NCBI GenBank assembly: GCA_951406725.2
Contig: OX597816.1
Span: 125,860,001 to 125,924,000, forward strand
DNA length: 64,000 nucleotides
Source of the DNA: Octopus vulgaris
Taxonomy: Eukaryota
Direction: 5' to 3'
Positions 1-64,000 of the stretch are shown here, piece after piece (the first letter of the stretch is position 1; each line of letters opens with the position of its first letter). Position numbers and translations under genes: made by a program. A model generated the notes under the pieces. The model worked only from the letters and a program-made list of their open reading frames with translations. It was not told where the DNA came from and made no database searches.

Positions 1-154
1 GATTAAATATTTTGTTATAAAGCTGATAACCACTTTTTGTTTGTGAATTGCATGTAAGATGGCATAGCTAAATATTTCATAAGCAATCTTTATTTTGTTT
101 TGCATTTTATATATATATATACATACACACACACACACATCAACTTTATCAAAA

Positions 155-340
155 TCATTTAACATCCATTTTCCATGCTGTTTGGGTTGGATGGTTTAAT
201 ATTAGCTAGAAAATCATAAGGTTGCATCAAACTCCAATATCAGATTTGGCATGGTTTCCTCAGCTGGATGTCCTGCCTAATGCCAACCACTTTACAGAAT
301 GTACATGGTGCTTTCTCGTACCACCAGCACTAAGAATGTC
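155..340 (-). mobile_element. Degenerate 3' end of RTE LINE / RTE-tailed SINE
   Basis: AACATCCATTTTCCATGCTG..GGGTTGGATGG..CAGCTGGATGTCCTGCCTAATGCCAACCAC matches the RTE 3' UTR seen at 19305-19620, 23560-23760 and (reverse) 27840-28010. Confidence 0.7.
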
Positions 341-1344
341 ACCAAGTAACTTGCAAGACAAGAAAAGAGTAGAAGAGAAAAAGCCTTCTTGACTTAATGG
401 GGAATGGGATATTTGAGAGTTGAGAGAGGTGATGATTCTATTCCTAGAGTTGAGATAAAGGGCCAAGCCCAAGTGTCTTCCAATACAGGAGATACAAAGC
501 TAAATTTCATATGTATATTATATACACACACATATATAATACATTAGCAAGATCCAATATGATCATGGTACAGACAATTGGTTAGTCACATGCATAGACA
601 ACACTCGTATATATTAACACAAAGTAGATAATAATCAATCAATACAGTTTATTATTCAATTATACACTTTATCCCATATTGAATTAGATAGATATTCCAA
701 TAAGATGACTGCCACTACAAACGTTGCTGATAATAAATCTGTGAGTGAAGGGAATGGAGTGGGTAGTTTTGTACTACATGTTTCAAGAGACTCACCAAAT
801 GAATAATACATAACTCTAAGGTGCTACATAGATGTTCAGTGTTCCTTCTAGTTAGGTACTTATCTATCCATTGCTTATAAAGTTTATTCTTGTAAAGAAT
901 TCACCAAGAAAAACTTGAAAAAAATACATACAATTTTGAAGGGGGGGTGTATGTAAGAAATGGCCAAGTATATACCACCACTACACCAAACTCCAGTGAA
1001 GTAGAAAGGTGTGTGTAATTTTAAGAAGGTCATATCTTTATTTGTATAAATGCTTGTGGAGATTTCATAGGTGATGAGTATTATTACCATAAGGTAATGA
1101 AATTGAAAAAGGTATCAAAGTGATAAGGGTTTAAAAAAATAAAAGATAACAGATAAAGTGCCTTTTATGAGATGTACTCATGCAATCCTACATTCAAGCT
1201 TACAAATGTACAGTATACATATACATGCATATATAAGGAAGACTGTACATTTGTATGTGCACATACATATATATACACATGTATACATACACGTATGTAT
1301 ACATAAACATACATAGACACACGTATATGTGTTCGTGTGTATAG

Positions 1345-1396
<52 letters not shown>

Positions 1397-1619
1397 GTCT
1401 ACACATACCTATATATTAAACAGTTGGAGAAAGTGAGAGACAAAGAAGACCTGTGAGAGTGAGAGACATATCCACCACCATCTCTCTCACACACTCCATC
1501 TCTGTCTTTCTAAGTCTCTCTTTCTTTCCTTTATTCTCCAGTTAGGATATCCTTGTATCTCTTCTATGTGAAGAACTCTATCTCTATCCATCTATCATTC
1601 TTTTAATTTCACATAAATT

Positions 1620-1870
1620 GGCACAATGCCACCTTCACTGGTTGCGGGGACTCTGTCTCGACTTGCAAGTCACTTGGTGGCCATACAGCTGTTCATGTCA
1701 CAAAAAAAAGCACCAGGTACATTCTATGGAGTGGTAAATTTTAGGAAGGGCCATGGAAACCATCCCAGAACAGGCACTAGAGCTTGGCACAGCCCTCTGG
1801 TTTGCCAGCTCTTATCAAACTGTCCAACCCATGCCAGCATAGAAAATGGACATTAAATGATGATAATATG
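1620..1870 (+). mobile_element. Degenerate RTE-type 3' end with (GAT)n tail
   Basis: CCAACCCATGCCAGCATAGAAAATGGACATTAAATGATGAT, same terminus as the RTE copies ending at 28010 and 43517. Confidence 0.7.
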
Positions 1871-2038
1871 ATGGCTGCAACTCAATTTCAAGCATTGCCA
1901 TTACTTGATTGTTCTCTTAATGCAAGAGACACATACAATTTTGTTGGGTGCTATGACACAACTTTCCCCCTGAAGATCAACTTTTTTTGTTGATTCTAAA
2001 CTTTTAGGGCTGCTATTACAAATGTACAGCAGATATAT

Positions 2039-3370
2039 CCCTTTCGTTACCAAACCACCCAAAGCCGCCCGAAAAAACTTTTGGTTCATGTGACCAAACC
2101 GCCCAAAACCGTCCGTAATTACCTATTCATATTTAAACGAGAATATCAGAGCAAATCTCGTTAGTACATTCGTGAAAATATGTGATTATACTTAGTAAAC
2201 AGTTCATCTACAGTTTTCTACAACGATCGACGTGTAATTTTAATTCCCTGAATTTTGGGAGATTTTTTTTCCACATTTTTTTCAGCTTTGAAAATGGATA
2301 GGAGTTTCATGTTATCAAGCATTGATTCCGAATTTAAAGCTTTTTCAACAGAAAATATGGAGATATCGAGAAAAAGAATGAAATAGGTACAGAAGCATGT
2401 GGTATACAAAATAATGAATAAGATATTTTTTTTATCCGAAAATGAAAGCAGCGATTCCGAAGAAACAAATCGGCGATGGTGACAGCAAAGACGATTTTAC
2501 ATCGGAATGAAGTAAAAAACTTTATAAATGTTTTTATTAGCAATTTTTCTGAGATAGAGTTTATTGATAGTCTTTCTTAGGAAGCGGAACCATTAGACTT
2601 TTATTTTTTTCAATATGCTAGTTTGAAGCGATCACTTCAGAAACAAATTTACGCAGATTGTAAACAAACACAAAATGGGGGATCAAAGTTTGGAAAATTT
2701 GTGAAGCAAATACTGGGTACTGTTGTGGATTTAGTTTTTATACAGGGAAACTAATGTTAGTCAGCGTGGCTTAGGGTATGATGTGGTCTGGAAGTTATTG
2801 TTTGAAGCGATCAATGCGGAAACAAATTTACGCAGATTGTAAACAAACACAAAATGGGGGATCAAATTTCGGAAAATTCGTGAAGTAAATACTGGGTACT
2901 GCGTGGAATTACTTTTTATACAGGGAAAATTATGTTAGTCAGCATGGCCTAAGGAACGATGTGGTCTGGAATTTATCACTTCCATACTATAACCAGGGCC
3001 GTATATTATTTTTTGACTGATTTCTTTAGTTCGGTCAAACTTGCGGTGGATTCCAGTATTTCACTTTATTCCACCTTTATGGTACACCTGTTGTGCATTA
3101 AATTCAACTGATGATCTAGTGATGTGCACAATTCTTCTTTATCAAAATTTTGTTGCACACCCATTTGAATATTAGCTGATGATCCATTTTCTATGGTGAT
3201 GTTTAAACAAAATTTTTATATTTTTACCTTTTGCTCAATTTACCTGGATTTACCTGTAATTAAAGTCAATTTGAGACAAAAGTTATGCAATAGAATTGAT
3301 TAAGAACCCTTTCTTTAATTATGTTCCAAATATCACATTAATATGTTGATAAGTAAAAAAGTTAGTTATT
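2039..3370 (+). mobile_element. Internally deleted piggyBac-family transposon remnant
   Basis: Starts CCCTTTCGTTACC (piggyBac-like terminus). Broken frames give FEAITSETN, TKWGIKVWKICEANTGYCCGFSFYTG, RGLGYDVVWKL and PYYNQGRILF, typical of PGBD-type transposases. The right end is not clearly recognisable. Confidence 0.75.
2622..2972 (+). repeat. ~179-bp tandem duplication inside the piggyBac transposase remnant
   Basis: TTTGAAGCGATCA..GAAACAAATTTACGCAGATTGTAAACAAACACAAAATGGGGGATCAAA..GATGTGGTCTGGAA occurs at 2622 and again at 2801. Confidence 0.9.
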
Positions 3371-3494
3371 TAAAAACAGCAATACAAATTCATCTGAGTG
3401 AGCAATGACACCACGGATGGAGTAAGCATACTGTTAGCATAGAAATAGCTGAAGAAAAGAAGTAATTGAGTTGGTCAGGGTGGGCAATAGAGTA

Positions 3495-5210
3495 GTTAAG
3501 ATGAGACTAATTATAGGCAACTTAACAGTAACAGTTGTCTCTACATATGTCCCAGTGGCAGGATCGACTGAAGGACAGTTTCTATGTGACACTTCTGCAG
3601 AATACCTCATTGATGATTGACAGCAACTTCATCATAGTAGCTAGTGACTATAATGGACATGTTGTATGATATGTTGATTGCTTCCATGACATATATGGCA
3701 TTATGGAAGTGGTGCTTGAAATGAGGCCATAAAGTGTCTGAAGTTCTGTGATGCAAATGATTTAATAATTTGCAATTCACACTCTAGGAAGTCAGTCAAC
3801 CATCTCAAGATCTACAAAGTTAGCAATTGCACAAGTTAGATTACATTTTCACCAGGAAGCAGAAGAGAAGTGCTACTTTCCTAGGAAAGAATGCACTATA
3901 CAATATAGATTATTGACTTCAGAATCAGAGCTAAGAAGACAGTAACAAAAGATGACAGGGAAAAGGAAGATGTAGATATTAAAAATCCCACAATTGAGAA
4001 CAGATTTATAGAAATTCTAATTGATGCATATGACTATAGAAAGAATGATTTAGATACTTGTAGCATAGACAAAACCTGTAAATTTCTATGATCAGACATG
4101 TGGCTGGAGCAATGTTCCAGCCAAGCCAAAAGTAATATGATGCAAAAGTGATATGGTTGACAGGATGGTAAATACTAAAAGACAAGCTTGGAAAACTTGG
4201 AAGGAAAGTGGATGTAAGGAGCAATACCAAATGGTTACAGAGTAGCAAGGCAACAGGTATACATAACTAAGAGAGAGGTAAAAAGAAAATGATTTATGTA
4301 TGCCTTGCAAAGTGAGGATAAAAGGTGTAAGGTGTTTGGGACAATGAGACAGTGTGTGAAAGAGAACATTGATGACATTGGTGAGAGATGTATTCAGAAT
4401 AATGGAAGCTTACTTGCCATAAAAAAGGACAAGAAGTGGAATGAAAGTGCTATTATGTGAGGCTTTAAATGGGACAAATGCCTAGGATAATAAATGGTTA
4501 CCTCAAGGTGAATTTATAGATGACCAAGCAATTCAAGCTGACATCAATGTGGTAGATAAAAATGATCAAGGTCAAGGGAAAATTGTGGGGCTATCAGAGA
4601 TAGTTGCAGTGATGTTTAAACTATTCTGGGAGGTAGGTTATATGATTACTATACAGAAAGTTAACTAAGTTATACAAGAATGAGTCATACCCAATGACTG
4701 GTGTAGCAGTATCATCATAAACTTCTACAAAGGTAAGAGAAATGCCTTAGAAAGAAGCAACTATAGAAGAATCAAACTACTGGATCAGACTATGAGCGTA
4801 TAAGAGAAAGGCATGACACAAGTGACTCGGATGAGATGAAGTTTGGATTCATGTACCAGAAGAGATACCACAGCAGCAGTCTTCCTAATGAAACAATTGT
4901 AGACGTACTCAGCTCTGATTAAACTATTATTCCTAGCATTTGTTGACTGAGAGAAAGTATTTGACAGAGTACCACATCCATAAATCTGGTGGTTACTAAG
5001 GAAGTTAAGTATTGATGAATAGTGTGTGAGGAATGTAAAAGCCATATTGAAAGACATAGTTTTTAAAGTGAGTCTCCAACAATTTCATTATTGAGAGAAA
5101 TAATCCATCAAAGCTCAATCCTCATTGCACTACCAGTTACGAAACTCCTATATATAGATGATCAAGTTCTCATAACTGAGCCAAGAGGCTGTATTCGAAA
5201 ACAAACTGGT
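3495..5210 (+). pseudogene. Old, heavily disrupted RTE LINE ORF (APE endonuclease + reverse transcriptase)
   Basis: Fragments read LIIGNLTVTVVSTYVP, SDYNGHV, IPNDWCSSIIINFYKGKRNALERSNYRRIKLLDQ, AFVD*EKVFDRVP and LLYIDD, with many stops and frameshifts. Confidence 0.8.
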
Positions 5211-5299
5211 ATGAATAATCTTGAGAACCCTTTTATCACACCTATTCCATGAATCCACCATTAGAATCAATGGCTGCTTCAATATGAGGACAGAAGCAC

Positions 5300-5760
5300 T
5301 GACATACCTGAATCACATGATCTTTATCAATTTTGGATATAGTGATGGTTATGGCAGAGACTTGAGAATTTGTATAGTGTTATGAGGGTGTTGCTTGATC
5401 TCTCTATCTTGACTATGACCCATACAGTAGATTGAGGTCTGGTGAGATAGGAGGCCATGTTTTCTTGTAGAACATGGAAATTGGCACATATCCATACTTG
5501 GGTTGTCCAAACCTTATGGGACGAAGCAGAATCTTGTTGGAAGGTGTAGTCTTCCATTGCAGACTTTGTCTATTCAGGGCTTCACAACTTTCTCCAACAC
5601 CTCTGTAGACAGTGGCATTGACTTTTAAACCTTGTCCAAAAAAGTGAAGATGCATGACAGCTCTTCCATTGCTGGTGACTCTCAGAATCATTACATTTGC
5701 TGGGAACTTAGGATGCATGAGTGTTGGAACCTCATTTGGGTCTCTGCATAATCGTCTGTC
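5300..5760 (-). mobile_element. Tc1/mariner transposase fragment, maT (DD37D)-like
   Basis: ORFs 5413-5718 and 5327-5557 give HPKFPANVMILRVTSNG..HFFGQGLKVNA, YTFQQDSASSHK and WPPISPDLN; no TIRs found. Confidence 0.7.
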
Positions 5761-6740
5761 ATTCGTTCAGTTTACATTTAGCTGCTGATGTTAGATCCCC
5801 TTCAACAGTGTTAGCTGGATATACTACAACTTTGGTAATCCTACCAACCCTGCCATTGATAAAATTAGTGATTTGTTTAGTGAAGGTAGTAATAGCCCTG
5901 TGCACAGCAGCCTGAACTACACACTGTGTGGACCCTTAACAAATTGTGTAATTGTAAATGTCCCTCCACCTTCCATTAGATAACAGGTGCTTAATGAACA
6001 ACATTAACTTTCTATATTTAGTTAGTACGAATCAGGATAGACATATTTAGATAGGTGATACATGTGACTCCAAATCTATATTACATGATCACATATGATC
6101 CTTAGGAGCAAAGCCAAGGCTGTTAGCACAGCTTTACATAAAACAATTTGGAATTTAAAGGACTTAGTTGACTACAATATCAATGGTCAATCATTCAATG
6201 TGCAAAAACCAATAGTAGCTATAATAATAGATGCTCTTTATGCATTGAAGAGTTTATGACAAACACGTACAATAAGGACATTATTAACAGATTTGATGAA
6301 ATTATTATAAGATGTAAACATAAATTACAAAACACCATTCACTATTACATATCATATTTCCCAAATCATATCACCAATTAATCCCTCTTCATTTGTAATT
6401 ATTGGTATTTTCTAAGAGAACTTGATTTTCCCTTGTTAGATAACTCATTATGAAAAATATACATAAATTATGCAACAGCTTACACCAGTACAAACACTAA
6501 TTCCTATGCAACAGTGCCATCACACACTATCTATGAGCAGTAACTGAACATTTTGTAAGGAACATCACCTTTTCTAGCCTCTAGGTCGGTACCTACTTTA
6601 AAATTATTTACTGTAATTATAATGTTGCCCGGTAGACTTTAAACATATCTTTATTAACTACTATATGCAAGCACCAGGTTTTTATATTACTCCTCTAAGT
6701 TACATGAAAATGCAGGGATCTAGATGAAATATACTTCCCA

Positions 6741-6782
<42 letters not shown>

Positions 6783-7254
6783 TATATGTATGTATATATA
6801 TATATGTGTTTATATATAAGATATACATATATATATATATATATATATGTATGTATATATATATGTGTTTATATATAAGATATACATATATATATATATA
6901 CATATATATATAAGTATATATATGTATGTATATATATATGTGTTTATATATAAGATATGCATATATATATATATAAGTATATATATATACATATGTATAC
7001 ATGAATATAAACATATATATATATATATACATCTATACATATGTATACATGTATATAAACATATATCTATATACATACATATATATACATACACATATAT
7101 ATAAACATATATTATATATATATACATACATATATAGATGTACATACACACATCTATATACATACATATGCCCACATATATACACACATATACATACATA
7201 CATATATATACATATGTACTTATACGTATATACATATATACATGTATATATACA

Positions 7255-7856
7255 TATATAAAATACAAAATGGGACAAGAACGCAAACATCTAGACAACT
7301 AGGTGATACAAAAAAGGGTCAACAAAACATCCAAATAGACGATAAAAAATACAAGGATGGGTCATTCGAAGCTTTCTATCCTCAGTCAAGAACCGGATCA
7401 TCCTCACAATTTCAACTCATTAATCTTGAGATTGCTACCAATCTGTCCAGCCTCAAGGAAAAACTAAGCTAAGAGCATTAGATTCCTTGGAAGAAAGCAT
7501 CGAATGTATATGAAAACAGGCACGGAAAATCAGACAGTGTTACACACACAAATATAAATACAAAATACAATAAAAATAATTATTATTTCTTTCTTTCTTT
7601 TCGTATACATTCGATGCTTTCTTCCAAGGAATCTAATGCTCTTAGCTTAGTTTATTCCTTGGGGCTTGCCAGATTGGAGCAATCTCAAGATTAATCAGCC
7701 GAAATTGCAAGGATGATCCAGTTCTTGACTGAGGATAGGAAGCTTCGAATGACCCGTCCTTTTTTTTTGTATCGTCCATCTGGATGTTTTGTTGTCCCTT
7801 TTGTATCACCTAGTTGCCCGGATGTTTGCATTCTTGTCCCATTTTGTATTTTATAT
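7255..7856. repeat. Fold-back inverted repeat, ~260-bp arms (7255-7515 / 7598-7856), probable PLE terminus
   Basis: AAATACAAAATGGGACAAGAACGCAAACATC..GAAAGCATCGAATGTATA is the reverse complement of TATACATTCGATGCTTTC..GATGTTTGCATTCTTGTCCCATTTTGTATTT; flanked by (TA)n. Confidence 0.9.
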
Positions 7857-7906
7857 TATATATATATACATATATATATATATATAGTGACGTATGTACA
7901 CTTTGT

Positions 7907-7961
<55 letters not shown>

Positions 7962-8179
7962 CATATATATATATATACATATGCATATATATATACATAC
8001 ACATATATATTTATACATACATATATTTATATATGCATATATATATTTACACATATGTACATAAATATGCATATATATGTACACACACGTATATATATAT
8101 GTACATATATATACATGTATACAGACATATAGACATATAAATACATATACGTAGATATATATATATACACACATATATA

Positions 8180-8214
<35 letters not shown>

Positions 8215-8782
8215 CACATGTATAAATATATACTTATATAAAAATATATATGTGTATGCAAATATATATGTATATACATACATATACACATATATACATA
8301 TATATATATATACTTATATATACATATACTTATATATATACTTATATATACATATACTTATATATATAAATGCTAGCATGGAAAACGGACATATATACAT
8401 ATATATATATCCAGCTGTAGTAACTTTTACCAAGTCAGATTTGGAGCCTAGTGCAGCCTTCTGTCTCACCACCCGTCAGTGAAACCATCCAAACCATGCC
8501 AGCATGGAAAGCAGAGGTTAAACGATGATGATGATTATGATGATATATATATTTATATATATATACATACATGTACACACATACACGTATATACATATAC
8601 ATATGCACACACATATATAGTTATATATATATATACACACACATATATACATATATATACGCATATATATACATATATATATATACACATATATATATAT
8701 ACGTACACACGCATATATATATATATATATACATGTATATATACATAGATATACACACATTTATATATATATATTTACACAT

Positions 8783-8983
8783 ATTACGGAGATGTACTTG
8801 CATAGCAAGTGACCTGATCTGAGATTGTGTGCTGGAACGAAAACAACTGCAGCATGGAAGGTGTTTATAAGCCATTTAAGAAACATACAAAATCCATTAG
8901 ATTCAGTTCAACATGTAAATTTAATTTGTCAAAATATTTTCGTCACTTGAGACTGTGACCTGTTCACTGACAAAATTCAGTGC

Positions 8984-8988
<5 letters not shown>
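8783..8988 (-). mobile_element. Solo 3' terminus (~205 bp) of the GIY-YIG Penelope-like element found at 61236-64000
   Basis: Aligns to 60597-60805 (inverted) and to 61236-61380; contains the GTGAACA hammerhead-like fold at 8925-8974. Confidence 0.8.
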
Positions 8989-9035
<47 letters not shown>

Positions 9036-9181
9036 CATATATATATAGACATTACATATATACACCTATATAGATATTTACACACACACACACACATATA
9101 TATATATGTGTGTGTGTAAATATATATATACATACACACATATATTTATATATATACATGTATTTATATATGTGTGTATTT

Positions 9182-9221
<40 letters not shown>

Positions 9222-9857
9222 ATATATATACACATGTATATACACATATATGTATATATACATATATATATACACATATATCTATACACACAATTGGTGA
9301 AATTCAATGAGAATTTATTGAACAAGCTCATTCACTTGGATTTGAAGCAATTCACTAGGGAATTTGCCTAACAGAATTGGATATAGTCAGTCTTATGATA
9401 TAGTCAGTCAACAGGCAATCTAGCTGAAATGACCCAACCTGCATCACAGAGTACTTTTTCACATTCATAATGCTCATTCACCCGCTGTCACTACTTTGAT
9501 GAAAACTGCTATCTCTACCACCTTCTATATTCTCCTAATCAAGCACTTTCAGATTATTGCAATTGCTCTCCAATAGTCTGTGATGTATTGTGTTGAGTGA
9601 GAAAGGAGAGCAGAAAACATAGCTCAATTAATTATTCTAGTCAAAACTCACTGATTTCTACCATCAAGGTACTGAAAAGTGAATGGAATACTGGCAAGAA
9701 GTCATGAGCAATGAAAGAGAATATGACTGACTGATTTGTTAAAAGTGTTGATGGAAAATACAATTACAATAAATGGAAAACAAAACAAATGAATTTATAT
9801 GACAACCCAATATATGATACTTATCATATATATCATACATAATATATTTATAATATA

Positions 9858-9891
<34 letters not shown>

Positions 9892-9894
<3 letters not shown>

Positions 9895-10080
9895 GGTGGT
9901 GAACTGGCAGAATCATTGGCACACCAAGCAAATGCTTGGTGGCATTTCATCTCCTTTCAAACTCTGAGTTCAAATTCCAGCAAGGTCAAGTATTTGTTTT
10001 ATCCTTCTGAGGTCATTAAAATAAGAACCAGCTGAGCCCCTCTCCTGAAATCTCTGGCCTTGTGCCAAAATTTGGAACCA
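9892..10080 (+). mobile_element. tRNA-derived SINE, Nin-domain-like (degenerate)
   Basis: GGTGAACTGGCAGAATC head, GAGTTCAAATTCC B-box, and TTTTATCCTTCTGAGGTCATTAAAATAAGAACCAG core; same family as 38771-39188. Confidence 0.65.
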
Positions 10081-10195
10081 ATATATATATATGTGCATAA
10101 TCGAGGCTGAAAACAATCATAGATGGCGACAGCACCAACAACAGAGGTCACAAGTCAAATTGCACACATGTACATATAAGTAATTATATGAATTA

Positions 10196-10239
<44 letters not shown>

Positions 10240-10384
10240 TATAGATACATATAATCTAAACTGAGAGAATGGAGCAGGTAAAATTCAGTCTGCATATGTT
10301 TCCTAGCTAGCAGAACCTTGGAAGTAATAATTACTCAACAAGGGATACCCTACTAGCTACTTATCAGGTCAAAGATACCTTTAT

Positions 10385-10545
10385 TAAATGAAGGTTACAC
10401 TCGTCAAGGGATCACAAGTTAACTTGCAGGAGATTTGAGAGAAAATGAGTGGAAAGTACTTTTATTTTATTTTCCCACTCGTTTTCGATCACATCTCCTG
10501 CAAGTTAACTTGGGATCCCTTGACAACAATATAACCTTCATTTAA
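10385..10545. repeat. Hairpin with ~70-bp imperfect arms
   Basis: TTAAATGAAGGTTA..GTCAAGGGATCACAAGTTAACTTGCAGGAGAT pairs with ATCTCCTGCAAGTTAACTTGGGATCCCTTGAC..TAACCTTCATTTAA. Confidence 0.85.
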
Positions 10546-10557
10546 CTAACATATCTA

Positions 10558-11480
10558 AGGTATTGGGCCTACTCATGTTCATTATTTACATTGAAGATAT
10601 CTTTGATATCATCAAACACAGCAACATAAGAACTTTCACAAATAATTCTAAGCTTCTAGAGGTAGGAGATAGGACAATTCTCCAACAAGAACTGCTTGCT
10701 GTTATCTAATGGGTGGTGGGGACAATATACAGCTAAACAAGGATTAATTTTAATTAATCCACTTCAGTAAAAAGGCTCCCATATACTGTTCCCTAGAGCA
10801 AAATCCCCACATCATCACCTCAAAGTGAATGGTGACAACAACTTAAGTTCAAGTGCCCACTTAAAAGGCAAATTTGACATGACTCCGAGGTGTGCTTCTG
10901 GATCCTCAGGACTTTATAATTTTTTTCTATATTTTTATCAGTCCTCACCTAGGTTACTGCTGTCCACTATGGTCTCTACACACAGGAGAAAATATATAAA
11001 TTGAAGAACATCAAAGATCAACCATTAAAAAAACAAAAAAAAAAAAATACTTAACGGCTCAATACCACAGTGAGTGCTATATCATTAGCATGATGGGGAA
11101 AATAAACCACTGACATCACCCAAATGATTCTGGCAACAACTTTAAAATTCACTGAAGGTCTGGTTCCCATACCATTCATCCTCATCACACATCATAACAC
11201 GAACAACTATTTCATCTCTACTAGCCCAGCTCTCTTTAACATCATGCCAAAACACAGAAGAAAAAGGAAAACTCTCTTAACATTCAAATGATTCCTGGAT
11301 GAAATTCTCCAACAAATTTCAGATACACCACTTACACCCAGATATATCTCTGCAAACAATAACCTGATTGGGTTCTGATGCCTATAGAATGTCTGTAATA
11401 TGAAACATCATTATATTTCTTCCCCATGAGGTACTATTAAGCTAGACATGGCCTGGGCCAATTCTGTCCCCAAACTATCT
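10558..11480 (+). pseudogene. Old CR1-type LINE RT/3' fragment
   Basis: VLGLLMFIIYIEDIFDIIKHSNIRTFTNNSKL resembles the CR1 GPLLFIIYINDI..FADDSKL segment; disrupted. Confidence 0.55.
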
Positions 11481-11783
11481 CTCTATCTAGTATATGTATA
11501 GTGTGTGTGTGTATGTAGTAAAATATATCAATCGAAATATACAGTATTATAGATTCAGTTCAATCAATTTTACCAACCACTTTCACACGAGGTATTAGAT
11601 AATGGAATAGTAGATAACAGCATGGTTAATAAACACTGTTATCTAATAGCTGGTAAGAAAGGCTGCAATGAATCTATAATACTATATACTTTAATATATA
11701 TTTTATGTATACACTTTGATTATATACTCTTGATGAGTTTACCAGTGTGTATTTTTTCTGACATGGATTTTTAGATGACTATG

Positions 11784-11821
<38 letters not shown>

Positions 11822-11942
11822 ATGCACACATGAGTATAGATATTTAAATAATATATATGTATATATATATATAAATATATATATATACATAAACTTAGAC
11901 ATATAAATAAGGTTCAGTGTATGTGTGCTTGTGTGTGTATAA

Positions 11943-11987
<45 letters not shown>

Positions 11988-12737
11988 GGTGTGTGTGTAT
12001 AGCTATAGATATATATCTATATGATATATAAAGAATACAAATGGTTTAAGGTCCACTACAGCTATTTTAGACAATTTCTATTGATGTATAAACCAATTAC
12101 AATACGAAAAAATTGACTCATAAAAAATAACGATGTGGAATTCTTTATACACTCAGCATGAGTGATATATTTTTATAGAGTGAGGAAGTTTACCATAAGA
12201 AGAGAGATCTCTTCTGTTGCTGTCTCAGATTTTGAAATTTTAAATTTAAGTCAAAATTTTTCAAATTTGGTATATTGATGTAATTTTTCACGCTGAATCT
12301 AAGTTTGTGATTTATTTATTCCAGTAAAATTTTAAAATAGTGTTACAGAGGTTTACAGTTTGATAATTTTTACACAATCAGAAAACAAGATTTGGAAGCT
12401 AAAGATTTTTTGCTTGACAAGCTGTGTATAATAAAATGAAAGTAAATATTAGAAGATGAGATTTTAAACAAAGTAAAGGCTATGCATGAGAATTAATACA
12501 TACACCAAGCGAGTAAATGTCAAGAGGATGATAAATACATATAGAGAGATTGACAAGTTGAGTTATTTCTTGCAGCAAATTATATTTCTTTTTATCATTA
12601 TTTTGGGATGCAGATTTCAAAAATCAAATTCATTTTTCTTGAAGATGCGCCATTTCAGAGCCTTTTTGGGATAAACACACATACGTAATCACATATACTT
12701 GTATCTATATAGTAGATATATACATATATAATAATAA

Positions 12738-13617
12738 AGGTGGTATCAAATAGTTCTTGGACTAGTTCTCTAGCATGTTAACAGATAACGGCATATGGTT
12801 GTGTATGCAGTGAGAGCAAACACTGAACTTCATGTGGCAGTGTGTCGAGTGACATTGCTGTGTTTACTTTGCAAGTTGTGAAACTTGTGTTTTTGTGATC
12901 ACATGTATGCTGTAGTCTGCAATTTTATCAAGGACTGGATGTTGAAACAAAGAGTCAACATGAAATTTTGTGTTAGACCAGAGAAGTCTGCTGAAAAGAC
13001 ATTGAGCATGCTTTGGCAAGCTTATGGTGATGAGGTAATGGGTCGTACACAATGTTTCGAGTGGGACAGATGCTGCTGAGGAATGTCCCTGGAAGATGAT
13101 GAACAATCTGGAAAACTGCTATGAGTGTCATCCCTAGAAATATAGTACAGTCCACCAATAATTCATCCCTTAGGGCCAGAACATCAATTGAGAGTTCTAC
13201 TGCAATGTATTGAAGTATTTGAGGAAGGAGATTTGGCAAAAGCAACCAGATCTGTGGAGCACGAAGAACAGGATTCTTCACTGTCCACTCCTTGTGAGTT
13301 TCTCACCAAACACATCACTTCCACACCTGCCCTATTTGCTAGATTTAGCACCTGCAGACTTCTATCTCTTCCCCAAGATGACAAGACAGCTCAAAGGTTG
13401 CCATTTTAACACTGCTGTCAAGATCCAGAGCGAATCACAAAAGGTCCTTGACTCACAAAATTGTCTTCCAGGCCAGATTTCAAAAGTGGCAGGAATGCTG
13501 GGACCAGTATATTGCTGCACAAGGTGACTATTTTGAAAGAGATGATGTTAAAACTTGGGTAAATAAGTTATTTTTTTATTAAAAATAACTCGTTTGGAAA
13601 CCTTTTGATACCACCTC
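12738..13617 (+). mobile_element. Internally deleted mariner (DD34D-type) transposon
   Basis: TIRs AGGTGGTATCAAA / TTTGATACCACCT. N-terminal HTH reads QRVNMKFCVRPEKSAEKTLSMLWQAYGDEVMGRTQCFEW; C-terminus HLPYLLDLAPADFYLFPKM..LKG is a decayed YSPDLAPxD motif. Confidence 0.85.
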
Positions 13618-13899
13618 CTATACATATGATAATATCTAATATTTCCTAAATGCCAGATGTGTTGTCACTGTAGACTGGAAACAATGGATATCAATGATCA
13701 TATGGTTGTCTTGCTTGCTTACATTTATTACTCAATGTTAAGTCAAAAAGACACTAATCTACTCACAAACATACATATTATTACATACAATCATGTGTGT
13801 GTGTGTATGAGAGAGAGGTAGTAATATAAACAAAATTAGGTTTTACATATATATATTTGTTTATGTACACATATGAGTATATGCACAAAAATATACAAT

Positions 13900-14290
13900 A
13901 AGTATGTGGCTGTGTGGTAAGAAGCTTGCTTCCCAGCCACATGGTTCCAGGTTCAGTTCTGCTTCATGGCAACTTGGGCAAGTGTCTTCTACTATAACTT
14001 CAAGGCTGACCAAAGCCTTGTGAGTGGATTTGGTAGACAGAAACTGAAAGAAGCCTGTCATATATATATAATTTGTGTGCATTTGTGTCTGTGTTATCCC
14101 TCCACACCATCGCTGGACAACTGATGATGGTGTGTTTTCGTCCCTGTAACTTAGTGGTTTGGCAAAAGATACCAATATAATAAGCACCAGGCTTACAAAG
14201 AATAAGGGGTTGATTTCTTCAATTAAAAAAGGCGGTGATCCAGCATGGCCACAGTCAAATGACTGAAACAAGTAAAAGAAATAAAAGAAG
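13900..14290 (+). mobile_element. Full-length tRNA-derived SINE with CR1-type tail
   Basis: TGGCTGTGTGG A-box, GGTTCAGTTC B-box, TTGGGCAAGTGTCTT core, central (TA/TG)n, tail GGCGGTGATCCAGCATGGCCACAGTCAAATGACTGAAACAAGTAAAAG. Confidence 0.85.
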
Positions 14291-17200
14291 ATTTACAATT
14301 CCTTAACTCAACCACTGTTTCAGGAATCTCAAGAGTTATGTAATAATCATAATAGTCATAATTTGCAGATGAAATATGCAAAAAGGCTATGGATATGCAA
14401 CCAGTAACCTGTTACATGGAGATAGTACAAGTCCAGTTCCTTTAGCAAAAGTGCTTCATATAGTAGTGTTAGCAGATATAAATGGTTGGAAGGAAGAGAG
14501 GAAAAAGAACAAAAGGCAGGGAGAGGAAAGAGAATTGCAATGACATAGGAATGAAGGAGCAGAGGTACAACAGAAGAAATAAAAGGTAGGGAGAGCTAGG
14601 AAGAATTCTTTGACATAGGAAGGAAGGAACATAGAGCAAGAAGGGGAGAAAATAAAGTTAGCCCAGTAAAAGCAAAAGCCACTGGCTGTCTATGTAGGCT
14701 GTCTAAGTAGGCAATAAATCAGTTTTAGATAGCAGCTGACCAGACAGAAAAACAGAAAGATATAAGTAATGAAGGCCTTGCTCTGAATGAAGAACTTGGA
14801 GCTTAAGTTCAAATTCATTTGAGCACTACATGTTTTCTATACTGAGCATAACTAGATCTCACCCATTGTCTGTGTACATGCGAGCACACACACGATCTGG
14901 TGTCTTACATTTTCCATTAGACCCAAGCTACAAGAGAAGACACTTAACTAAAGTATCACACGTGCATAGGGTGGGACTAAACTTGAACTCATATAGTTGT
15001 GAAGCAAACTTTCTAACCATATAGCCATTCCAGTTACACACAAACACACATGTGCGTAAACCAAGCATCATCACTATATCTGACATCTATGTCTTTTTAA
15101 TACCTTACACGCCCCATCACTTCATTTCTAATAAACTTTTCTTTCATATTTTCAACGCATATTTAATGACATTCCTTTAGAATTGCTGTAAATATTTTGT
15201 ATACACAAACATGTTTACATACATACATAAACATAAGCTACACCAAAATAAAGGAAAAGAAATATACCCATTTTGTGTTCCATTCCACACTTACAAAAAC
15301 ACTGGTTCAAAGTGGTATCTCTTTCTATCTCTTCTCTGTCACATTTCCATTTTCTTTATTGTGTGTGAAATTAATAACCATATTATTGCATTGTATACAT
15401 TTTTCCTTTTGTAAATTGAAATGCATGTGAGAATGCATGTATGACTATGAGCATATAAATGTATTCTTAGTACAATAATTATGCTGTTATTTTTCTAAGC
15501 AGACCCATTTCTACACAGATAATATTCCTTGATTTCTCCTGTACCTTTCTACTCACAGCTAGCATTGATATGCAACGTAGACATTCACTATCTTGATAAA
15601 TAGACCTTGAATACATTTTAGAATGAACATATAATCTGCTTCAAGAGTAGAAGGATGGAATCAGTACATAAATGAAAGAAAAATTTTAAGACTACAACCC
15701 CTTTATGCACAAAGATCATGTAAGTAAAACCCTAAAAATCAATTGCTACTAGTTTTGAAAATTTCTTATTTTTCATGGTAATCTCATATATATAAAATAA
15801 CCAAAGAAACAGATTTCAATTTCAAAGTCATGACCATCCATAAAATTGATTGTGACTCACATCAATTTATTGCTAACACATCTGGAATTTTTCTGGTGTC
15901 ACATATATAAACTTCCAGAATTACACTCCAAAAGCCCATTCAGATTATCTTTTAACTCACAAGACATATTCTCCTGTGTCTTCTATGGCTACTACAAAGC
16001 TTACACATCACATGCCAAGTTTGCTCAATATACATGTTTTTACCCAATATTATGCTTATCATTTCATTCATCAAACTCATTCTGTAAAGATACTTGTGAT
16101 ATACATTTTTGAACATTTCTTTTAGACAGGCAATACATGGTAATTGTAATCATATACATGTACGTATATGAAATGTGTGCAGTTATGAAAAAAAGTTTCC
16201 AATACAATAATTTACATATCTTCATACAATCCATCACTTGCAAATCTCAATTTCCAATAATTCCAAATGCAAATTAACTGTCTGTGACTAACGCATTGCA
16301 AGAATTCAGTTTGATCTTTGCAAATCTTTTCCATTACAAGATCAAGCAGTAATGTTGGAACAGAGGAAAAACATTGGTTCTAAGCTAAATATGTTCAAAT
16401 TTGCTGCTTGCTTTGCATACAACTCCACACTGCACACACCGGATGTATCTCTTCCACAACTGTGACTTTTCCTTCTCTACAAGCCAACATAACACACACA
16501 AGTGTGAAAGCACCTCCAGTTACTGTAAACAAATAAGGCCACCAATACTGACCATGTCCCTTTATCCTCAAACAAACAACACACACCAAATTCTACAATG
16601 TCTCTTTAAAAATAGAACTCGATTTTTTGAAAACTTGCTATGGTGTGTCCCATTCCTAAAATAAGCAAACTACTTGGACTCCACTAACTATTATCCCATC
16701 ATACTCATTTTGGAGAAATATGAACAGTTTTTTCACATTGAATCTATCTCTCTTCTTTGAGACCATCACAATGGCATTCATAAAACAAGACTTATTGGAC
16801 ACCTACTCTCCTATGTTATTCAATATTGGACTCTTGCTCAAGAGAAATTTAGTGAAAGCAGTCTTCTTGCTGTTAACAACAATAGAACTTTCAATTATGT
16901 CTGATGCATAAATAATGCAAAACTATTTATTGTGGGCTCCACCTGCCTCATTCTCTTGGATTGGTTGTTTCTAGCCAGATTGCAATATCATGATATATGC
17001 TAATGGTGCTTCGATGCACATTTTACTAATTCTGTCACTCTTCCTCCTATATCAACAACTTACTTGTCAGTTTCCAGAATATCTCGTCCTTCACCTGGAA
17101 CAGTGTTACTGCTGCTATATGTCACAGGCATTGAAGAAACACAGGCCACTTGACTAACTAGCATGAAGTTGTTCATGAAGAGGCTCAAACTTCTGTCTTA

Positions 17201-17390
17201 CAGACATGCTGTCTCCTATCTCAGTTATACTAGTGCTAAACAGCAACGCCAATGACACTAAAAGTCACACTAAGCAAAACTGGTCTACTCATGTGCACTA
17301 TCCAAAACACCACATGCATTACATAGGTCAAGGCTAAAAATTTTAACAAAACATGAAAAAGGGGAAACTGTTTATGTGTATATATATAAA

Positions 17391-17435
<45 letters not shown>

Positions 17436-17461
17436 GAATATACATATATATGTGTATATAC

Positions 17462-17498
<37 letters not shown>

Positions 17499-17636
17499 TA
17501 TACATATATATGTGTATATACATGTATATATATATATATATATATATGAATATACATATATATGTGTATATACATGTATATATATGTATATATATATATA
17601 CATGTATATGTATATATATGAATATATAGGTATATA

Positions 17637-19266
17637 CAGCAGCGGCCAAAATGTTCAGAACGGCATTGTTTTCATAAGAAAAGTAGATATAATTTTTTAT
17701 CAAAGTTGTTTTATATTCTATAATTTTCACAGACAATAAATACGATATTATTTGTTATTGCCTGAGATTTTGGTGTAATTTGAGAGGATAATACAAAAGT
17801 TATGGATGATTTAGTGATTTACTGCAAAACCCATGGCGGCCAAAATGATCAGAACGGTTGCTTTTACTCCGTGTTTTAGTATATTTAACCGGCGAACTCT
17901 AATGTTTTGAATTTGTTTACGTAATGGTTCGTTTACTAAACATTAGTAAGAATATTTGCAGTGTACTTTGTTAATATAATGCCATTTACTCCATTACCAA
18001 TTCGTCAGCAGGTTATTAAGCTTCGAAGGAAGGATAATTTAAGTATTGGATCTATTGCAAAGATTGTTAACAAGTCAAAAAGTGTTGTACACGGTATTCT
18101 TAAGGTCTATGATGATTGTGGTTCATGTGAAGCAAGAAAGTTTACAGGTAGGCCAAGAAAAACGACCAAGAGAGAAGATCGTGCTATGGTAAAGTTGGTT
18201 AAAAGGGACAGATTTAAAACTGCTGCTGCTGTTTCTCAGAAAATGAGCATTGTATTGAAGAAAACTTTATCTCGAAATACTGTGTCTCGTCGTTTAGTTG
18301 AACATGACCTACAAGCAAGAGCACCTGCAGTGAAGCCACTGATCAGCTCCAAGAATAAAAAGTGTCATCTTACCTATGCAACCGAACATGTGTTGTGGTC
18401 TCAAGAAAAATGGCAAACGGTGCATTTCAGTGATGAATCTAAGTTTATGTTATTTGGCTCAGATGGGAAAAAGTACATTCGTAGAAAAGTAGGTGAAAAA
18501 TTGTCGCCTAAATGCCTTAAGACTAGTGTTAAATTCGGTGGAGGAAGTGTCATGGTTTGGGGGATTGATATTTGGAGATGGTGTGGGCACTTTGGTGTGA
18601 TTACATGGAAAGGTAAATGCAGGAGTTTATAAATAACTTGTAAAAGATCATGTCTTGCCTGTGCTGAGAAATTCAACTAAGCGACCACCCATATTCATGC
18701 AGGACAATGCCCCATGTCACAAGGCTAAGGTGGTCATGAACTTCCTCAAGGCTGAAAAGGTTATTGTTATGGATTGGCCTGCTCAAAGCCCAGATCTCAA
18801 TCCTATTGAAAATGTATAGAATATTCTAGGAGAACGTTTGAAAGCCAGAAATCCTAAAACAACCGAGTAATTATGGAATGCCCTTCAGGAAGAATGGAAT
18901 AAGATCACCCAGCAAGAAATTGAAAATTTAATTTCCTCATGCAGTCGAAGATGTCAGAGTGTGATTGAAGCTAAAGGGCTTCACACTAAATATTAAATAA
19001 TTCCAGTATTCTCTGTCATTTTTGATTATTTTGTTATTTTTTCAACCGTTTTGATCATTTTGGCCGCCATGGGTTTTGCAGTAAATCACTAAATCATCCA
19101 TAACTTTTGTATTATCCTCTCAAATTACACCAAATTCTCAGACAATAACAAGTAATATTGTATTTATTGTCTGTGAAAAGTATAGAATACAAAACTACTT
19201 TGATAAAAACTTATACTTACTTTTCTGACGAAAACAATGCCATTCTGAACATTTTGGCCGCAACTG
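17637..19266 (+). mobile_element. Full-length Tc1 transposon with 224-bp IR/DR terminal inverted repeats and TA target duplication
   Basis: TIRs 17637-17860 and 19043-19266, TA flanks, internal direct repeats GCGGCCAAAATG(T/A)TCAGAACGG at both ends of each TIR. Confidence 0.97.
17979..18996 (+). pseudogene. Tc1 DD34E transposase (frameshift near 18565 plus in-frame stops)
   Basis: Paired-like HTH, GRPRK, FSDESKF, GGGSVMVWG, QDNAPCHKA..WPAQSPDLNPIE (34 residues between D and E), ends GLHTKY*. Confidence 0.95.
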
Positions 19267-19304
19267 TATATACATATATATATGTATGTACATGTATATA
19301 TATA

Positions 19305-19620
19305 TCATCATCATCATCATTTAGCGTCCGTTTTCCATGCTAGCATGGGTTGGACGGTTCAACTGGGGTCGGTGAAGCTGGAAGGCTTCATCAGGCCCAG
19401 TCAGATCTGGCAGTGTTTCTACGGCTGGATGCCCTTCCTAACGCCAACCACTCCGTGAGTGTAGTGGGTGCTTTTTACGTGCCACCCGCACAGGTGCCAG
19501 ACAGAGCTGGCAAACGGCCACGAACGGATGGTGCTTTTACGTGTCACCGGCACGGGGGCCAGGCGAGGCTGGCAACGGACACGAACGGATGGTGCTTTTA
19601 CGTGCCACCAACACGGGGGA
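19305..19620 (-). mobile_element. 5'-truncated RTE LINE 3' UTR with (GAT)n tail
   Basis: (CAT)n-TTTAGCGTCCGTTTTCCATGCTAGCATGGGTTGGACGG; near-identical to 23563-23850. Confidence 0.9.
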
Positions 19621-19637
19621 TGCATACATATGTATGT

Positions 19638-19668
<31 letters not shown>

Positions 19669-20170
19669 CATACATACATATGTATATATATATATATGCA
19701 TACATACATATGTATATATATATATATGCATACATACATATGTATATATATATATATGCATACATACATATGTATATATATATATATGCATACATACATA
19801 TGTATATATATATATATGCATACATACATATGTGTATATATATATATATTCATACATATGTATATATATATATATGCATACATATGTATATATATATATA
19901 TGCATACATATGTATATATATATATATGCATACATATGTATATATATATATATGCATACATATGTATATATATATATATATATGCATACATATGTATATA
20001 TATATATATGCATACATATGTATATATATATATATGCATACATATGTATATATATATATATATGCATACATATGTATATATATATATATATATATATGCA
20101 TACATATGTATATATATATATATGCATACATATGTATATATATATATATACATGTATATATATGTATATG
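19621..20170. repeat. Compound minisatellite, ~26-30-bp unit TGCATACAT(ACAT)ATG(TA)n
   Basis: Regularly spaced TGCATACA units; the 30-bp period is exact over 19667-19830. Confidence 0.9.
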
Positions 20171-20186
20171 TACATATATGTATAAA

Positions 20187-21598
20187 CTGGCTGGTGTACC
20201 CAGTAATTCCCAAGGGTAAAGATGTTATATTGAAACACCTTATTGCTCTGATATAATTTTGGTATAACTTTTGCTATAACTGCCTCAAAAGGTGTATTTT
20301 CTGTCACGAAAAAGTACAAAAACTCTCAGCAGGAGGAGGGAGAGATTGTATGTATATAAATATATGAAGTGTTTGAAGAAAGTGCAATAATAACGCTCAC
20401 ACTCACTGATGCTTGCCCTCAGTAACTGCCTTTAGCTTACGGAGTTCTTGTTTTTATAACTATCAAAAAGCAGCCAGAAAGATAGACATATTGTTGAGAA
20501 CAAATGATTTCGTTGGTTACTTGAAGTAGGGGCAATAATAATGTACACACTCACTGATAGTCGCTCTCAGTAACTGCCTTTAGCTTACAGACTTCTTGTT
20601 TTCATAACTATCGGAAAGCAGCCAGACGGATAGACATATTGTCGAGAACAAATGATTTCGTTGGAGGTCTGTTATCTCCATTCCAGCCCTTGGTGGCCTA
20701 GAAGAGATTACAAGGATCAAGTAGCAAAGACATTATTCTGCTCAGCGAAGGCATGTATTACTGCTGTCATTCACAGAAAAACCATTGTTTTACTGTGAGA
20801 AAAACGCTGTTGAAATGTTAAGTGAAATTTGGCAATCGAGGATTGAATCCATGATATGCCTGCATGAAGCCACTACAAATACACTGTGAAACAAAAAAAA
20901 ATTATCTACTGTCATGGAAAACATGTAACTGTAAAAATGCAAAATTATCGGAGTAATGGGCATTCAAAAAAGTTTGTATGTATAGAAATGTATCAATGAA
21001 GTCTTGAATGTTTAAGGTTCAAATTAAGGAAGTACAATAATAATGTTTAGTAGTTCAAAACTGTGAGTAGCGAAATGCACTAATAGGTCAGCTGATAATG
21101 AGAATCAAATATTGATTGCTTCGCTAAAAACTGCAGGTGGTATGGGTTATTTCCCTTGGGTTGTTTCAATAAAATATTAGTAATATGTAGTAGATAGAAG
21201 GATCCATTGGAGGGGCCCTATTATCGATATTTTTCAACAATCAGTGTGTCAAAGTATAAAAGTGATATTGTCTGCAAAAATTAGAAGTTTGACACACAAA
21301 AAAATCAATATTCAAAGTAATCGAACATAGACAATGAAATGGGTTATTACCCTTGAGTGTTTAAAAAAATATTGTGCAGGTGCTATGGGTTATTTCCCTT
21401 GGGTGTAAAAATACTGAGTTATAATAATACTGCCAGGGGCTGTATTATCGATTTTTTACAAAAATTTAAGTATGCCACCAGGTTTCCAGACATGAGTTCT
21501 ACTTACGTGTCAAGTTTCATCAAAATCAATAAAATGGTGTAGGAGGTGTTAGCTAACAATGTCACAAACACACACCAAATTTCCACATATGTAGTGGA
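20187..21598 (-). mobile_element. Probable old non-autonomous Helitron
   Basis: Minus-strand 5' A|TC at 21598 followed by a short GT-rich tract. CAAGTTTCATCA motif shared with 45304-45684. 3' hairpin-like CCCTTGGGAATTACTGGG then CCAG|T (decayed CTAG). Internal ~149-bp tandem duplication at 20370-20665. Confidence 0.55.
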
Positions 21599-21755
21599 TA
21601 TTTATATATATGTATATATCTATCTATATATATATATATATATACATGTGTATATATATATGTAGATGTATATATATACGTATGTATGTATATAAATGTA
21701 TACATATATGTATATATATAAATATAAGTATATATGTGTGTGTATATATATATAT

Positions 21756-23160
21756 ATCATCATTGTTTAATGTCCATTTTTCCATGCTGGCATGGGTTGG
21801 ACGGTTTGACTGGGGAGTGGCAAGCCAGGTTCCAATCTGATCTGGCAATGTTTCTACAGCTGGATGCCCTTCCTGATGCCAACCACTCCGAGAGTGTAGT
21901 GTGTGCTTTTTATGTGCAACTGGCATGTGAGCCAGTCAGGTGGTACTGGCATTGGCTACATTCGGAAGGTGCTCTTTAAGTGTCACCGGCACATGAGCCA
22001 GTCAGGGCAGGGAAGCTGGTACTGACCATGTTTGGATGGTGCTTTTTACATGTTACTGGCACAGGGAACCAGTCAGGCGGCTCTCGCAGTGATCCACGCA
22101 TGAATGGTGCTTACTGCATGCCACTAACAATGGTATCGGCCACAACTACAATTTCCATTTGATTGTGATTTGATTTGGTTTTGATTTACTTGACTCAATA
22201 GGTCTCCTCAAGCACAGCATGTCACCCAACAATTCAAAGGTACTTTTTAAATAGGCTGGTTATGCAACACTGATGTAGGCTAAGGCTGTGATCTCACTTC
22301 CCTTGTTGGGTCTTCTCAATCACAGCATATCTCCAGAGGTCTCAGTCTTTCGTCATTGCCTCTGTGAGGCCCAACATTCACAGTCATGCTTGACCACCTC
22401 ATCCCATGTCTTCCTGGGTCTCCCACTTCCACTGTTAGGGAGTGACACTTCTTCACACAGCTCTCCTCATCCATATGTAGCACATGACCATACCAGCACA
22501 GTAGTCTCCCTTGCACTAATCTGATGCTTCTTTATGTCCAAACATTTCTCTCAAGGTGCTTACCCTCTGTCATGTGTACACACTGACATTACACATCCAG
22601 CGGATCATAGTAGCTTCATTTCTTTTGAGCCTACGCATGTCTTCAGCTGCTATGACCCATGTTTCACTGCTGTATAGCATGGCAGTTCGTAAACATGCAT
22701 CGTACAACCTACCTTTCACTCTGAGCAAGAGGCCCTTTGTCACCAGTAGAGGTAGGAGCTTTCTGAACTTTGCCTGGGCTATTCTTATTCTAGTGGCAAT
22801 GCTCTCTGAGCATCCAGCCCCACATCAGAAATGGTCACATAAGTAGAGAAAGCTATCAACTTCTTCTAGTTTCTCCCCCTGGCATGTGATGGAATCAGTT
22901 TTCTGAACATCTGCAGTATTTATAGCCCCTGTGCATCTGCTGCACACAAAAGCTTTCTTCCTGGTTGACCTTCCTTTGATGTTGCTGCACCTCTTATGCA
23001 TTCATAGCTTACACTGGGTACATTTTATATTGTTTCAACCTACACCTTTTCTACAGATTGAGCAAGGTCATCTACATGAAGGGGTTTGTGATGTGTTCAC
23101 CTTCTTACTTACTAGGACTTTGGGTTTTGCAACATTTACTCTCAAGGCCCTTCGATTCTA
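21756..23160 (-). mobile_element. 5'-truncated RTE LINE (RT C-terminus + 3' UTR), disrupted
   Basis: LESKGL.., C4HC3 finger, RIRIAQAKFRKLLPLL, WYGHVLHMDEESCVKKC; homologous to 26636-28010. Confidence 0.9.
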
Positions 23161-23207
23161 AATGTATGTATACACATATACATATATATGTGTAAATATA
23201 TATATGC

Positions 23208-23245
<38 letters not shown>

Positions 23246-23562
23246 ATGTGTATAATGTATGTATGTGTGTGTGTGTGTGTATATATATATTTTTTCTAGG
23301 CCTATATATATAAATATATATACATACATAGATATATATGCATGTATATTTACCTAACGATCACTCAGAAAGTGACCGGACTTTACCAGGAGTAAATCAT
23401 TCATTTTATTATCCATTATACATATATATATATATATATATACATATATACATACATACATATACGCACACACATATACATACATATACACACACACATA
23501 TATATACATACATATACACACACACATATATATACATATATATATATGTCAAAACATATATC

Positions 23563-24540
23563 ATCACCATCATCATCATCATCGTTTAGCGTCCGTTTTC
23601 CATGCTAGCATGGGTTGGACGGTTCTACTGGGGTCTGTGAAGCCAGAAGGCTTCATCAGGCCCAGACAAATCTGGCAGTGTTTCTACGGCTGGATGCCCT
23701 TCCTAACGCCAACCACTCCGTGAGTGTAGTGGGTGCTTTTTACGTGCCACCCGCACTGGCGCCAGACAGAGCTGGCAAACGGCCACGAACGGATGGTGCT
23801 TTTTATGTGCCACCGGCACGAGGGCCAGGCGAGGCTGGCAACGGACACGAAACGGGGCGGTGCTGGCAACGGTCGCGAAACGGAAAGTTCTCTTACATGC
23901 CACCGGCACTGGTAACACATCTGCAATTTCCATTGATCGATTTCGATTCTGATCGTCACTTGCCTCAACGGGTCTTCACAAGCAGAGTTTTGACATGCCA
24001 CCGGCACTGGTAGCACATCCGCAATTTCCATTGATCGATTTCGATTCTGATCCTCACTTGCCTCATCACGTCTTCACAAGTAGAGTTTTGTGTCCCAAGA
24101 AGGGAAGGTATGCATACGTAGGCTGGCTCCATCCCATGTAGAAGGCCACGGGTTATGGACTCACTTGTCCTGCCGGGTCTTCTCGCACACAGCACACTTC
24201 CAGAGGTCTCGGTCTCTAGTCATTTCCTCAGTGAGACCTAAAGTTCGAAGGTCGTGCTTCACCACCTCGTCCCAGGTTTTCCTGGGTCTGCCTCTTCCAC
24301 AGGTTCCCTCAACCGCTAGGGTGTGGCACTTTTTCACACAACTATCTTCATCCATTCTCGCCACATGACCATACCAGCGCAAACGTCTCTCTTGCACACC
24401 ACAACTGATGCTTCTTAGGTCCAGCTTTACTCTCAAGGTACTTACACTCTGCCGAGTGTGAGTACCGGCATTACACATCCAAGCTTTACTTTCAAGGTAC
24501 TTACACTCTGCCGAGTGTGAGTACCGGCATTACACATCCA
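23563..24540 (-). mobile_element. 5'-truncated RTE LINE with a tandem duplication at its 5' junction
   Basis: ORF 24161-24478 RRLRWYGHVARMDEDSCVKKC..GRGRPRKTW; (GAT)n tail; 59-bp unit repeated at 24423 and 24482. Confidence 0.92.
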
Positions 24541-24556
24541 TTATATATATATACAG

Positions 24557-24956
24557 TTTTTTTTTTTACTTGTTTCAGTCATTTTGACTGCGGCCATGCT
24601 GGAGCACTGCCTTTAGTTAAGCAAATCGACCCCGGGACTTATTCTTTGTAAGCCCAGTACTTATTCTATCGGTCTCTTTTGCCGAACCGCTAAGTGACGG
24701 GGACGTAAACACACCAGCATCGGTTGTCAAGCAATGCTAGGGGGACAAACACAGACACACAAACACATACCTTTATATATATATACATATATACGATGGG
24801 CTTCTTTCAGTTTCCGTCTACCAAATCCACTCACAAGGCATTGGTCGGCCCGGGTCTATAACAGAAGACACTTGCCCAAGGTGCCACGCAGTGGGACTGA
24901 ACCCGGAACCATGTGGTTGGTTAGCAAGCTACTTACCATACAGCCACTCCTGCGCC
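24557..24956 (-). mobile_element. Full-length, young tRNA-derived SINE with CR1-type tail
   Basis: 5' GGCGCAGGAGTGGCTGTATGGTAAG, B-box GGTTCAGTCCC, TTGGGCAAGTGTCTT core, tail CCAGCATGGCCGCAGTCAAAATGACTGAAACAAGT(A)n. Confidence 0.92.
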
Positions 24957-24991
24957 TATGTATACATATATATATATATATTTACATATAT

Positions 24992-25360
24992 GTGGAGGTT
25001 GAATTGCCCAGTGTTAATGCAGCAGAGTCATGGTCTTAGGATAGCAGTTTCAATTCCCTGCCAGGGCACTGTGAGCGTTTATTAACCAAAAACACCTAAA
25101 GCACCAGCAGGCTCCGGTGAACCCTGCTGTACTCTTTCACCACAACTGTCTCTCACCCTCTCGTCTTGCTGCTCTTGTACCTGTATTTCAAAGAGCCAGC
25201 CTTTTCACACTCTGTGTCACGCTGAATCTCCCTGAGAACTATGTGAATGGTATATGTGGATTTGAAGTGCTCAGCCATTTGCACGTTAATTTCATGAGCA
25301 AGCTGTTCCACTGATCAGATCTACTAGGTTCCCTCGTTGTCATAACCGATGGAGTACCAC
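24992..25360 (+). mobile_element. tRNA-derived SINE (second family)
   Basis: GTGGAGG..GCCCAGTG head and CCCTGCTGTACTCTTTCACCACAACT..CTCTCAC body shared with 38412-38713, but a different tail. Confidence 0.75.
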
Positions 25361-25399
25361 GATATACAAATATATACACGCATATATATATATTTTTTT

Positions 25400-25972
25400 T
25401 TTCTCTCTAGTTTCAGCTCAGAGCTGTGACCATGATGATGCACTGTTATTACTAAGAGCCTCCTCTAATATGTAGCACCTGGTGAAGAGTGGAGTTTGAT
25501 ATAGTTACCCTCACTTGCACCTCTCACTGTGAGGTAGGTTCATCTGGAACTCTCAACAGGAGGAGGTCAGCTTTGATTTAAAAATCCCTACATCTACTTT
25601 GTGCAAGTTCCTCAGACTCTTTGGGAGAATATTAAAAAGCTCTGGGCTCTTGAATCCCAGGCTGTTGCAGTAACTGGTCCTGAAGCATGATGGCATTGCT
25701 GGAATCTTTGGCACAATGCAGTGTCGTCCTGTTCTGGCATTGGTGTAGCTTTCAATGCCAAAATTTGGTACAATTCCTGCCAGGGTCTTCCAGATATATA
25801 TTACTGCATAGCTCTCCCGTCTTCTATCCAGGTAGTAGAGTCTTAGCAGTTTCAACCTTTCCCAGGAGCTGAGTTGTAGCAAAGAGACAATGTTCTTTGT
25901 GAAAAATCTCTGGATTGCCTCAAGGTCAGCTGTTAACTTCAGAGTGGTGAGTGACCATAGCTGTGAGCAGTA
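25400..25972 (-). mobile_element. 5'-truncated CR1-type LINE 3' fragment
   Basis: ORF 25553-25882 SWERLKLLRLY..IYIWK..VPNFG is homologous to the C-terminus at 31850-32200; tail CAGCTCTGAGCTGAAAC. Confidence 0.9.
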
Positions 25973-26020
25973 ATATATATACGTATATCTAACTATCTAT
26001 ATATATACGTGTGTGTGTGA

Positions 26021-26279
26021 GTGGAGGCACATAGCTTAGTGGTCAGGGTGTTAGCATCATGATTGTAAGATTGTGCTTTCGATTCCTGGACCAGGCGACA
26101 CGTTGTGTTCTTGAGCAAAACACTTCATCTCACGTTGCTCCAGTCCGCTCAGCTGGCAAAAATGAGTAACGCTGCAATGGACTGGCGTCCCGTCCAGCTT
26201 GGGAACACATACACCATTAAAACCAGGAAACCGGGCCCATGAGCCTAGTTAGGCTTTAAAAAGAGTGCATTTATTATTC

Positions 26280-26280
<1 letters not shown>
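26021..26280 (+). mobile_element. tRNA-derived SINE with V/Meta-like central domain
   Basis: Head GTGGAGGC..TAGTGGTCAGG, TTCGATTCC B-box, TTGAGCAAAACACTT, CTGCAATGGACTGGCGTCCCGTCCAG. Confidence 0.75.
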
Positions 26281-26324
<44 letters not shown>

Positions 26325-26413
26325 GCATATACATATATATACACATATATATATATACATGCATATACATATATACATACATATACATATATACATACAT
26401 ATACATATATACA

Positions 26414-26444
<31 letters not shown>

Positions 26445-26588
26445 ACATATATACATACATATAGACATATATATATATATATATATACATATATACATAC
26501 ATATAGACATATATATATATATATATATACATATACATACACATATATATATATACATGCATATAGATATATACATACATACATATAG

Positions 26589-26619
<31 letters not shown>

Positions 26620-26635
26620 CATACATATAGACATA

Positions 26636-28010
26636 TATGCCGATGACCTAGCTCTCATAGCAGAATCACTACCGGAACTAGAAGAGAAATTTCGGGTATG
26701 GAAGCAAGGGTTGGAATCAAAGGGCCTTAGAATAAATGTAGCAAAGACCAAAGTATTAGTAAGCAGCAAGAGGTACTCAACACACATCCCCTCGGGTAGG
26801 TGGCCCTGCTCAACCTGTAGGAAAGGTACAGGTAGAAACTCCATAAGATGCACCCAATGTAAGTTATGGACACATAAGAGGTGCAGCAACATTAAAGGGA
26901 AATTAACAGATAAGATAGCTTACATGTGCGGCAGATGCACAGGGACAATAGACACAACAGACACTCAGAAAACAGATTCCATCACACTCCAGGGAGAGAA
27001 ACTAGAAGTAGTTGATAGTTTCCGCTACCTGGGAGACCAAGTTAGTAGCGGAGGTGGATGCACAGAGAGTATCACCACTAGAATACGAATAGCCTGGGCA
27101 AAGTTCAGAAAGCTCCTACCCCTACTGGCAACAAAAGGCCTCTCCCTCAGAGCAAAAGGTAGATTATATGATGCATGTGTGCGAACTGCCATGCTTCACG
27201 GTAATGAAACATGGGCTGTGACTGCAGAAGACATGCGTAGACTTGAAAGAAATGAAGCTAGCATGATCCGCTGGATGTGTAGTGTCAGTGTGCACGCAAA
27301 ACAGAGTGTAAGTATCCTGAGAGAAATGCTGGATATAAGAAGCATCAGATGTGGTGTGCAAGAGCGACGCTTGCGATGGTATGGTCATGTGCTGCGGATG
27401 GATGAAGAGAGATGTGTGAAGAAGTGCCACTCCCAAACAGTTGAAGGTATCAGGGGAGAGGTAGACCTAGGAAGACATGGGATGAGGTGGTCAAGCATGA
27501 CCTCAGAGCATTGGGCCTCACTGAGGCAATGGCGAAGGACCGAGATCTCTGGAGATATGCTGTGACTACAAAGACCCGGGCTGCTTTCTGCAGCAATTCC
27601 ACACCCCCTACCCATTCTAAGTACCCCCCTACCCATTCTAAGTACCCCCCTACCCATTCTAAGTACCCCGGATCCCCAAAGTACCCCGGATCCCCAAAGT
27701 ACCCTGGATCCCCAAAATACCCCGATCCCCAAAGTACCCCGGACCTCGTTGCCCCCGTGCCGCTGACACGTTAAAATGCTCGAATCCGATCGTGACGATG
27801 CCGGACCCTCCGGCCCCTGTGCAGGTGGCACGTAAAAAGCACCCAATCCACTCACGGAGTGGTTGGCGTTAGGAAGGGCATCCAGCCGTAGAAACTCTGC
27901 CAGATTCAGACTGGAGCCTGGAGCGGCCCATGGCTTCCCAGACACGGTCAAACCGTCCAACCCGTGCTAGCGCGGAAAGCGGACGTTAAACGATGATGAT
28001 GATGATGATG
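26636..28010 (+). mobile_element. 5'-truncated RTE LINE starting exactly at YADD
   Basis: [24 protein letters not shown]-like finger..FRYLG..RRLRWYGHV; frameshift near 27455; 21-bp and 18-bp tandem repeats at 27603-27745; (GAT)n tail. Confidence 0.95.
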
Positions 28011-28038
28011 ATATATACATATACATACATATATAGAC

Positions 28039-28069
<31 letters not shown>

Positions 28070-28331
28070 CATACATATAAATATACATATACACATATAT
28101 ATACATATACACATGCATATATATTTACATATATATACATACATATATATATACATATATATACATACATATATACATATATATACATACATATAAATAT
28201 ACATATATGCATATACATATAGACATATATATACATATACATATATGCATATATATTTACATATATATACATACATATATATATATATATGTATATACTA
28301 ATATATATATACATATATTATATACACACAC

Positions 28332-28386
<55 letters not shown>

Positions 28387-28408
28387 TATATATATACATA
28401 TATTATAT

Positions 28409-28473
<65 letters not shown>

Positions 28474-28492
28474 TATATATATAGATATATAC

Positions 28493-28705
28493 TCTTTTAC
28501 TCGTTTCAGTCATTTAACTGCAACCATGCTGGAGCACCGCCTTTAATCGAGCAACTCGACCCCGGGACTTATTCTTTTTTTTTGTAAGCCTAGTACTTAT
28601 TCTATCAGTCTCTTTTGCTGAACCGCTAAGTAACGGGGACATAAACACACCAGCATCGGTTGTCAAGCAATGCTAGGGGACAAACACAGACACACAAACA
28701 CACAC
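28493..28705 (-). mobile_element. 3' half of the CR1-tailed SINE
   Basis: Matches 24560-24765. Confidence 0.85.
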
Positions 28706-28769
28706 ATGCATATATATATACATACATATATATATATATATATATACATACATATATATATACATATAC

Positions 28770-28800
<31 letters not shown>

Positions 28801-29397
28801 CATATACATATATATATACATATATATATACATATACATATATACATATACATATATATATACATATATATACATATACATATATATACATATACATATA
28901 TATATATACATATACATATATACATATACATATATATATACATATACATATATATATATACATATACATATATATATACATATATATATACATATACATA
29001 TATATATACATATACATATACATATATATATATACATATATATATATACATATATATATATACATATACATATATATATACATATATATATATACATACA
29101 TACATATACATATATACATATACATATACATATATACATATACATATACATATATATATATACATATACATATATATATACATATACATATATATATACA
29201 TATACATATATACATATACATATACATATATACATATATATATATACATATACATATATATATACATATACATATATACATATATATATATACATATACA
29301 TATATATATATACATATACATATACATATATAAATACATATACATATATAAATACATATACATATATAAATACATATACATATACATATATAAATAC

Positions 29398-29432
<35 letters not shown>

Positions 29433-29520
29433 CATATATATATACATATACATATATATATACATATATATATACATATACATATACATATATATATACA
29501 TATACATATACATATATATA

Positions 29521-32267
29521 TACATCCGTGGGGACCTCACACCCCAGGTCCTTTTGTCATACTCAAACTCGGTGTGTGACACACTAATTGTACACATAAG
29601 GCAACTTGATGTAGTTGTGTGTGCTACATATCGCCCTCCAGATGCCCCAAGTCATATGGGCAAGTTTGAGGACTGCCTTTTAAAAATAGAAGAAGTTCTA
29701 ACCACATTAGAACAACACATAAGTGTACTTCTCATGGGAGACTTCAATCTACCGAATGTCAGATGGCCCGAGGGCCTTTCTCTCCCAGGAATGACAAGAT
29801 GTGAACGAGGACAGGCGAGGTCCCTCCTGAACCTCACCAACACCCTGTACATGGAGCAAGTAATACTCCAACCAACCAGAGCGGGTAACACACTGGATCT
29901 CTGCTTCACAAATAATATGGATCTCATCCATAATGTGAAAGTGACACCGACACTACTCTCGGATCACAACATGGTAGAGCTGACCATGTACGGGCCAAAA
30001 GAGAGCACGGACATGCAGCCTACAAGAAACCCTCAGAATCTTTCCAGCTTGAACTTCAATAAGGCAAACTGGAAACAAATTGAGAAAGAGATCCTCAAAC
30101 AAAACTGGCCTGAATGTCTCTCCTCGCCGGACATCGACAGGATACTTCAACAATTCATGTCTGTAATGCAAGCCATATGCTACAAATGTGTCCCAGAGAG
30201 AAAGGCCACTGTACACAAGAACAAAATCCCCAGAGAGAGAAAAATTTTAATGAGACGGCGCACAAAAATCTCAAATCGCCTAAACAAACAAATTGAAAGC
30301 AGTGAAAAGTCCCGCCTGAAAATAAAACTGTTGGAAATTGAAAATTGTCTGCAACTCTCCCATGAGAAGGAAAGAGCAGACAAAGAAGCCTGCGCTATAG
30401 ACAACATAAAAACTAACCCCAGACCTTTCTACAGGTATGCCAAAGAAACAGCTACGGTGCACTGTAGGATAGGGCCACTCCTTGAAAAGGATGGCACACT
30501 CACAGGAAAACCAATGAGGGTAAGTGAAATACTGAATGAACAATTCAAGAGTGTTTTCACTCCACCCCTTGGGCATTTCCAAATCAGCAATCCAACTGAC
30601 TTTTTACCACTGCAGATATAGAATCAGAGGCGGCGACGTTAAATTACATCGATATAAAAGAAGACGATGTAATAAAGGCTATAGATGAAATGAAAATAGA
30701 CTCAGCTATTGGCCCCGATGGATTCCCGGCAATCCTCCTAAAAGTATGTAAGAGAGTCTTAGCAAGACCACTGCAGTTCCTCTTTCAGAGCTTCCTTGCA
30801 GCTGGGAAACTTCCAAGAAAACTGAAGGAAGGTAAAATATGCCCTATTCATAAAGGAGGTAGCAGAGCGGAGGCCAAGAACTACAGAGCTATCTCTCTGA
30901 CCTCACACATCAGCAAGGTCATGGAACGAATAGTCAGAAGGAAACTAATCACCTTCCTTGAAGAAAATGACTTGCTGCCTGACACCCAACATGGTTTCCG
31001 ACCAGGAAGAAGCTGCTTAACTCAGCTCCTGCAGCACTATGACTGGGTGCTGAAACAACTGCTCAACCACTCAAATGTGGAAGTCATATTTCTCGACTTC
31101 GCAAAGGCCTTCGATAAAGTCGATCATGGAATGATATGTCACAAACTGCGTGATCTTGGCATAGTTGGAAAACTAGGAGAATGGCTTCATGACTTTCTGA
31201 AGAATAGAAGTCAGGTGGTAGTAGCCAATGGGGCCACTTCCATTAGCACGCAAATAGTGAGCGGTGTTCCACAGGGCACTGTTTTGGGACCACTACTGTT
31301 CATAATGGCCCTCTCAGACATGCCCTCAGCCACGCGGAGAGCCACGATCACAAGTTATGCAGATGATACAAAAGTTTCACAGGCAATACAGAACCCTGAA
31401 GACACTAGGCACCTGCAATATGAGCTGGACGAAATATACAAGTGGGCTGAAAAGAATAGCATGCAGTTCAATGCTGAAAAGTTTCAAGCTTTATACTATC
31501 AGCATGCAAAACTGAATGCAATACCCAAGGAATACACTGGACCCGGAGGGATTGCAATCCCAGAGGCACAATCAGTGCGTGACCTGGGTATTCACATGAG
31601 TGATGACGCGACCTTTCATGTACATGTTGCTAAACTGACAGTGAAATGCAGACGGCTGGCTGGATGGATTCTTAGAACCTTTAGAACAAGAGAACAAGAA
31701 ACCATGATGGTCCTCTGGAAGACACTTGTCCTAAGTCACTTTGACTATTGCTCTCAGCTATGGTCACCATCCAGTGTCAAGTTGATCACAGAACTTGAGG
31801 CGATCCAACAAAGCTACACGAAGAAGATAGCCTCTATGCAGAATGTAAGCTACTGGGAAAGACTCAAGAGATTAAAATTATATTCCCTGGAGCGTAGGTG
31901 GGAAAGATATGCCATAATATACATCTGGAAGATCCTGGAGGGAAGTGTCCTGAACTTTGGCATCGAGAGTTACGCAAACGCCAGAACTGGGCGCCACTGC
32001 GTGGTGCCTAGGACTCCAAACTTGCCATCAAGATGTAGGACAAGATTCTGTGATAGCCTGGGCTTCCGAGGCCCACAGCTCTTCAATATCCTCCCGATGA
32101 ACCTGAGAGACCTGCATGGGGTGGATACAGATGTCTTTAAAATGGAGCTGGATCTCTTCCTGTCAGGTGTCCCAGATGAACCAACTTCACGGCAGGAGGG
32201 GCAGATGAGGGCAGCTGCATCGAACTCTCTCATGCACCAAATAGCAGTTGCTAGAAAGCCTCCATGA
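29521..32267 (+). pseudogene. CR1 ORF2 (endonuclease-reverse transcriptase), one frameshift at the T5 run 30601-30605
   Basis: Adding one T (GAC TTT TTT ACC) joins the frame of 29521-30605 to [39 protein letters not shown] and ORF 30690-32267. Confidence 0.9.
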
Positions 32268-32350
32268 AGTGAAACCAAGTAGCAACACCAAATGGCGGTG
32301 CCCCAGCATGGCCACAGCTCATAAGCTGAAACTGGAATCAATCAATCAAT
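29521..32350 (+). mobile_element. CR1-type LINE, 5'-truncated inside the endonuclease, (ATCA)n tail
   Basis: APE motifs YRPP, GDFN, PTR..LDL, SDH; RT motifs GPDG, NYRAISL, QHGF, LDFAKAFDKV, GVPQG, YADD; 3' stem-loop tail at 32292-32350. Confidence 0.95.
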
Positions 32351-32726
32351 CATACATATACATATATATATACATATACATATATATATACATATATATA
32401 TATACATATACATATATATATATACATATATACATATACATATATATATACATATATACATATACATATATATATACATATACATATATATATATACATA
32501 TACATATATACATATATATATATACATATATATATACATATATATATACATATATATATATATACATATATACATACATATATACATATACATACATATA
32601 TATATACCTATATATATATATACATATACATATATATACATATATATATACATATACATACATATATATATATATACATATACATATATATACCTATATA
32701 TATATATACACATATACATATATATA

Positions 32727-32775
<49 letters not shown>

Positions 32776-34143
32776 TATATATACATATATATATATACCT
32801 ATATATATATATACATATATATATATACCTATATATATATATACATATATATATACATATATATATATACATATATATATACATATATATATATATACAT
32901 ATACATACATATATATATACCTATATATATATATACATATACATACATATATATATACCTATATATATATATATACATATACATACATATATATATATAT
33001 ACATATACATATATATATATATACCTATATATACATATACATACATATATATATATATATATACATATACATACATATATATATATATACATATACATAC
33101 ATATATATATATATACATATACATACATATATATATACCTATATATATATATACCTATATATATATATACCTATATATATATATACATATATATATATAC
33201 ATATACATACATATATATATATACATACACAGTCAAAAATTGTGAAGCATGACTGTCAACACTACTACATGAACCCGAAGATTGCAGAATTCAATGCATG
33301 AAAGTGCTAGTTCAATCAGAATCAATATTTAACATTCTACTATTTCACTTTATTTTATTCAATTATAATATATTATCTTATAATATATCATTATAAGATT
33401 GTAAATAAAACGTGAAAATCAGACAAGGTTGGAATTCTTTTTATTAATATATTCTTCTATACACAATCACACACACCCATATATATATATATCTATATAT
33501 ACATATATATACATATACATATATATATATACATATATATACATATACATACATATATATATATACATATATATACATATACATACATATATATATATAT
33601 ACATATACATACATATACATACATATATATATATATACATATATATACATATACATACATATATATATATACATATATATACATATACATACATATATAT
33701 ATATACATATATATACATATACATACATATATATATATATACATATATATACATATACATACATATATATATACATATACATACATATACATATATATAT
33801 ATATATACATATACATACATATACATACATACATATATATATACATACATATACATACATATATACATATACATATACATATATATATATACATATATAT
33901 ATGTATGTATATGTATATATATATATATATATATGTATGTATATGTATATATATGTATATATGTATATATATGTATATGTATATATATGTATATATATAT
34001 GTATGTATATGTATATATATATATAGGTATATATATATGTATGTATATGTATATATATATATGTATGTATATGTATATATATATATATGTATGTATATGT
34101 ATATATATATATGTATATATATGTATATGTATATATATATATG

Positions 34144-34175
<32 letters not shown>

Positions 34176-34263
34176 TAGGTATATATATATCTATGTATAT
34201 GTATATAGGTATATATATATCTATGTATATGTATATATATATATAGGTATATATATATGTATG

Positions 34264-34304
<41 letters not shown>

Positions 34305-34427
34305 ATGTATATATATATATGTATATATATATGTATATATATATGTATATATATATATAGGTATATATATATGTATATATATATATGTATATATATATGT
34401 ATATATATATATAGGTATATATATATG

Positions 34428-36471
<2,044 letters not shown>

Positions 36472-36589
36472 ATATATACATATATATATAAACATATATA
36501 CATTATATATTTACAGATATATAAGCATACAAATATACATACATACACATATATATACATACATATAGATATACACATATATTCTCTAA

Positions 36590-38172
36590 TTTCACTGGTC
36601 CCACTCCCGAACTATATGGCCGTTACATTGACGACATTATCGGTGCCACCTCACTCTCCCGTGAACATCTAGATTCCTTCCTCTCTTTCGTCCAATCTTT
36701 CCATCCAGCTCTCCACTTCCACTATCTCCAACACCTCTGTCTCCTTCCTCGACATTTCGGTTAGCATTCTTCACTCCACTCTTACCACCTCCATTCACTA
36801 CAAACACACAGACTCACACTCATACCTCAACTTCTCTTCCTCCCACCCAGAACACACCAAGCTTTCCATCCCCTATTCCTCCGTCTACGTAGGCTCTGTT
36901 GTGACGACCATGACTTTGAGACTCAGTCTCAACGTATGGCTCACCACTTCACCCTACGTGGATACCCCCTCACCACTATCCACACCGCCCTTGCCAGAGC
37001 ACGGTCCGTGGACCGTGTATCTGCTCTCTCTCCCCGAACCCCCCCTTTCCCCCTCCCGCCTCCCTTTTCCCCTCACTTACCACCCCACGACCCTACCTCT
37101 CCAACGCACCATTCTTCGAGCTTTCCGTCATCTCCAGTCCGACCCGTCCACTTCACACCTCTTCCCTAACCGACCCCTCCCCCTCTTTCAAACGCGCCCA
37201 CAACCTTCGAGACCTTTTGGTCCATAGCTCCTTCCCTGACCCTACCTCCCAACCCGGCTCGTTCCCCTGAGGCCATCCGGATTCCCGTTTGCGCCGTGAA
37301 CAGGAATTAATCTTCTCTCTTCGCTCTTATACGCCATTTGGTCTCAACTCTCCCCCCTCCTCACCTACCTTTCCCCCCCGACCCCTACTTCTTCAGTCCT
37401 TCATCCTTTCACCCCTACTTTCCTTCCCTTCTTCCCTCTTTCTCCCTTCTTCCTTCCCTCACTCCCCCTCTCTCCTCCTTCCCTTCCTTCTCCCCTCCTC
37501 TCTCCACACTACACCACACGACTTTACACATCACATCATATATGATGTGCCATACTAATACATACACCAACTAATACATACTAATACGTACTAATACATA
37601 CTAATACATACACCAACCCTATACATACACACGTCCAGACCTCTCATACGCACTTATACTCTCTCATACACACACACACACACTTATACATACTAATACG
37701 TACTAATACATACACCAACCCTATACATACACACGTCCAGACCTCTCATACGCACTAATACTCTCTCACACACACACACCACACACACACCCTTATACAT
37801 ACTAATACATACACCAACCCTATACATACACACGTCCAGACCTCTCATACACACACCCTCATGTTGGAGCTGGTCATTCAACCCTATTATCAACCCTATT
37901 ATCTCCCCTTATTTCGCTCTCGCGTCTCATGTTTGATCTTTGACCTCTGGCCGAAATCAGATCGCCATGTTGATTCGTTAGTTACTGCACGCATTTTTTT
38001 TCTCTCCTTCTTTCTGTGTTTTTTTCTCTCTGTGTATCTTTCTGTTGAAGAGCGTAGGCTCGAAACGTTAAAGACTTGTTTTATTTATATTTCCTGAGCG
38101 CCATACTAATACAATTGTTTGTTTGTTTCCCACCTGCCTTCGTCTTTTGTCTATTTTCATAAAGCTTCCCGT
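36590..38172 (+). mobile_element. Penelope-like retroelement (Neptune-like), 5'-truncated, GIY-YIG core deleted
   Basis: GRYIDDII, FHPALHF, SVSFLDI, HYKHTDSHSYLNFSSSHP, RLRRLC, RGYP, FKRAHNLRDLLV, then directly RREQELIFSL..PFGLN. Pyrimidine-rich 3' region; terminus TGAAGAGCGTAGGCTCGAAACGT. Confidence 0.9.
37590..37862 (+). repeat. Three ~100-bp tandem units in the PLE 3' region
   Basis: TACTAATACATACACCAACCCTATACATACACACGTCCAGACCTCTCATAC occurs three times. Confidence 0.9.
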
Positions 38173-38411
38173 TATATACATACATATATATATGCACATA
38201 TATATACATATATATATACACATATATATACATATATATATACACATATATATACATATATATACATACATATATATACATATATATACATACATATATA
38301 TATACATACATATATACAAATATATACACCCATATATATATATACACAAATATACATACACATATAAACACATATATATATACACAAATATACATACACA
38401 CACACATATAT

Positions 38412-38713
38412 ATCACGTGAACGACCAGGCCATCAGATGTTTCTACACATCACTGCTCACAATGCGCTTCACATTGTTTTAGCCTTCAAATGACGCCATC
38501 CCGCTGGCTAAGCGAGCAGGCCAACAGAAGAAAGAGTGAGAGAAAGTTGCGGTGAAAGATTACAGCAGGGATCGCCACCATTCCCTGCCGGAGCCTCATG
38601 GAGATATAGGTGTTTTCACTCAATAAACACTCACAACACCTGGTCTGGGAATCAAAACCGCAATCCTACGACCGAGAGTCTGCTGCGCTAACCACTGGGC
38701 CATTGCGCTCCAC
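38412..38713 (-). mobile_element. tRNA-derived SINE (head shared with 24992-25360)
   Basis: 5' GTGGAGCGCAATGGCCCAGTGGTTAG, GGTTTTGATTCCC B-box, tail CATCTGATGGCCTGGTCGTTCACGTGA. Confidence 0.8.
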
Positions 38714-38770
38714 ATTATATATTTATATATATATATGCATGTGTTTGTATATATATATATATATATATAT

Positions 38771-39188
38771 TTCTTTATTACTCACAAGGGGCTAATCATC
38801 ATCATCATTGTTCGACCGTGGTTGAGACTTTCATAGTCTTTTCAAATGGCTAATAATGTGTGCGCGCGCCACTACTACACACATTGGAAAGCATTGTACA
38901 ACCAAGTACTAAAGAAGATCTTTCCTCCTCCATGAAACAAAGCTGTTCCCGCTGGACGTCAACCCAGTATTTCTAAGCTACGGACAAGGGGCTAAACACA
39001 GAGGGGACAAACGGATTAAGTCGATTACATCGACCCCAGTGCGTAACTGGTACTTAATTTATCGACCCCGAAAGGATGAAAGGCAAAGTCGACCTCGACG
39101 GAATTTGAACTCAGAACGTAACGAAAAAACAGACAAAATACGGCTACGTATATTTCGCTCGGCATGCTAACGTTTCTGCCAGCTCGCC
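38771..39188 (-). mobile_element. Nin-domain-like tRNA SINE interrupted by a nested insertion
   Basis: GGCGAGCTGGCAGAAACGTTAGC head, GAGTTCAAATTCC, GCCTTTCATCCTTTCGGGGTCGATAAATTAAGTACCAG core. Confidence 0.85.
38796..38983 (-). mobile_element. 188-bp retro-insertion with (GAT)n tail and 12-bp target-site duplication
   Basis: ACAAGGGGCTAA at 38784-38795 and 38984-38995 flanks a sequence beginning TCATCATCATCATT. Confidence 0.9.
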
Positions 39189-39709
39189 GTGTGTTTGTAT
39201 ATATATATATATTCACAATACCACTTCCTAAAACCAGAGATAATTTATGATAAAGATACACACCAGCTAGCAGAGTGAATATTCCAGAAATATATGTTAA
39301 ATTCTAATTTTAACAGAAGATCACAAAGCATGTTTGTCATGCAAAGCATGAACTCAATTGATATAGAAATACATAGTACTTATCTCTGTATTCAAAGCAA
39401 GGGTAAGCCTATTTCTGAAAAGTTCATTGCATTGCTCGTTTGTATCATTATCATATGTTTTATGGTGGTTGTCAGAGCATTGGCTCTGGTTTTAGCAAGT
39501 GGTATTATACACCCTATCTAAACTTTAATTATTTTATATTGTGCCTGTAAAGGTGTGAACTTGCTAGTCACCTTATTGCTATTGTAAATAACGATAGATG
39601 TGAATATATATATATATATATATACACACATCTAAATATATATACATCTACATCTGAACGTGCATATATATATACATATCTGAATATATATACACACATC
39701 TAAATATAC

Positions 39710-39742
<33 letters not shown>

Positions 39743-40327
39743 CCTTGATTACAAAGATTTCCCTCAGTGCCCTTAATGTTTATCTAGAACTTATTGTAGC
39801 ATCCTATGTTTCATAGTGTAGGCCCCTTTAACTGAAAATATTGAACAGAGTTTATGTCACCCCTACCTGTTTTATAGACATTTATCACTCTGTAATTGAC
39901 TCCTTCTAAAGCTTGTTTCTTTATGTTATAGGGAAACTTATAGCCACAGGAAATTAAGATTTGAAGGAACATCAAATAATTTCCATTTATGACCAGCAGC
40001 TGGTTCTGAACTGTCAACTCATAATGCTCATATTCGCAATAAACATAGTCTACTAGCATTCAGTCTTTTGATGGTGATAAGGGGACAGATAAAAATTAGA
40101 AATGAATTACAATTCCATGACCCCTACTGTCAGCCATTTGTGCCACTCCTAAATTGTAGACAGTTTTCTCTTAGATTATTCCTGCTGCAATAGTGGCAAC
40201 ATGGAATTCTTTCATCCTCTAGCTCTGCTAAAATATTTGAGAAACTTTATATTAACATATCTTGTCCATTGAAAATCCATATTCTTTGCATCTAAAGATG
40301 GCACTGTATTTACATTGATGCATTCTT

Positions 40328-40850
40328 TGCATTTTCATTTCATTTTCATTTCATTTGAGTCCATGCTCAGGCCAAGTCGAAGACTCCACCCTCAGAGTCT
40401 GGTGTGGTTGCCAGGTTGTATTCTCTGTTTAATCTTGACATGTGTAGGAGCGAGTTTGAGTCAGTTTGTGCTTGTTGTGTATATCCTGGGAGATGGGGTT
40501 CATCTCTAATGGTGCTTAAGTATCTATCCAGCTGCACTTTGAATGATTCCACACTGCATCCTGATAGATTTCTGACATGTACCGGAATGGAGTTGAATAG
40601 TTGTGCTCCTCGAACCAACAGACTTGATTCTCGCAGGGTTTTTGCTGCCTGGCCAGCCTTTTTGTTGATTGGTGGTAGCTGGCAGCGTCTTCCGTGGCGC
40701 AGTGAGTGGTAGGTTTTGATACCAAAGTTTGGCACCTTTTGCTCTATCATTTTCCAAATGTATATAATTCGGTATCGCTCAAATCTTCTTTCTATTGAGT
40801 ACATCCTCAAGGTTTTGAGTCTTTGCCAATTATTTGATGCAATGGTCATA
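40328..40850 (-). mobile_element. 3' fragment of a second CR1-type LINE family
   Basis: ORF 40367-40849 WQRLKTLRMYSIERRFERYRIIYIWK..VPNFG..GAQLFNSIP; (GAAAT)n-type tail. Confidence 0.88.
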
Positions 40851-41064
40851 TTGCTTTAATACCTGACATCCTGTGACCTATTTAATTTTATTAACCTTCC
40901 TTCAAGCTCTGCAGACAATACCAGGCTGACAGGTTATCTCTACTTAAGTACCTAATTCAGTTATGGGGACGTAAACACACCAGCATCACATGCAAAGCGA
41001 TGTTCGGGGAGAGGGGGGGACAAACACAGACACAGAAACACACACACACATATATATATATATA

Positions 41065-42186
41065 CTAGCATTAAAGACCCGTCGTTGCCGGGTCATAGTG
41101 CTAGTGCATGCATATATGTGTATATATATGTGTACATCTATATATATACATCTACACATAAAATACAAAATACAAAGTTATATCCTGATATCGCTAGTGA
41201 TAACAATACTCAAAATATATAACAGACTGGAATTGTTAGCCCGTCTCTTGTAATTTCGATCAATTGTATCTTGTCCTCCCTCTTGTATAGAAGTGTGGCT
41301 ACAATCCAGCCTACCTCTACTTCGGGACATCCTACGTCCCAGATATAAAGATAAAAATAAAATATTTCCACTTTGCAAGTTCGAGTTGAATACTCCCTTG
41401 CACACTCCGTTGACTCGAACCTTGCTTCTATTGTGGTGAATTTACTGCCTCTGATTAGATACCTTTCATAGTCGCACCAAGACACTTTTCGAAGGTGCTT
41501 TCCTCCAGGTGTTCAAATCTTTTTTCTCTACATTGTATACTTTATAGACAATAGTCTTTTCTTTAATTTAATTTTTTATTATCCATCTGGACTATTCCAT
41601 TTCTGCATACTAATCTTATTTTTAATTTATTCCCATTCATGTGAAACCACTTATTCAAGTTCAAATCATTGATGCAATTTTATACAATTGCTATTTTTAT
41701 TTTACGATTATGTTACTTTAGTTTGATTTTAATTATTACTTACTACATATAATTCAATTGTTATTATTATTTTTATTGTTAAAGTGAAAGCATCTGACAT
41801 AAAATAGAGAAACGTTTTTGTTTCACTTTTAACACGTAATACTGAAATAGTGGAGAAGATATGATATTGCTACGGGCTCACTCTAGGCAAGAAGTTGAAC
41901 ATTTTTTTTTGCCCATGAAACTACATGGACCCTAAGTAAGGCATGTGTAAAATTTGAATGGAATTGGTTGTGTAGTTCTCAAGTTTTAGGGAATCGTAGT
42001 GGAGAAGATATGATATTGCTGTGGGCTCGCCCTAGGCAAAAATGTTCAAAATTTTTGCCGATGACACTCCCCTGACCCTAAGTGGGGCATGTGTAAAATT
42101 TGAATGAAATTGGTTGTGTAGTTCTCAAGTTTTAGGGAAACAGACAGACAGACAGACACACATTCTCAGTTTTATATATATAAAGA
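41065..42186 (-). mobile_element. Non-autonomous Helitron
   Basis: 5' A|TC, (CTGT)n tract, 3' hairpin GACCCG-N7-CGGGTC (41076-41094) then CTAG|T; internal ~150-bp tandem duplication at 41848-42140. Confidence 0.85.
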
Positions 42187-42618
42187 TTTATTTGTACACA
42201 TCAGAATATATATATATATGAATACAGACATGTATATAAATATTTTCACATACACACACATATATATACACATATATTTTGTATCTTTTCATTTGTCTTT
42301 CTCGCTTTACGTTCTGGCATTTGCCGATATTTCTCGGGAACAATTTTTCTTTATGGTTAGATCATATGGGGTCTACCTTTAGTGGAGTAGGAATCCACCT
42401 AGTGGTCATTCATCTTATACGTATGTAATATAATTTCCTGAATCTTCAGGTTTTTTTCAATGTGCTAGGCCACTAGTTTCAATTGATATTGATTTAATTA
42501 ATATCAATTTTTACCCATATTACTTAAATTTTACATATATATATATATACACACACATATATGTATACACATATATACATACATAGATACATATATATAT
42601 ATTCATATATATATATAT

Positions 42619-43517
42619 ATGTGTAAGCTCGCAAGAAATGAAGCCAGTATGCTCCGTTGGATGTGTAATGTCAGTGTTCATAACCGACAGAGTGTAAGTG
42701 CCTTGAGAGAAAAGTTGGACCTAAGAAGCATCAGATGTGGTGTGCAAGAGAGGCATCTACGCTGGTATGGACACGTAGTAAGAATGGATGAAGATAGTTG
42801 TGTGAAAAAGTGCCACACCCTAGTGGTTGAGGGAACCTGTGGAAGAGGTAGACCCAGGAAAGCCTGGGACGAGGTGGTGAAGAACGACCTTCGCACTTTA
42901 GGTCTTACTGAGGAAATGACCAGAGACCGAGACCTTTGGAAGTATGCTGTGCACGAGAAGACCCGGCAGGACACGTGAGGCCATAACCCATGGCCCCTAC
43001 CTGGGACGTAGTCAGTCCACCTGTGCATACCTTCCTTCTTGGGACACTTGTGAAGACCTGTTGAGGCAAGTGAAAATCAAAATCAAACCAAATCAAAATC
43101 AATGAACATCAATGAAATTTGTATCTTTGTGGTACCAGTGCCGGTGGCACATAAGACCATCCGAACGTGGCCGTAGCCAGTACCACATCGACTGGCCTCC
43201 GTGCTGTGGGCACGTAACAAACACCATCCGATTGTGGCCGTTCGCCAGCCTCGTCTGGCACCTGTGTCGGTGGCACATAAAAAAAAACACCATCCAAGCG
43301 TGGCCGTTCGCCAGCCTCGTCTGGCACCTGTGTCGGTGGCACATAAAATCACCCACTACACACTCGGAGTGGTTGGCGTTAGGAAGGTCATCCAGCTGTA
43401 GAAACACTGCCAGATCTGACTGGCCTGGTGCAGCCTTCGGGCTTCCCAGACCCCAGTTGAACCGTCCAACCCATGCTAGCATGGAAAGCGGACGTTAAAC
43501 GATGATGATGATGATGA
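42619..43517 (+). mobile_element. 5'-truncated RTE LINE
   Basis: ORF 42619-42978 LRWMC..LRWYGHV..GRGRPRKAW; 3' UTR with ~66-bp tandem unit; (GAT)n tail. Confidence 0.92.
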
Positions 43518-43639
43518 TATATATATACATATATAAATATATACATTTATATATACATACATATTTATATATATTCATATACAAATATATACACACACAC
43601 ATATTTATACATATACACGCATATATATACACATATATA

Positions 43640-44184
43640 TAAACCTCCAACATAAGCACACTCCACCCCCACCTTCCCTATCCTTTCCCACCCCAGCCCT
43701 TACACCACTCTCACATACCCCACCTCTACACCCACCCTCCACCTACCCACCTATGCCCCCCACCCTTCCTTTCTCCTCTCTCACCTCCAACAACTCCTAA
43801 CACCATCACACCACACCACAAACCATACACCACCATACCACACAACACATCACACCACCACTGACCACTTCCCAGACCCACATTTTCACACCTACACATA
43901 CACACACGTCAAGATCACCAGCCCTCTTCTACACGCACACCTTCGTTTTGGGACCACCACTACCTTATTATCTCCCCTTCTCCCAAGCTCTCCTGTATGA
44001 GTCTTCTGTTTGCCATGACAGATCGCTAGCCACTACACATTCTTTAGTTTCTCTCCTTGTTTCTTTCTGTGGAAGAGCGTAGGTTCAAAACGTTAAAGAC
44101 TTATTCACTTCCCGAGCGTTATACAAATACATCTGTTTTGTTGTCTACAACACCGGTCTTCGTCTTTGTCTTTTTGTGAATTCT

Positions 44185-44190
<6 letters not shown>
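43640..44190 (+). mobile_element. 3' non-coding fragment of a Neptune-like PLE
   Basis: C-rich tract and terminus GAAGAGCGTAGGTTCAAAACGTTAAAGAC..CTTCGTCTTT homologous to 38040-38172. Confidence 0.75.
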
Positions 44191-44223
<33 letters not shown>

Positions 44224-44547
44224 TATTCAGATATGTACATATATATACATACACATGTACATATATATATATATACATACATATATATATATATATATCT
44301 ATCTATATATACATATAGTTATATATACATATATATATATATATTTACATTTATATATACATATATATACTCATATATATACACTTATATATACATATAG
44401 ATACACACACACATATATATATTGTTTATTTAGGAATGGTCATTTCCCAGTTTAGCCTATATATATATATATATATACATATGTGTGTGTATATATATAT
44501 ATATACACATATGTGTGTGTGTATATATATATATATACACATATGTG

Positions 44548-44587
<40 letters not shown>

Positions 44588-44648
44588 GACATATATGTAT
44601 ACATATATATATATATATAGACATATATGTATATCTATCTATATATGT

Positions 44649-44815
44649 AAAAGCAGCAGAAATTCAACAAAACCTGTTACTCTGAGTTTCATGCTCCCGT
44701 TCGTCGGACAGTTTTGTTGTCCGACGAACGGGAACATGAAACTCAGAGTAACAGGTCTTGTTGAATTTCTCCTGCTTTAAATAAAGCATATTACTCTACC
44801 CCTGTTTCACATTTA
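44649..44815. repeat. Near-perfect fold-back (arms 44649-44710 / 44718-44780), probable PLE terminus
   Basis: CCTGTTACTCTGAGTTTCATGCTCCCGTTCGTCGGACA pairs with TGTCCGACGAACGGGAACATGAAACTCAGAGTAACAGG. Confidence 0.92.
44674..44711 (-). ncRNA. Putative type I hammerhead ribozyme variant (CCGACGA core)
   Basis: CUGU-CCGACGA-ACGGGAGCAU-GAA-ACUCAGAGU-A-ACAG: stem I CUGU/ACAG, GUA cleavage triplet; mirror copy on + at 44718-44754. Confidence 0.55.
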
Positions 44816-44921
44816 TGTGTTTACTCCAGTGTATCTATATATGTATCTATATATACATATATATATTTATATATATATAAATATGTATGTATATATATAT
44901 ATATATATATATATAAATATG

Positions 44922-44959
<38 letters not shown>

Positions 44960-44961
44960 TG

Positions 44962-44997
<36 letters not shown>

Positions 44998-44999
44998 TG

Positions 45000-45046
<47 letters not shown>

Positions 45047-45079
45047 ATATATCTATATATATATATATATATAAATATG

Positions 45080-45163
<84 letters not shown>

Positions 45164-45168
<5 letters not shown>

Positions 45169-46040
45169 TTAGAGATAAAAACCACTAATACGCAAATCAA
45201 ACAGTGAAAAAAATTAATTAATAAAAAATATATAAAATATGGTTTTACTCTTTATCTTATATTAAACTTTTAATACTTTTTGATAGTTATATATATATAT
45301 ATACTAGCAGTATCGCCCGGCGTTGCTCAGGTTTGTAAGGAAATAACTATAAAGAATTTTTAGAGAGTTATAGCCAAAAAATAGCAAAAAATGGAAAAAA
45401 ATGATGGTAAATTTTTTTTTGAGATTTAAAAAAGGTGGAGTTGCGTCCCCTAGACAGTTTGTGGTTCGTGTTTCTGATTCTCGACCCCATGTCGAATTTA
45501 TCGATTTTTTTCAGAACTGGGGGAACTTTTCAAAATTTTCGCTGCGTTAGTTTTGAATTATGACATTGGGCTATGTGTGTGTCAAGTTTCATCAGAATCG
45601 GTTGAAAGCCGTGGTCAGGGTGAGGGTACTAGAAAACAGACACACAGAAACACGCACAGACAAACTGCCGTTTATATAGAGAGATATATATATATATATA
45701 TATATAAAAAAATATTTTTTTAAAATAAATAATAATAAAAATAAAAATAAAATATATATATATATATATATATAAATTTATAAGTATAAATTATTAATTT
45801 AAATAATCTTTTAAATTTTAACTTTAAATTTATATAATTTAAATTTTCAATTTTCAATTTTATATATTTTTTATTAATTAATTTTATTTCCATGTATTGG
45901 TTTATGATTTTCACTGTTTGATTTGCCTAATAGTGGTTTTATCTCTAATTTAATATATATATTTATACTATAAAATTAGATTTAATCCTAAATCTAATTT
46001 TTTCCTGTAAGTTTGAATTTACTCCCTAATATTATTATAT
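45164..46040. repeat. Inverted repeat pair (45164-45210 / ~45908-45952) with a 3' extension, interrupted by a Helitron
   Basis: TTAAATTAGAGATAAAACCACTA..CAAATCAAACAGTGAAAA pairs with TTTTCACTGTTTGATTTG..TAGTGGTTTTATCTCTAATTTAA. Confidence 0.8.
45304..45684 (-). mobile_element. Short non-autonomous Helitron (381 bp)
   Basis: 5' A|TCTCTCTATATAAA, (GT/CT)-rich tract, 3' hairpin CCTGAGCAACGCCGGG then CTAG|T. Confidence 0.85.
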
Positions 46041-46147
46041 CTATCTATATATATATATATATACATATATATATACACACACACACACACACATATATAT
46101 GTATTTGTATATATATATATATAGATCTATATATATACATATATATG

Positions 46148-46280
<133 letters not shown>

Positions 46281-46295
46281 GTACATATATATGTT

Positions 46296-46328
<33 letters not shown>

Positions 46329-46463
46329 ATTATATATATACATACATATATAAACACATATATACATATATAGATATATATATACACATATATAAACATA
46401 TATATATACATATATATAGAGATATAAATATATAAACATAAATATACATATATAAAGATATAA

Positions 46464-46518
<55 letters not shown>

Positions 46519-46519
46519 C

Positions 46520-46854
46520 TTGGTAATATTCTACTGCTTTCTTTTGCTGAACATGCTCAGTTATGGAGATATAATCACACCAGCAGCAACTATTAAGCTG
46601 TGCAACAAACTAATCCCAATACACAGACAGAGAATTGTGTGTGTATGTGTGTGTGTATATATATACATATATGTATACACACTCATACACACACACAATG
46701 ATATTCTTTCAGGTTCCATCTACCTAATGCACTCAAGGCTCTGGTTGGCCTAAGGCTATTTCTGAAGACAACTGCAATGTTCCATGCAGTGGAACTGAAC
46801 CCAGGGCCATGTGATTGTGAAGCAAACTTCTCACCACACAGCCTTGATTGCACC

Positions 46855-46855
<1 letters not shown>
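46520..46855 (-). mobile_element. Old copy of the CR1-tailed SINE
   Basis: Degenerate match to 24670-24956 (CAGTGGAACTGAACCCAGGGCCATGTG, CCACACAGCC). Confidence 0.65.
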
Positions 46856-46885
<30 letters not shown>

Positions 46886-47189
46886 TTGAATATATATACA
46901 TTCAAATACATGTCAATATATACACACACACAAATATAAATACTCATACACAAACAATCAGTACAAGTCTGAGCAAAAATTCTTATGGAAGATCAGCAAT
47001 CACCCAGGTATACTTTTATATGTATTTATGCATACATATGTATGTGTGTATAAGTATATATATTTATGTATACATATATATATTTGTGTGTAACTTTATT
47101 TATCTATGAGTGTATGTAAAGAACATAAATGGGGTTTTAAATTTACTACTGTTGTTTTGGCAGAATTTCTTTGATGTAATCATATTACA

Positions 47190-47405
47190 TTGTAGCATAT
47201 TCCTCAGCACACTGACGTTGTCCAAGGAAAAGCAGAGGCCAATGCAGCTAGGCACCAGTGTCATTGCAACTCATTTCTACAGGTGAGTGAACTAGAGGAA
47301 TGTGAAAAAAAGAGTCTTGCTCAAGAGCACAACACACAGCCTTGTCCTGGAATAGAAGTCAAAGCCACAAACAATTGTAAGCCTGACAGAAATCACTGAG
47401 CCATA
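47190..47405 (-). mobile_element. Old tRNA-derived SINE fragment
   Basis: GTCTTGCTCAAGAGCACAACAC core (reverse complement of the TTGAGCAA core at 26110). Confidence 0.55.
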
Positions 47406-48659
47406 AATATACACACATACTTATGCATGTGTGTGTTGATGCTTAGTTACTGCTATCAAGTAAGACAGAGAGACACCGGGAAACAGAAGCATGTGCACAC
47501 ATATGTATAAGACAGTTTCACCTGGGGCTGCAATAAAAGACACTTGTCAACATGACACAATGACATTGAGCCTGCAACTATATGGTTGGGAAATGAACTT
47601 AACTTTATGTACTTCTCTACTTGTAAGGCTCAGTTACAATGTATGACTGTAGAATTCTGGTATATTACATGAGTAGTCAACTTACTGTGTTACAAATCAT
47701 ATATTGAATGTTCAAATTTGGTACATAATAATGCTTGTTTTAGTTTGCCTCGGGGACAGCATATACATCTTTACAACTGAATGATAAATGCCACTAGCAT
47801 CAGTCTCAACAAAGATTTGCTACAAAAAGAAATATTTCTCCTAGCAAAAAATGGATGTAAATTATTAAAACAAAGTGCAAATTCCAGTTTATAAATTATA
47901 AAATCCTTCTCAAGGTATTTTGTAATTTGAGTTATTAAACAAACATGAAAGTTATTTTATGTTTGCACAAATATGTAAAATGACTTCACTTTGAAATAAA
48001 ACTTTCAAAGATGCCCCAATCTGTAGTGACTAACAAAATATTCTAATATCCAATGTTTCTTGTATGGAAAACTGGCTCCAACAGGAAGCTTAGGTATATG
48101 CTACACAAAACAATATTTAAATACTGAAAGGAGTAAAATAGAAAATGATAATCAAGGCTGTTGAAAGCTATCTTGTGAGTTTTAGATATATCTCTTATTT
48201 AAGGCAATTATACATTTTGAATATTTAAAATTTTTTTAAAATAACAAGTCAAGCCAGTAATAAAATGGCAGAGACTATAAACCAACAAAGAAGCCTCTAT
48301 GCAATTGATTGACCTGCAAGAAATAGGAGCTAAATCACCCTCAAATCTCATACTACCATTTTAAAAGCAAGGCTTACATAGATAATGTGATACTTGACAC
48401 ACTGTGTAAGAAAAAAGGATGGCATAGTCATGACTGGAATGCTTTGATCAAAGGCATTCTCAACCAAAGTTGACTTGGGGCTAAACATCAACTGATACTT
48501 TCTAACAACATAACAACAGCTTCAATGAGGTAAATGTGATACCTCATTAAACAAAAGTAATTTTAAATTATAATTTTTTATTGCCATTTGTAAATAGTTC
48601 CAATTCATCATATCTGACAGAGAAGTAAATCAAATCATAAACTAAAAGATCATGTTCTT

Positions 48660-48885
48660 TTAATGATTTAATGTTTAAACTGGCCATATCTGGTTCAAAT
48701 ATTCCAGCCGTTTTATGTTCAAACTGGCAAGATTCAGCCTCTTACACCTACCCGACAATGTTATTCAAAAACTAAACAAACACTATCAAAATCTCAAAGC
48801 AACTAGATAATGCATGATTAATTCAATACAATACAAATAAATAAGCATTACATTTGACCGAGTCATTTGAATACTAAAGGGTTAA
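48660..48885. mobile_element. piggyBac-like MITE remnant
   Basis: Right end TGAATACTAAAGGG-TTAA; left end decayed. Confidence 0.45.
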
Positions 48886-51800
48886 ATATGTAGTCAATGA
48901 TGGAAGTATGTCAACAGATTAATTACAGTGCAACTAGCCATCTAGGAATACTATTAGATGTGCAGACATTGCAATGAAGAATTTCAAATACTGAAATCTT
49001 AAAAATACAATAAATTATATATAGGAAAATACAGATTCAGTAAAATGATAAACTATAAAACTAATCTCTAACAATGACAAATGTCTTAAAATTTTCATTG
49101 ACAAAAGCATTACAGAAATGTTCATTATGGCTTGTCTTCGAAAATGCCACCCAATTCTCAACAAAAAGTTTCTTAACAGTTGAACATACAAAAATTCACT
49201 TGCAAAACATTGAAATAAACAAATGACATCATTGGTAGAAAAACGATTTGCAATGAGAAGTCTTAATGTGAATATTGCAGGCTGTTACATATAAAATTAA
49301 GATAACTTGAAATCACTGGAATTTGATAGGTAATAAATAATTGGTCAGGAACTATAAATCAAAATCAATAAATTTTAAAAGAAATATCACAAAGAAAAAA
49401 CTGAATATATAAATATAAATTAAATAGAAGCAAGAAGATCTGTCCATTGGCATTCTAAGTCAATGAACATGCCTTCATTATATTATGACTTATGGTTTAC
49501 TAATATCAGTATACTAGTACAATGTTTATATATGGATCCATCATAATTTGAAATGTCAAAAATAACATATTATTAAGGAAATCTAAAAGTTTTAGAGTTC
49601 CTTTAGGATGAATTCGACTTCTTTCAAACATTCTTAATAATAGTATTAATAATAGTAATTTTTAAATTAATCTTTAGCTTAGATAAATTCAAACTGAAAA
49701 AGCTTTGTTTTTCTTTTTTACTTTACACTAACTAGTTGAGAATAACTTCTATTTGCTTTTTTTTAAAAGCATATTCAAATCCATTCATGCTTATAAACAT
49801 AAAGTCAACAAAAGATTAAGATTTAATTTGCTCTAGTATGAAATAGAAAATAAAAAATAAGATAACAATTAAAGATGTGTGTAGATTATTATCACAGTGA
49901 TGATAGCTTAACAACAAAAGCTGTATTAAACAGAAATGATTTCAATTTAAACAAATATCAAAATTTATTTAGACATAGATGTTGATGAATACCAACAATT
50001 AAGTAAAGAGCATATCTTCAGTTTTAATTTCATTACATCTTAGAAACAAAAGAAATATTAACCTGCACATGTAACATAAAATAGAAGAAGGGAAAATACT
50101 ACAAAACAAAAGAATACACAGAAAAAGAAACAGAGTAAATTGCATTTCCAGAATGTATATAATTTTAAAATTCTAAAATAAAGTTGAGAAGAAAAAAATA
50201 CCTAGAGGTGATAGCTACCAACAGCTAACTTTTAGTACCATTAACTACTGATTTCTACAAACACACTTTCTTTTTTATTTAATAAATATAAAATCTGGTT
50301 TTATATTTCACTGAAATGAATCTAAAATAAAAAATGTACAATATGTTAATAAAATTTAGTACAGAGATCTAAACACTAAGTAGTACCGGTACTCAACTGA
50401 GAACATTTTACCCAAACTAAGTTTGTAGATAAATACTAAAATATAGAAAAGATACTGTAGTCACTCATAAGGAGGAAACAGAAAATAAAGGTACAAAATA
50501 ATTTTGTTCAACTCATTTGATAAATTGGTAACAAATCAAATGAACTTTGTAAAATTTGTATGTGTGTTTGTTTTAATAGTAAACTATAAGAAGAATAGGA
50601 TAATACTATACTGAAGAGAATCATCTACAGAAAATAATTTTTGCTTCATTCCATTTTGATTATTCTTTACTCTTACTGGCAGTTTAATCACATTATTTGC
50701 AATACAATATGACAGTAAGAGAAAATACCTTTTGACTCAATGCTTATGGTGCACTGGGATTATGTAAAAGAGAGAGAGAGTAGAGAAGAAGGAAAAAGAT
50801 GAGAGAGGAAGTAAGAGGAAAAAGAAGAGGGTATGATGTAGAAACAATAAGAAAAGGAGTTCAATATGAATAATTAATATCTTTAATCCAAAGCAAAAAC
50901 ACTAACTGAATCAATAATTTTAATGATACTATTTTATGTCCTAGCATGAGAGACCAAAAATAAACACCGGCAGGATTTGAACTCAGAACAATGAAATAAA
51001 TACTTCACTAAGTTAAACTTTATATTTTGATCTTCTGAATGTCTGAGCCAATTCCTTCACCATAGAATGAACACATAATGAATGATGCATAAGTTTAATG
51101 TGATGTCGTGGTGGTGGTCGTGGTGGGAGGGTGTTTAGTGCTGCTTCTTAAATAAAATATAAGTAAATTGGTAATGTTTTCAAAGCTCTAAAATATAATC
51201 CAGCACAATATATGAATTTTAGATTTTTGAATATAAAATATTACTAAATAAATTTATTTTCATTTTTGAGATTGCCTAAAACCTTTTAATTATACACTAA
51301 ATGTCATCCCATTTGATTAGACAAATAATGTTATATACATGAAATAAAATGTTAATAGGAAACTATTAAAAATGAATTCAGATAAAGTTAATAATTCAAA
51401 AAGAAATTTTTAAAATAGCATATTCACACTACTAAATCTTACTAATTTACTTTTAGGAAATTTTCTATGATATTTTTGAAACTATGACTGCCTGCATTTA
51501 TTGAAAACTAAAGAATTTTAAAACTACAGCAAACAAAAATAAAGTGTCTAAGCAATTTTTGCAATATCAATTTAATAATTAAGTAATTAATATTGACCAT
51601 ATTTTGAAAGTGAACACTTCCAATGATACATGCTTTAGTTGACTTCAATGAACCAACAGCATCATAAAATTCGTATTTCTATAGCCAATAAGTATTCCTT
51701 AAGTATAAAGCTTAAGTTATATGGTCATAGATTCAACATCAAATTGAACAAACTGTTCAAAACATTACAATAATTATTACTTTTTATACCAAGCTAATTG

Positions 51801-52744
51801 ACAGTAAATGTTCAATAGAAAATTTCTTCAGTTGATCGGTAATTACAGCAAGTCAACCAAAGCAAATATATAATCAATATGTTAATAAAATTAACAATTT
51901 AATAAACACTATATATTTTCTTTAAATGAATTTCATTATACCGTTCATAAAAGTTTTAAAAATTGAAGATTAAATGTACCTTAAATGTTTAGGCTACAAT
52001 TTCATACAAGCTAAAACAATTTATGACAAATATTTGAAAAAAACAAACAAACTATCATATGACAAAGAGGCTGAAAATACATGTAACAAAATAGTTAATC
52101 TCTTGCCAGCTAAGATTAAATACATACAAATCTCCTTTATTAAAATAAATCCAACTAATTTTTAGATAAATACATTTATAAAAATTGAGATATATTTGTT
52201 CTTTATTTTTTTCCAAATTGCAAAAATATATTTTAAAAATGAAAGACTTAAGCTTATGTTGAAAATATTTTTAATTATTCATAGTTTACCTTCAAGAGAT
52301 TAAGCATTTATAAAATACTATATTTAAAATATTTTACAGACAAAAGTAGGAAAAAAAAAAGAGGCAAATACTCCAATATAAACCATAAAATAATCTGGTT
52401 AAACTATAGATTATCACTACAAATGATAGATAGTGCTATTTAATGATTTATAGTTTTACCCCTCCATACTGAAACAACTTAATTTCCATATGGCAAAATG
52501 AGTTCAAACACTTTAATTAAATATTAGAAACAGATACAAGTATAAAAATCCCTATATCTACAAACTCATTTTTCAATGAAACAATCTAAACACAAGAAAG
52601 ATTTAAGTAAGCATGGTGTCTGTATTTTATAATGATTGCCACAATATAGTCATATTTCTTCCTTGTATTCAGTTTTTAGGTCTTCAACAATAAATAAATG
52701 TAAGTGAATATTGAATGTTAAGGTACAGGAATTAAAAAAAAAAC

Positions 52745-52828
52745 CTGTATGAAGGTCTAGTTCCTAGAGCACTGCAAAGGTCTTGGACAAATATCCCCAC
52801 AGGATATTTTTCAATTCCACATGAGGTT
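52745..52828 (-). CDS. Candidate 84-nt cassette exon of an unidentified host gene
   Basis: CCTTTAACAG acceptor, open phase 2-2 frame TSCGIEKYPVGIFVQDLCSALGTRPSY, AG|GT donor (weak, followed by a T-run). Confidence 0.3.
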
Positions 52829-53221
52829 CTGTTAAAGGTTTAAAGCCCACTGTTCAACAAAATGAACTGAAGTAGATAAATTTGCTTATTCAGAAACAGA
52901 AATATCTATAATGGTATAAACATTCAACCCAAGCACCAGAATCCCAATAATTTATCCACCCTCCCATTTTTTTTTATTTGTGTGTGTACATGTGAGAGTA
53001 TGTGTGTATATGCATATCTAATTTTATGCATATTTACAATTGATGTTCTCTAAAATTATGTACTTCACAATAAGCATTTTAGTGTACATTATGTACTCAT
53101 TCACTCACACATACAACCCATACACATGGATGTGAAAGTATTGGGGCATATATATATGCACACGTGAGTGTGTGAATATATATATTCATACACACGTACA
53201 TACATGCACACACACATATAC

Positions 53222-53263
<42 letters not shown>

Positions 53264-53537
53264 TTATATATACATATATTCTCATACATACATGCACTAA
53301 CACACAGATATGCCTGCATACGTACTTACAGATAAAGAAACACACACACACATTTAAATATATCAGTTAGGGTCATTGATGAAGCCAGTGTCTGAAATTA
53401 CTTCCTGCTGACAAAAAGCAGCTGATAAAAAAGCCAAACACATTGAGGTATATATCTGAATAGCAGTCAAATATAGTTTGCAAATAACAGGACACAGCTT
53501 TCAACATCTGCTCAGGAGGCTTAAGTTCGAAACTTAC

Positions 53538-53606
53538 ATTGACGGATCTTCCAGCTCATGGCTCCAAGTATGTGATTCTAGAAGCTCGTCACTTCTTCTG
53601 TCTTTC
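53538..53606 (-). CDS. Candidate 69-nt cassette exon of an unidentified host gene
   Basis: CATAG acceptor, consensus GTAAGT donor; only the phase 2-2 frame is open (KDRRSDELLESHTWSHELEDPS); locally GC-richer than its flanks. Confidence 0.5.
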
Positions 53607-54625
53607 CTATGGTACATATATGTAACAATGGTATATTGAAAAATGGTTCAATGACTTCAATATAGTCCTTAATCTAATAAATATTTATAAAACTAAAAGA
53701 ACAGAAGTAAAATTCAAGAAATATATATGTATATATGAATATATATGTATATACATGCATACATACAAGCATACCACCAAATGTCCAAACATACAACATA
53801 TAAGTAAAAACTCATTTCTTAATACTAAGCATAAATGTATATATATACACAAAGATATACATGTATATACATATACACACATATATATATATACATGTAT
53901 ATACTAATAATGTAAAGTATATAAAGTTCGGACAACTGGATATTGATACTGCTTTGCAAAGCAGTATCATAAAATATATATGTATATATATGTACATATT
54001 CATAAATATATATATATATATATATGTGTATATATCTGTGTATGTATATATACATATACATATATATCTATATATATATGTATGTATGTATGTGTGTGTG
54101 TGTGTCTGAGTGTATATATATATATGCATACATACATATAGTTACACTCACATGCACACATACATATACATTTAAAAAGTACATATATATGTATATGTGT
54201 ATAGAAATGCCCATGTGTATGTGTGAACATATACACACATATAAATATCAACAAATATATGTACACACACACATGGACTGAGGCACACGCAAACACTTAT
54301 AAAAGTAATAATGTACTGTGGTATATATACACATATATAAATACATGTATACACATACACATAAATATGCTTCCCATTACACACTCACATATATATACAT
54401 ATAAGTACAGTGTATAAATAAATATATATATATATATATACATACAGATACATATATATATATACATACATACACACATATATATATACATATATATATA
54501 TATACACATACATATATATATATACACATACATATATATATATATACACATACATATATATATATATATACACATACATATATATATACACATACACATA
54601 TATATACACACACACATATATATAC

Positions 54626-54688
<63 letters not shown>

Positions 54689-57062
54689 AACAACCATAAA
54701 AATAAACCACCCACACATGCACAACCTTTGGAAAGTTTGTGCAGGAGCATATTTCAATATTTGACATATACAAACAAGTATGGGATGGCGTTATACATGT
54801 GAACTTTCGTTTGGTTGATTATGCAAGAATATATATATATGCATAAACATACATTTATATGTACATTCATGTACATATATTTATACACATATATACATGT
54901 GCATATATATATGCACACATACATATATATCCACATATACATACGTATATATATATATATGTATATATATGCATATATACATAAATATAATAAAGCATTT
55001 CTATTTTTCTATCAGTACTTTTAGTCCAAAAAGCACCCACATATGCAGACGTTTTCACATACATACATACATATATATATACATACATATACATGAACAC
55101 ATATACATACGTATATATGTACTTATATATCTAAAGTATTCACATCTGAAAAAGGAGAGAAATTAAAGAAAATTAAGAGAGGAAAGATGAGTAGAAAATA
55201 TAGACTAATTGTACTATAATTAGTTTCTATCACAGCTGAAAGCAAAGTGTGACACATGTCGATAAGCTGGGTCTATTGTGGCCACTGTTATTTCCACCAT
55301 ACATGGTTATTCAAGCAAATTGAATAACTATAGTGTCAACTGGAATGATACGGAGAAAGGGATTTATGCATTCTCTTTTTTTTTTCCACCACAATTAATT
55401 TTTATCCAGTTGACAGGAATTGGCTAAGCCATCCAGATTTTAGTTTGACTAAATATGCTATATATTAAAGTAAATAAAAACACTCCTTACTTGGTTTTGT
55501 GTCATAAAAATGACATTAGAAATATCCTTCATACTATTGGATTTAAATGTGAAATTCATACACTGACTTTCAATAATTTCCGGTGCTTTTCTAATCATGT
55601 TGGTAATAAAGAAGAAAAAATATTATATTTAATAAAAAAGAAAAGATAACATCACCATTTCCCCTATCACCTTTCTCACCACCACAAAATATCTTATGTA
55701 AAATTTAATATTGCAAGATATACCTGAATGTCAAATAGATTTTGATGTTCTGAGTTTAAAAATAACTCCAAAACCACAAACTCACATAAAATAGCAGCCA
55801 AGAAAGAATATTAAAAATGAAACAAAAAAAAACATGTAAAATAACAAATCTCAATAGAAAAGTTCCAATATTCTATGAATGCAAAAATGAGTTGAAAACT
55901 GCCTCCTTATGATTAACTAAAATTTACTGGTGCTTTATATTTTTGGTTTGAATTAAAATATATTTATCTAACAGAAAGAAGTCATTTTAGAAATGTAGTT
56001 TATTAATGTCACCTATTACAATATGTTAGTAATTTTAATCAAGACTTATAAACATAAACAAATGACTATTGATTTCGTTATGTAATATTTACTATATGTA
56101 TATTATAATACATCCATCCATACATATGTATTTCATAAAGCAATTTTTAATATATATGTATTATGTCTATATATATGTATATCTACATATTAGATAACAT
56201 AAAATTAAAAAAAAACTATAAATGATAAAATGGTTGGGATTCTTTGTTTAATCAAATAATTGAACTTAAAATTCATTGCTCTTTACGCATTTTATCGAAT
56301 GAAAGAAAAAGGTGTCAAGGATGTGTCCCCACAACATAATTTGCAACTATACACAGAATGTAATACTTGTTTTCCGAGTATTTTAGTGTCTAATATCTTA
56401 TTTATTGAAAATAGCCTCTTAGATCTTAAATTTACAATGAAATTAAGAGTTTGACCAAAAATGAAAATTAAATATTATGAGTGTGATTTAGTTGACTAAG
56501 TAAAAAGAAATGTATTTTGAATCAATCTTTGTTTATATAAAACAAAACCTAAACAAAACTTCTAATGAATATCACAAGAATTTTGACAAAAATGAAAGAA
56601 ATAGCAGCCACAAGGAAAAAAAAAATCTAGCCATTTCAAAGTCTTCCCAAAGTTACAGAATGAATAAGAATAAAAATATTTGTGTATGTTTTACAACATT
56701 CTAAACTGCATTTTATTACTTTAACTGTATTGTTCAAAGCAAATAATAACTGCCAATCCATGATACAGAAACTGAATCTAGAAAAACTAAGCTATAAACA
56801 ATAGCTAAGATAAAATTAGACTGCAATGCCTTAAAAAAGTAGATGAGAAATAACCATATCAAGAAAAATAACTAATGACAAATTTATAAAATTTACTAAG
56901 AGACATTCTTCAGAAAAAACTATCAAGAATTTAGTCTTCACGAAGGAAAGCTTAGTTAGTAGTAAGGTGTGTACACAGCCAAAGGCACAAGTGACCACAA
57001 ATGTGTACTAGTAGAAGTATCAGTAACATCAAAACCATGCAAGAGAAAAAAGACAGATTTAC

Positions 57063-57086
57063 CTTTCCGCAAAAAATACGAATGGC
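57063..57086 (-). CDS. Candidate 24-nt microexon
   Basis: TGTCTTTTTTTCATTTTAG|GCCATTCGTATTTTTTGCGGAAAG|GTAAAT; frame-preserving; TGCATG about 22 nt downstream. Confidence 0.55.
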
Positions 57087-59040
57087 CTAAAATGAAAAAA
57101 AGACAATATGAGTCAATCCCCACTAATTCCTCATACTGAACAATAGATAAAATTTGGCTGCATAGAAATTGCTAGGATCTAATTACTACAGACAAATACA
57201 TATCCCTAGAAAAAGGACTACAGCTAGAGAAACTATGTAAAAGATTATGTATACTAAGCTTTGTTTCGGAAAGTAGCAACAAAGATGCAGAGAATAGTTA
57301 AACCAAAAGAAAAAAAAAGAGAGGAAAAAAAAAGACAATGATAGCAAATATTGAGAACAGAGATCTGTCATTATATAAATACCATCTTGCGTAAAGATTT
57401 GACAACAGTGACACTGCCCACAACTACACCATCTGTAACAGAGAACAACAACTAAAACCCATCAAACAAGACAATCACAAAAAAAAAACTTAATTTTTAT
57501 CTGTTTTTTTCTTTTCTCAAATTATTTCTAAAGGAAGTGTAGTTTTAAAAAGACTGCTTTTAAAACTGCATAAAAAATTTATTATCTCAGAGCAACTTAA
57601 GGTAAATAAATGTTGAAGCTTAGAACCCTCATACGATTATCTATACCTAAAACTTAAAAAGCATCAATTATGATAGAAATAAATTATTTTCATTTATTAG
57701 GAATAATATATAAATTTCTAAAAGATACAGAAAATATAATAATTGTCTTTAGCTACAAGTCTGGTGAATCTAAAGGAAGATGACACACCCCCTTTTATAT
57801 ACTAAGAAATGATTATTATGAGAAGTATCTGAAGGCTTAATATATGTTAAAGCATAGCATAATAGAATAGGATTGTCTAGTCCAATGTAACTTTAGTGCA
57901 TATGATGTTACATATAATATATATATATGTATATATATATATATGCATATATATGTATGTGTGAAAAGAAAAAATGAGAAAGATTGAAAGAAACTATGTA
58001 GCTGGCTTCAGCCAAAAGGCTATGGAAATGCACTAATATTTACATCTAGGAATGATGTTAGGATAGACTGAATTATGTGCATTCATATATATATATATGT
58101 GTGTGTGAACAAAGGAACTTTGAAGTAAATGCTACCAAAAAAAATGGCCATTTTTTTCCTACTCTAAGAATATTATCCAAATTATAAGCGGCAACTATTA
58201 GTGGGGTAGAATTTATAAAGGCTAAGCCATATAAGTGAAGAAGAAGGTAGAAAAAAAGAATGAAAACAGTAGGAGAAAATAGAAGTGGCTGGTGAGAGAG
58301 GCTAAGAAAAGAGAAATAGGAAGTCAGAAAATAGTTAGGAAATTTATAGAGTATGTATTTTTTTTAATCGAATGTTCAATGTTTAGTTACATGCTAGAGA
58401 ATGTGAATTTTAATTACTCTGCCAATAATGTAAAAACTTAATTAGTTATGTCCAAGTGACAGATGAAAGAAATCAGAGAGTGTTACAATATCTCATGTAT
58501 GAAAATTATCTCAATCAAGAGGCTTTTTTTTTTATTTTTGCATGGAAAAACCTGAATGATGCAATTAATTCCCTAGTGAAAATATACTATGAAAAATGAA
58601 GATGTATTATATATTGTAATGAGTCAATAACATTCTAGAAAATGATTTAGTAGAAATGCTTTCATGAAGAATGTATATGAATGGTAGATACAATATCTTA
58701 TCAAATAAATGGAATGGCCACAAATTTACATTCAGCATTTGATAGAAATAAAAATCTTCAATGACAATCAGCAAAGGTCATAAAAATTAATGAATAATTA
58801 AAAGCATAAAGTGAAAACTACATATAAAATAGAATATTCGATCTGGGACAACAAGGTTTCAACTATAAATTTCAATAAATTTCAATGATAATTAGTTCAA
58901 ATTCTTAATATAGAAAAAAAAAAAAACAGTGTCTTCCAAATGAATCAACAATACAAAACTTAAATCTAAATATCTTCATGAAAACACTAGAATGCAAAGT
59001 TTCAGAATAGTGGTGATTTGCATATGTGCATGTATGTATG

Positions 59041-59076
<36 letters not shown>

Positions 59077-59077
59077 A

Positions 59078-59118
<41 letters not shown>

Positions 59119-59131
59119 TATACATATATAA

Positions 59132-59174
<43 letters not shown>

Positions 59175-59187
59175 TATACATATATAA

Positions 59188-59228
<41 letters not shown>

Positions 59229-59505
59229 TATACATACATACGCATAAACATATATACAAATCAATCATAAATAAAAGAAAATGTGTGTATATATAGACAT
59301 ACAACTGTAAGGCAAATATATGCATATGAATAAGTGTAGAGTCAGTACATATATATAGATGTATACACATACATATATATGTATACATATATATATATAC
59401 AGACAAACACACATACAGGAGAACATAAACAGGCAGAGAGAATAAATACATGTCTATAAATATGTATATACAAAAAATATATGCATATGAATACATATAC
59501 AAATA

Positions 59506-59595
<90 letters not shown>

Positions 59596-60062
59596 TAAAC
59601 AAAATATATACGATAATACACACATTATTATACTATCAACAAACTTATTATTAAACTATCAACAAGAGCCACTAATATATAGCATTCTACACATAGATTG
59701 ATGATATACATAAAATTAAAATACTATATGTATATGCATATATACACAAACACATCTATCATCCACCACACACACACATATATATATATACATACATACA
59801 TATACACAGACATAAACGACACACATGATACATGTAGAAACAGAGACATATGCATGCCCACACATATATATTGTAAATATATATTTTATATATATATATA
59901 TATAGATCTATCAACATGCCTGTTTGTGTGTGTATATGTACACACACACACACTCATGTTTATACTAATTCAAATACAATGGTTAATATAATTGCAAATG
60001 TAAATATACAAAAATATACACACATGTATATTTATATAATTGTGTGCATGTGTGTGTGTGTG

Positions 60063-60095
<33 letters not shown>

Positions 60096-60458
60096 ATACA
60101 CACACACACACATACATGATGATCCCAGGCATTTATTCACCTAGTCACCGGAGTAAAACATATGTATGCATACTTTTTTTATTATTTCTTATGTTCATTC
60201 TGTTAATTTAAATTTTATTTCTATTAAATATTTTGATATGTTTTCATCATAATACAAATAAAATTAAATAAGTATCCGCAATATTTCTTCTCCATTTTCT
60301 TATATACACTTAACAATATATTGGACAGTTTATCCCGATGTATTGAGGATTTTTCTCTCAATATATAAGCTGAGATCACCATTTCATATCCAGATGTTTA
60401 AAAATATCTGACAAGTAAATTACATCCTCATTTTGGACAGTATACATCCATCTCTCTT

Positions 60459-60496
<38 letters not shown>

Positions 60497-60596
60497 GATA
60501 TGTAGATTCATATATATCCATACATATATATACATATGTATATACATATATATCCATACATATATATAGATATGTATATATTTATATATATGTATG

Positions 60597-60805
60597 GATG
60601 CAGCACGGATTTTTGTCAGTGAACAGGTCGCGGTCTTAAAGTGGCAAAAATAATTTGACAAATTAAGCTTACATGTTGAAGTGAATTGAACAGCTTTTAT
60701 GTGTTTCTTAAATGGCTTACAAACACTTTCCATGCTGCAATTGGTTTCGTTTCAGCACACGATCTCAGATGAAATCACTTGCAATGCATGTACATCTCTG
60801 TAATA
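60597..60805 (+). mobile_element. Solo 3' terminus of the GIY-YIG PLE (older copy, ribozyme core damaged)
   Basis: Reverse complement of 8783-8988; GTGAACA fold at 60612-60662 with GAAA mutated to AAAA. Confidence 0.8.
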
Positions 60806-61316
60806 TGTATATATATATACATATACATACATATGTATACACATATATATCCATATATATATACACATATATATATCCAAATATATAAATATATATATAT
60901 ATACATATATATAAATATATATATATATACATATATAAATATATATATATATACATATATATAAATATATATATATACATATATATAAATATATATATAC
61001 ATATATATAAATATATATATACATATATATATGTATATACATATCCATACATATGTATATACATACATATATATATGTATATACATATCCATACATATGT
61101 ATATACATATCCATATATATGTATATACATATACATACATATAAATATACATATATATATATATATACATGTACACATATATATCCATATATATACATAT
61201 ATATATCTAAATATATATATATATATACACATAAACAATTGCAGCGTGGGAGGTGTTTATAAGCCATTTAAGAAACACACAAAAGCCGTTCGATTCACTC
61301 CAACATTTAAGTTTAA

Positions 61317-61366
61317 TTTGTCAAAATATTTTCGTCGCTAAAATCCGCGACCTGTTCACTGACAAA
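61317..61366 (-). ncRNA. Putative minimal type I hammerhead ribozyme with G3:C8-swapped core
   Basis: UUUGUCA-GUGAACA-G-GUCGC-GGAUUUUA-GCGAC-GAA-A-AUAU-U-U-UGACAAA: 7-bp stem I, 5-bp stem II, palindromic AAUAUU stem III. Confidence 0.65.
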
Positions 61367-62316
61367 GTCCGTGCTGCATCTAAGAAAGTAACAGTTAGTT
61401 CGTCATATATATGTATGTACGTATGTATGTGTGTATGTATGCATACATGTGTGTATGTATGTACGTATTCATGTCCGCACATACGCCTGTGTATGCATGT
61501 ATGTATGTATGTATGTATATATGTATGTGTGTGTATAAGCACGCACATACACTCTATAAAACATAAAGTTATAAACCTGTAGGGATGGATGGATGTAGAG
61601 TGACCACTCATCACAACGCTATCAAATTTCAACTCCCTACGGCCGAGGCTAGAAAGTGAATTTATGACGCTTGCTCACAAGAACTATACCCTAAAATCTA
61701 TTATCAGATTTTTATCTCTATATCACAGAACTAATGTTTTACTATTGTTCGTATGTATGTATGTATGTGCGTATGTATGTATGTATGTATGTATGTATGT
61801 ATGTATGTACATACGTACGCATGTGCGTATGTATGTATACGCGCCCGTATGCATGTGCCCATGTATGTGTGTGTGTACATGTACGTGCGTATGTACGTGT
61901 GTATGCCCATACGTAGGTATGTATGTATGTTTGTATTCATGTGCTACGTATGTATGTGAGTGTCTAGGAGAATGGGCAGATGTGTCCGTGAGAGTGTGTA
62001 CATGTGTATGTGTATGTGAACGTATGTCCGTGTACTGGCATGTGTCCGTCCAAGTTGTGTACATGACTGTTACTTAGCTGAAGGTTGTATACATATTTAC
62101 ATATATGTTTGTATAGACGCACACACATATATATATATGTGTGTGGGTGTGTGTTTGTTCCTCTCATCGTCGTCTAACCGTGAATGGGTACAACGCCTAG
62201 GTGCGACTGTTCGTATCAAACAACGTCTGCTCATACCGTTGTATATAACTGCACATACGCATTGCAACCTGTATGTAAGGACTACAGGTGAAAGGGAGAG
62301 AGAGAGAGAGGGGTGG

Positions 62317-62703
62317 TTATAGAATAGTCCTTCTGAATGGGATCTGGATGTTATTCCATTCGGACTTTCGGTTGAGAGTAGGTTTGTATTCTTGTATACA
62401 AACAGCTTCTGTGACCTGTCTCAACATTGCATCGGTGGGATGTGTAGATAGGATGTTCAACTTAAGCTCCCTAAGGATCCCTTGTGGCAGTCTACAGCAT
62501 GTTGGTAGAAGATGGAGTTTGGCTTCCTTTCAATGTAGTTGTCCAGGTGTTCTTTGAACCTATCATTGATGCTTCTAGAGGTCTCACCTATGTATGACTC
62601 CGGGTTAGCCGCGCAAGCTCCCTCCTGGCACTTAATCTGGTATACAGTGCCCTTGGTTTTACAATTTACGTGTGGATTTGTCGAACACACTGCACAATTA
62701 CTC
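62317..62703 (-). pseudogene. Inverted copy of the GIY-YIG segment with a 1-nt deletion
   Basis: GCTCCCTAAG (~62466-62475) versus GCTCCCCTAAG in the other arm causes a frameshift. Confidence 0.85.
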
Positions 62704-63155
62704 AGACAGGTAGGACTATCAAATCGGCATTATGCAGATCATATCCATTTGATAGAATCACCTGTCAGAGTAATTGTGCAGTGTGTTCGACAAATCCACA
62801 CGTAAATTGTAAAACCAAGGGCACTGTATACCAGATTAAGTGCCAGGAGGGAGCTTGCGCGGCTAACCCGGAGTCATACATAGGTGAGACCTCTAGAAGC
62901 ATCAATGATAGGTTCAAAGAACACCTGGACAACTACATTGAAAGGAAGCCAAACTCCATCTTCTACCAACATGCTGTAGACTGCCACAAGGGATCCTTAG
63001 GGGAGCTTAAGTTGAACATCCTATCTACACATCCCACCGATGCAATGTTGAGACAGGTCACAGAAGCTGTTTGTATACAAGAATACAAACCTACTCTCAA
63101 CCGAAAGTCCGAATGGAATAACATCCAGATCCCATTCAGAAGGACTATTCTATAA
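62703..63155 (+). CDS. 5'-truncated PLE ORF: Cys-rich linker plus GIY-YIG endonuclease
   Basis: TGRTIKSALCRSYPF..CQSNCAVC..CKTKGTVYQIKC..SYIGETSRSINDRFKEH..HAVDCH..RQVTEAVCIQEYKPTLNRKSEW. Confidence 0.9.
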   Translation, partial: QTGRTIKSALCRSYPFDRITCQSNCAVCSTNPHVNCKTKGTVYQIKCQEGACAANPESYIGETSRSINDRFKEHLDNYIERKPNSIFYQHAVDCHKGSLGELKLNILSTHPTDAMLRQVTEAVCIQEYKPTLNRKSEWNNIQIPFRRTIL

Positions 63156-64000
63156 CCACCCCTCTCTCTCTCTCTCCCTTTCACCTGTAGTCCTTACATA
63201 CAGGTTGCAATGCGTATGTGCAGTTATATACAACGGTATGAGCAGACGTTGTTTGATACGAACAGTCGCACCTAGGCGTTGTACCCATTCACGGTTAGAC
63301 GACGATGAGAGGAACAAACACACACCCACACACATATATATATATGTGTGTGCGTCTATACAAACATATATGTAAATATGTATACAACCTTCAGCTAAGT
63401 AACAGTCATGTACACAACTTGGACGGACACATGCCAGTACACGGACATACGTTCACATACACATACACATGTACACATGCATACGGGCGCGTATACATAC
63501 ATACGCACATGCGTACGTATGTACATACATACATACATACATACATACATACATACATACATACATACATACATACATACGCACATACATACATACATAC
63601 GAACAATAGTAAAACATTAGTTCTGTGATATAGAGATAAAAATCTGATAATAGATTTTAGGGTATAGTTCTTGTGAGCAAGCATCATAAATTCACTTTCT
63701 AGCCTCGGCCGTAGGGAGTTGAAATTTGATAGCGTTGTGATGAGTGGTCACTCTACATCCATCCATCGCTACAGGTTTATAACTTTATGTTTTATAGAGT
63801 GTATGTGCGTGCTTATACACACACATACATATATACATACATACATACATACATGCATACACAGGCGTATGTGCGGACATGAATACGTACATACATACAC
63901 ACATGTATGCATACATACACACATACATACGTACATACATATATATGACGAACTAACTGTTACTTTCTTAGATGCAGCACGGACTTTGTCAGTGAACAGG

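Follow-up and report, generated by a model that had tools for sequence, protein, structure and literature searches.

A putative kilobase-scale palindrome folded at a hairpin in the coding sequence of a young Penelope-like element from Octopus vulgaris

RESULTS

A palindrome built around the 3′ end of a Penelope-like element

The window is the whole stretch of Octopus vulgaris DNA that was analysed, with a length of 64,000 nt. Its right end holds two arms that are reverse complements of each other, separated by a 64-nt centre that is not symmetric (Table 1). The outer coordinate of the left arm merely mirrors the end of the window, so that the visible arm length is a lower bound. The differences between the arms are few. 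In particular, there are two substitutions in 1,212 aligned nt (0.17%, 95% CI 0.02-0.6%), at the paired positions 61668/63683, where the change is of the CpG type, and 61583/63768; a 1-nt indel within a G run (62471/63000); a TACA run whose length differs by 20 nt between the arms; and a 141-nt piece that is present in one arm only. The first-pass annotation, made from the letters alone, had described the arms, the 141-bp indel with its TGTG microhomology, the 1-nt indel, the few substitutions, and the centre as an imperfect stem with a 4-nt internal mismatch and a 22-nt loop; all of this was confirmed, and the TACA difference, which it had missed, was added.

The 141-nt difference most likely arose when the right arm lost the piece by a deletion at the microhomology. 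In one contig of an independent sequencing run (X4), the end of the 141-nt piece protrudes as a loose end at 63455, and the longer form is therefore present in another sample. Further, the differences between the arms, including the CpG-type change, fall on both arms. They are compatible with the ageing of an inserted structure, and they fit equally well with two alleles laid onto a folded assembly.

Table 1. Features of the palindrome, in window coordinates.
Feature	Position	Strand	Remarks
Truncated copy of ~200-nt dispersed host repeat	61233-61380	+	arm enters the repeat; cut end at 61233 against a TA tract
Left arm, inverted copy	61351-62703	-	visible part only
141-nt piece, left arm only	61858-61998	-	4-nt TGTG/CACA microhomology
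Asymmetric centre, native PLE linker DNA with imperfect hairpin	62704-62767	+	7 bp + 4 x 4 mismatch + 9 bp + 22-nt loop
3′ end of PLE ORF, 149 aa + stop	62706-63155	+	linker with zinc-finger-like motif, then GIY-YIG endonuclease; RT part absent
Right arm, sense PLE	62768-64000	+	lacks the 141-nt piece; continuous with the centre, hence the template or 'original' arm
PLE 3′ UTR/pLTR region	63156-63325	+	hammerhead-like, non-canonical motif; 3′ boundary probably near 63310-63390
Right arm, non-PLE part	63326-64000	+	CA/TA/TACA microsatellites, older dispersed repeat, window-unique stretch 63595-63800, first 30 nt of a ~200-nt repeat

The centre opens into the 3′ end of the open reading frame of a Penelope-like element (PLE). 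A GIY-YIG domain lies in frame with the centre (Pfam PF01541, E 4e-5) and carries the pattern VY.I.C...C...YIG, whose two internal cysteines are typical of PLE endonucleases; Cys46, His73 and His94 are invariant in all eight aligned sequences. Residues 20-27 of the fragment form a CX3CxxC motif ahead of this C-terminal endonuclease, with the stop codon at 63155. A CX2-5CxxC zinc-finger-like linker before a C-terminal endonuclease is a defining trait of the Neptune and Nematis PLEs (PMC8557442). The motifs thus point to an EN+ PLE of Neptune/Nematis type, whose reverse transcriptase (RT) is missing through 5′ truncation. Searched against 1.84 billion representatives, the fragment has 1,564 relatives at E<=0.001, the best of them at about 50% identity. 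Upstream of the endonuclease, a YVDD motif could be read by eye in two homologues (P0002 and L018); Pfam RT matches were found in none of the six long homologues. No second copy of the PLE was found elsewhere in the window, and an exact 24-nt pattern of the family had no match in metagenome, viral or prokaryote genome contigs.

Downstream of the stop codon, a hammerhead-like motif occupies approximately 63230-63282 (+), mirrored at approximately 62190-62242, at the place where relatives show a canonical hammerhead core. The window lacks the canonical core pattern, which is present in 7 of 72 related PLE loci. No hammerhead ribozyme was matched in Rfam at the gathering score, nor was there one among the 150 listed of 155 weak matches, and the folding of 63230-63282 is not in excess (z 0.57). 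Position 63267 is the sole exception to an absence of major variants among those listed for this region in the family, and the non-canonical core may be the family's own variant rather than a product of decay. Rfam matches to microRNAs, all below the gathering score, were rejected as due to the palindrome and the microsatellites.

Other repeats populate the window. Two 219-nt inverted repeats that are 94% alike (17642-17860 and 19043-19261) surround a transposase-like ORF at 17940-18632 (-), and the element at 17642-19261 is presumably Tc1/mariner-like, as judged from its motifs. LINE-like ORFs were recognized by eye at 30600-32267 (+) and 26567-27565 (+), with 555 and 332 codons from stop to stop, and LINE-related fragments lie at 22300-24500, 25500-26000, 40360-40860 and 42600-43150. 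An inverted pair of 250 nt, 90% alike and about 80 nt apart, is found at 7268-7516 and 7598-7844.

The fold point lies at a hairpin in native coding sequence

The hairpin of the centre consists of an outer stem of 7 bp (62705-62711/62760-62766) and an inner stem of 9 bp (62716-62724/62747-62755), and an A-A mismatch (62704/62767) sits directly at the junction. Folded alone as DNA, the 64 nt reach -12.4 kcal/mol (z = -4.7), which none of 500 shuffled sequences equalled. Moreover, when the 557 candidate cDNA 3′ ends of the surviving element are ordered by the strength of their 3′-terminal hairpin, 62704 holds rank 1, and 62704-62706 together hold ranks 1-3. In three other transposon ORFs of the window, terminal hairpins of equal or greater strength occur at 0 of 1,664, 19 of 3,164 and 0 of 1,224 positions. 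The stem at the fold has 16 matches in 21, compared with a chance median of 9 and a 95th percentile of 11; one of 3,000 random draws gave 16. The hairpin's rank favours a folding directed by the hairpin itself, and it is silent on whether the folding took place in a cell or in a sequencing library.

Two kinds of comparison place the junction. Among homologues, 106 of 153 could be anchored, and the residues that follow the junction are widely kept in them (G in 96, K in 81, L in 83, S in 80 and P in 101 of the 106). Two positions ahead of the T, 91 of the 106 have E, and none has the residue of the window. Similarity between the window and the homologue motif, E-[RK]-[SAT]-G..K..L..S.PF, starts at the T/G codons. 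Among contigs of public sequencing runs, three diverged members of the family, one each from runs X1, X4 and X5, start aligning exactly at 62704; beyond this position two of them continue with 63 and 29 nt that do not resemble the left arm, and the third with 1 nt. The contigs that start at 62704 and the conservation among homologues together set the junction at 62703|62704 (+/-1). The annotation's reading of 62704-62767 as native PLE linker, in frame with the GIY-YIG domain, is borne out by both lines of evidence, and the 64-nt centre is native PLE coding DNA. The centre passes without a break into the sense arm, so the folded 3′ end belonged to the antisense strand, which has the polarity of cDNA.

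The arms continue past the element into non-PLE DNA

The arms extend well beyond the PLE. The letters of the window within the ORF (62870, 62891 and 63026) are carried at a depth of about 2,600 in X4, and family-level depth continues through 63292. At 63396, however, the window letters are carried by 0 of a depth of 20,573 in X4 and, by subtraction, by about 22 of 9,421 in X1 and about 76 of 62,481 in X5. Two relatives (L035 and L036) end about 90 nt past the hammerhead core, which, given the motif at 63230-63282, puts the end of the element near 63325, at the start of the CA/TA microsatellite. With the 3′ end so placed, about 55% of the visible arm would be host flank. The description of the locus as a 'Penelope palindrome' thus goes too far. 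Of the canonical inverted insertion unit of PLEs, one feature is present, in that an inverted 5′-truncated copy adjoins the PLE 5′ end; another is absent, since the inverted copy overshoots the probable pLTR/3′ end and takes in 0.6 kb or more of low-copy DNA and older repeats. A canonical unit would also have a target-site duplication and, optionally, a tail of 30-40 bp at its right end, which lies outside the window. This extension into host DNA is the sole unexplained feature of the palindrome.

The truncated repeat at the far left makes 61233 a candidate for the outer end of the left arm, from which the mirror position predicts a right end at 64118. Other copies of the ~200-nt repeat lie at 8785-8986 (+) and 60600-60802 (-); they are about 85% alike, with TA microsatellites at both ends and no terminal inverted repeats. 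The repeat may represent a SINE or another family's solo pLTR. A reading of 60600-61380 as a MITE with terminal inverted repeats was rejected, because the interval consists of two of the three copies of the dispersed repeat, one of them truncated.

The family is abundant and young in public sequencing runs

The public data compared were contigs of runs X1, X4 and X5 and raw reads of run X20; X4 and X5 were read whole, and depth is used as a rough guide to copy number only. In X4, two contigs have no difference from the window, at depths of 2,436 and 2,633, and the diverged contigs listed comprise five at depths of 10-31 and one at 281. The PLE family is abundant and young in the contigs of the three runs. 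The loop and the right half of the stem show no differences from the young subfamily from 62738 on. Synonymous third-position variants at 62762, which break the outer stem, are carried by 14 contigs of X1, 6 of X4 and 6 of X5.

No read or contig spanning the junction was seen in any of the four runs, and no joint with a change of strand was found among those listed. On the left overhang, X4 and X5 have a depth of 0 over 62655-62683, and hence no junction contig was seen there. X1 has a depth of 7,530 over the same interval; since the average falls to 6,730 in the following bin, no record of that depth can extend over the junction, and the signal is read as a family contig placed at the mirror position, beneath which a junction contig of low depth may lie. 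Contig builders drop rare joins between high-depth repeat nodes, which makes the missing junction contig weak evidence: a junction common to a large share of copies should show at high depth, whereas one confined to a single copy or a minority may be dropped. Separately, the raw reads of X20 (3% read, about 1.9 Gb) are uninformative for the junction. The run has the same species label as the best-matching one, yet none of its reads fell on the high-copy PLE, which suggests either a different lineage under the same label or an effect of filtering.

Inversion junctions in related elements do not share the fold site

The site homologous to the window's fold could be placed in 39 of the 72 related loci, and none of the 39 has a comparable hairpin there. 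The energies of the homologous 64 nt range from -1.2 to -6.6 kcal/mol, as against -12.4 kcal/mol in the window, and none reached -10. Inverted 5′ pieces occur in 11 of the 72 loci, according to our own reading of the alignments. Junction geometry was examined in nine of these (L038 and L058 were left out): five have the fold-back geometry, another forms a tight palindrome, and the remaining three extend upstream in the manner of twin priming. The five fold-back loci have spacers of 248-940 nt, and their best stems have 8-13 matches in 21 (chance median 9; window 16), counts that are approximate because three of the five junctions contain 7-34 unaligned bases. The inverted copies in L021 and L067 end at the 3′ end of the element. 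The loci from metagenome contigs with inverted 5′ pieces of both fold-back and upstream-reaching geometry (L005, at 2379-2473; L021, L030, L046, L050, L051, L052, L067, L070, L038 and L058) form a ready set for a study of PLE junctions.

Five inversions could be mapped on the reference of one related family, where they start at 2513, 2570, 2767, 2878 and 3211. The site homologous to the window's fold is at 2999, and none of the five starts lies within 100 nt of it. The first-pass annotation had suggested checking whether inversion breakpoints cluster at this or similar hairpins; in this one family they are scattered over five places. It had also proposed that the element encodes a preferred fold-back site, a proposal that finds no support in these inversions, in the 39 loci, in the variants at 62762, or in X4 and X5, where no junction contig was seen. 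The hairpin is opportunistic, not a conserved signal.

DISCUSSION

A proposed snap-back of the cDNA during insertion

The reading that we prefer, at a probability of roughly 0.55, is that a young, 5′-truncated PLE of Neptune/Nematis type underwent an opportunistic snap-back of its cDNA during insertion, with copying that continued into the flank. A high-copy PLE would have inserted by target-primed reverse transcription beside a CA/TA microsatellite, and cDNA synthesis would have halted at about 62704, within the linker that joins RT to endonuclease. The free 3′ end of the cDNA would then have annealed to the imperfect inverted repeat of 7 + 9 bp, 64 nt away, and primed synthesis along itself, giving a head-to-head inverted copy with a single native copy of the loop between the arms. 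Copying would have passed the 3′ end of the element and taken in some 0.67 kb of flank or more, on account of a read-through transcript that carried host DNA or of synthesis that proceeded past the priming site into the target DNA. Each arm would later have gained a few changes. Because of the mismatch at 62704/62767, priming would have to start from a mismatched end or else rely on a further native match at 62703.

The coincidence of the fold with the 5′ truncation of a young copy supports this reading. The annotation had likewise proposed a snap-back on a native hairpin, and that part is sustained by the first rank among 557 ends and by the cDNA polarity, but its encoded preference is not. 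Against a snap-back, no read or contig was seen across the junction, and the inverted arm runs at least 0.6 kb past the probable PLE 3′ end, unlike the arms of L021 and L067. Fold-backs of L1 into target flank also count against it, being rare and short in PMC10191854 (4 cases among about 1,200 insertions, with lengths of 52-220 bp). On the other hand, comparable arrangements have been described. PLE insertions often have an adjacent inverted 5′-truncated copy (PMC8557442); for rotifer PLEs, palindromic junctions were put down to self-priming, and a PLE family was described that had captured 0.9-1.5 kb spacers of host DNA (PMC3846280); and cDNA snap-back junctions were observed for R2 (PMC11371274). 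The later steps of PLE integration are described in PMC11167929 as 'yet to be validated'.

Other routes to the same structure

The same structure could have arisen without reverse transcription, if a break fell in a longer inserted PLE and the 3′ end annealed on the same inverted repeat and was extended. Such a course, which we hold to be unlikely, would account for host DNA in both arms with no extra steps and fits the hairpin's rank equally well. Inverted duplications are known to form through fold-back priming at breaks (PMC3907307, PMC10622511), and the self-annealing of hairpins occurs at ends made by L1 (PMC11702581). The break, however, would have had to hit a short young PLE copy by chance, the cDNA-like polarity would be a one-in-two coincidence, and PLE 5′ ends often carry inversions in any case (11 of 72 loci). 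Their frequency is also the main reason for favouring the putative structure as real over an equally unlikely artefact, in which a chimera folded back at the hairpin, during amplification or in a long-read library, and its arms were polished from two alleles. That fold would lie at the PLE 5′ end, where inversions are biologically common, and a single folded molecule cannot yield a 141-nt indel between its arms. An artefact would agree with the four runs in which no junction was seen, an argument weakened by the loss of rare joins in contig building; with the right arm, which leaves the window without a visible end; and with the arm differences, all of which could be allelic and the 1-nt one of which sits in a homopolymer. 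Among nanopore genomic reads, about 0.55-0.6% are fold-backs; PacBio HiFi data have virtually none (PMC12870357), which would count against an artefact if the window came from the latter platform. Overall, the palindrome is a real-looking, well-preserved case of a known PLE arrangement, with a putative junction in vivo.

Two further readings concern the primer and the hairpin. In the model of Arkhipova, proposed for head-to-head PLE inversions (PMC3846280), an antisense transcript started in host DNA downstream would end near 62704, fold, and prime reverse transcription on itself. The antisense RNA hairpin is stable (-25.0 kcal/mol), the same geometry is predicted, and flank in both arms is explained; in vitro, however, a PLE protein starts synthesis on its RNA from a nick in the target DNA (PMC11167929), and we consider this route improbable. 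Even less probable is that the hairpin is a preferred fold-back site encoded by the element and used by many copies of the family. The fold does lie at the top-ranked hairpin, whose loop and right stem half match the young subfamily, but the window holds a single event, and the stem-breaking variants, the related loci with their weaker folds, the scattered inversion starts and the missing junction contig all speak against such use. A narrower version is doubtful: snap-back in the young family would recur at the linker hairpin in a minority of cases, and synthesis running past the priming site into the target would create heritable, kilobase-sized inverted duplications of host DNA whose fold point could be predicted.

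Significance

Self-priming was put forward in 2013, on structural grounds, as the mechanism of inverted 5′ copies of PLEs (PMC3846280). The window copy shows no new mechanism or encoded signal. Its value is that of a clean single example, in which stem, loop and mismatched junction are preserved in the near-consensus sequence of a young family, and it could serve as a template for a snap-back assay in vitro. If the duplication of flank is true and tied to insertion, it adds PLEs to the sources of small inverted duplications in host genomes. In the literature searched, which covered few subscription journals and makes this a weak negative, no paper was found that maps PLE inversion junctions to hairpins in coding regions.

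Comparison with known systems

The window copy most closely concerns the canonical insertion of EN+ PLEs such as Neptune and Nematis (PMC8557442, PMC3846280), with which it shares the C-terminal GIY-YIG domain, the zinc finger in the linker, the 5′ truncation, the head-to-head inverted copy, the palindromic junction and the microsatellite surroundings. It differs in that the fold lies in the linker of the ORF rather than in a pLTR palindrome, and in that the arm continues at least 0.6 kb past the probable end of the element. Similar to the snap-back of R2 (PMC11371274), the 3′ end of the cDNA would prime on an internal position of the cDNA and give an antisense segment at the 5′ junction; the R2 cases, however, are engineered insertions in cultured cells by an RT of another clade, whereas the window holds a genomic PLE whose history is deduced from its structure.

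As in the fold-backs of L1 (PMC11702581, PMC10191854), a DNA end made by a retrotransposon would anneal to itself and give an inverted duplication that includes host DNA. The L1 cases are somatic, and are either duplications of 52-220 bp on the upstream side of the target or large chromosome rearrangements; in contrast, the window duplicates at least 0.67 kb of downstream flank, and its fold lies inside the element. Finally, L1 twin priming (PMC11702581) likewise leaves an inverted 5′ segment at a retrotransposon insertion, but it inverts an upstream part of the RNA with little overlap, whereas the inverted arm of the window duplicates the whole downstream piece, and an origin by L1-type twin priming was rejected on this geometry.
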